From: Longimicrobiales bacterium
GTDB taxonomy: Bacteria; Gemmatimonadota; Gemmatimonadetes; Longimicrobiales; Gaopeijiaceae
Assembly (NCBI GenBank): GCA_041690395.1
Contig: JAWLHJ010000004.1
Coordinates: 561,365-625,364 of the forward strand
Reading direction: 5' to 3'
DNA length: 64,000 bases
The notes beneath the pieces were generated by a model. The model was given only the letters and a program-made list of their open reading frames with translations, searched no databases and was not told the DNA's origin. Below are positions 1 to 64,000 of the stretch, piece by piece. The position numbers were made by a program, and so were the translations under genes. The number at the start of each line of letters is the position of its first letter. Position 1 is the first letter of the stretch.

Positions 1-62
1 ACCGTATTCCAGGCAAGCGGGTTCCGTGCATTGTGGACCGTGACGTCATCGTTTCGACTCGC

Positions 63-1079
63 TCATCGGCGCCGGTCGACGGCATAGGAGACCGACGCCT
101 CCAGCGCGTCCACCGCCGGGCCAGGGGGAAGCTCGCGCAGGGCGCCGAGCGCCCGCTCCGCATATTCGGCGGCCTTTCGCTGCGCATAGTCGAGGCCTCC
201 GCGCTCCATGACGATCTCCACGATACGGGCGATCTCCTCGTCACTGGGGTCGACCCGGGTGAAGAAGCGACGGATCTCGCGGTCCTCGGTCTCGGAGGCG
301 TCGCGAAGGGCTCCGATCAGCGGTAGGGTGACCTTCCGCTCCCGGAGATCGTGACCGGTCGGCTTGCCCGTCACCTCCTCGGTCCCCGTGTAGTCGAGCA
401 GGTCGTCCGCGATCTGGAACGCCATCCCCAGGCCGTGCCCGTAGCGGGCCAGCGGTTCCCGGTACGCCGGAGCGCCCGAGAGGGCGCCCATCTCGCACGC
501 GGCCGACATCAGCGAAGCCGTCTTGGCGGCGATGAGCCGGTAGTAGTCCTCTTCCGAGAAGTCGAGCGCGTCGTACGACGTGAGCTGCCGCATCTCGCCG
601 ACCGACATCTCGTTCGCGGCGTTCGCGAGCACGGCCAGCGCGTCGATGTTGCCGACGCGGGCCAGCTCGGACACACCTCGGGAGTACAAGTAGTCCCCCA
701 TGATGACCGCGATCTGGTGCGTCCAGAGCGCGTTCACCGTCGGCAGACCGCGACGCAGCACCGAGTGGTCGACGGAGTCGTCGTGCACGAGGGTCGCCAG
801 GTGCACCAACTCCACGACCGCGGCCAACGTCAGCGCGTCGTCCCCCTCCCGACCGTCGACCGCATCGGCGAGGAGCAGGAGCGTCGGTCGGAACAGCTTC
901 CCCTGCATGAACAGGAGATGCTCGTTCACGTCCTCGATCATCGCGAAGTCCGACAGCACGATGCGCCGGATCTCGCCAGCCACCTGGTCGAGCTGGTCCT
1001 TCACCGGTGCCTGGATGGCGGACAGCTTCGGGGGCGTCACGGCGCGACGCCGGACCCGGGTCGCATCAGCGGAGGGCAC
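63..1079 (-). CDS. ispB: Polyprenyl (octaprenyl-like) diphosphate synthase
   Basis: GKLFRP, VELVHLATLVHDDSVD..RRG (first Asp-rich motif), KTA, FQIADDLLD (second Asp-rich motif). True start may be GTG at 1040. Confidence 0.9.
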   Translation of the reverse strand: MPSADATRVRRRAVTPPKLSAIQAPVKDQLDQVAGEIRRIVLSDFAMIEDVNEHLLFMQGKLFRPTLLLLADAVDGREGDDALTLAAVVELVHLATLVHDDSVDHSVLRRGLPTVNALWTHQIAVIMGDYLYSRGVSELARVGNIDALAVLANAANEMSVGEMRQLTSYDALDFSEEDYYRLIAAKTASLMSAACEMGALSGAPAYREPLARYGHGLGMAFQIADDLLDYTGTEEVTGKPTGHDLRERKVTLPLIGALRDASETEDREIRRFFTRVDPSDEEIARIVEIVMERGGLDYAQRKAAEYAERALGALRELPPGPAVDALEASVSYAVDRRR

Positions 1080-2799
1080 GAAGGCGCTCCGTGACGTCCG
1101 CGAAGTTGATGTCGAGCGCGAACACGCGGTCGTAGAACTCGACCGCCGACTCGTTCTGCCCGAGCTTCTCGTGGGCCCGGGCGAGGTAGTAGTAGATCCC
1201 GAGGAGCTCGTCCTCGACGCCGGTCGGGATCTTGAGCGCTCGCTCCAGCGACTTCACGGCCGCCTCGTTCTTGCCCATCTCGAGGAAGGTCTGGCCCAGG
1301 AGCTCGTAGGTCGGCAGGTGGTCGGCCGAAGCACGGAGAGCCGCCTGGAACTCACCGATCGCCTCGTCGAGCAGCCCCATCTCCTTGTAGGCCGTGCCGA
1401 GGTCGTGGTGGGCCCTCACGTCGGACGCCTCGAGGTTCTCGGAGACCTTCTCCTTGAACTGCGAGAGCATCTTCTGGAAGTCGGCCGTCTCGTCGCCGCT
1501 CGGCTCCTCGTACTGGACCCGGAAGCGGGTCGTCTTGGGCTCCGCGGGCTCGTCGCCGAAGATCATCGACCCGAGATCGACGTAGTCGCCGGCCGCGGGC
1601 TCCTCGGTCTCCCCCGGGGCCTCGGCTTCCGTCTCCTCGGGCTCGTCGAAGCCGGGGAGATCGACGACCTCGTCGTCGTCGTCCCAATCGTCGGGCTCCG
1701 CCTCGATGTCGGCCGTGTCGAGGCCGAACTCGCCCGCTTCGTCCAGGACCTCGGTCGATGCGGGGACGACGTCCTCGTCGCCTTCGTCCGGTCCGTCGAA
1801 ACCGATCAGCGGCAGATCGGGCGCCTCGTCTTCCTCGTCCTCAGGCTCGTCCTCGGCTTCGGGCTCGGCGGCGGCTTGCTCCTCTTCCTCTTCCTCTTCC
1901 TCTTCCTCCTCTTCCTCGTCCTCGGCTTCGGGCTCGGCGGCGGCGTCCTCCCACGCGTCCTCGAGCGCGTCCATGACGGGGAGCTCTTCCAGCTCGGCGG
2001 GCTCGTCCTCCGCCTCCGCCTCGACTGCCGGAGCGGGCTCGTCCGGGACGAGGGCATCGGCGTCGTCCAGCCCCTCGGCCGCGACCGGCGCCACGTCCTC
2101 GTCGTCCTCCTCCCCGAACGGCTTCATGTACTCGAAGCCGTCGCCCGGGGCGGCACCCTTGTCGAGCGCCTCGACCGCGAGCGCCTCGAAATCGATGTCC
2201 GGATCGAGCTCGAGGAGTCGGCTCTCGAGCCCGAAGGCCCGATCGTCGCGGCCGGTCTGTTTGAGGACCTGATAGGCGATCGACAGCTGCCCGATCCCCT
2301 CCTCGGTCCGGTCGCTCGCCAGCATCTGGTCGGCCACCGCGACGCGGACGTCGACGTCGTCCCGCACGAGGTCGGCGAACTCGACGAGCGCCCGGAACGA
2401 TTCGTCCAGGTCCCCCGCCTCCGACATCAGCTCGGCGTACTTCAGGAAGTTCTCGCGGGCGTCGGGAATGAACCCCTGCTCGGCCCTGATCTGGCCCATG
2501 ACGAGGTAGATCTGGTCCCGGCCGGGCACGTGCCGCACGATCTTCTTGCAGACCGCGATGGCATTGTTGGGGAGATACGCGTCGCGGTAGAGCGCGATGG
2601 CGCGATCGTAGTGCTCGAGCGCCTTTTCGTAGTTCCCGACCTTCACGTACAGGTCACCGACCCGGTTGTGGAGACCGCTGTCGGGCTGGTCTTCCTCGTC
2701 CAGCTTCGCGATCGCCTTACCGTATTGGTCCAGTGCCTTCTGCCACTCTTCGCTCTGTTCGTGGCGTCGGGCCTGTGCTTTGAGCGACTCGATGCTCAT
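1066..2799 (-). CDS. TPR protein with N-terminal TPRs, very acidic linker and C-terminal TPR block (SgmX/FimV-like architecture)
   Basis: TPR helices (LHNRVGDLYVKVGNYEKALEHY; AHHDLGTAYKEMGLLDEAIGEF); poly-Glu/Asp linker; overlaps the ftcD stop (ATGA). Confidence 0.8.
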   Translation of the reverse strand: MSIESLKAQARRHEQSEEWQKALDQYGKAIAKLDEEDQPDSGLHNRVGDLYVKVGNYEKALEHYDRAIALYRDAYLPNNAIAVCKKIVRHVPGRDQIYLVMGQIRAEQGFIPDARENFLKYAELMSEAGDLDESFRALVEFADLVRDDVDVRVAVADQMLASDRTEEGIGQLSIAYQVLKQTGRDDRAFGLESRLLELDPDIDFEALAVEALDKGAAPGDGFEYMKPFGEEDDEDVAPVAAEGLDDADALVPDEPAPAVEAEAEDEPAELEELPVMDALEDAWEDAAAEPEAEDEEEEEEEEEEEEEQAAAEPEAEDEPEDEEDEAPDLPLIGFDGPDEGDEDVVPASTEVLDEAGEFGLDTADIEAEPDDWDDDDEVVDLPGFDEPEETEAEAPGETEEPAAGDYVDLGSMIFGDEPAEPKTTRFRVQYEEPSGDETADFQKMLSQFKEKVSENLEASDVRAHHDLGTAYKEMGLLDEAIGEFQAALRASADHLPTYELLGQTFLEMGKNEAAVKSLERALKIPTGVEDELLGIYYYLARAHEKLGQNESAVEFYDRVFALDINFADVTERLRALR

Positions 2800-3758
2800 T
2801 CGGTGCCGTCCGAGGTCTCCGTGCTCCCGCCGACGCGCCGTGCGACGTGCTGGGCGAGCCGGTGGGATAGGACCCGGGCGGGTCCCAGGTCAGGAACGAC
2901 TAATCTGTCCCCCCCGGGCGGAAGCACAAGGGTATCGGGCATCATACCGATGACCTCCGTCTCCTCGACAGAGCCGCCGAGTGCCTCGATCCCGGTGTGG
3001 ATTCCGGCCAGGACGTCGAGCGGCGAGACACCGACGGGATCCTCGAGATTCATGGAGATCTGGAGCTGGCCGGAGCCGGGCATGCGGAGGCCCAGCGCGC
3101 GCAGGGATCGGAAGCCACCCCCCCGCTCCCGGATCTCCGCCGCGATCCGACGGGCGTCGTCGAGCGTGACGCCACGCACCCAGACGTTCCAGGCGAGAAG
3201 AACGGGCCGAGCACCCACGCAGGTGACGCCCGCGGTCGGGTGGGGCCGGAGACCGCGCGGGCGCGGGGTTCCGCCCGGCCACAGGTCGGGCTCTCTCCCC
3301 GCCGGGAAGCCGTCCCGCAGTGCCTCCACGCCGCCGCGTCGGAGCTCGGCCAATCCCCGCCCCGGCGGATCGGAGGCCTGGGCGTAGAGGTAGACCGGCA
3401 CGTCGAGCTCCGCCGCGATCCTCCGGCCGACCCTGCGCGCCGAGGCCACGGCGTCCGCCATCGTCAGGTCGTGGAGCGGCACGAACGGGAGGACGTCCAG
3501 CGCTCCCACACGTGGGTGGATCCCCTGGTGCTCCCGCAGGTCGATGTGCTCCACCGCGAAGCGGGCTGCGGTGAATGCCGCCTCCTCGACCGCGGACGGC
3601 TCTCCGATGAAGGTGAGGACGGAACGATGATGGTCGGCGTCCGACGACCAGTCGAGCACGTCGACGCCGACGGCCTGCACGAGCTCGACGAGCCGCCCGA
3701 CCTTCGCGACGTCACGTCCTTCGGAGATGTTCGGAACCGCTTCGAGAACCGGAATCAT
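2796..3758 (-). CDS. ftcD: Glutamate formimidoyltransferase (no cyclodeaminase domain)
   Basis: EAVPNISEGR, DADHHRSV, HQGIHPRVGALDVLPFVPL, GARPVLLAWNV, QISMNL; ATG at 3758. Confidence 0.9.
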   Translation of the reverse strand: MIPVLEAVPNISEGRDVAKVGRLVELVQAVGVDVLDWSSDADHHRSVLTFIGEPSAVEEAAFTAARFAVEHIDLREHQGIHPRVGALDVLPFVPLHDLTMADAVASARRVGRRIAAELDVPVYLYAQASDPPGRGLAELRRGGVEALRDGFPAGREPDLWPGGTPRPRGLRPHPTAGVTCVGARPVLLAWNVWVRGVTLDDARRIAAEIRERGGGFRSLRALGLRMPGSGQLQISMNLEDPVGVSPLDVLAGIHTGIEALGGSVEETEVIGMMPDTLVLPPGGDRLVVPDLGPARVLSHRLAQHVARRVGGSTETSDGTE

Positions 3759-3840
3759 GCCGGACAAGATAAGGCCGGATGCCACCGGGCAGTTACCGCG
3801 GTAACCGGCACAGGTGACGGGCTCGGCCGACCGTGACGAC

Positions 3841-3876
3841 GAAACCGGCCCACCGGGAGCGATCCCGATGAGCCGG
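3841..3876 (-). terminator. Intrinsic terminator downstream of the FN3 lipoprotein gene
   Basis: Minus strand ccggctcatcggga-tcgc-tcccggtgggccgg-tttc: 14-bp stem with two G.U pairs and a short U tail. Confidence 0.6.
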
Positions 3877-3949
3877 CCATGGCGGGCTGGACGCCGCGCG
3901 TATCTCGCGTCCGGTCGGCGCCCAACCCCGATGCGTCCGTGTTCGTCGG

Positions 3950-5086
3950 TCAGGACCTACCGGGAACGAGCTCCGGGTTCCCCGGCTGGAGCTGGTAGGC
4001 CCAGTCGAAGATCATCACGCCACCGTTCTCGTTCTCCCCCTGCATCGTGACGCGGATCGCCCCGTAGTGGACCTCCCCGTCGTCACCGATGACTTCGAGG
4101 AAGTAGATGTACTCGGGCTCGATCGGTATCACGTCCTGCGTGTATCCGGTCGTTCCCGACGGAGCGATGGTAGCGTCGAGGCAGTCAAAATCCGCAGCCA
4201 CGCCGCACTTGAGTTGACTCGAGAAGAACCCTTCGTCATAGACCCACGTCCCGGCCGCAACGGTCGGCCGTAGCCACCAGAGACCGGTTCCATCGCGCTC
4301 GACGCTGAAATGCGCGTCCGGATCGTCGCCTGGCAGGATGGAACCGTCTGCGTCATCCTCGGGGAAGCGGAAGCCCGACGCCGAGTTATCGTCGAAGTAG
4401 TCGTAAATAATCTGTGCGGTATAATCCGGTCGCGGCGTCCCCGACGCGATCGTGCTCGACGCGCCCTCGTGCCCGTCCACGTCGACGGCCGTCACGAAGT
4501 AGTCGTAGGTCATCCCGTTCCCGGCCAGCAGGTCGAGGAAGCCCTCCGAGTCCGTTTCACCGAGCAGATAGTCGTTCCCATCCGGCGCGGCCTGGTAGAC
4601 GCGGTAGAACGAGAAGTCCGTGGCGTCCCGTGAGCGATCCCCCCAGACGATGTAATTCGCATCGTCCAACGCGATCACGCGGCTCTGGTCCGGGGCCGGA
4701 GGCGCGGTCCGCTCGGGTGAGAACACCTCGACGGTGAAGTCCGAGGGCGTCTCGAGGCCGGCACCCGGATCCCAGGCGGCCACGTAGTACTCGTACGTGA
4801 CGCTCGGCTCGATGTTGGTGTCGCTGTAGGAGCACAACCCGCTCGTGCAGCTCGTCACCTCGGCGATCAGGAAGTAGTCGGCGTCGCTCACGCGGCGGCC
4901 GTAGACGCGGAAGGACTCACCGTCCCACCCGGATCCCAGCTCCCAGGTCAGCGTGATGGCGCCGGCGTAGTAGCCGCCCTCCAGCGCCCTCGGTGCGGCG
5001 GGTGCCCCCACGACCACCGTCGAATCGTTGTTGCACCCGGCGGCCCCGATCAGGGTGGCGAGCACAACGAACATGACACGTCTCAT
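3950..5086 (-). CDS. Lipoprotein with fibronectin type III-like repeats
   Basis: Signal peptide with lipobox LIGAAG-C; two FN3-like units (ITLTW..FRVY..YEYYVAAWD; YRVY..YDYFVTAVD); RBS gaggagagga before ATG 5086. Confidence 0.75.
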   Translation of the reverse strand: MRRVMFVVLATLIGAAGCNNDSTVVVGAPAAPRALEGGYYAGAITLTWELGSGWDGESFRVYGRRVSDADYFLIAEVTSCTSGLCSYSDTNIEPSVTYEYYVAAWDPGAGLETPSDFTVEVFSPERTAPPAPDQSRVIALDDANYIVWGDRSRDATDFSFYRVYQAAPDGNDYLLGETDSEGFLDLLAGNGMTYDYFVTAVDVDGHEGASSTIASGTPRPDYTAQIIYDYFDDNSASGFRFPEDDADGSILPGDDPDAHFSVERDGTGLWWLRPTVAAGTWVYDEGFFSSQLKCGVAADFDCLDATIAPSGTTGYTQDVIPIEPEYIYFLEVIGDDGEVHYGAIRVTMQGENENGGVMIFDWAYQLQPGNPELVPGRS

Positions 5087-5144
5087 GATTCCTCTCCTCG
5101 GTCGGGCCCCGCGGTGCGAGGCCTTGCGTGACACCCAACGCAGG

Positions 5145-5160
5145 AGCACGGCGCGTGCCG
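5145..5160 (-). promoter_or_regulatory. Putative sigma-54 (-24/-12) promoter for the FN3 lipoprotein
   Basis: Minus strand CGGCACG-CGCC-GTGCT has exact GG-N10-GC spacing; CAA-N4-TTG (IHF-like core) lies at 5167-5179. Confidence 0.5.
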
Positions 5161-5256
5161 CGCACTCAAGTCGTTGTAGAACAGCACGTTACGAAACGCA
5201 CGGTCGCGCGTAGCGTCCTCACCAGGGGACACCTGACGCGCAGATGGGAGACAGCC

Positions 5257-8200
5257 TCAGCCCCCTCCGCCCCCCTGCGCGGGAAGCCCCACGTCGAGGT
5301 TGCGCTGGCGGTAGTCGAACTTCAGGTCGCGGTTGTCGGTCAGGGCCACCTCGAAGCGGAAGCTCCAGTTCCCGGTCGCAGTCTGCATGAAGTCGAAGTG
5401 AGCCTGCCAGCGGTGAAGGTCGCGGGTGAGCCGGATGATGTGGTCGTTGAACGCGTTCGCCTCGAGGTCGTACGACGTCCGCCAGCTCATGTCCCAGTTC
5501 TCGGTGGGCTGCAGCCGGAGGGTCCCGCTGAGCATCTGACTCAGCCGGTCCGGATCGTTCCTGGGCCGTTGCAGGCTGTACGAGATGTTGGCGTTCCACT
5601 GCCCGATGTCCGAGCTCCGTCGCTCGGGACCCTGCTGCTCGAGGGTCCTCGGATCGTCCGCTCCGGGAATGATGGAGCCCTCGCCCATCATGTCGTCCCC
5701 GAACGGGTCGTCCAGGTCGTCGAAGGCCTCGTCTTCGTCCCTGGGAGCCGGGTCCTCGCTCTGCCCCCCACCGAGCCCCAGCCAACGCACGATCCCGGAG
5801 CGTGAGCTGAGGGAGAATCCCAAGTTCAGCGAAGACAGGTGGGGGCGGAACCGGCGCTCCTGGAGCACGCCGTCGGCCAGCGAGTCCGCGAACAGCTGGT
5901 GGCGCATCGAGATCGAGAGGCCGCGCAGGTAGTCCGAGGTGATCTGGTTGGACAGCTCCGTGGTCTCGAAGCCCGCGAGGAACATCCCCGCGGAATCGGC
6001 CTCCACGAAGTCGTACCGGACCACGCTGGTGGTGAGCCCGAGCAGCGTCGTCACCGGAGGCCGCTGGATACGGCGTGGCCCGCCCTCGTCCTGCTGGGCC
6101 GTGTCCGGCCCGGTGAGCTCCGCGATCGACGCCGTGTCCGACAGGGGAACGTCGGGGTCGCCAGCCAGGGGGTCGTCGGGGTCACCGGTCTCGACGACGC
6201 CGGCGGGACCCGCCCGCCGGGCCGCGGCGGCCGAGTCGGCGCCCGGATCCTCTCGCCTACGCGCCTCGAACGTCTGGTTCAGCGTGACCGCGACGACGTT
6301 GCGCGGCCGAATGGCCCTGGATCCGAACACATCCTGCTGGAGTTGGCTCGGGTTGGCCGTCGGGGTCCACGCGTAGGTGATGGAGGGCGTGATCTTGTGC
6401 CGGATCGCCTCGAACGGGCCGACACCCGGGAAGAACCCGTAGATGTCGCTCTTCAACGTGGCTCCGAGCGACAGCCTGGTCGGGGCCGCCACGAAGTCCG
6501 ATGCGAGGCTCGACGTGTCGGCGCGGAAGAGGTCCCCGGAGAACGAGAGGTCGGGGGTGAGGGTCGTGGAGCCGATCAGCCGCTGCTGGTAGTTGATCGA
6601 GGTCCGCCACTCGATGGTCGCGTCCGCGATGTCCCGCGCCGGAGCCCCCGACACCAGGTCCTCCGGGCTCGGCGGTACCCCGGGCTCGGCATTCAACAGG
6701 GCTTCCGGCACCCCGATCGTGCGCCGCTCCGCGAAGGAGATCGACGGCGCCACCCGCAGATTCCCGATCCCGAGCCCGGTCGACACGCTCGCCCTCGCCG
6801 CCTCACGGTCCGCCCGCGCCAACGCGAACGTGTCCTGGGGCGCGTAGTCGGACGTGGTGCGCGAGAAGCTGGTATTGGCGTTCCACGTCATGTTGTTCCA
6901 GAAGGCCGCCTCGGTCGAGGGGGCAGGGAACAGCGTGCGGGAGGTGAACGACAGGCTGGCCTGCGGAAGCGTCCACTCGACGCGGTCGTCCGAAAGGTAT
7001 TGGTTCCGGTTGGCGTTGACGGTCAGGTTCCCCCAGTCGAAGCGCCGGCTCACGCCCCCGCTGGACGTGATCTGCTGGGTGACCTCCCTGGGGTCGAACG
7101 AGAACTCGCGGACGAAGTCGGCGGCCGCGTAGCGGGCGTCGATGTTGAGGCGCGTGCGCTCGTCGGGCTGCCAGCTGTGGTTGCTGTCGAGCGCGAACTG
7201 CGTACCGTCCTCCCCCCAGTAGCGCGTCACGTTCGCGCGCCCGTCGAGGAACTGCCGGTTGAGCCTGTACTGGAAGGCCGTGGTGAGGCTGAAGAAGGTG
7301 TCGCTGAACCAGTCGAAGGCGATCTGCGCGTCCGTGTAGTCGCTCATCGCCCAGTAGAAGCCCAGGTTGCTGATGCGTCGCCGGTAGCCCCTCGACGTCC
7401 TCACGATGTCGTTGATGCTGAAGCGTGGCGTGAGCAGGCCGGACGCGCGTCCCTGCTCGAGGTCCTGGGCGATGAACGGAAGCCAGGCCACGGGCACGTC
7501 GGCGAAGTACAGCCGCACGCCGCGCGCGACGAGAATCCGGCCTCCAATCACCTTGATCTGGTCGGACTCGAAGTGGTAATGCGGCTCCTCGAGGTCGCAG
7601 GAGGTGAACCGCGCGTGCGACATGAACGTCGAGTCCTGGCCCGCCCAGGGCATGTCCCCGGTCATGATCCACTGGGTGCCGCCCTCGCTGAACTCGGTCC
7701 GCGCCCCTAGCGCCGACCCGCGCTCCTGGTTCAGGTCGTATATCATGTCCACCGCGTCCACCGGGTCGTTGTCCGGCGGCGTGAAGGTCGACATGCCGCG
7801 GGTGCGCATGAGCCCGGTCGACTCGTCGAAGACGATCGCCGAGTCGGCCTGGACCTCGATCCCCTCCCTGCGGACCACGGCGCGCCCGTCCTCCGGCGCC
7901 TGCAGCACGAGCACGCGCTCCGTGGCTGTGAAGTCGGCGGACTCGCCCTCGTAGCGCGTCAGCGAGAAGCCCGGGAGCGCCGAGAGGGCGGCGATCACCG
8001 AATCCGCGTCCCCGGCCATGGCCGGGCGCCTCCCCGCCTGGGCCTCGGCCTGCCGGATCGAGTCCTCCTGGAAGAGCACGCTGTCCGCTCCGATCGGACG
8101 CGCGAGCCTCCGGAGGCGCTCCCGGAGCGCCTGCTCCACCGAGTCGGCCCGGGCGAGCGCACTGTCGGCCGCGAGCGTGTCCACTGCCAGCGTCGTGTCC

Positions 8201-8295
8201 GGGGGCGGGACGGGATCCTGACCGAGCGCGCGAGCGGGGGAGAGGACGCCGCAGAAGGCCAGCACCAGCGCGAGCGCTCCCCCCCTCCACGTCAT
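5257..8295 (-). CDS. lptD: LPS assembly outer-membrane protein LptD-like
   Basis: Signal peptide; FTSCDLEEPHYHF; GRASGLLTP; C-terminal RDLHRWQAHF beta-strands. ATG 8295 overlaps the tatC stop; the ORF-track extension to 9081 is a tatC shadow. Confidence 0.8.
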   Translation of the reverse strand: MTWRGGALALVLAFCGVLSPARALGQDPVPPPDTTLAVDTLAADSALARADSVEQALRERLRRLARPIGADSVLFQEDSIRQAEAQAGRRPAMAGDADSVIAALSALPGFSLTRYEGESADFTATERVLVLQAPEDGRAVVRREGIEVQADSAIVFDESTGLMRTRGMSTFTPPDNDPVDAVDMIYDLNQERGSALGARTEFSEGGTQWIMTGDMPWAGQDSTFMSHARFTSCDLEEPHYHFESDQIKVIGGRILVARGVRLYFADVPVAWLPFIAQDLEQGRASGLLTPRFSINDIVRTSRGYRRRISNLGFYWAMSDYTDAQIAFDWFSDTFFSLTTAFQYRLNRQFLDGRANVTRYWGEDGTQFALDSNHSWQPDERTRLNIDARYAAADFVREFSFDPREVTQQITSSGGVSRRFDWGNLTVNANRNQYLSDDRVEWTLPQASLSFTSRTLFPAPSTEAAFWNNMTWNANTSFSRTTSDYAPQDTFALARADREAARASVSTGLGIGNLRVAPSISFAERRTIGVPEALLNAEPGVPPSPEDLVSGAPARDIADATIEWRTSINYQQRLIGSTTLTPDLSFSGDLFRADTSSLASDFVAAPTRLSLGATLKSDIYGFFPGVGPFEAIRHKITPSITYAWTPTANPSQLQQDVFGSRAIRPRNVVAVTLNQTFEARRREDPGADSAAAARRAGPAGVVETGDPDDPLAGDPDVPLSDTASIAELTGPDTAQQDEGGPRRIQRPPVTTLLGLTTSVVRYDFVEADSAGMFLAGFETTELSNQITSDYLRGLSISMRHQLFADSLADGVLQERRFRPHLSSLNLGFSLSSRSGIVRWLGLGGGQSEDPAPRDEDEAFDDLDDPFGDDMMGEGSIIPGADDPRTLEQQGPERRSSDIGQWNANISYSLQRPRNDPDRLSQMLSGTLRLQPTENWDMSWRTSYDLEANAFNDHIIRLTRDLHRWQAHFDFMQTATGNWSFRFEVALTDNRDLKFDYRQRNLDVGLPAQGGGGG

Positions 8296-9164
8296 GAGTC
8301 CTCCGACGAGTCCCTTCGCTCGACGGCTCCCACCGGCGGCTCCTCGCTCGGCGAGTACTTCGCCCGGTACTCCTCCTCCAGCTCGCGCTCGCGTTTCCGG
8401 CGCCCACGGTAGATGCCCACCGACAGGAAGATCCCCAACTCGTAGAGCAGAATGAGCGGGAACATCATCATGACCGTGAGCGTGATCGCGTCGCCCGGCG
8501 TGATGAAGCTGGCGAGCACCGTGATCAGTACGATCGCGTGTCTCCGCTTCTCTCGGAGGAACTCGGGCGTGACCAGCCCGAGCGCGCTCAGGATCAGGAT
8601 GACGATCGGCAGCTCGAACACGACCCCGAACGCCAGGAGCATCTTCACGACGAAGCCCAGCGTGTTGTTGATCTCCAGCTGCCCGACCAGCGACTCGGTC
8701 ATGAATCCCTGGAAGAACTCCAGGGTGACGGGAAGGGCCGCGAAGTACGCGAGCGCCACGCCGGCCGCGAACAGGACGACGCCGAGGTAGAGCGCGGGAA
8801 GGATGGCGCGCTTCTCCCGCTTCTCCAGCGCCGGGGAGAGGAACGCCCAGATGTTGTAGACGAGGATCGGGAGGGCCAGGATGAGCCCGATGTAGATCGC
8901 CAGCCGGATCGTCACGAAGAACGGGTCCGCCGGGGACAGGTACACGAGCTGCAGGCTCGGATCGTCGCGCGCCGCGCGGATGGGCCGCATGAGGAGCTCG
9001 AGCGCATCGTAGTACGTCACCAGGAAGAACCCGATGCCGGTCCCGATGATCACCGCCACCAGCGACCAGAGGATACGCCAACGAAGCTCTTCCAGGTGAT
9101 CCAGGAAGGGCATCTCGCCTCGAGCATTGCGATGGCGCGTCACGCGTGGGCTTCTGAGGGGCAC
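8292..9164 (-). CDS. tatC: Twin-arginine translocase subunit TatC
   Basis: MPFLDHLEELRWR, WAFLSPAL, FELP, ITPGD, LLYE; exact start uncertain. Confidence 0.95.
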   Translation of the reverse strand: MPLRSPRVTRHRNARGEMPFLDHLEELRWRILWSLVAVIIGTGIGFFLVTYYDALELLMRPIRAARDDPSLQLVYLSPADPFFVTIRLAIYIGLILALPILVYNIWAFLSPALEKREKRAILPALYLGVVLFAAGVALAYFAALPVTLEFFQGFMTESLVGQLEINNTLGFVVKMLLAFGVVFELPIVILILSALGLVTPEFLREKRRHAIVLITVLASFITPGDAITLTVMMMFPLILLYELGIFLSVGIYRGRRKRERELEEEYRAKYSPSEEPPVGAVERRDSSEDS

Positions 9165-9179
9165 GACAGGGTCCGTGGG

Positions 9180-9677
9180 CTAAATCGGAAGCTCTACCTG
9201 GTTTCTGCGGAGCTCCTCGCGTTCCTGAGCCGCAGCCATCTCGTCGATGAACTCTTGAAACTCACCCGCGTCCTGGAAGTTCCGGTAAACCGACGCAAAC
9301 CGCACGTAAGCCACGCGGTCGATCGGTCGCAGCAACTCCATGACGAGCGCACCCAGCTTCACGCTCGGCACTTCGAGGGACGCGGCCTTCGAGAGGTCGT
9401 CCTCCACGCGATCGACGAGCGCCTCCATGGTCGAGGCCGACACCGGCCTCTTGGCGCAAGCGATCTTCACGCTGTCGAGGAGCTTCCCACGATCGAAGTC
9501 CTCGACCGCGCCGGAGCGCTTGAGGACCTGGAAAGGCCGCTCTTCGACGTACTCGTACGTCGTGAAGCGCGCACCGCACACGGAGCACTCGCGTCGGCGC
9601 CGGACGGCCCGCCCGCCCCGACTGGCCCGAGTGTCGACGACCCGGTTCTCCGTGGCATCGCACTCGGGACACCGCAT
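9180..9677 (-). CDS. nrdR: Transcriptional repressor NrdR
   Basis: MRCPEC, RRRRECSVCGARFTTYE, ATP cone, VAYVRFASVY. Confidence 0.97.
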   Translation of the reverse strand: MRCPECDATENRVVDTRASRGGRAVRRRRECSVCGARFTTYEYVEERPFQVLKRSGAVEDFDRGKLLDSVKIACAKRPVSASTMEALVDRVEDDLSKAASLEVPSVKLGALVMELLRPIDRVAYVRFASVYRNFQDAGEFQEFIDEMAAAQEREELRRNQVELPI

Positions 9678-9718
9678 GGGTCAGCGCGACGATCGCAGGG
9701 CGACGACGAGGCGCCGCA

Positions 9719-10516
9719 CTACCCGATCTCTTCCAGCTTGTCCCGCGCGATCAGGGCGATCGCGGTGTCGGGGTACGTATTCACGATCCGCTGGAGGAGC
9801 TCCCGCGCTTCGTCGACGTCACCCGTCTCGATGTGAAGGAGCGCCATGCGATACAGCGCGTCCGGCACCCGTGACGACGAAGGGAAGCGCGCCTGGACCT
9901 CCGAGAAGGCTTCCAGCGCCGCCTCGGAGTCGCCCTCCTGGACCAGGATGTCCGCCAGGAAGAAGTACGCGTCTGGCGTCCGGGCGTGGTTGGGGTACTC
10001 CTCCACGAACTGCCTGAACGCACGCTGCGCGGTGCTCAGCGATCCCCGCGACAGCTGCTGGGACGCGGCCTGCCAGAGTTGCTCCGCATCGGAGCCTCCG
10101 CCGCCCATCCCGGGCACTCCCTCGTTGCCGCCCGGCGTCGCGCCTCCTCCGGAAGGCGCGGTCTGCGTGCCGCCTCGCGCCATCTGATCACGCAGCATGG
10201 CGATGCCGCGCTGATTCTCACCCGTGAGGGCGCGCATCTGCCCGAGCTCGTCCCGCACCTCGCGCAGGAGGCGAAGCACGTCACCGCGGAAGTCGAACAG
10301 CTGCCCGGACTGGGTGCGCAGCGTGTCCTGGGTCATCGCGGTCGCCATGCGCAGCTCCGTGATGAGCGAATCCTGCCTGACCGTCAGGGTACGGATCTCA
10401 CCCTGGAGGTCCCGGATGTCGCTCTTCATGGCGCAACCGCCGAGCGTGGAGACGGCGGCCACCGCCAGGAAGGCGCGGGCCGCCGTGGAGCGTCTCTTTC
10501 GTGTCATGTTCGACAT
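9719..10516 (-). CDS. cpoB: Tol-Pal associated protein CpoB/YbgF (lipoprotein)
   Basis: Lipobox TLGG-C, coiled coil, C-terminal TPRs; immediately downstream of pal. Confidence 0.85.
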   Translation of the reverse strand: MSNMTRKRRSTAARAFLAVAAVSTLGGCAMKSDIRDLQGEIRTLTVRQDSLITELRMATAMTQDTLRTQSGQLFDFRGDVLRLLREVRDELGQMRALTGENQRGIAMLRDQMARGGTQTAPSGGGATPGGNEGVPGMGGGGSDAEQLWQAASQQLSRGSLSTAQRAFRQFVEEYPNHARTPDAYFFLADILVQEGDSEAALEAFSEVQARFPSSSRVPDALYRMALLHIETGDVDEARELLQRIVNTYPDTAIALIARDKLEEIG

Positions 10517-10571
10517 TGGGTCCCTCCCCCGGTGTGGTGTCCGGGGGAGGGAACCCGCAAGGGTCGTACCG

Positions 10572-11168
10572 TTAGTTGGCCGGATTGATCGCGTTCGCGC
10601 CGGCGGTGATCACGAACTCACCACGCCGGTTCTGCGACCAGGCCTGCTCGTTCGAGCCCGTCGCGATCGGACGGCCCTCGCCGAACGACACCGTCTCGAA
10701 ACGGTTGGCGGCCAGACCGAAGTCCGTCAGGAACTCACGGATCGCCTCAGCCCGGCGGTTGCCCAGCGCGAGGTTGTACTCGGTGGAGCCACGCTCGTCG
10801 GCATGTCCCTCGATGCGGATGCGCACCTGCGGGCTGGCCTGGAGGATCGCGGCCTTCTGCCGGAGCAGTGCCTCTGCGGCCGGCTCGATGTCCGACTCGT
10901 CGTAGTCGAAGAACACGCGGGCCTCGAGGGTCTCGCGGGCGCTGGCGACGGCACGAGCGCGCGCTGCTGCGGCGGCGCTGTCGGCGGCCGCGCGAGCGGC
11001 GGCTTCCGCGGCGGCGCGCTGGGCGGCGGCGACGGAGTCACGGTAGCGCTGGAGCGAGTCCTGATCGGGGGCCGGCGGGGCCGGCGGCGGCGGCGGCGGG
11101 TCGCCGCCGCAGGAACCTGCGACGAACGTGGCGACCAGAACCGTCAAGACAAAGCGGCGGACGATCAT
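10572..11168 (-). CDS. pal: Peptidoglycan-associated lipoprotein Pal
   Basis: Lipobox VAGS-C; VFFDYD, IEGHADERGSTEYNLALGNRRA, NRRGEF. Confidence 0.95.
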   Translation of the reverse strand: MIVRRFVLTVLVATFVAGSCGGDPPPPPPAPPAPDQDSLQRYRDSVAAAQRAAAEAAARAAADSAAAAARARAVASARETLEARVFFDYDESDIEPAAEALLRQKAAILQASPQVRIRIEGHADERGSTEYNLALGNRRAEAIREFLTDFGLAANRFETVSFGEGRPIATGSNEQAWSQNRRGEFVITAGANAINPAN

Positions 11169-11339
11169 CCGAACTCCCGGGTTGAACCTGTGGTGTGTTG
11201 AGCGGTGCCCGCCGTTCGGCCAGGCGACGCAACGAAGGTAACCACCTTTTCCGGTGGCGAAAGCCCTCTTGCATATATGCCGAAAGTGGCTGGAATGCAA
11301 CACTTTCAGAACGCGTCCGGCCGGGGTGGGCCCCGGCCC

Positions 11340-12704
11340 TCAGCGGAGCGCCGGCGACCAATCCGGAACGCCCACCCTCCGGCCCGACATCAGCGCCCGG
11401 ATCCGGCCCGTGGCCGCATCCACCACGAAGAGTCCGTACCCCCAGCTGCGCTCCCCGACGAACACGAGGTGCCGTCCGTCGGGGGCCCAGCTCGGGTCCT
11501 CGTTGTTCCCCTCCGAGGTGAGCTGGCGCAGCACGCGTCCCCCGTCCTCGAGGTTGGCGACCAGGATGTGGTAGCGGCCACGCTCGATCCGTCCGTGGAA
11601 CGCCACCCGGTCGCCGTGCGGCGCCCAATCCGGCGACGTGTAGTATCCGCCGCTGCCGTACTGGTAGGGCGAGAGGGTCTCTGCCTCACCGCCCTGCGCG
11701 GGCATCAGCATGATCTGCGGCACGGCGTCGCCGAAGCGGAGCGTGTTGAACGCCAGCCAACGCCCGTCCGGCGAGTAGGTGGGCGACAGGTCGTACCACT
11801 GCCCGCCCGACAGGTACGTCAGGCAGCAGTCGCGCGCGATGTCGTACGTGAAGATGCCACTCTGTCCGCCACGGCCGAGCACGGAGAAGGCGAGCGTCCG
11901 CCCGTCGGGGTGGTACGCCGGCGTGATGTAGTCACCCGCCCCTCGCACTTCCGGGATCATGGTGCGCGAGCCCGTCGCGAGCTCCGTCTCGAAGATCCGC
12001 GGCTGGCCGTTGGCCCACGACGCGTAGGCGATCTTGCGCCCGTCGGGCGACCAGGTGGGGGACTCCACGAGGCTCGCCTCGTCGGTGACCCGCCTCAGGT
12101 TCTCCCCGTCCGAGTCGATGATGTAGATGTCCTTGTTGTTGTTCTGGTCGGTCATCGTGAACGAGATCCGGCTCGCCGCCATCCCGGGCTCTCCGGTGAT
12201 CCACTCGACGATCCGGTCCGACACCCGGTGCACGGCCATCCGGAAGTCGGGGTCGGCGGCGGTCGGGAGCATGAAGCGCTCGGTCTCACTCACGCCCCCG
12301 TAGACGACGTCGTGGACCGAGAGCACGAGCACGAAGCCCTCCCCCGCCCCCTCGACCCGCCCGTCGACCAGCCAGTCGGCGCCGAGGCGGTCCCAGAGCG
12401 CGTAGTCGACCGCGTCGTCCATCATTCCGTCGGGGAGCTGGTCGATGACGTTGAACCGATCGGAGTTCCGGAGATCGCGCCCGATGATGGCCTCCACGTC
12501 GGGGGCCACGCCGGCGCCCCCGAAGCTGCCCGAGAACGGCTTGACGGCGAGAGCCGGCTGGTACGCCGTCTCGTAGACGAGTCCGAGACTGACGCCGGGA
12601 ATCTGGTCGGGCTCCTGCGCGGCCGACCGCGTGGGGAAGACGAGCGTCGCCGCGAGGGCGAGCCCCACGAGCGTCCAGTGGGTCACTTTCCATGCTCTCT
12701 TCAC
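11340..12704 (-). CDS. tolB: TolB beta-propeller protein
   Basis: DLRNSDRF N-domain; repeated PD40 motifs (SPTWSPDG, SPTYSPDG, DPSWAPDG); probable GTG start at 12704. Confidence 0.92.
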   Translation of the reverse strand: MKRAWKVTHWTLVGLALAATLVFPTRSAAQEPDQIPGVSLGLVYETAYQPALAVKPFSGSFGGAGVAPDVEAIIGRDLRNSDRFNVIDQLPDGMMDDAVDYALWDRLGADWLVDGRVEGAGEGFVLVLSVHDVVYGGVSETERFMLPTAADPDFRMAVHRVSDRIVEWITGEPGMAASRISFTMTDQNNNKDIYIIDSDGENLRRVTDEASLVESPTWSPDGRKIAYASWANGQPRIFETELATGSRTMIPEVRGAGDYITPAYHPDGRTLAFSVLGRGGQSGIFTYDIARDCCLTYLSGGQWYDLSPTYSPDGRWLAFNTLRFGDAVPQIMLMPAQGGEAETLSPYQYGSGGYYTSPDWAPHGDRVAFHGRIERGRYHILVANLEDGGRVLRQLTSEGNNEDPSWAPDGRHLVFVGERSWGYGLFVVDAATGRIRALMSGRRVGVPDWSPALR

Positions 12705-12711
12705 GCGCGTC

Positions 12712-13473
12712 TCACCTCTCCATGCCGGTCGGCCTGAAATTGAACTGAATCGGAAGCCTGTCATACGGAAGATCCTCCGGCAGGGGTCCGAAGCGCCCCT
12801 GACCGGCGCACTCGATGGCGCCCATGGCCGTGAAGTCGAACTGGGTGTTTCCCGAGCGGGTCGCGAACTCGATGTCGGTCGCGGTCCCGTCCCTCCGGAT
12901 CGCGAAGCGGATCGTCGTCTCCCAGCTGCCCGAGCCCTGCCAACGGAAGCACCGCTGGATCTGCCGGATGATGTTGTCGTAGTAGGCCGGGTAGTCCCGC
13001 CGCAGTCCTTCGAGCCGAACGTTGATGTCCTCCCCGGACTCCGTCGCGTCCTCGGTCGGCTCCTCGGTCGTGGTGGCGGGGGTCGGCTCCTCCTCCACGG
13101 GTGGCTGCGGCTCCTCGGCGGGCGTCGCCGGCTCGGGCTCGGGCTCGGGCTCTGCCTCCTCGGGCTCCGGCTCGGGCTCGGGTTCCGGTTCCGGCTCGGT
13201 CTCCTCCGGGGGAGGCGGCGTGGGCTCGGGTTCGGGCTCCGGCTCCGGCCGGGTCTCGACGGGGCGCTCGACGACCAGCTCCTCGGCGGCGACCTGTCGC
13301 ACGTCGGCCTGGGTGGTCGGCGGGGGCGACACCAGCTCGATCTCGATGGCCGCGAACTCGATCACTTCGGGCCGGTACAGCGTGCTCAACCAGCCGAGCA
13401 CGAAGATCCCGGCGTGGAGCACCAGCGACAGGGCGAACGCCCTCCGCTCCCGCGTGGCTCGGGACCGCGCCAT
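12712..13473 (-). CDS. TolA/TonB-family energy transducer
   Basis: N-terminal TM SLVLHAG, (PE)n spacer, TonB_2-type C-terminus (SGNTQFD..AMGAI..FGPLP); lies between tolR and tolB. Confidence 0.85.
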   Translation of the reverse strand: MARSRATRERRAFALSLVLHAGIFVLGWLSTLYRPEVIEFAAIEIELVSPPPTTQADVRQVAAEELVVERPVETRPEPEPEPEPTPPPPEETEPEPEPEPEPEPEEAEPEPEPEPATPAEEPQPPVEEEPTPATTTEEPTEDATESGEDINVRLEGLRRDYPAYYDNIIRQIQRCFRWQGSGSWETTIRFAIRRDGTATDIEFATRSGNTQFDFTAMGAIECAGQGRFGPLPEDLPYDRLPIQFNFRPTGMER

Positions 13474-13479
13474 GCCGTC

Positions 13480-13914
13480 CTACCTCGAGCCGCGGTACGG
13501 CTCGGCCACGACCGACCAGTTCACGCCACTGTTCACCGCGGTCGACATGGCCTTGAGCACCGGACCGTAGGGCGCCAGGGAGTCCGCACGGATGTAGATG
13601 CGCTCGACCTCCCCGACCTCCATGAGCTGGGGCAGGGTCGTCTCGAGCTCCTCGAGCGTGACCTCCGTCTCCTCCATGAAGATCCGGCCGTCGCGCATCA
13701 CCGTGATGAAGAACGGGCTCTCCTGGGACGTGATCGGCCGGACGTCCGCTCGCGGGATCGACACCTCGATCCCACCCTGCAGGATGGGCGCGGTGATGAT
13801 GAAGATCACGAGCAGCGTGAACGCCACGTCCACCAGGCTGGTGACGTTGATCTCGGCATTGATGGGCAGATCGCTCCGCCCCACGCCACGCGAGCTCCGA
13901 CCCCGTCGTGGCAT
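13480..13914 (-). CDS. tolR: TolR/ExbD biopolymer transport protein
   Basis: EINVTSLVDVAFTLLVIFIITAP; IRAD...YG. Confidence 0.9.
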   Translation of the reverse strand: MPRRGRSSRGVGRSDLPINAEINVTSLVDVAFTLLVIFIITAPILQGGIEVSIPRADVRPITSQESPFFITVMRDGRIFMEETEVTLEELETTLPQLMEVGEVERIYIRADSLAPYGPVLKAMSTAVNSGVNWSVVAEPYRGSR

Positions 13915-14636
13915 CAGACGCGCCCTTCGCGCGCCAGAGTCCCGATGAACTCGCTCGAGAAGCCCTCGAGCTCCCCGGTGACGAGGTTCAGCTTCGACAC
14001 GAAGTGGTTGTAGGCGATGACCGCGGGGATCGCGACCGCCAGGCCCGCCACGGTGGTCACCAGCGCCTCGGCCACGCCGGGCGCCACGGCCATGATGTTG
14101 CTGGAGCCGGACTGGGTGATCCCCAGGAAGGCGTTCATGACGCCGATGACGGTGCCCATGAGGCCCATCAGCGGCGACACGGACCCGACCACGGCGAGCG
14201 AACCGAGACCGTGCGCGAGCTCGTCACGCTCCTCCGCTTCTTCCTTCTCCAGCACCATACGCAGCGCTTCGAGCTGCGTGAGCGACAGACCCTGGGTCGG
14301 CGGCGCGCCCTGCCGGAGCGCTCCCGGACGCAGCTCGCTGAAGAAGTTCACGCCCTGCCGGAAGACCCTTCCGTATGGCGAATCCGGCAGCGTCAGGATC
14401 GCCTTGTACGCGTCTTCGAGCCGCTGCGCCCGCTCCATCTGCTCCAGGAAGCGGTCGCCCTCGAGGCGAACGTCCCGGAACTGGCGCCATTTCACGAAGA
14501 TCATCCACCAGGAGAAGAGCGAGAAGACGGCGAGCACGCTGAGGACGATCTTCGTGGGGAGCGTGCCCCCGACGACCATCTCGAACGCGTTCGTGGGCGG
14601 CGCAGCCTGCAGGAGGAAGAAGTACGTCGCGCTCAT
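13914..14636 (-). CDS. tolQ: TolQ/ExbB/MotA proton channel protein
   Basis: SPLMGLMGTVIGV, VAPGVAEALVTTVAGLAVAIPA; ATG 14636 overlaps the upstream stop. Confidence 0.9.
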   Translation of the reverse strand: MSATYFFLLQAAPPTNAFEMVVGGTLPTKIVLSVLAVFSLFSWWMIFVKWRQFRDVRLEGDRFLEQMERAQRLEDAYKAILTLPDSPYGRVFRQGVNFFSELRPGALRQGAPPTQGLSLTQLEALRMVLEKEEAEERDELAHGLGSLAVVGSVSPLMGLMGTVIGVMNAFLGITQSGSSNIMAVAPGVAEALVTTVAGLAVAIPAVIAYNHFVSKLNLVTGELEGFSSEFIGTLAREGRV

Positions 14637-15601
14637 GCCTTCCCGGCCCTCGTCTCTCGGATGAATTCGTACGTTTCCCGGAGCCCCTCTTCTAGCGTGA
14701 AGGCGGGGGCCCATCCCCGACTCCGCAACAGGCTCGCGTCGAGCGTGCTGTGCCGGAGCTCCCCGGGACGCTCGGACTGGTGGTCCCTGGGCTGGGACGT
14801 TCCAGCGATCCCTTCGAGCACGTCGGCGAGCTCGTTCACGCTGGTTCCCTTCCCCGTACCCACGTTGAACGCGCGCGCGTCCAGGCCCTGCTCGTCGGGC
14901 AGGTCGAGCTCCGACGCGGCCATGTTCGCCGCGACCACGTCACGCACGAAGACGTAGTCCCGTGTCTGCTTGCCGTCCCCGAACACGGTCAGACGCTCGC
15001 CGGAGAGGAGCCGGTTGCAGAAGATCGCTACTACACCCGCCTCACCATGCGGATCCTGGCGCGGTCCGAACACGTTCGAATAGCGCAGCGCGACATACTC
15101 GAGCCCACGGATGCGCCGGTAGTAGTTCAGGTAGTACTCGCCGGTGAGCTTCGTGACGCCGTACGGCGAGAGCGGAAGCTTGGGCGCGGACTCCGGCGTC
15201 GGGATCTGCTCCGGCTCGCCGTAGACCACGCCGCCGCTCGACACGTAGACGACGCGCCTCGTGCCGACCTCGATCGCCGCCTCGGTCAGGTTCAGCAGCC
15301 CCATGACGTTGATGCTGGCGTCCTTGGCGGGGTCCGAGACCGAGACACGCACGTCGATCTGCGCGGCGTGGTGATTCACGATGTCGAAGCGGACCTCCCG
15401 GAAGAGGTTCCTGATGGCCGGATCGCGGATGTCCATCTGGACGAACTCCGCACCGGCGGGCACGTTCGCGCGCTTGCCGGAGGAGAGATCGTCGACGATC
15501 CAGACGGCGTCACCGTTGGCGAGATACGCGTCGGCGACGTGGCTCCCGATGAAGCCGGCGCCGCCGGTCACCAGGACGTTTCTCTTCGAAGGGGGCGTCA
15601 T
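14633..15601 (-). CDS. galE: NAD-dependent epimerase, UDP-glucose 4-epimerase-like
   Basis: GGAGFIG, HHAAQIDVRVS, YGVTK, NVFGPRQDPHGEAGVV. Confidence 0.8.
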   Translation of the reverse strand: MTPPSKRNVLVTGGAGFIGSHVADAYLANGDAVWIVDDLSSGKRANVPAGAEFVQMDIRDPAIRNLFREVRFDIVNHHAAQIDVRVSVSDPAKDASINVMGLLNLTEAAIEVGTRRVVYVSSGGVVYGEPEQIPTPESAPKLPLSPYGVTKLTGEYYLNYYRRIRGLEYVALRYSNVFGPRQDPHGEAGVVAIFCNRLLSGERLTVFGDGKQTRDYVFVRDVVAANMAASELDLPDEQGLDARAFNVGTGKGTSVNELADVLEGIAGTSQPRDHQSERPGELRHSTLDASLLRSRGWAPAFTLEEGLRETYEFIRETRAGKA

Positions 15602-15641
15602 GACATCGATACGGAGGGTGAGGGGAGTGCGAACCTGCTAA

Positions 15642-15681
15642 GTAAACGAGAGTCCCCGCCGGCGGAAACCGGCGGGGACTC
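15642..15681 (-). terminator. Intrinsic terminator after the LysM gene
   Basis: Perfect 13-bp stem gagtccccgccgg/ccggcggggactc, followed on the minus strand by tcgtttactt. Confidence 0.75.
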
Positions 15682-15732
15682 CGTGTCCTGCGTCAGCAGC
15701 GAGCCGGCAGGGTCTCCGCTCGCCTGAAAGGG

Positions 15733-16824
15733 TCACGGCATCTGGCGAACGAGCCGGACGATGACCCCCTGACGGAAGACGTCGTCGGTCATGGCGGAAA
15801 TCCGCACGGTCGACGACGTCGGCATCACGCTCACCACCTGGAGTCGACCCCTGACCTCGGAGCTGACGACGTCACTGTAGAGGACGAACTCGTCCCCGAC
15901 GCCGATCCCGTGGTCCGTGCCCAGATCGAGGAACATGTGATGCCCCATGTCGTTCAGCTGCTGACGACCCGAGGCGCCCATGATCATCGCTTCCGACCCA
16001 CCGCTCACGTCCTGCGCGCGCGCACCCGCCGCGACCGAGTACGGAGGCAGTGGTCCGACCAGGTCACCGGCCTGGACCCGGCCGTACTCCTTCGACACCA
16101 CGGCGACCGCGGTCGTGTCACCCACCGCCGTCACCGTCAGCACGCCGGTCGGAGAGACGACCTGCCCGACCTGCGGGATCGATTTCGTGACGCGGAACGT
16201 ACGCAGCTGGTCGCCGACACGGACCGGTGAGCTCGTGTCGATGGTCACCTGGTGGAACTGCCGCATCGTCGACCCTCGATCGGTCTCGAGCGCGAAGCCC
16301 CTGAGGGTCCCGACGTGCTCCGGAGTGCCCAGGATGGGCCCTAGATACGGCGCCGAGTAGACCTGGTCGACGTCCACCGCGACGTACTCGCGGTCCAGCA
16401 TCGCGACGACCGAAGCCGTGGGCTCCTGCTGGCGATAGAAGATCGTCCGGCGGTCGGCCGGAGCGATCCCGTCGGACGGGCCTCCCGGTCCCATCCCGGG
16501 ATCGCCGCCGCCCGGCTCACCCCCGCCGGGCTGGGCGTCCGGCTGACCTCCGCCGCCCGCAGGTGGGCCCGCCGCGGTCTGATCGCGGGTCGGGGCCCCG
16601 GGTATGGTGAACACCTGACCCGGATAGATCAGGTTGGGATCGTCGATCTCGGAACGATTGGCCTCCCAGATCGTTCGCCACTCCCACGGACTGGAGTAGT
16701 ACCGCTGGGCGAGATCCCACAACGTGTCGTCATCGACGACCGTGTGAGAGCCCTGCGGCTGCTGAGCGAACGCTAAACCTGGAAGAATCAGCACGGCGAG
16801 GAACGCCGCCGCCGAGCGAACCAT
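15733..16824 (-). CDS. Secreted LysM peptidoglycan-binding protein
   Basis: Signal peptide (AFA-Q); HTVVDDDTLWDLAQRYY..IWEAN..DPNLIYPGQ; RBS gaaggag. Confidence 0.85.
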   Translation of the reverse strand: MVRSAAAFLAVLILPGLAFAQQPQGSHTVVDDDTLWDLAQRYYSSPWEWRTIWEANRSEIDDPNLIYPGQVFTIPGAPTRDQTAAGPPAGGGGQPDAQPGGGEPGGGDPGMGPGGPSDGIAPADRRTIFYRQQEPTASVVAMLDREYVAVDVDQVYSAPYLGPILGTPEHVGTLRGFALETDRGSTMRQFHQVTIDTSSPVRVGDQLRTFRVTKSIPQVGQVVSPTGVLTVTAVGDTTAVAVVSKEYGRVQAGDLVGPLPPYSVAAGARAQDVSGGSEAMIMGASGRQQLNDMGHHMFLDLGTDHGIGVGDEFVLYSDVVSSEVRGRLQVVSVMPTSSTVRISAMTDDVFRQGVIVRLVRQMP

Positions 16825-16928
16825 ATGGGCTCCTTCGGCAAGTAGGACAGGGCTTTCCGCCCGGTGGACACTGCTCGAAGATACGAGAGGCCACCATACG
16901 CGGTCAACGAGTTTTTTGCGAATTGACT

Positions 16929-17603
16929 TCAAATGTTCCCCCCGAGCTCGCAGGAGAGGGACACGTAGCGTCCCCATCCGACCACGACATGGTCGAGCAC
17001 CGGAATTCCCAGGGCCCGTCCCGCTGCACCAAGTTGCCGGGTCACGGCACGATCTTCCGGCGACGGCGCGGGATCTCCGGACGGGTGATTGTGAACCAGG
17101 ATCACCCCCGCCGCCCCTTCCGCCACCGCCGGCCTGAACACTTCCCGCGGATGGATCAGGGAGGCGTCCAGGATGCCCCGTGTTATCAGCACTTCCCGTA
17201 CCACTCTGTGGCGGGTGTTGAGCAGGAGCGCGTGGAACTCCTCCTGCGGCAGGTCCCGGAGCCTCGGACCCATACGGCGGAACACGTCGTCGGGGCCCCG
17301 GACGGGCTCGCCCGGATCGGTGGCCTCGGAGGCGGCACGCCGTCCGAGCTCGAGCGCGGCGAGGATCCGGCAGGCGGTCGCAGTCCCAATCCCCGGGACG
17401 GCTTCCAGCTCACCGACGTCGAGGGAGGCGAGCCGCGCCAGCGAGCCTTCGACCCTGGACGCCAGCCCATCGGCGACCTGGCGGGCGGACCCGCGCGCTC
17501 CACCGCTCCCGACGAGGAGGGCGAGGAGCTCACCGAGGGCCAGATGGCGTGCGCCGGCGTGACGGAGCCGCTCGCGGGGACGTTCGGAGGGTGGTGGCGT
17601 CAT
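16929..17603 (-). CDS. radC: RadC / JAB-domain protein
   Basis: RPRERL, GIG..A, HPREVF, VILVHNHPSGDPAPSPED, VLDHVVVG. Confidence 0.93.
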   Translation of the reverse strand: MTPPPSERPRERLRHAGARHLALGELLALLVGSGGARGSARQVADGLASRVEGSLARLASLDVGELEAVPGIGTATACRILAALELGRRAASEATDPGEPVRGPDDVFRRMGPRLRDLPQEEFHALLLNTRHRVVREVLITRGILDASLIHPREVFRPAVAEGAAGVILVHNHPSGDPAPSPEDRAVTRQLGAAGRALGIPVLDHVVVGWGRYVSLSCELGGNI

Positions 17604-17652
17604 GGACCAACACTGCCTCGGTGGGCCGGGCGCGGCCATGCCCGAACGGGCC

Positions 17653-18183
17653 TCAGTCCAACTCCAGCGCCATGACCCGCGCGTCCTCGCGGGGTTCCTG
17701 GTAATAGCTCCGACGGCGCCCCACCTCGCGGAAGCCGAAGCGCTCGTAGAGCCGCAGCGCCGTCTCGTTCGAGTCCCGGACCTCCAGATACAGCTTGGTC
17801 ACGCCCCTCCGCCGGGCCGCGGCCAACACCTCGTCGAGGAGCCGGGCTCCGAGGCCACGCCCCCGCAGCTCCGGCCGAACCGCGATGTTCGCCAGCTCGC
17901 CCTGGTCCAGAACGCACCAGAGCACGGCGTAGCCGAGGACTTCGGCGGCCCCGCCCGGGCTCCCGGCCCCACCCGCGTGCTCGGCCCCACCCGGGTGCTC
18001 GACCGCGCCCGCGAGCACCAGGAGCTCCAGCCCGTCCCGGTCCAGCAGCGCCTCGAAGGTGTCGGCCTGCCACGGCGTCGAGAACGCCTCGGTCTCGATG
18101 GCGACCACGGCCGGGACGTCCGCGGCGGTCATGCGCCGGACAGTCGTCCCGTCGGCGGCCCGAGCCGGGTTCCCCGCCGTCAC
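17653..18183 (-). CDS. rimI: Ribosomal protein S18 alanine N-acetyltransferase
   Basis: IETEAFSTPW, NIAVRPELRGRGLG, LEVRDSN..A..LYERFGF, RRSYY..EDA; GTGA overlap with the tsaB stop. Confidence 0.9.
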   Translation of the reverse strand: MTAGNPARAADGTTVRRMTAADVPAVVAIETEAFSTPWQADTFEALLDRDGLELLVLAGAVEHPGGAEHAGGAGSPGGAAEVLGYAVLWCVLDQGELANIAVRPELRGRGLGARLLDEVLAAARRRGVTKLYLEVRDSNETALRLYERFGFREVGRRRSYYQEPREDARVMALELD

Positions 18184-18890
18184 ACCGTCCACAGCCGCTC
18201 GGCGCTCGACGCGCGCACGTACCGCGGCTCCCAGCTCCCCGGGTCGCCGACCTCGGGGGCCGCCCCCAGGCCGGCACACCGGAGCAGTCCGGGCGCGAGC
18301 GGGAGCGCGCCGGCCTCGGCGACCACGCGATATCCGGCGTCCTCGAGGCGCGGACGATGCTTCGAGGCTCCGTCCCCGGTGAAGACCGCATCCGGCGGCA
18401 CGTCCCCCTCGAGCACGTCGTCGATGCGTCCCGCGTGCGGCGCGACGAGCTCTTCGAGGGTCCGCTCCCCCGCGCGATAACAGGCGCCGTACACCCGGTC
18501 GCCCCGCGCGTCGAAGAGCGCGTAGCGCGTGCCCGTGGCGGGCGACGACGTCGGGCCCTCCCCCAGGGCGACCAGGGCGGCGGCCGCGAGGCTCGAAGCG
18601 GGCCGAAGCGCGATGCCCGCGGACCCCGCGAGCCCCTTGGCCGTGGCCGCCGCGACGCGGACGCCCGTGAACGAGCCCGGACCCTCCCCGACGACGATCC
18701 CGTCCACGTCGCCGATCTCGAGACCGGCCTCGCGCAACACCTCGTCGATCGCCGGGAGGAGCTTCGAGGCGTGCTCGGCCCGGTCGGGCAGGATCGTCCC
18801 GGCCCGGAGCGTATCCCCGATCCCGACCGCCACGGACCCGTAGGCCCCGGACGTGTCGAAGGCGAGAAGTACGGGGTCCCGGCTCCTCAC
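18180..18890 (-). CDS. tsaB: t6A biosynthesis protein TsaB
   Basis: LLAFDTS, GEGPGSFTGVRV, DARGDRVY, EPRYVR; GTGA overlap with the tsaE stop. Confidence 0.92.
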   Translation of the reverse strand: MRSRDPVLLAFDTSGAYGSVAVGIGDTLRAGTILPDRAEHASKLLPAIDEVLREAGLEIGDVDGIVVGEGPGSFTGVRVAAATAKGLAGSAGIALRPASSLAAAALVALGEGPTSSPATGTRYALFDARGDRVYGACYRAGERTLEELVAPHAGRIDDVLEGDVPPDAVFTGDGASKHRPRLEDAGYRVVAEAGALPLAPGLLRCAGLGAAPEVGDPGSWEPRYVRASSAERLWTV

Positions 18891-19357
18891 CGCTCTCCGC
18901 TCCCGAGCGTCATGGGGAACCCGGGCAGCGTGGGCGGACGGCCGACCCGGCGCACCTCGATGTCCCGCAGCTTCCGGTTTCCGCGCGTCACGCCGAGCTC
19001 GATGCTCCAGTAGTTCGGCGGCATGAGCGGGCCGGCCTGCTCCGGCCATTCGATGAGCACGATCTCGGGCTCGGCGCCCAGGTCGGCCCACCCGAGCTCC
19101 CACACCTCGTCCGGCTCGGCGATGCGGTACAGGTCGAGGTGCACCACGGCGACTCCGGAGGGGAGCTCGTACCGGAGGAGCAGGTTGAACGTGGGCGACG
19201 GCATCGGCGTCTCGACCCCGGCGCCCTCACCGATCGCGCGGGCCAGCACGGACTTGCCCGCGCCGAGCGGCCCCTGGAGGGCGATGACCACGGGCGGCTC
19301 GACCTCGCGGCCGATGGCGCGACCCCAACGGACGAGGTCGGGCTCGCTCAGCCGCAT
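18887..19357 (-). CDS. tsaE: t6A biosynthesis ATPase TsaE
   Basis: GPLGAGKS, SPTF, HLDLYR, IEW. Confidence 0.95.
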   Translation of the reverse strand: MRLSEPDLVRWGRAIGREVEPPVVIALQGPLGAGKSVLARAIGEGAGVETPMPSPTFNLLLRYELPSGVAVVHLDLYRIAEPDEVWELGWADLGAEPEIVLIEWPEQAGPLMPPNYWSIELGVTRGNRKLRDIEVRRVGRPPTLPGFPMTLGSGER

Positions 19358-19441
19358 GCCGCGAGCGGGGTGAGGCGAAGGTCCTGGCGGAGGGTCGATA
19401 CGAACATGGCCGCAATATAATGGGCGTCAGCACGATGGGCC

Positions 19442-20077
19442 TCAGGCGACATACAGCCCTCGCGCGCGAATCACGCGGGCCACGGCTTCCGGCACCTGGT
19501 CCCCCGGGTCACGCCCCTCCGCGACGCGTGCGCGCACCCCGGTCGACGAGACGTCGACGTCGGTGACGGGCACGAAGACCGTGGCCTGCTCCAATCCCTG
19601 CACCGCCTTCGCGACCTCCGGAGCGACGGTCCGGGGCGAGGCACCCGCGCGGTTCATGACCGCGAGCCGCGCCACCCGGACGATCCGCTCGGGCTCGCGC
19701 CAGCGGGGGAAGTCCTCGAACTGGTCGGCGCCGAGAACGAGGAAGATCTCGGCGTCGGGATGCTCGGAACGGATCGCCTCCAGCGTGTCGATCGTGTACG
19801 AAGGCCCCGGACGGTCGAGCTCGCGCGCATCGACTTCGAAACGGGGATCGAGCTCCGCGGCCCGTCGCACCATCTCGAGCCGGATCTCCGCGTCGGTGAC
19901 GGCTTCCTCACGCTTGAACGGCGAGACGCGCGCGGGCACCCACAGCACGCGGTCCAGATCGAGCCGGTCCGCGACATCGGTCGCGACGCGGACGTGGCCG
20001 CGGTGGGGCGGGTCGAAGGTGCCGCCGAAAACGCCGAGCCGCTCCGGGGGTGCGTTCCCATCCGGGCCGACGGCCAC
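19442..20077 (-). CDS. nadD: Nicotinate-nucleotide adenylyltransferase
   Basis: GGTFDPPHRGH, SYTIDTL, LGAD, VSST. Confidence 0.95.
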   Translation of the reverse strand: MAVGPDGNAPPERLGVFGGTFDPPHRGHVRVATDVADRLDLDRVLWVPARVSPFKREEAVTDAEIRLEMVRRAAELDPRFEVDARELDRPGPSYTIDTLEAIRSEHPDAEIFLVLGADQFEDFPRWREPERIVRVARLAVMNRAGASPRTVAPEVAKAVQGLEQATVFVPVTDVDVSSTGVRARVAEGRDPGDQVPEAVARVIRARGLYVA

Positions 20078-20080
20078 GGA

Positions 20081-20827
20081 TCAGCCCCTGTCGCCGCCCG
20101 TGCGCAGCTCCTCGGCCGCCGGGGACTCGGGGTAGCGCGCCAGGAGCTCCTCCCGCGCGTCTTCGGCGAGGTCGTCGTAACCGATCGCCGAGTTCGCCTT
20201 GTAGATGCCCAGGAGAGCTTGCGGGGCGACCGGAGTGTCCGGGTATCGCTGGATGACGAACTCGAAGTACTTGATGGCCGAGTCGTACATCTCCCTGCGC
20301 AGGTAGAAGTCGCCGTTCAGGTAATCCTTCTCGGCGAGGTTCTCCCGCATCGCGGACGCGAGGAGCGCGGCCTCGGCTGCCTGTGACGTGCCCTGGAAGT
20401 CGATGGCCGTGTTGCTGCACTCGGTCAGCGCCTGCTGGGTGTACGTCTGGTCGCGCTCGGGGCGGGGCGCCATCTCGGCGAGCGCCTGACAGCGGCCGAG
20501 GGCCGCATCGGGCGCCTCGGCATGGCCTGGATATCGATCGAGGAACCGACGGTACTCCGCGGCCGCCGTCAGGTAGTCCTCCTTCTCGTGGTACGTGTTC
20601 GCGAGGAGCATGCGGGCCTCGGGGAGTCGGTCCCAGTCACCGTAGCCCAGGATCAGCCGGTCGAGGGTCCGGATCGCGTTGTCGTGCTCCCCTTCCGCGA
20701 CCTCCTGCTGGGCGAGGCGGAAGAGCGCGTCGGCGTCCATCCCCTGATAGATGTCCCGACGGCCGCCGCACGCGGCCAGCGCGACGAGGACGAGGAGCAC
20801 GACGGAGCGAATCGATATGGCTTGCAT
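20081..20827 (-). CDS. bamD: Outer membrane assembly lipoprotein BamD
   Basis: Lipobox LAA-C, TPRs, RFLDRYPGH, ERDQT, LAEKDY. Confidence 0.9.
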   Translation of the reverse strand: MQAISIRSVVLLVLVALAACGGRRDIYQGMDADALFRLAQQEVAEGEHDNAIRTLDRLILGYGDWDRLPEARMLLANTYHEKEDYLTAAAEYRRFLDRYPGHAEAPDAALGRCQALAEMAPRPERDQTYTQQALTECSNTAIDFQGTSQAAEAALLASAMRENLAEKDYLNGDFYLRREMYDSAIKYFEFVIQRYPDTPVAPQALLGIYKANSAIGYDDLAEDAREELLARYPESPAAEELRTGGDRG

Positions 20828-20859
20828 GAGGCCTGCTTACAATGGGTCGGAGACCGGGC

Positions 20860-21825
20860 TCAACGGCACCGGCCTCCACGATAGGACTCGAGACCCCGCC
20901 CGAAGCGGATCTCGTCGAAGGCGGCCTGGGCCCGATCGATCAGCGCGCCGGCCTGATCCGCGTACCGCACCTGTGCGTACGCTTCCATGGCCTCCTCGCA
21001 TCGACCGAGATCGGCCAGTGTTTCTCCCTTCTCGAACCACGCGCGGGCCTGGATGTTCCGGGGCTCCCCGAGCTCCAGCGCGCGATCGAGCAGCGTGAGG
21101 GCCCGCTGCAGGTCCGGCTCGCGAGCCGTGGAACGGGCCAGCAGCTCGCGCGCCACGTTGAACGAGCACGTACCGATGTACCAGTCGACCTCGCCTCGCT
21201 CCCACGGGCGCACGAGCTCGCGGAAGCGCTCGAAGAAGACGATCGCATGCTCGCAGTCGCCGATCTCCTCGTACGCCTGGCCGACTTCGAACACGATGTC
21301 GGGCGTCGAGTCGCGCATCTCGGCCATGGCGATCTGGTAGAACGGGAGCGCCTGCCCGTACTCGCCGTTCTGGAAGTAGTGGCGGGCGAGCGGCAAGGCG
21401 ATGTCCCCGACCCCCACGGAGGGCTCGAGGTCGAGTGCGGCCTCCACGGCGGTGGCCATGGCGAAGCGGTCTCCGCTCAGCTCGGCCTCCCGCGCCATCC
21501 GCATGAGATCGGACAGCGCCTGGTCCGCCAGCTCGGCGTCGAGCGAGACGGCGGTCCGGTAGTTCTCCGCGGCGAGATCGACGCGCCCGAGCCGGGCGTA
21601 GGTATGAGCCACGCGTGCCTGGACCAGCGGATCGTCCGCGCCCTGGCGGACTGCGAGCCGGTACTCGGCGAGGGCGTCCTCGAGGCGGCCGACCGCGAAG
21701 GCGATGTCGCCGCGCTGGACGGCACTCTCCTCGTCGGCGGCCGAGCAGGCGGTCAAGCCGGTCACGACGGGGATCGCTACGATGGCGAGCGCCACGGCGG
21801 CCAAACGTCGGCGAATCCCGGTCAT
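20860..21825 (-). CDS. TPR lipoprotein
   Basis: Lipobox LTA-C; tandem TPR helices; ATGA overlap with the upstream TPR gene. Confidence 0.75.
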   Translation of the reverse strand: MTGIRRRLAAVALAIVAIPVVTGLTACSAADEESAVQRGDIAFAVGRLEDALAEYRLAVRQGADDPLVQARVAHTYARLGRVDLAAENYRTAVSLDAELADQALSDLMRMAREAELSGDRFAMATAVEAALDLEPSVGVGDIALPLARHYFQNGEYGQALPFYQIAMAEMRDSTPDIVFEVGQAYEEIGDCEHAIVFFERFRELVRPWERGEVDWYIGTCSFNVARELLARSTAREPDLQRALTLLDRALELGEPRNIQARAWFEKGETLADLGRCEEAMEAYAQVRYADQAGALIDRAQAAFDEIRFGRGLESYRGGRCR

Positions 21826-22556
21826 GTCACTTCCTCCTGGTCGAACGCTCGTACACCGACCGACGCCAGATACGCCCTCGCGCGCATGTCGGTCGGATCG
21901 TCGTCCATGCACCGCCTCCACTCGTGGATCGCCCGGTCGACGTCGCCCAGCTTCTGGAGCACCACCCCGAGGCGCACACGCGCGCCCACGAAGTTCGGTC
22001 GTGGCTCGAGGATCGCCTCGAGCTCGACCCGGGCTTCCTCGTGCTCGCCCAGCTCGATGAGCGCCTCGGCGTACTTGCTCCGGATGTCCATGAAGCGCGG
22101 CCGGATGTCGAGCGCCTTCCGGTAGTGCTCCATGGCTTCCTGGGGGCGGTCCGCCACGAGATACAGGTCACCCAGTTGGGCGTGCGTCACGGCGAGACGG
22201 TTGCCCACGTCCGACGGGAACGTCCGCGAATCCCGGTGATCGAGCTCGTCGGCGCGGGCGAAGGCCTCCTGCGCCTCTTCGTGGCGACCGAGCTCGTTGA
22301 GCACGATGCCCCTGTTGAGATGCGCCTCCGCGTAGGCCGGGTTCTCGACGAGCGCGGCGTCGAAGTGCTCGAGCGCCTCCTCGAAACGGGCGAGCATGGC
22401 GAGGCACAGCCCCGCCTTGTTGCGGACGTCGGCGAAGCGCGGGAACTCGTCGAGCACCTCGAGGAAGGTCTCGAGCGCCCCCTCGTAGTCCTCGCGCTCC
22501 CATGCGCTGATGCCGCGCGCGACCGCCTGCCGCGCCTGTCTCGCGTCACCCGTCAT
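21822..22556 (-). CDS. TPR protein
   Basis: Six or more TPRs (FADVRNKAG, YAEAHLNRG, FMDIRSKYA, FVGARVRLG). Confidence 0.8.
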   Translation of the reverse strand: MTGDARQARQAVARGISAWEREDYEGALETFLEVLDEFPRFADVRNKAGLCLAMLARFEEALEHFDAALVENPAYAEAHLNRGIVLNELGRHEEAQEAFARADELDHRDSRTFPSDVGNRLAVTHAQLGDLYLVADRPQEAMEHYRKALDIRPRFMDIRSKYAEALIELGEHEEARVELEAILEPRPNFVGARVRLGVVLQKLGDVDRAIHEWRRCMDDDPTDMRARAYLASVGVRAFDQEEVT

Positions 22557-22664
22557 ACCGCTCCCCGAATCCCTCCATGGATGGTCGTTCCGCATGATAA
22601 CCCGGCGGCCCTACGAGTTCCCCGCACCCGGGAGTTCCCTGGGTCCGGAAGTGCCCCGCGGCCA

Positions 22665-23624
22665 CTAGATCGTCCTCGCCCGCGCGTCGTGCAGCTTCAG
22701 CTGCTCGCGGAAGTAGGGGATCGTCCTGCGGATCCCGTCCCGGAGCTGCACCGTCGGTTCCCATCCGAGCACGTCACGTGCCACCGTGATGTCGGGCTCC
22801 CGCACCTTCGGATCGTCGGACGGAAGCGGGAGGCGGGTCAGCTTCGAGTCGCTGCCGGTCTCCTCGATGACGACCTCCGCGAGCTCGAGGATGGTGAACT
22901 CGTTAGGGTTGCCGATGTTCGTCGGGTCGGTCCGGTCGGAGTTGAAGAGCCGGAAGATCCCGTCGACCTCGTCCGACACGTAGCAGAACGAGCGGGTCTG
23001 GCTGCCGTCCCCGTAGATGGTGAGCGGCTCGCCGCGCAGCGCCTGCATGATGAAGTTGGACACCACCCGCCCGTCGCCGGGGCGCATGGCCGGACCGTAG
23101 GTGTTGAAGATCCGAACGATCCGGGTATCCACTCCGTGATACCGGTGATAGGCCATGGTGATGGCCTCGGCGAAGCGCTTCGCCTCGTCGTATACGCCCC
23201 GGAGCCCCACCGGGTTCACGTTCCCCCAGTAGCTCTCGGTCTGCGGGTGCACGAGGGGATCCCCGTAGACCTCCGACGTGGACGCGAGGAGAAAGCGCGC
23301 CTTCTTCGCCAGGGCGATCCCGAGCGCGTTGTGCGTGCCCAGGCTCCCGACCTTCAGGGTCTGGATGGGCATCTCCAGGTAGTCGACGGGGCTCGCGGGC
23401 GACGCGAAATGCAGGATCCCGTCGATCTCCTCGTCGAGATAGAGCGGCTTCGAGATGTCGTGCTCGAGGAGCGTGAAGCCGTCGTGCTTCTGGAGGCGCT
23501 CCGCGTTCTCGTGCGAGCCGGTCACGAAGTTGTCGACGCCGAGGACCTGGTGCCCTTCGGCGAGGAAACGCTCGGAGAGGTGCGAGCCGAGGAAGCCGGC
23601 GGCGCCGGTCAGGAGGATGCGCAT
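22665..23624 (-). CDS. uxs: UDP-glucuronate decarboxylase (UDP-xylose synthase)
   Basis: [46 protein letters not shown]. Confidence 0.92.
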
Positions 23625-23627
23625 GGG

Positions 23628-24971
23628 CTAGGCCTCGCGCCCGGCGGCGGCGGCAGCCGGCACCGCCGTCTTCCGGCCGATGCTGTAGTACTCGAAGCCG
23701 GCCGCGGCCATGCCGGCCGGATCGTAGAGGTTCCGGCCGTCGAAGACGAACGGCTGCGCCATCGCCTTTCTCATGCGCTCGAAGTCGGGGCGGCGGTACG
23801 GGTGCCACTCGGTGTGGATGACCAGCGCGTCGGCGCCGTCGAGGGCATCGTAGTTGACGTCGACGTAGTCGATGCTGTCGCCGAAGTGATGCTTCCGGGC
23901 CTCGTCGATCGCGACCGGGTCATGGGCGATGACCTTCGCGCCGGCGTCGAGCAGGCCGCGGATGGTCACGAGGGCCGGCGCTTCCCGCATGTCGTCGGTG
24001 TTCGGCTTGAACGCCAGCCCCCACACCGCCACGGTCCGGCCCGACAGGTCGGGACCGAGGCGCTCGAGGAGTCGCTCGAGCATGGTCTTCTTCTGGCGCT
24101 CGTTCAGGTCGTCGACCGCCTGCAGGATGGAGGCGTCCGCACCCAGCTCGCCCATCGTGCGGACGAGCGCCTTCACGTCCTTCGGGAAGCACGAGCCGCC
24201 GTAGCCGATCCCCGGGAAGAGAAAGCTCGGGCCGATGCGGCCGTCCGTGCCCACGCCCTGGCGGACCATGTCGACGTCGGCGCCGGTGCGCTCGCAGAGC
24301 TGCGCGATGGCGTTCATGAAGCTGATGCGGGTCGCCAGCATGGCGTTCGCGGCGTACTTCGTGATCTCCGCGGAGGGCACGTCCATGATGAGGACCTGGT
24401 GGCCCTGGCGGACGAACGGGCTGTAGAGGTGTCGCAGCGTATTCGCCGCCTTCTCCGAATCGACGCCGAGCACGACCCGGTCGGGCTTCATGAAGTCCTC
24501 GATCGCCGCCCCTTCCTTGAGGAACTCGGGGTTCGAACAGACGTGCACCGGGATGTCCGTCTCGCCCTCGATCGCCTCGCGGACCAGCCTGGCCGTGCCG
24601 ACCGGCACCGTGCTCTTGGTGATCACGATCTTCTCGGCCTGCATGGTCTGGCCGATGGTGCGGGCGACCGCCAGCACGTACTGGAGATCGGCCGATCCGT
24701 CCTCGCCCGGAGGCGTGCCCACCGCGATGAAGATCACGTCGGAGCGACGGACCGCGTCGGGCACGTCGGTCGTGAAGCTCAACCGGCCCGCCTCGAGGTT
24801 GCTCTCGATGAGCGGCTCGAGCCCAGGCTCGTAGATCGGCACGCCGCCACTGTTCAGCAGATCGATCTTCTTCTGATCGATGTCCGCGCAGATGACGTCG
24901 TTGCCGGACTCGGCGAAGCACGCCCCGGCGACCAGTCCCACGTATCCCGTTCCGATGACCGCGATTTTCAT
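23628..24971 (-). CDS. ugd: UDP-glucose 6-dehydrogenase
   Basis: [40 protein letters not shown]. Confidence 0.95.
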
Positions 24972-25407
24972 GATGGCGTCGTCGTTCCCCGTCCGTTGGC
25001 TCGGCGGCGTCCCCCCACGGGACCCCGCGGATCGCAAGCCCTTAAGGTAGCCCGGATCGGAGGGAAGGGAGAGGGGGCGCGCATCCGTCCCATCCAGACA
25101 TTGACAGGATTTCCAGGGTCGCGGTGGGGGTGACCGAGCACCCTCGCCTCGAGCCGCCCTCTCGCGCTCGGATGTCGCCCCAGGAGCGACATCGCGGCCC
25201 TCCGGTTCCGGAGTTGATCTCCACAGGCGCGTTCGTGCCGCGTCGGCCGACTCAGAAGGCCGCCAAACCGGCCTTTATATTGGAAGCAAGTCACTGCGCG
25301 CCCACGACTTGAGTGGGATGGGACCCAGGTTTCGCGGCCAATCTGGCGATCGCCCGGACGCTACTTCGAGGATGGCCGCTACTACGAGGAGGAGGAGGAT
25401 GGGGAGG

Positions 25408-26850
25408 ATGATGACGACGATGGCGAGTGACGCGCGCCTGACCCGCCTCGACCGGGTCGCCGAGCTATACGCCGGAATCACCGCTGCCACGCGGGTCTTC
25501 CTGGCGGCACTCGCCGAGTGCGACCGGCTCGGTGACTGGTCCGAGGAAGGGTTCACGTCATGCGCCGAGTGGCTCAGTTGGCGCCTCGGGATCACCCGGA
25601 ACACCGCCAACGAGAAGGTCCGCGTCGCCCATGCCCTCGAGCGGCTACCCGAGATCGCCGGCGCCATGGAGCGGGGCGAGCTCTCGTTCAGCAAGGTCCG
25701 GGCGCTCACGCGCGTGGCCACGCCCGACAACGAGCGCGAGCTGCTGCCGTATGCCCTCTCGGTGTCGGCGGCCGGGCTCGAGCGCTTCGTCCGGAGCTGG
25801 CGGGAGATCGATGGGGAGGATCCCTCCGCTCGGGAACGGAGACTCCATGCGCGCCGGACATTCTCGGTGTTTCCGGGCGAGGACGGGCTGTACGTCCTTC
25901 GCGGTCGGCTCACCCCGGAGGTCGCCGCCGTGCTGATGCGGGCGGTCGAAGCGGCCAGCGACGCGTTGTACCGCGAGGCCCGCCCAGTCCGCGAGCTCGA
26001 CCCGAACGCCCGGTTCGACCTCGACGACGAAGCAGACCGCCGCGCCGCCGCGCAGCGCCGTGCCGACGCGCTCGGGCTGATCGCGGAGCGCGCGCTGGCG
26101 GCCGGATTCGGGGACGACCGCGCGCCGGTGAGCGGGTCCAGGGCCGAGCGGTATCAGGTCGTGCTGCATGTGGGGGCGGACGGCGACGCGAAGCCCCGCG
26201 GCGCGGCGCCCCTCGACGACGGCGCGGCGCCCCTCGACCGCGGCGCGATCCTCGACGACGGCACGTCAGTTACCGCGGTAACTGCTCGGAGGCTCGCCTG
26301 TGACGCCGCACGGGTCGACGTGACACACGCCGCGGACGGCCAGGTCCTGGACGTCGGGCGCCGCACCCGCACGGTCCCCCCTTCGATCCGACGCGCACTC
26401 GAGGCCCGTGATGGCGGATGCCGCTTCCCCGGTTGCGGATCGCGCTTCACCGACGCCCATCACGTCGTGCACTGGGCGGAGGGCGGAGAAACGAGTCTGG
26501 GGAACCTCGTTCTACTCTGTCGAAGGCATCATCGGAGCGTGCACGAGGGAGGTGTCACGGTCGCCATCGACCGTCACCAGCGCATCGTGTTCTTCACTCC
26601 GGATGGGCGGGCGATGGCGGCGTGCGGAACGATGAAGGCCCGCGCGAGGGGGACGGCAGAAGCGAGGGGGATGGCAGAAGTGAGGGGGAAGGCAGAAGCG
26701 GGCGGGACGGCAGAGGCGAGAGTGGCCGCAGGGACGGGAGCGACCGGAGGGGACTGGCACACCTCACGCCCCTACAAGAGCGACGCGCTCGTTCCCTGGC
26801 GACTCGAGGCAGCCGCGTGGGAGGCCCTCGACCCGCCGGACGCGGCGTAA
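25408..26850 (+). CDS. DUF222 (13E12-repeat family) domain plus HNH endonuclease
   Basis: SCAEWLSWRLG, GELSFSKVRALTRVA, RRLACDA, LDVGRRTR, RDGGCRFPGC..DAHHVVHWAEGGET.LGNLVLLCRRHHRSVHEGG. Start uncertain (ATGs at 25399-25420). Lies opposite to its nucleotide-sugar neighbours. Confidence 0.9.
   Translation: MMTTMASDARLTRLDRVAELYAGITAATRVFLAALAECDRLGDWSEEGFTSCAEWLSWRLGITRNTANEKVRVAHALERLPEIAGAMERGELSFSKVRALTRVATPDNERELLPYALSVSAAGLERFVRSWREIDGEDPSARERRLHARRTFSVFPGEDGLYVLRGRLTPEVAAVLMRAVEAASDALYREARPVRELDPNARFDLDDEADRRAAAQRRADALGLIAERALAAGFGDDRAPVSGSRAERYQVVLHVGADGDAKPRGAAPLDDGAAPLDRGAILDDGTSVTAVTARRLACDAARVDVTHAADGQVLDVGRRTRTVPPSIRRALEARDGGCRFPGCGSRFTDAHHVVHWAEGGETSLGNLVLLCRRHHRSVHEGGVTVAIDRHQRIVFFTPDGRAMAACGTMKARARGTAEARGMAEVRGKAEAGGTAEARVAAGTGATGGDWHTSRPYKSDALVPWRLEAAAWEALDPPDAA
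26267..26284. repeat. Perfect 18-bp palindrome CAGTTACCGCGGTAACTG inside the HNH gene; related copy at 3781-3805
   Basis: Read directly from the sequence at both loci. Confidence 0.95.
26644..26733 (+). repeat. Degenerate 18-bp tandem repeat, about 5 copies (gcgagggggacggcagaa), in the HNH gene 3' end
   Basis: Units at 26644, 26662, 26680, 26698, 26716. Confidence 0.9.
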
Positions 26851-26852
26851 GC

Positions 26853-26932
26853 CGGGCGTAGCCGCGGCGCGAGCGGGGCGTGGCCGCGGCGCGAACGGGG
26901 CGTGGCCGCAGCGCGAACGGGGCGCAGTCGCG
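26853..26932 (+). repeat. 22-bp tandem repeat, about 3.5 copies (ggggcgtggccgcggcgcgaac), directly after the HNH stop
   Basis: Units at 26853, 26875, 26897 and a partial unit at 26919. Confidence 0.9.
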
Positions 26933-26934
26933 CC

Positions 26935-28047
26935 CTATCCGTAGAACGCCCGCACCACCTCGCACACCCTCGCGACCCGCTCCTCCCCGAGCTCGGGGAA
27001 GATCGGCAGCGAGAGCACCTCCCCGCACAACGTCTCGGTGACGGGCAGGTCCCCGGCCCGGCCGCCGAGCGACGCGAAACACTCCTGGAGGTGGAGCGGC
27101 TCGGGATAGTAGACGCCACTGCCGACCCCGCGGTCCGTCAGGTACCGGCGCAGCTCGTCGCGCCGGCGCACGCGGATGGTGAATTGGTTGTAGACATGCC
27201 TGGAGCCCGGCCCGCCGTCCCCCGGGAGCAGGACCTCCGCCACGTCCTCCAGCCCCTCCCGATACAGGTCCGCGTTCCGCGCCCGCGCCTCAGCCCACCC
27301 GTCCAGATGCCGCAGCTTGACCCGCAGCACGGCGGCCTGGAGCGCGTCGAGCCGCGAGTTGGTGCCCACCAACTCGTGATGGTACATCTGCCGGCCCCCG
27401 TGCACGCGGAGCTTGCCGACCCGCTCGGCCAGAGCGGCGTCGTTCGTCGTGACCAGCCCGCCATCCCCGAAGCCCCCGAGGTTCTTCGTCGGGAAGAAGC
27501 TGAACGCCCCCGCGTCGCCGACCGAGCCCGCCGCGCCCTCGGGCCCGCTGGCGCCGATCGCCTGGGCCGCGTCCTCGAGCACGAACACCCCGCGCGTCGT
27601 CGCCAACTCCATGATGTCACCCATGGGCGCCGTCCGCCCGAACAGATGCACGGGCACGACCGCCACCGTCCGCTCCGACCAGACCGCCTCGAGCGTGGCC
27701 GCGCTCACGTTGAACGTCTCCGGATCGACGTCGCAGAAGACCGGCCGCAGCCCCGCGTTCCACACCGCGCCCGCGGTCGCGAAGAAGGTGAACGACGGCA
27801 CGATCACCTCCGAGCCCGGCTCCGCGTCGATCGCCTGAAGGGGGAGAAGCAGCGCATCCGTCCCGGACGCCACCCCGACAGCGTGACGCACCCCGATGTA
27901 CCGCGCGATCTCTTCCTCGAACGCCTCCACCTCCGGACCGAGCACGAAGCCCTGACTCTCGACGACGCGCGCGACGGCGCGATCGAGCTCTTCACGAATC
28001 GATGCGTACTGAGCCTTCAAGTCGAGGAGCGGGATCTGCTGCGACAC
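26935..28047 (-). CDS. DegT/DnrJ/EryC1/StrS PLP-dependent sugar aminotransferase
   Basis: IPLLDLKAQY, SGTDAL, VHLFG, EDAAQAIG, SFFPTKNLGGFGDGG, NSRLDALQAA; GTG start at 28047. Confidence 0.93.
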   Translation of the reverse strand: MSQQIPLLDLKAQYASIREELDRAVARVVESQGFVLGPEVEAFEEEIARYIGVRHAVGVASGTDALLLPLQAIDAEPGSEVIVPSFTFFATAGAVWNAGLRPVFCDVDPETFNVSAATLEAVWSERTVAVVPVHLFGRTAPMGDIMELATTRGVFVLEDAAQAIGASGPEGAAGSVGDAGAFSFFPTKNLGGFGDGGLVTTNDAALAERVGKLRVHGGRQMYHHELVGTNSRLDALQAAVLRVKLRHLDGWAEARARNADLYREGLEDVAEVLLPGDGGPGSRHVYNQFTIRVRRRDELRRYLTDRGVGSGVYYPEPLHLQECFASLGGRAGDLPVTETLCGEVLSLPIFPELGEERVARVCEVVRAFYG

Positions 28048-28200
28048 GTCGGAATCCAATCTGCGGTGAACGATGAGCTCGGCGAATGCCTGTCCGGGAC
28101 GGCCCGATATCCAAACGGGCCCCGTCACTCCAAAGGTACCGGACCCGCCCATCGCGGCCTACCTTGGAGCACCCTCCCTTCCCCCCAGACCCCGCGCTCC

Positions 28201-29712
28201 ATGACGCCTCCATCGTCCGTCATCCCCGTCCTCATGTGTGGCGGATCGGGGACCCGCCTCTGGCCCCTCTCGCGGGCATCCGCGCCTAAGCAGTTCGTGC
28301 CGCTCACCGGAGACCGCAGCCTCCTGCGTGAAACGTGCGCCCGGGTCGCGCCCCATGCCGGTTCCCGCTGGATCGCCGTCACGAATGTCGATCACCGCTT
28401 CCTGGTCGCCGAACAGCTACGCGCCGAAGGGCTCGAGCAGTCCGCCATCCTCCTCGAACCCGTCGCCAGGAACACCGCCCCCGCCATCGCCGTCGCCGCG
28501 CTCGAAGCGCTCGCCAAGGGGCCCGGAACCGCTGGGGAAGTGGATTCCGATGCGGATCCGATCCTCCTCGTTCTTCCCTCGGATCACGTCATACGCAACC
28601 GGGAGGCCTTCGGTGACGCCCTCTCCCAGGCCGTGACGGAGGCCGCGAGCGGCGCCCTCGTCACCTTCGGCGTCGTCCCCACCGGCCCGTCGACCGGCTA
28701 CGGCTACATCCGGGCAGGTGACGCGGAGAAGGGTGACGCGGAGAAGGGTGGCGCGGCCGGCGCGGGCGGCACCGCGGCCGCCTCCACCGCCCGCCCCGTC
28801 GCCGAGTTCGTCGAGAAGCCCGACGCCGACACCGCCGCCCGCTACGTCGCATCCGGCGACTACTTCTGGAACAGCGGGATGTTCGTCTTCCGCGCGAGCC
28901 GGTACCTGGCCGAGCTCGAGCGCCACCGGCCCGACATGCTCGCCCTCTGCCGGAAGGCGTTCGACGCCCGCCGCGCCGAGTCCGACTTCGTCAGGCTCGC
29001 CGACGAGCCTTTCGGCGCCATCGAGCCCGAGTCCATCGACTACGCCGTCATGGAGCATACCGACGCCGCCGTCGTCGTGCCCCTCGACGCCGACTGGAAC
29101 GACGTCGGCAGCTGGGACGCGCTCTGGGACATCGCCGACAAGGACGCCGACGGCAACGCCACCGCCGGCGACGTCCTCACCGCCGACACCTCCGGGTCCT
29201 ATCTCCGGAGCGATGGCCGGCGACTCCTCGCCGCGGTCGGCCTCCGGGACATCGTCGTGGTCGACACCCCCGACGCCGTGCTCGTCGCGCCTCGCGCCCG
29301 CGCGCAAGAGGTCAAGGCGATCGTCGAGCAGCTGAAGGCCGCCGACCGGGAGGAGGCCCAGCTCCCCGCCCGTGTCCTCCGCCCCTGGGGCGACTACGAG
29401 AGCCTCGACGTCGGGAAGATGTACCAGGTCAAGCGGATCACCGTGAAGCCCGGCGCCAAGCTCTCGATCCAGAAGCACCGGCACCGCGCCGAGCACTGGA
29501 CCGTCGTCGAGGGAACCGCACGGGTGCTGCGGGACGACGAGACCTTCGATCTCGAGGAGAACGAGTCGTGCTTCCTGCCGCTAGGTTGCGTGCACCGACT
29601 CGAGAACCCCGGCACCGAGCCGATGATTCTCATCGAGGTGCAGTACGGCGACTACCTCGGCGAGGACGACATCATCCGGTTCGAGGACGAGTATGGGCGG
29701 GTGGAGAAGTAG
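28201..29712 (+). CDS. manC: Mannose-1-phosphate guanylyltransferase / mannose-6-phosphate isomerase
   Basis: GGSGTRLWPLSR..PKQF, EPVARNTAPAI, FVEKP, WNSGMF, RPWG, HRHRAEHW cupin domain. Confidence 0.95.
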   Translation: MTPPSSVIPVLMCGGSGTRLWPLSRASAPKQFVPLTGDRSLLRETCARVAPHAGSRWIAVTNVDHRFLVAEQLRAEGLEQSAILLEPVARNTAPAIAVAALEALAKGPGTAGEVDSDADPILLVLPSDHVIRNREAFGDALSQAVTEAASGALVTFGVVPTGPSTGYGYIRAGDAEKGDAEKGGAAGAGGTAAASTARPVAEFVEKPDADTAARYVASGDYFWNSGMFVFRASRYLAELERHRPDMLALCRKAFDARRAESDFVRLADEPFGAIEPESIDYAVMEHTDAAVVVPLDADWNDVGSWDALWDIADKDADGNATAGDVLTADTSGSYLRSDGRRLLAAVGLRDIVVVDTPDAVLVAPRARAQEVKAIVEQLKAADREEAQLPARVLRPWGDYESLDVGKMYQVKRITVKPGAKLSIQKHRHRAEHWTVVEGTARVLRDDETFDLEENESCFLPLGCVHRLENPGTEPMILIEVQYGDYLGEDDIIRFEDEYGRVEK

Positions 29713-29733
29713 GGCGCGGAGGGCCCACCCCCC

Positions 29734-31770
<2,037 letters not shown>

Positions 31771-31923
31771 GGGAGCGTTTGCCGGGGGTTGGTGCGGAAA
31801 CCGAGATGGAGGCCGATCGGGCCATGTCGCCGGCCCGGGGGCCGCGCGAGGATCCTCATGATTCCCGTATGGAGACCGTAAGTTCCTATCCTTCCCGGCC
31901 CAGGAGGTATTACATTGTATGAC

Positions 31924-32145
31924 ATGAAGACCTCGACCCTGACGATTCGACTGGATCCAGAGATGGAGGCGCAGCTCGACCGGGCGGCTGAGCGGGCGGG
32001 CAGGACGCGTAGCGAGTTCGTGCGTGATGCGCTCCGACGTCAGATCGCCCTCGCCGAGTTCGAAGAGCTACGGAGGATCATCATGCCGTTCGCCGAGGCG
32101 CGCGGCTACCTGACCGACGAGGACGTGTTCCGCGACGTCTCGTGA
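31924..32145 (+). CDS. CopG/ribbon-helix-helix antitoxin
   Basis: [38 protein letters not shown] tail; GTGA overlap with the PIN gene. TTG at 31915 is an alternative start. Confidence 0.85.
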
Positions 32146-32549
32146 GGGTGTTTCTCGACACGAACGTCCTGGTATCGGCGTTCGGCACCCGGGGCCTATG
32201 CACGGATGTGCTCCTCGCGGTCCTTCGGGATCACGAACTCGTGACCGGAGAGACGGTACTAGAAGAGCTACCTCGGGTGCTGGCGCGGAAGTTCCGGCTC
32301 CCCGGGACCACGGTCGAGCGCGTCGTGACGCTGCTCCGGCACGAGTCGGTGATGATAGCCCGGGCCATGTCCATCGACGTCGATGTGCGCGATCCCAATG
32401 ACGTGTCCATCCTCGGTGAAGGGCTGGCAGGGCAGGCCGAGGTGCTCGTGACCGGCGATGAGGACCTGCTCGAGGTGTCGGACCCCGGGGCGATCCGAAT
32501 CGTGAGTCCGCGGGCGTTTTGGGAGATGCTGAGAACGAAGGGCGCCTGA
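32142..32549 (+). CDS. PIN-domain toxin (PIN_3-type)
   Basis: VFLDTNVLVSA, RDPND, LVTGDEDLL, IVSPRAF. Confidence 0.9.
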   Translation: MRVFLDTNVLVSAFGTRGLCTDVLLAVLRDHELVTGETVLEELPRVLARKFRLPGTTVERVVTLLRHESVMIARAMSIDVDVRDPNDVSILGEGLAGQAEVLVTGDEDLLEVSDPGAIRIVSPRAFWEMLRTKGA

Positions 32550-32556
32550 ACGGAGC

Positions 32557-33063
32557 CTACTTGGCGGCAACCCGCTCCACCGCCCCCGGCAACCTCCGCC
32601 GGATCATCCGCGCGCCCACGCTCACCGTCACCAGCGTGCCGACCACCACCAGCCCCCAGAACGCCGGCCACAAGGCCCGCTGCTCGAGCGTCGAGGCCAG
32701 CACCGGCATCACGAATCGCGTGAGCGTCTCGGCCACGGCCGCGGCCATGAGCCCCACGTACGACCACGCCATCCAGGCCGCGTGCGCATCGATCCATTGC
32801 CCCTCGGGACGACGGGCCAGCACGCTCCACACTCCGGCGCCCACCGTGAGCAGGGCGACCACGGCGGCGAAGTGGAACGGGGTCACGCGGCCGGTCAGGT
32901 TGTACATGGCCAGCGAGGTCGCCACGAGGCCGAGCATGCTCCACGCGTAGCCGTGACCCCACGTGCGGTGCCAGCGGGTGCCCTTGGGAAGCAGCAACGT
33001 GACGGCGCCGAGCAGAATGGCGAGGAGGCTGAACGTGAAGTGCACGGCGCCGATGGGTGTCAT
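32557..33063 (-). CDS. DUF2306-like membrane protein
   Basis: About five TM helices; KGTRWHRTWGHGY, PFH, H..WMAWSYVGL; ATG overlaps the mazF stop. Confidence 0.7.
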   Translation of the reverse strand: MTPIGAVHFTFSLLAILLGAVTLLLPKGTRWHRTWGHGYAWSMLGLVATSLAMYNLTGRVTPFHFAAVVALLTVGAGVWSVLARRPEGQWIDAHAAWMAWSYVGLMAAAVAETLTRFVMPVLASTLEQRALWPAFWGLVVVGTLVTVSVGARMIRRRLPGAVERVAAK

Positions 33064-33407
33064 GTCAGCTCCAATACGAGACGAAGCCCGCGGTCCACCT
33101 CTCGCATGATCCGGCGAGGGGCCTTCCCCGCCTTCTCCGCCAGGAACACTACGTCGAGCGTTACGATCTGCGTGATGTTCGCCACCGAGTCCCTGGGCAG
33201 ACCACTGGCTTCGGACCGGACGAGCACGTTGCCCGGCGCGCCGATCAGGCGGGTGTTCGAGGTCAGCACGACGCAAAGGACGGTCGAGAGTCGGCTCCGA
33301 TTGAACGCGTCCGCCTGCACGACGAGCACGGGGCGTCGGCGCCCAGGCTCGGAGCCGCGAGGCTCATCGAGATCGGCCCACCATATCTCTCCTCGCTCGA
33401 CTACCAA
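33060..33407 (-). CDS. mazF: MazF/PemK endoribonuclease toxin
   Basis: RGEIWWADL..GSEPGRRRPVLVVQ.D.FN, LTSN, APGNV, GLPRDSVAN. Confidence 0.93.
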   Translation of the reverse strand: MVVERGEIWWADLDEPRGSEPGRRRPVLVVQADAFNRSRLSTVLCVVLTSNTRLIGAPGNVLVRSEASGLPRDSVANITQIVTLDVVFLAEKAGKAPRRIMREVDRGLRLVLELT

Positions 33408-33637
33408 TCGGACCCACCGACGCTCCGGGCCTGCGCCGCCCTGAGATCGGCGTCGAGCCCCCCTGGCTCCTCGGCATACACCTCGTTGAGACGCGCCGTC
33501 AGGTCCTCGTCTCGGTGCTTGGCCACATACTCCGTGACGGCCTGGGCGTAGAGCTCACTCCGAGACACGCCGAGCCGGCCGGCCATCTCGTCGGCAGCCT
33601 CGTGGATCTCATCGGGGACCGAAATCGCGATCTTCAT
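33401..33637 (-). CDS. RHH antitoxin partnering MazF
   Basis: MKIAISVPD..A..LGVSRSELY..AV; overlaps the mazF start. Confidence 0.88.
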   Translation of the reverse strand: MKIAISVPDEIHEAADEMAGRLGVSRSELYAQAVTEYVAKHRDEDLTARLNEVYAEEPGGLDADLRAAQARSVGGSDW

Positions 33638-33739
33638 ACCTATATCATACTATAGTCATACCAACGCGCGCTACGGTCACGCACCATCGCTCCTCGTGTC
33701 CCGCACGCGGGAAGGGCGCGAGGATAGTTGGATGGGACG

Positions 33740-34226
33740 TCAGGCCAACCCCAACGTCTCCCGCACACCCGAATGCGACGGCTCCCACGCCGCCTCGCCC
33801 ACTGCCAGCACCCCACGCGCCGGCAGGGTCACCCCGCCAATCGTCGGGCACTCGGCCAACCGGGTAGGCGCGCCGAGATCGTCCCCGTTCAGCACGGCCC
33901 GTGACGCGGCCACCCAGTACATCCGCTTGGGCATGAGCACGCCGTCGTGCCCGCTGGGCATGGTCCCGGACAGGCGCAGGTCCCCGAGTCCGAGGAGGTG
34001 GCGCGCCAGGAGCTCCCGCTATCGCCCACCGGCCCTCCGGGTCCCGGTGCCACACCGTCCGGTACGGCGCGAAGCTGTTCTCGGGGAAGACGCGGAGTGC
34101 CAGCACGTGACCGGAGCCCAGCGGCAATCCGAACACGCCCCACCCGCGCACATACTCGTGACCGGGAAACGGCGGCCGCCCTCGGCCCGACGGCATCGAC
34201 TCGAGCTCCTTCCTCAGATCCAACAC
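33740..34226 (-). pseudogene. Internally deleted and frameshifted conserved hypothetical gene
   Basis: Protein-like N-part (HEYVRGWGVFGLPLGSGHVLALRVFPENSFAPYRTVWHRDPEGRWAI) and C-part (RELLARHLLGLGDLRLSGTMPSGH..PARGVLAVGEAAW) are in different frames and abut at about 34020. Confidence 0.65.
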
Positions 34227-34329
34227 GGGCGCCCCCCTCGTTCGGGTTCACGTCACTCCGTGTCAGGATGCGTGGAAGTGGGGGGCGGAGGGACAGCTCT
34301 CACGGGCTCGTCACGATCCGCCTTTAGCC

Positions 34330-34842
34330 TCACCGGCCCTGGATCATCCGGTCCACCGACGCCGCGCCGCTCCCCCGCAGGACGATGGCCGCTGCCATCG
34401 CGATGGCCAGGAGATGGAACTCGAACCCCTCGGCGCCCGCAGCGAGCGCTCCGTCCCAGTTCATGAAGAAGCCGTGCTCGAGATGGGTCGCGGCCGCCAC
34501 GGTCATCAGGACGGCGATCCCCAACGCCGCGATCCGCCCGCCCACGCCGACCAGGAGCGCCAGAGGCGCGGAGAACTCACTTACGATGGCGAGCGTCGCC
34601 AGGGCCCCGGGAATCCCGACGACGGTCGTCATCCACTCGTGCGTTCCCGCGAAGCCGTAGCCTCCGAACCAGCCGAACAGGTGCTGGGCGCCGTGGGGGA
34701 ACAGGACCCCGGCGAGGGCGACGCGGATCACGAGGAGCGCCGGGTCCGGGTCGGTCCGGACGAAAGACGCGAGGAGATCTCGCCCGGCGCTCATCCGGTC
34801 GAGACGGCGAGTGGTCGTGAGGGTGCTCGTCTGCGTGCTCAT
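34330..34842 (-). CDS. DoxX family membrane protein
   Basis: RVALAGVLFPHGAQHLFGWFGGYG, GFFMNW, EGFEFHLL, GSGAASVD. Confidence 0.9.
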   Translation of the reverse strand: MSTQTSTLTTTRRLDRMSAGRDLLASFVRTDPDPALLVIRVALAGVLFPHGAQHLFGWFGGYGFAGTHEWMTTVVGIPGALATLAIVSEFSAPLALLVGVGGRIAALGIAVLMTVAAATHLEHGFFMNWDGALAAGAEGFEFHLLAIAMAAAIVLRGSGAASVDRMIQGR

Positions 34843-34888
34843 ATCGTCTTGTTCATCTTCATTTGTGTGCCGATTGAGGCACAGTTGG

Positions 34889-34914
34889 TGTCATATCAAT
34901 CGTTGACATGACAA
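34889..34914. promoter_or_regulatory. Inverted repeat upstream of doxX, candidate MarR operator
   Basis: tgtcatatcaa-tcg-ttgacatgaca (11-bp arms, 1 mismatch). Confidence 0.6.
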
Positions 34915-34941
34915 GCATCTAGGTAAAGGAAAGGCCCATCT

Positions 34942-35424
34942 TCAGGCTCGGCGGACCCGCTCCAGAATCGCCGTGAGCTGCGCGATCTCGTGGGCGTCGA
35001 GCGTCCCGACCGCCTCGCCGTCCGCGCGGTCCACCGCCTCGTCGAGATCGGCCAGCAGAGCCAAGCCCGGCTTCTCGATGTGCGTCAGGACCAGCCGGCG
35101 ATCCTCCTCCGACCGCTCCCTCCGCACGAAGCCCTTCGACTCCAACCGGTCGAGCAGCCTCGTGATGCCCGGCGTCTGCTCGATGAGGCGCTCCCCGATC
35201 TCGAGGGTCGGCAACGGCTCCGGGTGGGATCCCCGCAGGATGCGCAGGACGTTGTACTGCTGGAGCGTGATGCCCTTCGGCTCGATCACCCCACTCAACC
35301 TCCGGCGCACCACATCCGCGGTCCGGAGGATGGCGATGGTCGCCTCCTCCGCCGGCCCGCGAAACGGCCTACCCTGCTTGATCTCGGCCTGGAGGGTGCC
35401 CGATGGGTTCCGTGAAGTGCTCAT
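34942..35424 (-). CDS. MarR family transcriptional regulator
   Basis: GITLQQYNVLRILRG, TRLLDRLESKGFVRRERSEEDRR; ATG at 35424. Confidence 0.92.
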   Translation of the reverse strand: MSTSRNPSGTLQAEIKQGRPFRGPAEEATIAILRTADVVRRRLSGVIEPKGITLQQYNVLRILRGSHPEPLPTLEIGERLIEQTPGITRLLDRLESKGFVRRERSEEDRRLVLTHIEKPGLALLADLDEAVDRADGEAVGTLDAHEIAQLTAILERVRRA

Positions 35425-35431
35425 ATCTATA

Positions 35432-35468
35432 ATTGATATGATTATGATTGACGTGTCAAGTATCAATC
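35432..35468. promoter_or_regulatory. AT-rich marR promoter/operator with TTGACGTGTCAA near-palindrome
   Basis: ttgacgtgtcaa at 35448-35459 and attgatatga at 35432-35441 match the half-sites upstream of doxX. Confidence 0.55.
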
Positions 35469-35565
35469 GGAACCGCGTAGCGACGGACGGCATGTGAGAC
35501 ATCACTGACCACCAACGCGTTCGCGTCAGCGCACCACAGCTCCCTCGTCCAGTCGACGGCGGAGT

Positions 35566-35670
35566 CCATCCGGCGAAGACACCCTGCCCCACGAGATGCG
35601 CCAACGAGAGCTCGCCCTCCTGCCCATCCTCGAAGCGGATCCAGACGTGGTAGTTGGGTTCGGGGATTCC
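35566..35670 (-). pseudogene. DUF2442-like gene remnant
   Basis: Startless fragment IPEPNYHVWIRFEDGQEGELSLAHLVGQGVFAGW resembles the N-half of DUF2442 proteins (recalled pattern Y..W.RF.DG..GE..L..L...GVF..W). Confidence 0.5.
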
Positions 35671-37323
35671 CTACCGCGGCCTCCACCTCGCCGACAGGCT
35701 CAGATTCAGGTTCCAGAAGTCGTTGCCGCGATCGAAGTATCGATTGAACTCGCGCGTGAGCGTCATGCCACCCCCGAGGTCGAACGGCCCCGCGAACCAG
35801 AGCGCGTCGAGCCCGGCGCTGAGGTCGACATGGTGGCAGCACGAGTCCAGGTCGTTGGCGTCGGCGAACACGTAGTACGCGTCGTTGTCGTGGGTCCGTC
35901 GCTCCAGCAGCAACCGGGTCCGGCCCCAGTCGTCCCACAGCTCCGTCGTGATGACCTGGGCGTTCCCGCCCGGCCCGACGTTGGAGCCGATCACCTGCCC
36001 CTCGTTCGTGTAGCCCTGGCGTACGATGTGGTGGCTGTAGAAGACCGGCGTGGCGCGGACCTCCAGCGTCCGGCCTCGCTGCAGGTTGATCATCTCGGCG
36101 CCGACGGCGAGGCGTCGCTCCCCATCGAGCCGCGTGGCCTTCCTCAGCCCCAGCAGGTATCCCTGGGAATGCTCGGGCTCCATGAAGAAGTCACGGAAGT
36201 CCCAGCTGTGATCGTTCCGCGCCCACTCGCCGTACAGCTCGAGACCGCTCTCCGGGAACACCCAGCGCATGAACAGCGAGAGCATCTGGTCCTCGCGGTC
36301 GTCGCCGGTGGGGTTGTCGGGCGAGACGAAGCTCTCCTTCCGGACACCCTGAAGCACGAGGAAGAAGTCCTCGAGCTCGGTCCCGCCGGGATCGACGAAC
36401 CCGTAGAACATGCGGGTCGCCCCGAAGAACAACCCCTCGACGAACGCCGGCTGGTACGTAAGGGCCAGCCCCGTCAGGAACCGGTCGGTCTCCGTGAAGG
36501 ACGGATCGAAGTAGTCCGACTGATCGAGACGCCCCCAGATCCACTGCGCTTCCAGATCGCCGATCCAGATATCCACGGGCCGGCGTGTCCCGATGAACCC
36601 GTGCACGATGCCCGGCGCGTTGTCGCTCATGAGGATCGAGTGATGGATGCCCGGACCCCACCAGAGGTTCCGGCTGCTCAGGCCCAGCGTGACACCGCGC
36701 ACGTCGATCCGGATCTCGGAGTCGCCGGGGTGCAGCGTGGTGACCGACTCGTCACCGAACCGCTGGGGCATGTCCATTCGCCGCCAGGGATACGCGTACT
36801 CCGGCATGCCGGGGAGCGTGACGGGTGCCAGGTCGAACGACGCATTCTGGGATACCGTGAAGACGGGCTGCGCGCGGACCGAGAGCCAACCCCACCTGGC
36901 CCACCCTCCGATGTCGAGGGCCGTCGTCAGTCCCTTCCCCTGCCAGACGACTCCGTCGTTGCCACCCCACGGGCGACTCGTGTTCGCGAACAGCCGCATG
37001 CGGGCTTCCGTGAAGCCGACATCCGTGCTCCAGGGCGTATGCAGGCCGGCGTCCTCCCGGTCGTCGCGCCGCATGAACGAGCCCCCGAGGCGTTCGGCCC
37101 ACGGGTGTCGCGGCCCGGCGAGCTGCGGCGGCGCCCCGTCCAGCAACGGCCGGATGGAGAACGCACTCGGGGACGCGTCGCCGGTCAGCTCGAGCAGACG
37201 GAGGTAATCCTCCAACGGGTCACCGACGCGGAGGGATTGGGCGGAGATGGGGGCCGCGAATGAGGCGACCAACCCGAAGCTCACACTCGCCACAACCGCC
37301 GCGGCCTTCATCGAGCTCAACAT
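35671..37323 (-). CDS. Capsule assembly Wzi-family outer membrane protein
   Basis: Signal peptide; NDGVVWQGKG, DMPQRFG, NLWWGPGIHHSILMSDNAPG, ELYGEWARND; start overlaps the relA stop. Confidence 0.8.
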   Translation of the reverse strand: MLSSMKAAAVVASVSFGLVASFAAPISAQSLRVGDPLEDYLRLLELTGDASPSAFSIRPLLDGAPPQLAGPRHPWAERLGGSFMRRDDREDAGLHTPWSTDVGFTEARMRLFANTSRPWGGNDGVVWQGKGLTTALDIGGWARWGWLSVRAQPVFTVSQNASFDLAPVTLPGMPEYAYPWRRMDMPQRFGDESVTTLHPGDSEIRIDVRGVTLGLSSRNLWWGPGIHHSILMSDNAPGIVHGFIGTRRPVDIWIGDLEAQWIWGRLDQSDYFDPSFTETDRFLTGLALTYQPAFVEGLFFGATRMFYGFVDPGGTELEDFFLVLQGVRKESFVSPDNPTGDDREDQMLSLFMRWVFPESGLELYGEWARNDHSWDFRDFFMEPEHSQGYLLGLRKATRLDGERRLAVGAEMINLQRGRTLEVRATPVFYSHHIVRQGYTNEGQVIGSNVGPGGNAQVITTELWDDWGRTRLLLERRTHDNDAYYVFADANDLDSCCHHVDLSAGLDALWFAGPFDLGGGMTLTREFNRYFDRGNDFWNLNLSLSARWRPR

Positions 37324-39527
37324 CACGCCCACCCCAGGTCGTCCTCGTCGAAGTGCTCCCTGCGCTCCACGTCGAGCACGCCCTTCACCCGCGCGATGGA
37401 ACGTCTGACCTTCTCCAGATGTGACAGGTCGCGGACCTCGATGACGAACTCGCCCTGCATGCCGCCCTCCGTCGCGCGCATGTCCGCGTGCTGGATGTCG
37501 GTGCCCGTGGCGCTGATCGCCTTGGCCACGTCCGACAGCAGTCCCCTCCGGTCCGTGCCCCGCATGAACAGCTTCACGAAGAAGCGGTCGTTCTTCTCGG
37601 CGGTCCACTCAATCTCGACGCGGCGCTCGGGATCTTTAGCCAGGGCCAGCACGTTCGGGCAGTCCTTGCGGTGGATGCTCACCCCCCGCCCCCGCGTGAT
37701 GTAGCCGACGACCGGGTCACCGGGCACGGGCTGACAACAGCGGCTGTAGCGCACCATGAGGTTGTCCATCCCCTGGATGCGCACGCCCTTCGGGCTCAGC
37801 CGGAGCTTCTCGGCGAGCTTGGTGAACGTCGACGGCTCGCGCTTGGCGACCTCGGAGGGGTCGTAGTCGGGGTGGAACTGCTTGATGACCGCCGTGGGCC
37901 CGACGTCGCCCCGGCCGAGGGCGGCGTAGAGCTGGTCGAGGTCGTTGTAGCCCAGGTTGGCCGAGCCCTGCCCGAGCACGTCGGGGTTCTCGGGGAGCGT
38001 GAGCTTGGCCTTCTTCAGCTCCCGGTCGAGCATCTCCTTGCCCAGCTTGTGGGCGCTCTCGAACTCCTCCTGCCGGATCCAGTGACGGATCCTCTGGCGG
38101 GCCCGGGACGTCTTCACGAACGCCAGCCAGTCGCGGTTCGGCTTCTGGCGGGGGTTGGTGATCACCTCGATGGTGTCGCCGTTCCGGAGCTCGCGCGACA
38201 GCGGTGCGATACGGCCGTTCACCTTGGCGCCGGCGCAGTGGAGCCCGATCTCGGTGTGGACGTGGAACGCGAAATCGATGGGGGTCGAGCCCTGCGGGAG
38301 CGCCTTCACGTCGCCCTGGGGCGTGAACACGAAGATCTCGCCCTGGAACAGGTCCATGCGGAGGAACTCCATGAACTCCTCCGGCTCGGCGGTGTCCTGC
38401 TGCCACTCGAGCACCTGCCGGAACCACGACAGCGCCTCGTCGGCCTCGCTCTTCGACGACTCCGGGTCGGTCCGGCCCTCCTTGTAGCGCCAGTGCGCCG
38501 CGATGCCGAACTCGGCGGTGCGGTGCATCTCCTGGGTGCGGATCTGGATCTCGTAGCGCCGCCCGCCCGGACCGAAGATGGTCGTGTGGAGCGAGCGGTA
38601 CATGTTCGACTTCGGCGTGGCGATGTAGTCGTGGAACCGCTCGGGGATCGGCGTCCAACGGCTGTGGATGACGCCGAGGGCGGCGTAGCAGTTCTGGACC
38701 GAGTCGGTGAGGACCCTCATGGCCATGAGGTCGTAGATCTCCTCGAACGGCCGGCCCCGCTTGACCATCTTGTTGTGGACGGACCAGAGGTGCTTCGGCC
38801 GTCCGCTCACCTCGGCCGGGATGCCCGCTTCCTTGAGCGCGTCCTCGAGGGGGCGCTGGAGCTCCAGGATCTCGCGCTCCCGGGTCTTCCTGCGCTGCTG
38901 GATCTTCTTGCGGAGCTCGTCGTAGGCCTCGGGCTCCAGGGCCTTGAACGCCAGGTCCTCGAGCTCCCAGCGGAGCGCGGCCATGCCGAGGCGGTGGGCG
39001 AGCGGGGCGTAGATCTCGCGCGTCTCCAGGGCGATGCGCCGCCGCTTCGGCTCGGGTAGGTACTCGAGGGTACGCATGTTGTGGAGGCGGTCGGCCAGCT
39101 TCACCAGGATCACCCGGGCGTCCGTGGCCATGGACAGGAGCATCTTCCGGTAGTTCTCGACCTGATGCTCCGTGGCCGAGCGGAACTCGACCTTGCCCAG
39201 CTTGGTCACCCCGTCGACGATCTGGGCGACCTCCTTACCGAACCGCTCCTCGACCTCGCGGATGGAGATCTCGGTGTCCTCGACCGTGTCGTGGATCAGC
39301 CCGGCGATGATCGTGGCCGTGTCCAGCCGCAGCTGCGCCAGGATGGTCGCGACCTCGATCGTGTGCTGGACGTACTCCTCCCCCGACGCACGCAGCTGGC
39401 CCGCGTGCGCATCGACGGCCAGGTCGTAGGCCGCCTTGATCGCCTCGATGTCGAGGCGGTCGGCGTGGGCCTCGAGGGCCCGCGCGAGCGGGCGCGGGAG
39501 GCCGCGGATGGTGGGGGTGGTGGTCAT
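37323..39527 (-). CDS. relA: Bifunctional (p)ppGpp synthetase/hydrolase (long RSH)
   Basis: HD domain (LIHDTVED), KLADRLHNMRTL, YRSLHT, EIQIRT, TGS (TPIDFAF.VHTEIG), CC.P zinc site, ACT domain. Confidence 0.96.
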   Translation of the reverse strand: MTTTPTIRGLPRPLARALEAHADRLDIEAIKAAYDLAVDAHAGQLRASGEEYVQHTIEVATILAQLRLDTATIIAGLIHDTVEDTEISIREVEERFGKEVAQIVDGVTKLGKVEFRSATEHQVENYRKMLLSMATDARVILVKLADRLHNMRTLEYLPEPKRRRIALETREIYAPLAHRLGMAALRWELEDLAFKALEPEAYDELRKKIQQRRKTREREILELQRPLEDALKEAGIPAEVSGRPKHLWSVHNKMVKRGRPFEEIYDLMAMRVLTDSVQNCYAALGVIHSRWTPIPERFHDYIATPKSNMYRSLHTTIFGPGGRRYEIQIRTQEMHRTAEFGIAAHWRYKEGRTDPESSKSEADEALSWFRQVLEWQQDTAEPEEFMEFLRMDLFQGEIFVFTPQGDVKALPQGSTPIDFAFHVHTEIGLHCAGAKVNGRIAPLSRELRNGDTIEVITNPRQKPNRDWLAFVKTSRARQRIRHWIRQEEFESAHKLGKEMLDRELKKAKLTLPENPDVLGQGSANLGYNDLDQLYAALGRGDVGPTAVIKQFHPDYDPSEVAKREPSTFTKLAEKLRLSPKGVRIQGMDNLMVRYSRCCQPVPGDPVVGYITRGRGVSIHRKDCPNVLALAKDPERRVEIEWTAEKNDRFFVKLFMRGTDRRGLLSDVAKAISATGTDIQHADMRATEGGMQGEFVIEVRDLSHLEKVRRSIARVKGVLDVERREHFDEDDLGWA

Positions 39528-39532
39528 AGTCG

Positions 39533-39575
39533 AATAAGAAAACGCGACGGGTAGAGGCGGCTCCACCCGTCGCGT
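39533..39575 (-). terminator. Intrinsic terminator at the left end of the glycan island, abutting the relA start
   Basis: Minus strand acgcgacgggtggag-ccgc-ctctacccgtcgcgt-tttcttatt. Confidence 0.75.
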
Positions 39576-39604
39576 AGTACCACGGAAACCTAAAGAGGTG
39601 CGGC

Positions 39605-40573
39605 CTACGCTTGAGTCTCCACCTGTTGGCGGATCCAAGCGTAGGTCTTCGCGATGCCTTCCCGCAACGGCATCGACGGAGCCCACCCCAGACGTTCTTC
39701 GATGAGGCGGTTGTCGGAGTTGCGTCCACGCACACCCTGAGGACCGTCAATATGGCGAAGGCTCAGCTTCTTGTCGGAGATATCCATGATCATCTGAGCC
39801 AGGCCGTTGATCGTGACCATCTCTTCGGACCCAATATTGACCGGGCCCGTGAAGTCCGATCGAGTCAGCCGGATCGTGCCCTCGACGCACTCATCTACAT
39901 AAAGAAAGGATCGGGTCTGCTTGCCGTCCCCCCAGATCTCGATCTCTCCGTCGTCGTCAGCCTCGGCAACCTTCCGGCAGAGTGCCGCAGGGGCTTTCTC
40001 TCTCCCCCCCGTCCAGGTCCCCTCGGGGCCGAAGATGTTGTGATACCGAGCGACCCGGGTCTCCATCCCATAGTTGCGGCCAAACGCCAGGTAGAGCCGC
40101 TCCGAGAAGAGCTTCTCCCAACCATACTCGCTGTCCGGGTTGGCAGGGTACGCGGAGTCTTCCGAACAATTGGGGTTGTCCGGGTCGAGCTGATTGTGCT
40201 CCGGATACATGCATGCCGAAGATGAGTAGAATATCCGCTTCACGTTCCGACGGTGACATGCCTCGAGCATGTTGAGGTTGATGAGCGCCGAATTGTGCAT
40301 GATATCGGCGTCATTCTCACCGGTGAAGATGAAGCCGGCCCCACCCATATCAGCGGCCAACTGGTACACTTCGTCGAAGCGGCGGTCCACGGCAGTCCGG
40401 CACACGGACGGATCCCGGAGATCTCCGACGATGAAGTCGTCCGCTGGAGTCTCGGAAAACTCAGGGTACTTGAGATCGACACCCCGGACCCAGTTGCCGT
40501 CCTCCTTGAGACGCTTCACGAGATGGGATCCGATGAACCCGCCGGCCCCGCAAACGAGGATGGTCTTCGACAT
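39605..40573 (-). CDS. GDP-mannose 3,5-epimerase-like NAD-dependent epimerase
   Basis: GAGGFIG, LAADMGGAGFI, SSACMYPE, YGWEKL, GGREKAPAA, GVRGRNSDN. Confidence 0.88.
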   Translation of the reverse strand: MSKTILVCGAGGFIGSHLVKRLKEDGNWVRGVDLKYPEFSETPADDFIVGDLRDPSVCRTAVDRRFDEVYQLAADMGGAGFIFTGENDADIMHNSALINLNMLEACHRRNVKRIFYSSSACMYPEHNQLDPDNPNCSEDSAYPANPDSEYGWEKLFSERLYLAFGRNYGMETRVARYHNIFGPEGTWTGGREKAPAALCRKVAEADDDGEIEIWGDGKQTRSFLYVDECVEGTIRLTRSDFTGPVNIGSEEMVTINGLAQMIMDISDKKLSLRHIDGPQGVRGRNSDNRLIEERLGWAPSMPLREGIAKTYAWIRQQVETQA

Positions 40574-40646
40574 GAAAATATTCGGTTGGTAGTGGCGTTG
40601 GGATGGAAGTTGAGAACCTCGCAAGATCTCAGGGTGCAGACAACGC

Positions 40647-41447
40647 CTAGCCGTCGTCAGAGAATGTCTTCAATCCGGTCAACTGGAGCGTGATCAGGAA
40701 CAGGAACTTGGGAACGATCTCGAAGTACCGCCGCCAAAGGCGACGAGGTTCCTGCATGAGGCGGTAGAACCACTCCAACGCGACACGCTTCATCCACGCT
40801 GGTGCCGGCCTGATCGAACCCGTGTGGTAGTCGAACGCGGCTCCCACACTGCAGATGAGCTTGACGTCCAGCCGGTCACGCATACTGGCGATCCAGCGCT
40901 CCTGCTTGGGAGTGGATAGTCCGACCCACACGACGTCAGCCCCGCTGGAGTTGATCTCATCGGCGATGACGTCCTCCTCTTGCGGGGTCAATGGTCGAAA
41001 GGGGGGGCAGTATGTCCCGACAATCGTTGCTGCCGGCATGGCGACAAGAAAAGCCTCCGCTAGCCGGTCCGCCACACCCTCCCGACCGCCATAGAAGTAA
41101 TGACTGACCCCAAGCGGTACTGACCGCTCAATTACATCCCACATGACATCCGGACCGAACGCGCGCTCGCTTCGCCCGCGGCCGAGCACCCGGCTCGCCG
41201 CGACGATCGGCATTCCATCAGGCACGTTAAAGGTGGCCGCATTGAGGATACGTCGGTAGGACTTGTCTTTCTGCGCCTCGATTACGCCGTGTACGCCGGT
41301 CGGACACAGATACCCCGCGCGACGGGCCGGATTCTTCAAGAGTGCCTCGACGGCCCCAAGCACGGTTGGGTAGGGCGATGCGACAAACCGCACTCCAAGG
41401 ACGTTCGAAAAGTCCAGACCCGTTTGATACTGCTCCATCGCAGTCAA
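40647..41447 (-). CDS. WecB/TagA/CpsF (GT26) glycosyltransferase
   Basis: PDGMPIV, GPD, PPFRPL, VWVGLSTPKQE, VGAAFD, LEWFYRLMQEPRRLWRRY; start TTG 41447 or ATG 41438. Confidence 0.92.
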   Translation of the reverse strand: MTAMEQYQTGLDFSNVLGVRFVASPYPTVLGAVEALLKNPARRAGYLCPTGVHGVIEAQKDKSYRRILNAATFNVPDGMPIVAASRVLGRGRSERAFGPDVMWDVIERSVPLGVSHYFYGGREGVADRLAEAFLVAMPAATIVGTYCPPFRPLTPQEEDVIADEINSSGADVVWVGLSTPKQERWIASMRDRLDVKLICSVGAAFDYHTGSIRPAPAWMKRVALEWFYRLMQEPRRLWRRYFEIVPKFLFLITLQLTGLKTFSDDG

Positions 41448-42670
41448 GCCTCCCCTCCCCGAGCACCACCGTGCCCGCGCAGATGCCCCCCCCCCCCATG
41501 CTCGGACTCCGCTCTGGCCTCCCCGTATATACTCATCATACGGGCGTAATTCCCGTCGGCGGAGTAGGTCGCAACGAAGGTAGCCCTTGCGCCCTTCCGA
41601 AGTCGAAGCAGCCCGGCGGGCTTCTTCATCATCAAAGCGCTACAAGTCGTAGCCAACGCCGCAGAATCTCCGGCCGGGAACAGTACACCATTCACGTCCG
41701 GCTCCACCATTTCTCTCATCCCGCCCCTATCGGACGCAACGACAGGGGTTCCACGCGCGAACGCCTCGATAATCGTCCGCGGCATGCCCTCATAACATTC
41801 GGAGGGCACAACTAAAAAGGCCGCCTGTCCCATAATGTCCACAACCGAACGAAGGGTCATCTGCCCAAGCCATTCGACGGAGCCAGCGTTAGACCTCGCC
41901 GCGCTCTGAACCAACGGGCGAAGCGGGCCGTCCCCCACGATCCTTAGAGGCATAGGATCGTCCATCCGGCTCCAGGCCTCGAGGAGCACTGGCAACCCCT
42001 TCTCCGCGCTCAGTCGTCCGACGTAGAGCGCGAATCCCCCGGCCCCGTCACCCGTACCCGGGTCGAACTCGAGAAAATTCGGCTTGACTGAGACCTTCCC
42101 GGTAGGCAACCCTCCGTTGACCATCAGGTCCTTCGCGAACGGCGTTAGGGCGATAAATCGGTGGACCGCCTTCTCCCAGGTCCCTGCTACTCGATGTGCC
42201 GTCAGCATCAAAGCGGTAGCCGCACTCGCGGCGCGCGAGCCCCGGTAGCACCCATGCACCACACCCGGCAATGGAGTCCGCCCGAGGCAGTCCTCGCACG
42301 GCGCTCCGTTACGAAAAAGCAGGCCGTTCACACACACAAGTCGGTAGTTATGTAGCGTCTTCACGACACCGGCGCCTGCAGATCGAGCTGCCCAGTAAGC
42401 GCTCGGTGAGATCAACGGGAACGTGTTGTGAAAATGCACAACCTCGGCTCCTTCTGCTCGCACGAGATCGCGGATCTCCCGAAAGGTCCTGTGATTCCAT
42501 AGCATGCTCCGCAGCAGCGCGCTCGAACCAGTCCCAGCCAGTTCAGTATTGCCCCGGGTGTAGGTGAGGACTTCGTGTCCCTTCGAGCGGAGAAGGTCAG
42601 CCTCAGAATGAAACACCTGGTCCTCACCGCCCGGCTCCCGGTAGTAGTTATGCACTAGAAGGACTTTCAC
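41444..42670 (-). CDS. GT4 glycosyltransferase
   Basis: HNYYREPGGED, HNTFPLISPS, YVGRLSAEKG, PSECYEGMPRTIIEAFARGTPVV. Confidence 0.92.
   Translation of the reverse strand: MKVLLVHNYYREPGGEDQVFHSEADLLRSKGHEVLTYTRGNTELAGTGSSALLRSMLWNHRTFREIRDLVRAEGAEVVHFHNTFPLISPSAYWAARSAGAGVVKTLHNYRLVCVNGLLFRNGAPCEDCLGRTPLPGVVHGCYRGSRAASAATALMLTAHRVAGTWEKAVHRFIALTPFAKDLMVNGGLPTGKVSVKPNFLEFDPGTGDGAGGFALYVGRLSAEKGLPVLLEAWSRMDDPMPLRIVGDGPLRPLVQSAARSNAGSVEWLGQMTLRSVVDIMGQAAFLVVPSECYEGMPRTIIEAFARGTPVVASDRGGMREMVEPDVNGVLFPAGDSAALATTCSALMMKKPAGLLRLRKGARATFVATYSADGNYARMMSIYGEARAESEHGGGGHLRGHGGARGGEA
41486..41497 (-). repeat. G12 homopolymer (C12 on +) in the GT4 3' end
   Basis: agatg-C12-atg on the + strand; the longest homopolymer I noticed in the window. 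Confidence 0.95.
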
Positions 42671-42745
42671 GAGCGGACACGCACTGGAAGAGGGGACGGG
42701 TGTAGCAAGAAGGGGCGAGCCCAGGCACGGCTCGAGGCCGCTGCA

Positions 42746-43441
42746 CTACTCAAGGTGCTCCCGGATTGCGAACCACGACTTCGTCATCCCGAGAACATGC
42801 TCGCCCAGGATACGGGCGTCCGGGAAGAGATGTGCCATCTCACGTCGGGTCAGGAGCCTAATCTGCTCCACATCGGCCCGAGCCAGTATTGGATCCCTCT
42901 GCTTTTCGATCCACCCGAGCGAGGACCGTCTATGGAGCCAGGTCCGGACTGAGAGCGGGAGAAAGGGCCAGAAAGGTACATGGAAGTGCGCTTCCAGCGG
43001 AAAATACCGATTGGGAGTCTGAACGAAGTACGCGTTGGACACGCGAGCGACCTCCCGCGCCATCGAGATCTGGTCAAACAGTGTCCCCACGTGCTCGATG
43101 ACCGAATTGGAGAAACAGACGTGGAAGGTCCTGTCAGGAAAGGTCGAGAGGTCTCGGGCATCCCCAGCAACCGACGTGGCATTGGGTATGTCGGCCGTCT
43201 CCACGTGGGCGAGATTCAGAAGCGTCAACTCAATCTTCCGCAACCTCTCAGCGCCCACGCCCTCCCAGAATCCGACAGTCCCTCCAACGTCCAACACCCT
43301 CACAGGCGACGGGAATCGACTCACAAGATCCATCAACAACTCGACCCTCCGTCCTCTCAATCTTGAGGCCCATGAGTGCGGGTCGGTGTTATCAGCCTGT
43401 CGGAAAATCATGCGAGGGCTTCTCGGTAGTTGGTCTGGCAC
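42746..43441 (-). CDS. Class I SAM-dependent methyltransferase
   Basis: VLDVGGT, GDARDL, FSNSVIEHVG, VQTPNRYFPLEAH; start may be ATG 43411. Confidence 0.85.
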   Translation of the reverse strand: MPDQLPRSPRMIFRQADNTDPHSWASRLRGRRVELLMDLVSRFPSPVRVLDVGGTVGFWEGVGAERLRKIELTLLNLAHVETADIPNATSVAGDARDLSTFPDRTFHVCFSNSVIEHVGTLFDQISMAREVARVSNAYFVQTPNRYFPLEAHFHVPFWPFLPLSVRTWLHRRSSLGWIEKQRDPILARADVEQIRLLTRREMAHLFPDARILGEHVLGMTKSWFAIREHLE

Positions 43442-43447
43442 GCCCGA

Positions 43448-44824
43448 TCATTCACACACCGTTCGGGGCTCAGTCGCTTGCACTTCCAGTAAGTATCTCA
43501 GGCGCGCAGCGGCGAAGATATAAAGTAAAACAGGAAGCGTGAGCGCTTGCACGAACTCAAGGTAGTTTTCGATCGTACAGCACAGAACGAGAAAGACCAA
43601 GAAAGCTACCTGAAACTGGGCTAAGCCCCTCACCTCTCGTACCGGGTGACGAAAGTGACGTCGGGCTCGCACGATCTCGATCACTGTCCAAACAATGGCG
43701 CTAAACAGCACGACGAAGCCGAACTCGACCACTACCGTCAAGATGGAGAAGTACGGCTGCGCAATGGCGCTCCCTTCCCCCACACGTTGATGCAGGTCCA
43801 GAAGGGGCTCCATGACGAGTGCGAAATAGGTGGATTGCCCGCTCATGAAGTCGGGAAGGGAGACACCAAGGTACTGGCCAGACGCGAACAAAGCGGCCCT
43901 GCTCGAAAACTGTCCCAGTCCCGTGCCAAGCAACTGTACTTTCCAGTCTTGGACCAGCTCGAAGGCCTGCAAGACCACTGCCGCTTTCGGGAACTCCTGC
44001 AGGAGGAGGCGATCCGCCCATGCCAGCGCTAGTTGGGGCGTCGCCGGGAAGAGATAGAGCACCATCGCTGAAAAGACTACGACACCGGCGACCGCCTTGG
44101 GTAGAGCCTTGATCGACCGAGCCGAACCGTAGACGATAAGCAGGGTCACGATAAAGAACAGCGTTTGGTGACCCGACTGGGCCGCCGCGACCGCTATGAA
44201 ACCTGAGGTGATTGCGACCTTTACCAGTAGGTTTCGCCAATAGGCTAGTAGAAAGAGATTGACGGCGAAGATGTTGAACGTGAACATCACCTGCGAAATG
44301 GTGATCCGCCCTAGGAAATCGAACATTCCATAGGTACCAGCGAGAGCATCCCAGTTGGAGGTCTGAGTAGACTGAAACGCCACGACCCCCGCCTGTAGGA
44401 GGCAGAACTTTGCTAGGATCCGGACGACTCTGCGCACCTCTCGATCGGAGATGGCAAACGCATCTCCCCGGTGCGCCAATAGCGCGATGATAGGGAGCCA
44501 CATGACGAGGGCAAAAGCGACCCCCGGCATGCTATTGCTCAAGCCCCTGATGGCGTTCATCAAGAGAGACGTTGCAGTCAATCCAGCGAGGCCGGCGACA
44601 AGGCAGAACGCGCGAGTCGTCGAGACCACAGGGGTACCGATGAATCCCCAGCCTAGGAGCGCGAGAGGAGACACATAGTACGCGAAGTTGCTCGGGAATG
44701 CAGTCGTGAAGAGTACGACCAGAAGCAGGGGCGAGACCCGAGCACCTTGTACGCTCGAGTCATCCGAATCGGCTACGACACTGCTGGTTGGAGTGCGTGC
44801 GACGTTCCCGGTCATCGGACGCAT
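43448..44824 (-). CDS. Polytopic membrane protein, candidate Wzy polymerase
   Basis: About 10-11 hydrophobic segments; large late periplasmic loop with LLGTGLGQF; sits in a cluster with a flippase. Confidence 0.6.
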   Translation of the reverse strand: MRPMTGNVARTPTSSVVADSDDSSVQGARVSPLLLVVLFTTAFPSNFAYYVSPLALLGWGFIGTPVVSTTRAFCLVAGLAGLTATSLLMNAIRGLSNSMPGVAFALVMWLPIIALLAHRGDAFAISDREVRRVVRILAKFCLLQAGVVAFQSTQTSNWDALAGTYGMFDFLGRITISQVMFTFNIFAVNLFLLAYWRNLLVKVAITSGFIAVAAAQSGHQTLFFIVTLLIVYGSARSIKALPKAVAGVVVFSAMVLYLFPATPQLALAWADRLLLQEFPKAAVVLQAFELVQDWKVQLLGTGLGQFSSRAALFASGQYLGVSLPDFMSGQSTYFALVMEPLLDLHQRVGEGSAIAQPYFSILTVVVEFGFVVLFSAIVWTVIEIVRARRHFRHPVREVRGLAQFQVAFLVFLVLCCTIENYLEFVQALTLPVLLYIFAAARLRYLLEVQATEPRTVCE

Positions 44825-44943
44825 GTGTCGCTCCCCCGCCTTGCGCCACTAGCTTGCCGCCGCTGTCGAGCGCACCCGATTCCCATCAGATCTTTGAGGT
44901 GTCCCCGCGGACAACACTCCCCGCCTATTGATAGGAAGCAAAC

Positions 44944-46164
44944 ATGGGCATAGCCCCCTGGGCAGAGAGGAATCATGCAGGCAGGTCCGTGCGTCTCCTA
45001 GGCGTCACCGCTGTGACCGCCTCACTCCTGGCGTGCGGTGGAGGGATTCTCACACCCAACGCGAGTGGGCCCACGGAAATCCACCTCCTCTGTCCATCGT
45101 TAGGCTCAGTCGCCGTCTCACCATCGGCGCTCTGGTTGAATACCGAGTCGCAGGAGAGTGAAACGATCCGAGTGCACGTCACTCGTTCTATTGGAGCGCC
45201 CGAGTGCAGACACACGGTACAGGGCTTTGGCGAGCCGGGACAACCGTGGCTACAGGCGTCAAGGTGGGAGTCTGACAGCGTCTTGGTGTTGGATGTCAGA
45301 GGCGCGCCAAGATTCAGATATGTGGAGGTCGCGGTGATCGTCAACCGGAGGCTCGCGGGTACCACGGCCGTTTTGGGCACTCCTCTCAGAACCATGGGCG
45401 TTGGCATCGCACATCGCGGGGGAGGGGGGTTGTTCCCCGAGAACACGTTGGTAGCACTGGAAGCGGCAGGGGCGGCCGGAGTCTTCGGAAGCGAAGTCGA
45501 TATCCGTCTGACACGTGATCTGGTGCCGGTTCTGATGCATGACGAGACGGTGGACCGCACGACGAATGGAACGGGCGCAGTCGAAGGTATGACGTCGGCT
45601 GAGATCAGTAAACTTGACGCGGGATATCGGCATGCGGAGAAGTTTCGAGGCCAACCCGTCCCGACTCTGGAGGAAGCCCTCGTGGCGACGAGTGGCACCG
45701 GCCTACGCTTGTATCTCGACGTCAAAGGCCAGACACTGGTAACGCGTCCGGAATACGCGACGATCATAGCCGCGGCGGTCAAGTCCGCCGATGCGGAAGA
45801 CCGCGTGACGATCCTGGCGGAGCCATGGCTCCGGGAGGAATTCCAAGCTGCGGTACGGGCGTCCTCTACCCGGATCCGTGTTGGAATAAGGGTCACCGCG
45901 CCGCGCCCGCAGCATCAAGACTACATGTTGCGGCGCCAGCCAGCCGCCATTCTCTTTTCCCCGATCGACTCCGTCCTCACACAGATCGGCCAAACCATCG
46001 TTAGGACGCTCCACGTACCGGATAGCGAGTTGATCGCAACAACCACCAACGACCTGGGCCTCGCACAGTTCATGGTAGACGGGGGTCTCGTGACCCACTT
46101 TCTTACGGACCTTCCCCCTGAAATCTTTCGCTATCTCGCCGACATGGAGGACGGACGAAGCTAA
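44944..46164 (+). CDS. Glycerophosphodiester phosphodiesterase-family lipoprotein
   Basis: Lipobox SLLA-C; IAHRG..PENTL, EVDIRLTRD.VPVLMHDETVDRTTNG, VPTLEE. Confidence 0.85.
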   Translation: MGIAPWAERNHAGRSVRLLGVTAVTASLLACGGGILTPNASGPTEIHLLCPSLGSVAVSPSALWLNTESQESETIRVHVTRSIGAPECRHTVQGFGEPGQPWLQASRWESDSVLVLDVRGAPRFRYVEVAVIVNRRLAGTTAVLGTPLRTMGVGIAHRGGGGLFPENTLVALEAAGAAGVFGSEVDIRLTRDLVPVLMHDETVDRTTNGTGAVEGMTSAEISKLDAGYRHAEKFRGQPVPTLEEALVATSGTGLRLYLDVKGQTLVTRPEYATIIAAAVKSADAEDRVTILAEPWLREEFQAAVRASSTRIRVGIRVTAPRPQHQDYMLRRQPAAILFSPIDSVLTQIGQTIVRTLHVPDSELIATTTNDLGLAQFMVDGGLVTHFLTDLPPEIFRYLADMEDGRS

Positions 46165-46168
46165 CCGA

Positions 46169-46900
46169 TCAGGGTCCCGAGGAAGCTAACCGACGGAAGT
46201 ATCGGGACAGTCGTGCGGCAGCGGCGATCACAAGAAGGCCTGAGTACAAAGAGTATCCCGCCGCGAACAATGACCTCGTCGGCAAGAGGAGTGTGAGCAT
46301 CACGAAGACACCCCAATCCAGCGGCCAGAACAGTATTCGACCGACGTACGTCGGTCGTGCGAAATCGCCGGACGCCTGCCGCATCTTGACGAACAGCGTC
46401 CCCCCGAAGAACAAGCTGTTTTGGGCCGCGCACAACAGCACACCGGAGATGAAAGCGAGCTCGGGGACAGCACCGGCGAGTCCCGGTGACGTGAACGCGA
46501 CCACATAGACGAATGCGCCATTCAACAAGACGATCTTGATTGAGTCAAATGTGTGGTCGAGCCACTCCCCAGCCGGGCCGGCAGTACCGGCCACCCGAGC
46601 CACCGGTCCATCGGCCGAGTCGAGGACATACGCGATGGCTAGGAGCAGATAAGCAGGGATAGCACGCACATATTCGGACGGACCCGTACTCGCGGCAAGA
46701 ACCACACCGATGACCGTGACGATCATCGAGAGGACACTGAGGGTGTTTGCGCTGACCGAGAGCCGCAAGGCCAACGCAGCCGCAACCCGACCCAGCGGTC
46801 GATTGACGTACTCGGTGTAGGGGTAAGCACCCTGCGCCTTCTTACCTCGGCCGAGCAACCCATAGGCCTCTCCGAACCTGAGAGGGCGTTTGGCCTGCAC
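46169..46900 (-). CDS. CDP-alcohol phosphotransferase
   Basis: LDSADGPVARVAGTAGPAGEWLDHTFD matches DG..AR......G...D...D. Confidence 0.9.
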   Translation of the reverse strand: MQAKRPLRFGEAYGLLGRGKKAQGAYPYTEYVNRPLGRVAAALALRLSVSANTLSVLSMIVTVIGVVLAASTGPSEYVRAIPAYLLLAIAYVLDSADGPVARVAGTAGPAGEWLDHTFDSIKIVLLNGAFVYVVAFTSPGLAGAVPELAFISGVLLCAAQNSLFFGGTLFVKMRQASGDFARPTYVGRILFWPLDWGVFVMLTLLLPTRSLFAAGYSLYSGLLVIAAAARLSRYFRRLASSGP

Positions 46901-47352
46901 TACTCGACCCTATCGGCCGGCGCGATCTTCAAGGCAAGCAGGAGTTCAGATCGCACGTCCTCGACGGGGTGGCCCCTTGTCACATCAGGGGGAGTGGGCC
47001 ACTCAATATCGCTCCATTCCACCCCCAGGAACGTTCTCGATTCAGCATAGCGCGGAATCACATGGAAGTGCAGCTGATGATCCACCATCATCAGAGCCAG
47101 GTAGTTCAGTTTGTCCGGAGCGAACGCAGCTTCTAGGTGCTCCTCAAGCAGATTACAGGCCGAGGCGAAATCAGCCCCTTCCTCGGCGCGGAGACCACCG
47201 AGGGTACCACAAGGCCGCCTGAGCGAGAGGACAAGACTGCCGAGTGTGGGTTGAACCGGACGGAGGCTGCAGATCCAGTATGCAGTCTTGAACACTTCAA
47301 GTTCGGATAGTTGAAACTTCTCTGCAAAGGCGTCGAAGTCTGACTTGCTCAT
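46900..47352 (-). CDS. HIT family nucleotide hydrolase
   Basis: RPVQPTLGS, NYLALMMVDHQLHFHVIPRY. Confidence 0.8.
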   Translation of the reverse strand: MSKSDFDAFAEKFQLSELEVFKTAYWICSLRPVQPTLGSLVLSLRRPCGTLGGLRAEEGADFASACNLLEEHLEAAFAPDKLNYLALMMVDHQLHFHVIPRYAESRTFLGVEWSDIEWPTPPDVTRGHPVEDVRSELLLALKIAPADRVE

Positions 47353-47774
47353 GACCCAGGCACCCCAGCGAGCCGAGCTCGCAGCAAGGTAGACGACTGC
47401 TGTCGCGTGTAAGGAAGAAACACACAGCGGACGCCAACCGCCTCTAGCTGTTCCTTCCAGCGATCGTATTTCTCCGCCCCATACCAGTCGTCACCCACGA
47501 CCCAGACGTCGAACTTCATACGCTCCCATGCTTCGAACTTGTCTCTGTCGTGCTGAGGGACGCACGCGTCCACGTATCGAATGGCACGGACGATTTCCAC
47601 GCGCTCCGAGTAGGGGACGACCAGGCTCCCGGGCTTGTAGTTTTCGACCATCTCGTCAGTACTGATGCCAACCACCAGACGATCACCGAAGCTCCGGGCG
47701 GCGCGAAGTAGGTTCAGGTGTCCTACGTGAAAAAGATCGAAGACGCCGCACGTATAGACGACCGTGCTAGACAT
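47349..47774 (-). CDS. Cytidylyltransferase, TagD (glycerol-3-phosphate)-like
   Basis: YTCGVFDLFHVGH, VGISTDE, ER.EIV.AIRYVD, VGDDW, LPYT...SST; ATG at 47774. Confidence 0.88.
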   Translation of the reverse strand: MSSTVVYTCGVFDLFHVGHLNLLRAARSFGDRLVVGISTDEMVENYKPGSLVVPYSERVEIVRAIRYVDACVPQHDRDKFEAWERMKFDVWVVGDDWYGAEKYDRWKEQLEAVGVRCVFLPYTRQQSSTLLRARLAGVPGS

Positions 47775-49035
47775 GCCGAGGCTCCTGAGTTGATGGGACA
47801 TACTGTGTGCGGAGGACTTCCGTGGCACAACGCCATGTGAATACTGACACAGCACAGTAGGATACCACCATCCCCCCGAGGGCCCCTACCGTCCCGAATA
47901 GCATAACAGCCGGAATGCCCACGATGGGAAGGCCAAGTGTCCCCAATGCATTCGCCCGGAAGACGCCGCGAATGTGGTCATTGGCCTTCAGCCAAGCCGC
48001 CAGAACCGCCACAACCGTGGCCGGAACAGGGATGATCGCGATGAATAGCAGCAGCGAGGGCTCCATGCCGTATCTTGCCGCATATACTAACGACATCAAG
48101 AGTTCACCGAACAAGCCCAGGGCCACAGCGTAGGTCATGGCGCCTACGACTGACAACACCACGATGCCGCGCAGACGACTCTTTCCGGCCCTGCGGTCAC
48201 GAACGAATTGCGGCAGCAGAACGGTCGAAAGTGCTATGATGCCCTGCAGGTAAGGGACTAGGAGGTTCATGGCGGCCCTTAATGTTGCGACTCCTTGAAG
48301 CCCGGCCCAGGGAACGAGCAGCAGATAGTACACGTCTCGCCGAAGCCAACCAAGAAGGAGAGTCCCGGACGCCCAGCCCCCATACCTCATATGACGAGAC
48401 CGGTACTCGGAATCCATCTTCTCGCCATCCGATCCGGATGGTGATCGCCTTCGTACCGTGGGGGCAAGGAGGACCGCGCACACGCCACTACATGCAGCCA
48501 GCGCAAGCATAGCCGAAGTCGGACTCAAGCGGCCCGCATGATTGAGGAAAAGGGCACTGGCTCCCAGCAGTGAGAGGTATAGCAGCCCGTTCCACGCCGC
48601 CAAGTGCACGATATCAAGAACATAGCAGGCCTTCCGGACCAGCCACAGAAACAGGATCGACGGCGTTGCCAGGCCCATGCTCAACACCAAAGGAGCAGCA
48701 GGCGCACCCGCCATACCCAACGGCACCACAGTCACTATGACCACACTGACAAAGATCGCCGCTACCCTTCGGTGATCCCGCCGTAAGCTGTCTAGGTAGC
48801 TTGAGAACCGGTCACGATAATCACCCGCTCCGAAGACTAGCATGGGCTCGATCACAATCGCGGTATAGAACGTGGCCAAGAAGAGAAACGCCGTGTAGGC
48901 TACGGTGAACCTCCCGTACTCGACCGGAACGAGCCACCGGGCTAGGAGGATGTTCAACCCGAAGTTCGAGACCGAGAACAGCCCTTGGTCAGCGAGCGCC
49001 CAGGTTCCCCGGGACAGGGTCCGCCCCAGAGTCAC
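47767..49035 (-). CDS. Wzx-type polysaccharide flippase
   Basis: WALADQGLFSVSNF..LARWL...EYG.F; about 12 TM segments; probable GTG start at 49035. Confidence 0.8.
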   Translation of the reverse strand: MTLGRTLSRGTWALADQGLFSVSNFGLNILLARWLVPVEYGRFTVAYTAFLFLATFYTAIVIEPMLVFGAGDYRDRFSSYLDSLRRDHRRVAAIFVSVVIVTVVPLGMAGAPAAPLVLSMGLATPSILFLWLVRKACYVLDIVHLAAWNGLLYLSLLGASALFLNHAGRLSPTSAMLALAACSGVCAVLLAPTVRRRSPSGSDGEKMDSEYRSRHMRYGGWASGTLLLGWLRRDVYYLLLVPWAGLQGVATLRAAMNLLVPYLQGIIALSTVLLPQFVRDRRAGKSRLRGIVVLSVVGAMTYAVALGLFGELLMSLVYAARYGMEPSLLLFIAIIPVPATVVAVLAAWLKANDHIRGVFRANALGTLGLPIVGIPAVMLFGTVGALGGMVVSYCAVSVFTWRCATEVLRTQYVPSTQEPRHV

Positions 49036-49075
49036 CCGTGGACCGGGGGTGCCACGCCCGCCCCACCCACCCCCC

Positions 49076-52396
<3,321 letters not shown>

Positions 52397-52559
52397 ACCA
52401 ACAACCTCTGTGGAGTCGGAGGATGCCTCTGTAGCACATGAAATTACGCAAAGGGGGACGGGTTAGAACCCCCGGCGTCATGAAAAGGTCGGATCGTACG
52501 TTGTTACATACGCATACGAATACCTTGCTCATCCGCTCGAACGGGGTAGCTTCCGATTT

Positions 52560-54068
52560 ATGATCTCCACGCCCGCGACTGAGCCCCGGGTGGCCGTTAC
52601 GCCTTCGGCCGCTTCGGTTAACGGTGACGATCCCCATCCGAGGCTGAAAGTACAGGCTCGCGCGTCGCATACCATCCGGCGGCATTTTCTGCGTGCGGTG
52701 CGACGGGTCCTGATCCTCGCCGCGGCGGATCTCCTCCTGCTCGACCTCGCGGGGAGTTTCATCAACTGGCTCAGGACCGCGAGCTGGACTCCGGACGCGC
52801 TGGCCGCCTTCTTTCCGGCCGGCTTCATGGGCGGGTGGGGAGCGCATGCGGCCATCGTCGTCGGATTGATCTTCGCCGGGGCCTACGCCTCCCAGGAGCG
52901 CTGGGCGTCACCGGACCTGATCCTCAAAGGCGTGGCCCTCGGCACGGCCATGGCCCTCTGGCAGTCCCTGGACACAAGGGGCTTCGCCTGGACGGCGGCA
53001 CACTGGGTGACCGTCGCGGCGGCGCTCGGCGTCCTCCTCACCGGAAGCCGCTTCGTGCTCCGAAAGCTGGTCCTGCAGTACCGCTCCGCGACGCAATCGG
53101 GGGAGCGCGTCATCCTGGTCGGCGATCCGAGCCACCCGGAAGGCGTGCTCGCGGCTGAGGCGGTGCTGGAGTGGCACGGAATCACGTCCCTCGGCTGGCT
53201 GTCCGAGCAGGTCGACATCGACGATTACCTCGGCCACCCATCCACCGTATGGGAAGTCCTGCACGAGACCAGGACCGACACGGTGGTCCTGTGCGACACG
53301 CTCTCGCCCGAGATCTTCCACACGGTGGTGGAAGCGGCCGCCGTGGCCGGTTGCAAGGTCCTGTCGGTCCGGAGCCGTGCGACCATGATGGCCACCCAGC
53401 CACGCACCATGCGGGATCGGCGGCTCAAGCTCATGGAGCTCACGTTCCCGGCCGGCCGAGCGGGCCAGGCCGTGCTGAAGCGTGTCTTCGACTTCGTGGC
53501 CTCCACGCTGCTCCTCGTGGCGCTGGCCCCGGTCTTCTTGCTCATCGCGATCCTGATCAAGCTGGACTCCAGAGGTCCGGTATTCTTCGTCCAGGAGCGG
53601 GTCGGAAAGGCGGGAAGGGTCTTCCCGATGGTCAAGTTCCGGTCGATGAGGGTGGGCGCGGACGCCGAGAAGGCGAAGCTGGCCCATATGAATCAGACGG
53701 GAGATTCCAGGCTGTTCAAGATCCCGAACGACCCGCGGATCACGCGCATGGGCGCCTTCCTGCGTCGTTGGAGCCTGGACGAGTTGCCGCAGCTGTTCAA
53801 CGTCTGGCTCGGCCAGATGTCGCTGGTCGGCCCCCGGCCGTTCTTCGAGTCGGACCTCGCAGCTTACGATGACCACCACTTCATCCGCCTTGCGGTGAAG
53901 CCGGGCGTGACCGGCCTCTGGCAGGTCCGCGGCCGCAGTTCGATTGTCGACTTCGAGGAAGTCGTGGAGCTCGACAGCGAGTACGTCGAGCGCTGGTCCT
54001 TCAGCCTCGACATGCAGATCTTGTTCATGACCCTTCCGGCCGTCCTGCGACGCACCGGCGCCTACTGA
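52560..54068 (+). CDS. Priming polyprenyl-phosphate sugar phosphotransferase (WcaJ/WbaP-like)
   Basis: N-terminal TMs; [53 protein letters not shown]. Confidence 0.93.
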
Positions 54069-54126
54069 ACACTCCGGGTGGTCGAGTCACGCGGCTCGGA
54101 GCTCCCGAACCACCCCGAATCCAGTC

Positions 54127-56358
54127 GTGCAGATCTTGACCTCTTCGTATCTCAGGAACACGGCGCTCGCCCTCGTTCTCCTGTGCGGTACCACCACCGC
54201 CCAGCCCGCTTCCGCCCAGCAGATCCCTTCGCCCGCGGAGGCCCAGCGGCTCATCCAGCAGAACCCCGAGCTCGTGCGTCAGCGGCTCCAGCAGTCGGGG
54301 CTGAGTGACCGCGAGATCCGGGCTCAGCTCGGCGCCGCCGGCCTCCCGACCAACGCGCTCGACCAGTTTCTCGGCACCGGCATGGTGGAGCCCGGCGCGG
54401 GCGCGGTTGCCACGGGAGACATTCTGCGTGCCATGCAGATCCTCGGCCTCGAGGTCGACGCCGACGGCCTGAGCGAGGTACCGGAGCGCACCGGCCTCCA
54501 GCTCCGCGACCCGTTCTACGACGTCGACGAGGACTCCACCGCCCTCCCCGTCTTCGGCGTGAGCCAGTTCCGCCGCGCCACCTCGCAGTTCCAGCCGCTC
54601 CTGTCCGGGCCCGTGCCGGCCGACTACCGCGTCGGCCCCGGCGACCGGATGATCCTCGTGCTCACCGGCGACGTGCAGCTCGCCCACGAGCTCGAGGTCA
54701 CGCGCGAGGGCTTCGTCGTGATCCCCAACGTGGGCCAGATCTCGGTGACCAACCTCACCATGGACGGGCTCCGGACCCTGCTCCGCCAGCGGCTCGCCCA
54801 GTCCTACTCGGGCATCCAGCGGGGAACGACGACCTTCGACCTGACGGTGTCGCAGCTCCGCACGAACCAGATCTACGTCATCGGCGAGGTGCGCCAGCCG
54901 GGCGCCTATCAGCTCGCATCGGTGGCGACGGTGATGAACGCGCTGTACGCGGCCGACGGCCCCACGAACCTCGGGTCGCTCCGGCAGGTGGAGCTCCGCC
55001 GCCGGAACGGGGAGACGGTCACGCTCGACCTCTACGACTACCTCCTCGAGGGGGATGCCTCACAGGACGAGATCCTGCAGCAGGGAGACATCGTCTTCGT
55101 TCCGCTCCGTGAGCGGCAGGTGTCCCTGGTGGGCGCCGTGGGACGGCCGGCCCTGTACGAGCCCGCGCCGGACGAGGACCTGATCGACATGCTGCGGGCC
55201 GCGGGCGGGTTCTCGCCCGAGGCCCGGCGCAGCCGCATCACGATCCACCGGGTGCTCGAGCCCCTCGAGCGCGGTCCGGGCATCGCGGAACGGGCGGCGG
55301 TCGATCTCGCGCTCCCGTCGTCCGACGATCCGTCGAACCCGCGCTACGTGGGCGGCGTCATCGTGCCTCCGGTCGGGCTCCAGCACGGCGATTCGGTGCA
55401 CGTGGACAGCGTCGCGGCGCTCGAGGACGCCTACTACGTCACGGTGCGCGGCCGGGTGCAGTCGCCCGGGCGGTTCCCCTGGCGTGCCGGCATGACGCTC
55501 CGCGACCTCGTCGAGCTGGCCCGTGGGCCGGCCGTGGGTGCGGACCTCCGCGAGGCCGAGCTCGCCCGACTCCCCGACGAGCGGGCGGCCGGCGAGCTGG
55601 CCGAGCTCATGCGCGTGCCGCTCGACTCGAGCTATCTGGACCTCGGCGACGGGGCCGAGGCGTTCCAGGGCCCGCGCGGGGTGGCCTTCCCCGCACCGGG
55701 GACGGCGCCCGACGTCGAGCTCGAGCCGTTCGACCAGGTGACGGTCCTCCTCCAGCCCGACTTCCAGCTCCAGCGCGAGGTCGCGATCACCGGCGAGGTG
55801 CCCGTGCCCGGCCGCTACACGCTCCGCTCGAAGGACGACCGGCTGGCCGACCTCGTGGAGCGCGCCGGCGGGCTGCTCCCGACGGCCTACCCGGTGGGCG
55901 CGCAGCTCCACCGCTCGGAGCGCGACCTCGGCCGCGTGGACGTCGAGCTCCTGACCGCGATCGTCGATCCCGCGAGTTCCGACAACATCGTGCTCGAGCC
56001 CGGGGACTCGCTGCATATCCCGGTCTACTCTCCCACGGTCGTGGTTCAGGGCGCGGTCAACTCACCGGCCACCATCCTCTACCGTGAGGGCCAGGGGCTC
56101 GACTACTACATCGAGAGCGCCGGCGGCTTCCGGAACGACGCCGATGAGGGCCGCACCGCGGTGCGCTACGCCAACGGCCGCGCCGAGCTGCGCGACAAGT
56201 TCCTCTTCTGGTCGAGCTACCCCACGCCGGGCCCCGGGAGCATCGTCACCGTCCCGACCGAGAATCCCGCGAACCGGTTCGACTGGCGGGGGCTGATCAC
56301 GGACATGGTGGCCATCACCGGGTCGATCGCGACGGTGATCATCGTGGTGACGCGGTAG
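54127..56358 (+). CDS. Polysaccharide export protein with multiple SLBB domains (Wza/KpsD-like)
   Basis: Signal peptide; DYRVGPGD, GEVRQPG.Y, repeated V.G.V..PG SLBB units; amphipathic C-terminal helix. Confidence 0.88.
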   Translation: MQILTSSYLRNTALALVLLCGTTTAQPASAQQIPSPAEAQRLIQQNPELVRQRLQQSGLSDREIRAQLGAAGLPTNALDQFLGTGMVEPGAGAVATGDILRAMQILGLEVDADGLSEVPERTGLQLRDPFYDVDEDSTALPVFGVSQFRRATSQFQPLLSGPVPADYRVGPGDRMILVLTGDVQLAHELEVTREGFVVIPNVGQISVTNLTMDGLRTLLRQRLAQSYSGIQRGTTTFDLTVSQLRTNQIYVIGEVRQPGAYQLASVATVMNALYAADGPTNLGSLRQVELRRRNGETVTLDLYDYLLEGDASQDEILQQGDIVFVPLRERQVSLVGAVGRPALYEPAPDEDLIDMLRAAGGFSPEARRSRITIHRVLEPLERGPGIAERAAVDLALPSSDDPSNPRYVGGVIVPPVGLQHGDSVHVDSVAALEDAYYVTVRGRVQSPGRFPWRAGMTLRDLVELARGPAVGADLREAELARLPDERAAGELAELMRVPLDSSYLDLGDGAEAFQGPRGVAFPAPGTAPDVELEPFDQVTVLLQPDFQLQREVAITGEVPVPGRYTLRSKDDRLADLVERAGGLLPTAYPVGAQLHRSERDLGRVDVELLTAIVDPASSDNIVLEPGDSLHIPVYSPTVVVQGAVNSPATILYREGQGLDYYIESAGGFRNDADEGRTAVRYANGRAELRDKFLFWSSYPTPGPGSIVTVPTENPANRFDWRGLITDMVAITGSIATVIIVVTR

Positions 56359-56369
56359 GGCGCGCCGCC

Positions 56370-56666
56370 TCACCGCACTTCGTAGTGCACCACCCGCTCG
56401 TCGAACCGGATCATCCAGGGCCGCACCTTCTCCGGCACGACCGCCGTCTCGACGTCCTCCCCCGCGAACGCCCGGATGGCGTCCATCGACGCCCACTCGG
56501 TGACGATCCGGTACGCCGCGCCCTCGGGGACGTCCCGCCTCAGGATGGCGGCCGAGCGGAAGCCGTCGATCTCTTCGATGGCCCGGAAGGTCTCGGTGCG
56601 GAGGTGCCGCTCGTAGTCGGCGGCGGATGCCGGATGGGTGACGCAGGTCCAGTGGCGTGAGATCAT
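56370..56666 (-). CDS. Antibiotic biosynthesis monooxygenase (ABM)-like protein
   Basis: MISRHW..YE.HL..IDGF..WASMDAIRAFAGED...AVVP..V.HYEV; TGATG overlap with the upstream ATPase. Confidence 0.75.
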   Translation of the reverse strand: MISRHWTCVTHPASAADYERHLRTETFRAIEEIDGFRSAAILRRDVPEGAAYRIVTEWASMDAIRAFAGEDVETAVVPEKVRPWMIRFDERVVHYEVR

Positions 56667-57919
56667 CAGGGTCCGAGGGCGGTGAGGGGGACGACTTCGA
56701 CGCCGTCTGGGCGACGGTAAGCGTATCCACCACCTACCACGACGGCCAAGAACGCCGGTGTGCCCGAGCGGTCCGTGTCCACCTGCTCCCGGAAGCGAAG
56801 GAGGCCCTCGGCCGCCTGGTCGATCCGGCCCTGGCCCAACTTGACCTCTACCGCTCCCCATCGGCCGTCGGCCGTCTCGATAATGGCGTCGACTTCAATG
56901 CCGTAGTTGTCCCGATAGTGCAGTACGCGGGCATCGAGCGGCTGCGCATACACGCGGAGGTCACGCACCGCCATCGACTCGAAGAGGAGGCCCAGGAGCT
57001 CCACGTCTCGAAGGAGGGCATCGGGACTGGCGCCGAGCGCGGCGGCGGCCAAAGACGGGTCGGCGAAGTGCCGCTTGGCCGAGCGTCGAAGCACCGCCTT
57101 CGAGCGTAGATGCGGCGCCCAGGCCGGCTGATCTTCCACCACCATCAGCCGTTCCAGCGCACCGAGGTAGCTCCGCACGGTCTCCACGTGGGGCGAAGCG
57201 TCATCCCCACCCACAGCGTCTCGGGACAACGTCCTGAGGGTCGCTTCCGTCGACACGTTCCTCGCGATTGAACGGAGGACCCGGCCCACCAAGGCTGGAT
57301 CCCTGCGCACTCCGTCGACCCGGGTGATGTCGACGCGGCGGACCTCGGCCAGATAGTCGCGAACGGCCCTGGCCGCCGCGGCCGCGTCGAGTCGACGGAA
57401 ACCGGGCCAACCGCCAGCGCACACACGGTCGGCCAAGCCCCGCAGGTCCATCCCCCGGTCCGATGCTCGCGCGGGCTCGTTCGCGAAAAGGGCGCGCAAT
57501 GATACGTCACCACTCGAGTGACCGGACTCGTACAGCGATAGAGGACGCATGCGGAGGCGAGTGAGCCGTCCGGCCCCCGTGTGTCGAGTGACATCGTCTG
57601 CAGGCACCGCCGAGCCGGTGAGGATGAACTGACCAGGCTCCCCGCGATCGTCCACGGCTCGGCGCACGTGGTTCCAGATCGAGGGCTCGATCTGCCATTC
57701 GTCGATCAGGCGCGGGGTCGCTCCCTCCAGAACGAGCGAGGCTTCCAGGCGTGCTGCCGCCCGGGCCTGCTCATCGACATCGAGGAGGACCTCACTGGCG
57801 GCCACCTGACGGGCCGTCGCGGTCTTGCCACATGCCTTCGGTCCTTCGATGACGACCGCGCCGGTAACCCGGAGGCGGGCCTTCAACTCGCCGTCCGCAA
57901 TTCGCGGAAGATAGCGCAT
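56666..57919 (-). CDS. AAA_14 ATPase with DUF4143 C-terminal domain
   Basis: Walker A GPKACGKT, Walker B LIDEWQ, FILTGS, HFADPSLA, LFES, EVDAIIE......AVEVKLG (PD-(D/E)xK-like). Confidence 0.88.
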   Translation of the reverse strand: MRYLPRIADGELKARLRVTGAVVIEGPKACGKTATARQVAASEVLLDVDEQARAAARLEASLVLEGATPRLIDEWQIEPSIWNHVRRAVDDRGEPGQFILTGSAVPADDVTRHTGAGRLTRLRMRPLSLYESGHSSGDVSLRALFANEPARASDRGMDLRGLADRVCAGGWPGFRRLDAAAAARAVRDYLAEVRRVDITRVDGVRRDPALVGRVLRSIARNVSTEATLRTLSRDAVGGDDASPHVETVRSYLGALERLMVVEDQPAWAPHLRSKAVLRRSAKRHFADPSLAAAALGASPDALLRDVELLGLLFESMAVRDLRVYAQPLDARVLHYRDNYGIEVDAIIETADGRWGAVEVKLGQGRIDQAAEGLLRFREQVDTDRSGTPAFLAVVVGGGYAYRRPDGVEVVPLTALGP

Positions 57920-57933
57920 CAACCGCCCCCTTG

Positions 57934-57994
57934 GTCGTTGTTTTGTAGGGGCTACAATCGTTGGAATGTAGGACACTCAGTCGTTGTTTTGTAG
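57934..57994. repeat. Three 15-bp direct repeats at 23-nt period upstream of the DUF4143 ATPase
   Basis: gtcgttgttttgtag (57934), atcgttggaatgtag (57957), gtcgttgttttgtag (57980). Confidence 0.92.
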
Positions 57995-58012
57995 ACCCTC
58001 GCTACTCCGTGC

Positions 58013-58786
58013 TCACGCACCCGTCCGCCTCATCCAGAACGACGCCCCCCGGAAGTCTCCCTCCGCCACCCCGTCCCCGAACGTCCCCTTCATCGCCTCG
58101 GGGTGCTCGTCGGACATGAAGTAGGTCGCGAAGACGATCTCCCAGGCGGGGCTGTCGGCGAGCAGCGCGTGCAGCAGGTATTGCTCCGCGTAGCCGCGCT
58201 GACGGTAGACGTCGGGGTAGTCGAAGGGCAGGAAGATGTCGTGGACGTGCACGAGCGTGCCGGCGGGCACGTCCGGCAGCAGGCGGCAGTACAGGTAGGG
58301 CCCGTCGCCGCCGGGCACGACCTCGTGGCTCGAGTCGATCATGAGGAGCGCCCGCTCCGGCACACCGTGCTCGGCCAGCCGGCTTCCCTCCACGGGCAGA
58401 CGCTCCCACCGGTCGGCGATCTGGCGGACATCGGACCGCGGCTCGGGGTCGATGACGACCAGCTCCGTGTCGAGCCCGCCGTGCGCGATCGCCTTCCGGG
58501 CCACCCGCGTGCTGAACCCCGACCCGATCTCGATGACGGCCTTGGGCCGCTCCCGGAGGATCATCGCGGCGTACAGCTCCGCGTCCGGGCTCGGGAAGTA
58601 GCCGTTGTGGATGACGTCGGGACGGCGCGCGCTCCGTGGCCAGCCGGTGTTGATGGCGGGGTCGGCCCGGAGGGCCTGGAAGAGCGACTGGAAGGCGTCG
58701 GCGCGGAGCTCGTCGAGGAGGGCGAGCTGCGGGCCGGTGTCGAGCGTGAGGCCGGCGTGGCCGAAGCGCGGAGGGTCCAAGGTCAT
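58013..58786 (-). CDS. Class I SAM-dependent methyltransferase (Methyltransf_24-like)
   Basis: NGYFPSPDA, IEIGSGFST, IDPEPR, IDSSH, VHVHDIFLPFDYP, EQYLL. Confidence 0.85.
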   Translation of the reverse strand: MTLDPPRFGHAGLTLDTGPQLALLDELRADAFQSLFQALRADPAINTGWPRSARRPDVIHNGYFPSPDAELYAAMILRERPKAVIEIGSGFSTRVARKAIAHGGLDTELVVIDPEPRSDVRQIADRWERLPVEGSRLAEHGVPERALLMIDSSHEVVPGGDGPYLYCRLLPDVPAGTLVHVHDIFLPFDYPDVYRQRGYAEQYLLHALLADSPAWEIVFATYFMSDEHPEAMKGTFGDGVAEGDFRGASFWMRRTGA

Positions 58787-58796
58787 GGCCGGAGGC

Positions 58797-60110
58797 TCAG
58801 CTCTTCACGATCCACCCCTTGCCCACGTCCCCCGCCTCGCGCGCCACCGCGTGCCGCCCGTCGACCAGCACGTTGGCCGTCTCGGTGATCCACCGGTAAT
58901 CGAACGACGAGTGATCGGTGAGGATGACGACCGCGTCGGCCTCGGTGAGCGCCTGCTCGGTCAGCTCGATGGACTCCAGCTCGTGCCCCTCCTCGTGGAG
59001 CTCGGGCACGTACGGGTCGTGGTACGACGTCACCGCGCCGTCGGCCTCGAGGAGGCGTAGGACGTCGAGCGCGGGCGACTCGCGCACGTCGCTGATGTCC
59101 TTCTTGTACGCGACGCCGATGACCAGGATCTTCGAGCCGTTCACGCTCTTCCGGTTCCGGTTGAGCGCCTCGCGCACCTTGCCCACGACGAAGTGCGGCA
59201 TCTCGGAGTTGATCTCCGACGCGAGCTCGATGAAGCGGGTCTTGTAGTTGAGCGTCCGCATCTTCCACGACAGGTAGTGCGGATCGATGGGGATGCAGTG
59301 TCCGCCGAGGCCGGGGCCGGGGGTGAACTTCATGAACCCGAACGGCTTCGTGGCGGCGGCGTCGATGACCTCCCAGACGTCGACCCCGAGCCGGTCCGCG
59401 ATGAGCGCGGTCTCGTTGGCGAGCCCGATGTTCACGGCACGGAAGGTGTTCTCGAGGATCTTCGTCATCTCGGCAGCCTCGGCCGACGAGACGGGCACCA
59501 CGGTGTCGAGGAAGCGCTCGTAGAAGCGGGCGCCCGCCGCGGAGCACGCCTTCGTGATGCCGCCCACCACCTTCGGCGTGTTCTTCGTAGTCCACACCTG
59601 GTTGCCGGGGTCCACGCGCTCCGGGCTGAAGCAGAGCTGGAAGTCCTTGCCGACCTCGAGACCGGATTCCTCGAGCGCGGGCAGCAGCACCTCGCGCGTC
59701 GTCCCTGGATAGGTGGTCGACTCGAGGATGACGAGCTGCCCCTTGCGGAGCGCGGCGGCCACGGCCTTCGACGCCGAGATGATGTACGAGACGTCCGGGT
59801 CGCGCGTCTTCGAGAGCGGGGTGGGCACGCAGATGGAGACCACGTCGCACTCGGCCAGACGGCTCATGTCGGTCGTCGCCTCGAGCAGCCCGGCTTCGGT
59901 CAGCTTGGCCACCTCCTCCGACGGCACGTCCAGGATGTGCGAGCGCCCGGCGTTCACGCCGTCGACGACCTTCTGGTTCACGTCGAAGCCGATGACGCGG
60001 ATCCCCTCCTCGGCCGCCTCCACGGTCAGCGGCAGGCCCACGTACCCGAGGCCGATGACGCCGAAGGTCACGTCGGAGTTGGGGGAGGCGCTGGCGGGAG
60101 AAGCGGACAT
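58797..60110 (-). CDS. Nucleotide-sugar dehydrogenase, UDP-GlcNAc 6-dehydrogenase (WbpA/TviB)-like
   Basis: GLGYVGLP, ESTTYPGTT, FSPERVDPGN, KILENTFRAVNI, GPGLGGHCIPIDP. Confidence 0.9.
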   Translation of the reverse strand: MSASPASASPNSDVTFGVIGLGYVGLPLTVEAAEEGIRVIGFDVNQKVVDGVNAGRSHILDVPSEEVAKLTEAGLLEATTDMSRLAECDVVSICVPTPLSKTRDPDVSYIISASKAVAAALRKGQLVILESTTYPGTTREVLLPALEESGLEVGKDFQLCFSPERVDPGNQVWTTKNTPKVVGGITKACSAAGARFYERFLDTVVPVSSAEAAEMTKILENTFRAVNIGLANETALIADRLGVDVWEVIDAAATKPFGFMKFTPGPGLGGHCIPIDPHYLSWKMRTLNYKTRFIELASEINSEMPHFVVGKVREALNRNRKSVNGSKILVIGVAYKKDISDVRESPALDVLRLLEADGAVTSYHDPYVPELHEEGHELESIELTEQALTEADAVVILTDHSSFDYRWITETANVLVDGRHAVAREAGDVGKGWIVKS

Positions 60111-60271
60111 GGTTCGGCCTTGGGGGTCGGGGGTCGGTCGTGCGGGCGGGACGTGCTCGGATGAGCCGACAAGGATAAGGGACGGGGACGGGGAGTTCCA
60201 GCGTCTCGAAGGACCATGGGCGGGTCCCGGCGGCGGTGGGAGCTTGAACGACAGCGCGGACCCACGTTACC

Positions 60272-60283
60272 GTACAATTGTAC
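60272..60283. promoter_or_regulatory. Palindrome GTACAATTGTAC overlapping a TACAAT -10, candidate TA operator
   Basis: Perfect 12-bp palindrome just upstream of the PIN toxin gene. Confidence 0.6.
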
Positions 60284-60310
60284 ATCCCCATGATTCGACC
60301 CCTGGATCCC

Positions 60311-60703
60311 ATGCAGATCACCGTCGACACCAGCGTGGTGATGGCCGTGCTCCTTGGGGAGCCGGCCCGAGGCGCCCTCGTCGACCAGACGCGCGACGCC
60401 GAGCTGCTCGCCCCGCCGACGCTCCCCTGGGAGGTCGGCAACGCCCTCTCGGCGCTCCTCCGGCGGGGCCGCCTCGAATGGACCGAGGCCGCCGCTGTGC
60501 TGGCCGGCCTCGAGGCGATCCCGCTCCGCCTGCCGGAGGTCGATCTCGAGGATGCGGTGGAGCTGGCGAGCCGGTTCGGGATCTACGCATACGACGCGTA
60601 TGTCATCGTCTGCGCCCGCCGCTACCGGACGCCCCTTCTCTCCCTCGACCAGGCACAGAACGCGGTCGCCCGCGAAGCCGGCGTGACCGTGATGGAGGTC
60701 TGA
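60311..60703 (+). CDS. vapC: VapC/PIN toxin
   Basis: VDTSVVMAV, EVGNAL, IYAYDAY, LLSLD; ATG 60290 is an alternative start. Confidence 0.9.
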   Translation: MQITVDTSVVMAVLLGEPARGALVDQTRDAELLAPPTLPWEVGNALSALLRRGRLEWTEAAAVLAGLEAIPLRLPEVDLEDAVELASRFGIYAYDAYVIVCARRYRTPLLSLDQAQNAVAREAGVTVMEV

Positions 60704-60706
60704 CCC

Positions 60707-60928
60707 GTGAAGGTCTACACGTACTCGGAGGCCCGGCGCCTCTTCGCACAGATTCTCGACGAGGCGCGCGACGGCGGCGAGGTCCGCGTGCGCCGTCAGG
60801 ACGGCACGGAGTTCGCCATCCGGCCCGTGGTACGTGAGGGGTCGCCCCTGGACGTCCCGGGGGCGGACGCGGGGCTGAGCCGCGAAGAGATCCTGGAGGC
60901 GATCAGGGAGTCGCGGCGGGGGCGGTGA
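60707..60928 (+). CDS. Phd/YefM-family antitoxin
   Basis: MKVYTYSEARR.FA..LDEA...GEV.VRR.DG; SPLDVPG; follows the toxin gene. Confidence 0.85.
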   Translation: MKVYTYSEARRLFAQILDEARDGGEVRVRRQDGTEFAIRPVVREGSPLDVPGADAGLSREEILEAIRESRRGR

Positions 60929-60937
60929 GATCCCCCC

Positions 60938-61939
60938 TCACGCCACCGTCGCGCTCCAAGCCTCGTTCTCCATGTACCACTGCACCGTATCAGCCAGGCC
61001 GTCGTCGAAGTCGCGGGTCGGACGCCAGCCGAGCTCCGACGTGGCCCGCGAGAAGTCGATCGCGTAGCGGCGGTCGTGCCCCGGCCGGTCCTTCACGTAC
61101 TCGACGAGCGACTCGGGCTTCCCGAGCACCCGGAGCAGAGTCCGCACGACGGACAGGTTCGTCCGCTCCGCGTCGCCGCCGAAGTTGTAGACCCGGCCCG
61201 CCTCGCCCCGCTCTCCCGCCGCCAGCACCCCCGCGCAGTGGTCCGTCACGTGGATCCAGTCGCGCACGTGGAGCCCGTCTCCGTACACGGGGAGCGGCTC
61301 GTCGGTGAGGGCCCGCGTGATCATGAGCGGGATGAGCTTCTCGGGATGCTGGTACGGACCGTAGTTGTTCGAGCAGCGGGTGATGACGGTGTCGAGCCCG
61401 TGCGTGGTGTGATACGCGCTCACCAGATGGTCCGCGGCGGCCTTGGTGGCCGAATACGGCGAGCGCGGGGCGAGGGGGGTGGCTTCGGTGAAGCGCGGGG
61501 CGTCGTCCGCGCCGGCCGCTCCTCCACCGGCCTCCGGGTCACGCCACGGGAGCTCCCCGTACACCTCGTCGGTCGAGACCTGCACGAAGCGCCTCACCCC
61601 GTGCGCGAGCGCGGCCGACAGCAGGACCGCCGTCCCGGTCACGTTGGTGCGCACGAACGGCGTGTCGGCCGCGATCGAGCGGTCGACGTGCGACTCGGCG
61701 GCGAAGTTGTAAACGACGTCGATGCCCTTCATGACCTCGTCGACGAGCTCGGCGTCGCAGATGTCGCCCTTCACGAAGGTATGGCGCACGTCGTCCTCGA
61801 CGCCGTCCAGATTCGCCAACGTCCCGGCGTACGTCAGCTTGTCGAGGTTCACGACCTCGGCCTCGACGCGCTCGGCGAGGAGATGCCGCACGAAATTCGA
61901 GCCGATGAACCCGGCGCCGCCCGTGACGAGGACCTTCAC
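60938..61939 (-). CDS. rfbB: dTDP-glucose 4,6-dehydratase
   Basis: GGAGFIGSNF, DKLTYAG, AAESHVDRS, STDEVYG, YSATK, DRPGHDRRY. Confidence 0.96.
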   Translation of the reverse strand: MKVLVTGGAGFIGSNFVRHLLAERVEAEVVNLDKLTYAGTLANLDGVEDDVRHTFVKGDICDAELVDEVMKGIDVVYNFAAESHVDRSIAADTPFVRTNVTGTAVLLSAALAHGVRRFVQVSTDEVYGELPWRDPEAGGGAAGADDAPRFTEATPLAPRSPYSATKAAADHLVSAYHTTHGLDTVITRCSNNYGPYQHPEKLIPLMITRALTDEPLPVYGDGLHVRDWIHVTDHCAGVLAAGERGEAGRVYNFGGDAERTNLSVVRTLLRVLGKPESLVEYVKDRPGHDRRYAIDFSRATSELGWRPTRDFDDGLADTVQWYMENEAWSATVA

Positions 61940-62688
61940 GACCACACCCTGGGCTCGGCGATCACCGGATTGTCCCGGTCATGGGCCACGAGCTCGACGG
62001 CCCGGTGCAGCGAACGCACCGTGCCCGCGTCCGTCCACCAGCCGGTCACCTCGGCGTGCCGCATGCGCCCCGCACGGATGTAGTGATTGTTCACGTCCGT
62101 GATCTCGAGCTCTCCCCGCGCCGACGGCTCGAGCCCGTCGACGATCCGGAAGACCTCGGCATCGTACATGTAGCACCCGGTGACGGCGAGCCTCGACGGC
62201 GGATCGGCCGGCTTCTCGACGACGCCGGTCACCCGGTCGCCATCGAGGGTAGCGACGCCGAAGCGCTCGGGGTCGTCGACTTCCTTGAGCAGGATCATGG
62301 CCCCCGACGGGTCCTTCCGGAAGCGCGCCACGGCGTCGGCGATGGAGTCCTGGAAGATGTTGTCACCGAGCATGACCACGACCGGCTCGCCGGCGGCGAA
62401 GTGCTCGGCCAGCCCGAGCGCCTCGGCGATACCACCCTCCCCCTCCTGGTAGGCGTACTTGAGCTGCTCGAGCCCGAACTCCCGGCCGTTCCTGAGCAGC
62501 CGGAGGAAGTCGCCCGCGCCGTCGCCGCCGGTCACGATCAGGATGTCGTCGATGCCCGCCGCGACGAGCTGCTGCAGCGGGAAGTAGATCATCGGGCGGT
62601 CGTAGACGGGAAGCAGGTGCTTGTTGGTCACCCGCGTCATCGGGAGTAGCCGTGTCCCGAGGCCGCCCGCCAGGATCACGCCCTTCAT
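61936..62688 (-). CDS. rfbA: Glucose-1-phosphate thymidylyltransferase (short form)
   Basis: LAGGLGTRL.P.T..TNKHLLPVYD.PMIY, LGDN, EKP, SARGELEITD, WTDAGT. Confidence 0.9.
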   Translation of the reverse strand: MKGVILAGGLGTRLLPMTRVTNKHLLPVYDRPMIYFPLQQLVAAGIDDILIVTGGDGAGDFLRLLRNGREFGLEQLKYAYQEGEGGIAEALGLAEHFAAGEPVVVMLGDNIFQDSIADAVARFRKDPSGAMILLKEVDDPERFGVATLDGDRVTGVVEKPADPPSRLAVTGCYMYDAEVFRIVDGLEPSARGELEITDVNNHYIRAGRMRHAEVTGWWTDAGTVRSLHRAVELVAHDRDNPVIAEPRVWS

Positions 62689-62712
62689 ACAGGCGTCGTC
62701 CGCCGCATCCGC

Positions 62713-63645
62713 TCACGCTCCATCGAGTTCTCCTACCTCCGTCAGGTAACGCCTCAAGGCCTCACGCCAGTCCATCCGTGCCCGGCCGAGGATGGCTTCC
62801 GTCCCCGCGACGTCCAGCACCGAATAGGGCGGTCGCGGAGCCGGCGCACCCCACGCCTCGGTGCTCACCGGGTCGAGCGGGGTCGGGACTCCACACAGAC
62901 GGAAGGCCTCGCGGGCCAGCTCAAGCCACGTCGCCTCACCCCCGTCGGCCACGTGCCAGACGCCCCGCACGCGGCGGCCCACCAGAGCGAGGAGCCCCTC
63001 GGCCGTGTTCCGCGCCCAGCTCGGCCGGCCCCGCTGATCGTTCACGACCCGGAGGGGCTCGGCCCCGGCGGGCGCGGCCCCGGCGGGCGCGGCCTCACCG
63101 GGCGCGGCCCCATCGGCCCGCTCCCTCCCCCGCTCGAGCATCGCCGAGACGAAGTTCCGGCCGCCGGCACCATACAGCCAACTCGTGCGGATCACCAGCG
63201 CGCCCGGTTGCGAGGCCAACGCGACCCGCTCGCCCTCGAGCTTCGTGCGTCCGTACACGGACAGGGGCGAGACGGGAGCGTCCGGCGCGTAGGGGGTGCG
63301 GGCCTTGCCGTCGAAGACGTAGTCGGTCGACACGTAGACGAACCGGGCCCCGGCATCCGCGGCGGCCTCCGCCACGTGCCGCGTGGCGCCGACGTTCACG
63401 CGGGCCGCGAGGTCGGGCTCCTCCTCCGCGCGGTCCACGGCCGTGTAAGCCGCGCAATGGACGACGTCGGTGAAGGGCGGATTCGAGCCCCCACTACCCA
63501 GCAGCATGCCCCGCACCGCCTCCCGGTCCGTCACGTCGAGGGCGCTCCGATCCGCCGCGAGCACTTCGTACCCTCGCGCTCCTGCGGCCCGCACCACCTC
63601 GGAACCCAACAGTCCGGCCGCGCCGGTCACCAGCATGGGTGTCAT
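62713..63645 (-). CDS. rfbD: dTDP-4-dehydrorhamnose reductase
   Basis: GAAGLLG, AAYTAVDRAE, STDYVFDG, YGRTKLEGE, RTSWLY, VVNDQRG.P, APRP.YSVL. Confidence 0.93.
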   Translation of the reverse strand: MTPMLVTGAAGLLGSEVVRAAGARGYEVLAADRSALDVTDREAVRGMLLGSGGSNPPFTDVVHCAAYTAVDRAEEEPDLAARVNVGATRHVAEAAADAGARFVYVSTDYVFDGKARTPYAPDAPVSPLSVYGRTKLEGERVALASQPGALVIRTSWLYGAGGRNFVSAMLERGRERADGAAPGEAAPAGAAPAGAEPLRVVNDQRGRPSWARNTAEGLLALVGRRVRGVWHVADGGEATWLELAREAFRLCGVPTPLDPVSTEAWGAPAPRPPYSVLDVAGTEAILGRARMDWREALRRYLTEVGELDGA

Positions 63646-63650
63646 GAACG

Positions 63651-63688
63651 AAAAAAGGGCCCTCCCGGACTTCTCCGGAAGGGCCCTT
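63651..63688 (-). terminator. Intrinsic terminator after rpmB
   Basis: Minus strand aagggcccttccgga-gaag-tccgggagggccc-tttttt. Confidence 0.85.
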
Positions 63689-63718
63689 CCCGCTCCTGCG
63701 AGCGAAGCGCGCGAGCGG

Positions 63719-63931
63719 TCAGGCGCTCGGAACGATCGCAGGCGCCTTCTCGATCTTGCCGGCCGAGATGCACCGCGTGCACACGCGCACCCGGCGCCGC
63801 ACGCCCTCACGATCGACGATCTTCACCGTCTGGAGGTTCGGCAGCCAGCGCCGCTTCGTCTTGTTGTTGGCGTGGCTGACGTTGTTCCCCGTGCTGGGCA
63901 ACTTGCCACACGTATAGCAAACTCGAGCCAT
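63719..63931 (-). CDS. rpmB: 50S ribosomal protein L28 (Zn-ribbon form)
   Basis: [31 protein letters not shown]. Confidence 0.96.
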
Positions 63932-63932
63932 C

Positions 63933-64000
63933 TTACTGGTCCTCGCTGTCCCCGTCGTCCCCGCTACCGTCGTCGGGCACGACGCGAAGCTCGAGGATCT
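63933..64000 (-). CDS. 3' end of an unidentified gene running off the window
   Basis: Open frame [24 protein letters not shown] ends 1 nt before the rpmB ATG. Confidence 0.4.

Follow-up and report, generated by a model that had tools for sequence, protein, structure and literature searches.

The DUF222-HNH gene in the 64,000-nt stretch of Longimicrobiales bacterium DNA analysed here (the window) contains within its coding sequence a palindrome that is likely to be bound by the product of the gene itself through a predicted ParB-type helix-turn-helix, and the inserted cassette to which this gene belongs may spread pieces of itself by nicking DNA near the bound sites. The palindrome, CAGTTACCGCGGTAACTG, occupies positions 26267–26284 and is a perfect 18-bp palindrome, identical to its own reverse complement. 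Its 14-bp core (26269–26282) lies in frame and encodes residues V284–T288 (VTAVT), with ARRLACDA directly after, and the original observation of a perfect palindrome encoding VTAVT ahead of RRLACDA was confirmed. A free copy, made of the 14-bp core (3792–3805) and one 2-bp arm, was located at 3790–3805 in the spacer between two co-directional genes (3759–3949), 33 nt upstream of the start at 3758 of the minus-strand gene ftcd, a glutamate formimidoyltransferase gene named by TIGR02024. When up to two mismatches were allowed, the window had no matches to the 14-mer other than these two; 0.03 were expected and none of 100 shuffled sequences reached two.

The two copies had also been described as a 25-mer match reaching beyond the palindrome. 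Comparison of the minus strand at 3781–3805 with 26269–26293 gave identity at 23 of 25 positions and the match is real, but its extension did not hold up as part of the site: the first two of the 11 bases past the core fall within the 18-bp dyad, and the remaining nine match at seven (P about 0.013, best of four arm pairings), a weak signal that is not shared by the syntenic copy in the related genome G344. Upstream of ftcd, G344 carries a perfect 18-mer at the same position, and the site is absent in G130, G276 and G310. It is hence retained in two of the five genomes of the genus, and its flanks could not be aligned.

Throughout the 4.33-Mb genome, only two exact copies of the 14-mer and four matches at up to one mismatch were found, and a genome-wide family of palindromes in this genome was ruled out. 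A one-mismatch match at C2:678766 falls in an unrelated coding region. Besides the two exact copies, the sites of this genome comprise a different palindrome variant in a gene remnant. The proposed enrichment of the motif outside HNH genes was therefore not seen as a family within this genome, but an enrichment tied to the gene did emerge across homologous loci and genomes.

To follow the palindrome through the family, we took homologous loci from two sources: named genomes, from which the best 80 of 345 confirmed loci were used, and the order to which the window belongs, which gave 30. Perfect palindromes were found in 58 of the 108 loci with a mapped site, as nine distinct variants, and palindrome positions 1, 3, 4 and 6 vary among loci. 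The variant suggested earlier for homologues, VSAET encoded by GTTTCCGCGGAAAC, is present in 13 of the 80 homologous loci. Where VSAET is encoded, 45 of 50 loci have a perfect palindrome, a share that codon usage would put at 6.7%, and they use the rare codons GTT (7%), TCA (5%) and GCT (6.5%); the earlier suggestion of selection at the nucleotide level is supported by this excess. In these same 50 loci positions 6 and 9 are C-G in 25 and A-T in 20, a double change that leaves the protein unaltered, and the palindrome-preserving covariation sought among homologues was found in this joint switch and in the nine perfect variants. As positions 6 and 9 would be the loop bases of a hairpin and covary as pairs, the palindrome has the symmetry of a dyad in duplex DNA.

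Additional copies of the palindrome were abundant around the gene. In 79 of the 80 named loci (one being without the site region), we counted 42 extra perfect copies within −1500 to +700 of the site and none in the 524 kb outside, an enrichment tied to the gene. These copies occur in all frames and outside the reading frame, some of them upstream of the gene, and palindrome pairs within a locus are identical in 27 of 29 cases (0.34 by chance). The canonical palindrome has been lost in 29 of 79 loci; in 15 of these 29 genes a perfect copy persists at another place, within the gene or close to it. The palindrome is a DNA-level element, a double-stranded dyad with compensating changes.

The gene itself (25420–26850, plus strand) encodes 476 amino acids from the ATG at 25420; the start codon is not fixed, the frame being open from 25309, and residue numbers count from 25420. 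DUF222 (PF02720, E = 1.6e-28) is followed by HNH (PF01844, E = 1.4e-7), both past the Pfam cut-offs. The HNH nuclease domain (26419–26547, plus strand) has C334, C339, H347, H348, N362, C367, H370, H371 and H375 intact, its catalytic and Zn-binding residues are each conserved in 446–451 of 451 homologues, and its model folds like the HNH of IscB and McrA.

AlphaFold models were obtained for residues 1–403 (pLDDT 83) and 1–137 (pLDDT 95). Residues 19–132 (25474–25815, plus strand; model pLDDT 95) are predicted to fold like a ParB/Noc/KorB DNA-binding domain, with moderate scores. The best match of the domain model was the ParB DNA-binding domain–parS structure 6s6h (Z 8.2, rmsd 3.1, 101 residues aligned), to which the full model gave Z 8.6 and rmsd 2.5 over 99 residues. 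In a structure search, ParB, Spo0J and KorB DNA-binding domains were the top four of 48,161 chains, and Foldseek ranked ParB, Noc and Spo0J at positions 1–11, none at E ≤ 0.001. Signals at the sequence level were fainter: Pfam HTH_ParB (PF17762) scored E = 0.0077, below the cut-off, and matched eight of 35 family members at E ≤ 1; a profile–profile comparison gave a weak match to 11 host-type ParB domains (E = 0.12); and a PDB sequence search returned HNH relatives only, with no ParB match. For residues 135–320 an Atlas search gave unnamed matches only (0.90–0.91).

The predicted recognition helix spans residues 60–73 (25597–25638, plus strand) and includes N61 (25600–25602) and N64 (25609–25611), residues whose codons lie 660 nt from the palindrome. 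In order to relate this helix to the site, 451 distinct proteins were pooled, of which 274 had a classifiable site and 177 were set aside as having a decayed canonical site or an unclassifiable one. The site class (named here by base and position) was read from the peptide and checked on DNA for FSAEN, FTAEN and LSAES; the FSAEN and LSAES classes are perfect palindromes on DNA. Among proteins with C1 sites, 17 of 18 have Q or G at residue 64, as against none of 241 with G1 sites, and all 15 T1 sites have M or V at residue 61 together with S64. All 32 A4 sites have N61, yet 29 of 61 N61 proteins keep T4.

These associations were also evaluated on a tree built without the helix and site columns. 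In a scan of 359 columns, residues 64 and 61 ranked first and second for the outer pair of the palindrome, and likewise for both pairs combined, and these ranks were unchanged in 30 of 30 reconstructions. For the outer pair, four joint changes were observed where 0.11 would be expected (Poisson p 5.6e-6, compared with 8.5e-4 for the best of 35 control traits), a result that rests on six site changes, four of them joint. Independent-pairs tests were singly non-significant (3:0, 2:0, about 4:0 and 3:0; p 0.125–0.5), with none in the wrong direction. The inner pair alone gave a weak signal, residue 61 ranking 7th in the pooled set or 34th in the strict one.

A working code can be formulated from these sequences, in which R64, or R60 with N64, would accompany G1, Q, G or A at residue 64 would accompany C1, and M or V at residue 61 with S64 would accompany T1; N61 appears to permit A4, the variant of the window. 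The palindrome changes in step with two residues of the predicted helix, and the enzyme therefore likely recognises its own site. We consider it highly probable, from the co-change of sequences and the modelled fold, that the protein would bind the dyad through its helix-turn-helix, probably as a dimer, with residue 64 (or 60) responsible for reading base 1 and residue 61 for bases 3–4. The idea that the palindrome is a recognition site of the encoded protein is accordingly a well supported one, as far as a predicted ParB-type domain and its co-change with the site can carry it.

Free copies in other genomes bear on the same question. Among 136 genomes included in both searches, the median number of sites was 8 in the 58 with a full gene match and 2 in the 78 without, and reversed-pattern controls gave medians of 2 and 1, respectively; these counts were taken across kin and their significance is overstated. 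Five of the 10 site-rich genomes scored as negative were searched again and all five hold pieces of the gene, and five near-complete genomes without any gene match have 0–2 sites, which corresponds to background. Free sites number 0–36 per genome and adjoin unrelated genes, some being in frame inside other genes.

The variant of these free copies followed the helix of the resident gene in seven of eight genomes checked, as expected if a dispersed variant tracks the gene of its own genome. Three of 261 genomes have at least three C1 sites and their resident genes have Q64, Q64 and A64; 13 of the 16 C1-positive genomes have single sites, possibly by chance. Two of the three genomes with at least two T1 sites hold M61/S64 genes. 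The exception is G349, with two free T1 sites, where only an N61/T64 gene was found. In G106, 16 of 18 sites are the A4 variant of the window and the gene has N61 with the canonical peptide decayed; G187 is likewise rich in A4, with N61 genes and a decayed canonical peptide, seven of its 15 A4 sites lying within one repeat protein. G187 also has seven C4 sites, and a gene matching them was absent among the four fetched. The N61 rule was derived before these genomes were fetched and the Q64 rule afterwards, from other proteins. Since the variant follows the helix in G106 and G187 despite the decayed peptide, the DNA signal is separated from any protein–protein contact. Each of the 18 G106 sites is no more than about 1.05 Mb from that genome's parS, but an origin-proximal bias was rejected as a general property because G187 and G004 show none.

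The gene belongs to a DUF222-HNH cassette of about 1.9 kb (25057–26934, plus strand) located between ugd and a DegT-family aminotransferase gene, degT. Homology with the empty site of G276, in which ugd adjoins degT and the palindrome is absent, stops at 25056 and resumes at 26935. The gene is missing from the same site in two relatives, G419 has an unrelated gene there, and a syntenic cassette occupies the same place in G130 and G310. The cassette is an insertion; since three genomes of the genus share its location, it is not moving fast. At its ends in the window no palindrome, terminal repeat or target duplication was seen, the sole empty site being too diverged for base-exact ends, and no DDE, HuH or serine transposase of insertion sequences was seen at the cassette. 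Elsewhere, DUF222-HNH matches are present in 133 of 401 genomes, at 1–6 per genome and in varied places. The genome of the window has one intact gene and one internally deleted remnant, on contig C2, which retains the left end and a palindrome. In G106 the palindrome has been re-inserted in a loop of the gene, and free copies have a one-sided 20-nt flank in common (best identity 12.7/20 against 9.9 ± 0.4); in G187 shared flanks are not above chance (9.6 against 9.0 ± 0.4).

The left end of the cassette carries a conserved motif, GTCCCATCCAGACAT (25087–25101, plus strand), a candidate DNA-damage operator that is aligned in 15 upstream regions of the clade and occurs with up to three mismatches in 33 of 99 upstream regions. 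There are two exact copies in the genome, the other being 35 nt before an error-prone polymerase gene; no copy of the motif was found ahead of either lexA gene or of recA. A −10-like hexamer, TATATT (25276–25281, plus strand), is aligned across the clade, and a consensus scan found no full sigma-70 promoter and no terminator. In the portion of PMC3381160 considered here, the 13E12 genes of M. tuberculosis are LexA-bound and described as insertion elements under LexA control. The position of the left-end motif beside the error-prone polymerase gene is in line with that control of mycobacterial 13E12 genes, as far as this source goes.

Based on the above, a cassette that recognises its own site is the reading we favour, as more likely than not overall, and its parts are of unequal strength. 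Binding within its own gene may limit expression or hold the nuclease at its locus, and expression may be damage-induced through the left-end motif; we put this part at slightly short of an even chance. More tentatively still, the HNH domain would nick beside bound sites and so start repair-copying, which would move the cassette, leave deleted remnants and seed free sites such as the one before ftcd.

The main rival to this proposal is a pure regulator without spreading. Here the protein would be a KorB-like regulator or nucleoid organiser only, the sites in the gene would be autoregulatory operators and the free sites a small regulon or drift, and the nuclease would have its role elsewhere, such as in the response to DNA damage or in defence. 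The KorB DNA-binding domain is among the top folds, several loci have palindrome copies upstream of the gene, and the ftcd site has been kept in two of five genomes of the genus while its flanks cannot be aligned. The left-end motif common to the cassette and the error-prone polymerase gene, and LexA binding at the 13E12 genes of M. tuberculosis (PMC3381160, in part), also suit a regulator. The distribution of the sites argues against it: free sites adjoin unrelated genes at anything from none to 36 per genome, sit in frame inside other genes and appear at new places within the gene, and the one-sided shared flank in G106 points to copying rather than to independent gain of operators. Overall, we regard a pure regulator as unlikely.

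Far less probable is mimicry of parS, in which host ParB would bind the palindromes (with SMC loading) and the gene would only hitch-hike on the partition system. There is a likeness to ParB-parS, Noc-NBS and KorB-OB, since the predicted DNA-binding fold is the same and the DUF222 dyad is also 14 bp with the same arm pattern; the arms of the commonest variant, GTTTC/GAAAC, equal those of parS, and the host encodes ParB. In the published text consulted, the 14-bp dyads parS (TGTTTCAC-GTGAAACA) and NBS are distinguished by positions 1 and 6, and four residues switch specificity between them (PMC7383237); in the DUF222-HNH family, too, a few residues appear to switch specificity and the dyad changes at positions 1 and 6. 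When the host ParB helix was aligned by eye, R60, N61, N64, R68 and R94 of DUF222-HNH fell on ParB R173, S174, A177, R181 and R204. The host parS, however, consists of two canonical copies with centre ACGT between mnmG and parA on contig C1, and the variant of the window differs from it at six of 14 positions. The DUF222-HNH variants change at position 1, which is read by ParB R173 according to the same partial source (PMC7383237), and they track the DUF222 helix, whereas host ParB helices are nearly invariant; the general origin bias is absent as well. Further differences separate the two systems. No Pfam match to the CTPase domain (ParBc) was found in the protein, in which merely 18 residues precede the matched domain, and in contrast to ParB it is fused to an HNH nuclease and has no parA. 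The dyad centre is CGCG or AGCT instead of ACGT, the sites lie inside the protein's own coding sequence, the switching residues are 61 and 64 and not the equivalents of 173/179/184/201, and the neighbours of the cassette are ugd and degT, the host parS-parA-parB locus being on contig C1. CTPase-HNH fusions are included in a 2025 survey of ParB fusions, whose main text, so far as consulted, names neither DUF222 nor 13E12 (PMC12704722).

A REP/RAYT-like mechanism, in which the nuclease reads the palindrome as a single-stranded hairpin, is similarly improbable. It had been suggested by analogy, and the genomic pattern does resemble that of RAYT (TnpA-REP) and REP-REPIN elements as set out in the part of PMC8266576 used here: a resident nuclease gene with co-evolving cognate palindromes both beside the gene and dispersed. 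Cognate variants are lineage-specific, copies adjoin the gene and others are dispersed outside genes, the 18-mer can fold (−3.8 kcal/mol), and some REPs are perfect palindromes according to the same text. In the predicted hairpin CGCG would form the loop, but the outer two of these bases covary as pairs (C-G in 44 and A-T in 29 of 77), which fits a double-stranded dyad, and in context neither copy folds better than shuffled sequences (z −0.8 and 0.3). A domain search of the protein found DUF222 and HNH and no HuH domain, and the covarying residues fall in a helix predicted to read double-stranded DNA. The analogy is thus not supported as a mechanism: DUF222-HNH combines HNH with a predicted helix-turn-helix in place of an HuH (Y1) transposase, and its sites are duplex dyads, not tagged single-stranded hairpins, no conserved tag having been found in the palindrome flanks. 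They also lie in coding sequence and are far fewer (0–36).

Least probable of all is the absence of any DNA-level function, with protein constraint on VxAxT plus template-switch mutations perfecting quasi-palindromes and the helix co-evolving with the peptide inside the protein: the canonical site does overlap a conserved protein segment and the palindrome is no longer present there in 29 of 79 loci, but the synonymous covariation and rare codons, the copies lying in different frames or beyond the reading frame altogether, and the variant following the helix where the canonical peptide has decayed (G106, G148 and G187) all speak against it. The co-change, covariation and helix-tracking data run counter to all three of these alternatives: parS mimicry, the REP-like hairpin and the mutational artefact.

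The protein is a member of the DUF222-HNH (13E12) family. With the mycobacterial 13E12/REP13E12 repeats (DUF222, PF02720, with HNH) it shares the Pfam architecture, multicopy occurrence and insertion at varied loci; the clade studied here spans Gemmatimonadota, Gammaproteobacteria and Acidobacteriota. The 13E12 repeats have been described as inversion breakpoints, and "palindrom" occurs 0 times in the portion of PMC13157036 consulted; a DNA-binding fold, a palindrome and a mechanism are not given in the sections of PMC3381160 and PMC13157036 considered. The proposed dyad-bound nuclease can also be set beside mobile genes of another kind. Free-standing HNH homing endonucleases are inserted genes whose products join an HNH nickase to a DNA-binding domain with sequence specificity, and a homing gene is without its own target and cuts the empty allele. 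The DUF222-HNH gene, in contrast, carries the site, and the empty G276 allele is without the palindrome. In recognition the protein resembles ParB, Noc and KorB and in genomic pattern RAYT/REP, and it is a member of neither group.

No published description of the DUF222-HNH/palindrome pairing or of a helix–base code was found in the literature searched, supplements and subscription papers lying outside its scope. At its boldest, and in our judgement doubtful, our proposal would make DUF222-HNH cassettes self-addressed mobile elements of a new class. In each, a ParB-derived reader would be joined to an HNH nickase, with a parS-like dyad in its own gene and an address reprogrammed by two helix residues, such that paralogues in one cell would be orthogonal. 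Such elements would be copied through the genome after DNA damage as a duplex-DNA counterpart of RAYT/REP, and would amount to a naturally occurring collection of programmable nucleases that target dyads.

With 11,134 cluster representatives at E ≤ 1e-30, DUF222 ranks as a very large family, and the damage-induced 13E12 repeats belong to it. The substrate of its members is not described in the literature searched, so far as those sources were covered. The predicted ParB-type domain, the cognate site and the two-residue code make DUF222-HNH directly testable. The family would supply many natural specificity switches beside the ParB/Noc pair used for the evolution of DNA-binding specificity, and it is a candidate source of short palindromes dispersed between and inside genes.

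Outside its usual place, the 14-bp palindrome that is likely bound by the DUF222-HNH protein was found in several settings in other genomes. At loci L206 and L210 of the single-contig genome G106, the canonical site is gone, and a loop of the gene has instead gained an in-frame insertion made up of the palindrome and 20 nt of flank. The 18 sites of G106 all fall in the origin-proximal half of the genome. In genome G187, one large repeat protein (G187:C1:997212-1006137, loci L249-L254) carries the window's palindrome in its repeats as seven in-frame copies. At loci L127, L131 and L135, where no DUF222 gene is nearby, free sites of differing variants are also clustered within 50-550 bp of one another, a pattern that suggests repeated hits at the same spots.

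Position 3 of the dyad was C in all three genes with available DNA sequence that encode H61 in the predicted recognition helix (L096, L165 and L042), and C3 was also present at two other loci lacking H61. Protein P0065 is nested in the T1 clade, yet combines a G1 site with N61/N64, which points to either a joint reversion or a chimera.

The host genome (G000) carries two copies of the canonical parS, at G000:C1:255698 and 255784, between mnmG and parA-parB. A second cassette survives there as a remnant with an internal deletion (L297, G000:C2:30900-31700): the left-end motif is followed by about 140 nt, then by the palindrome GTTTCAGCTGAAAC and by a portion of the HNH region from which the core is missing.

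Within the window cassette, minisatellites of 21-nt units (26196-26240), five 18-nt units (26616-26731) and three 22-nt units (26838-26925) were located directly before the palindrome, in the 3' part of the DUF222-HNH gene and after its stop, respectively. An inverted repeat upstream of this gene (25172-25194; 8-bp arms, 7-nt spacer) showed no conservation when compared with the upstream regions of relatives.

The left-end 15-mer of the cassette (25087-25101) or a related motif recurs in the host genome at G000:C2:26429 and G000:C5:379395. An exact second copy stands 35 nt before the error-prone DNA polymerase gene, and the related motif precedes a 158-aa ORF, which we take to resemble Vsr. 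The motif was not found upstream of lexA or recA in this genome. We propose the left-end 15-mer as a candidate DNA-damage operator of this lineage.
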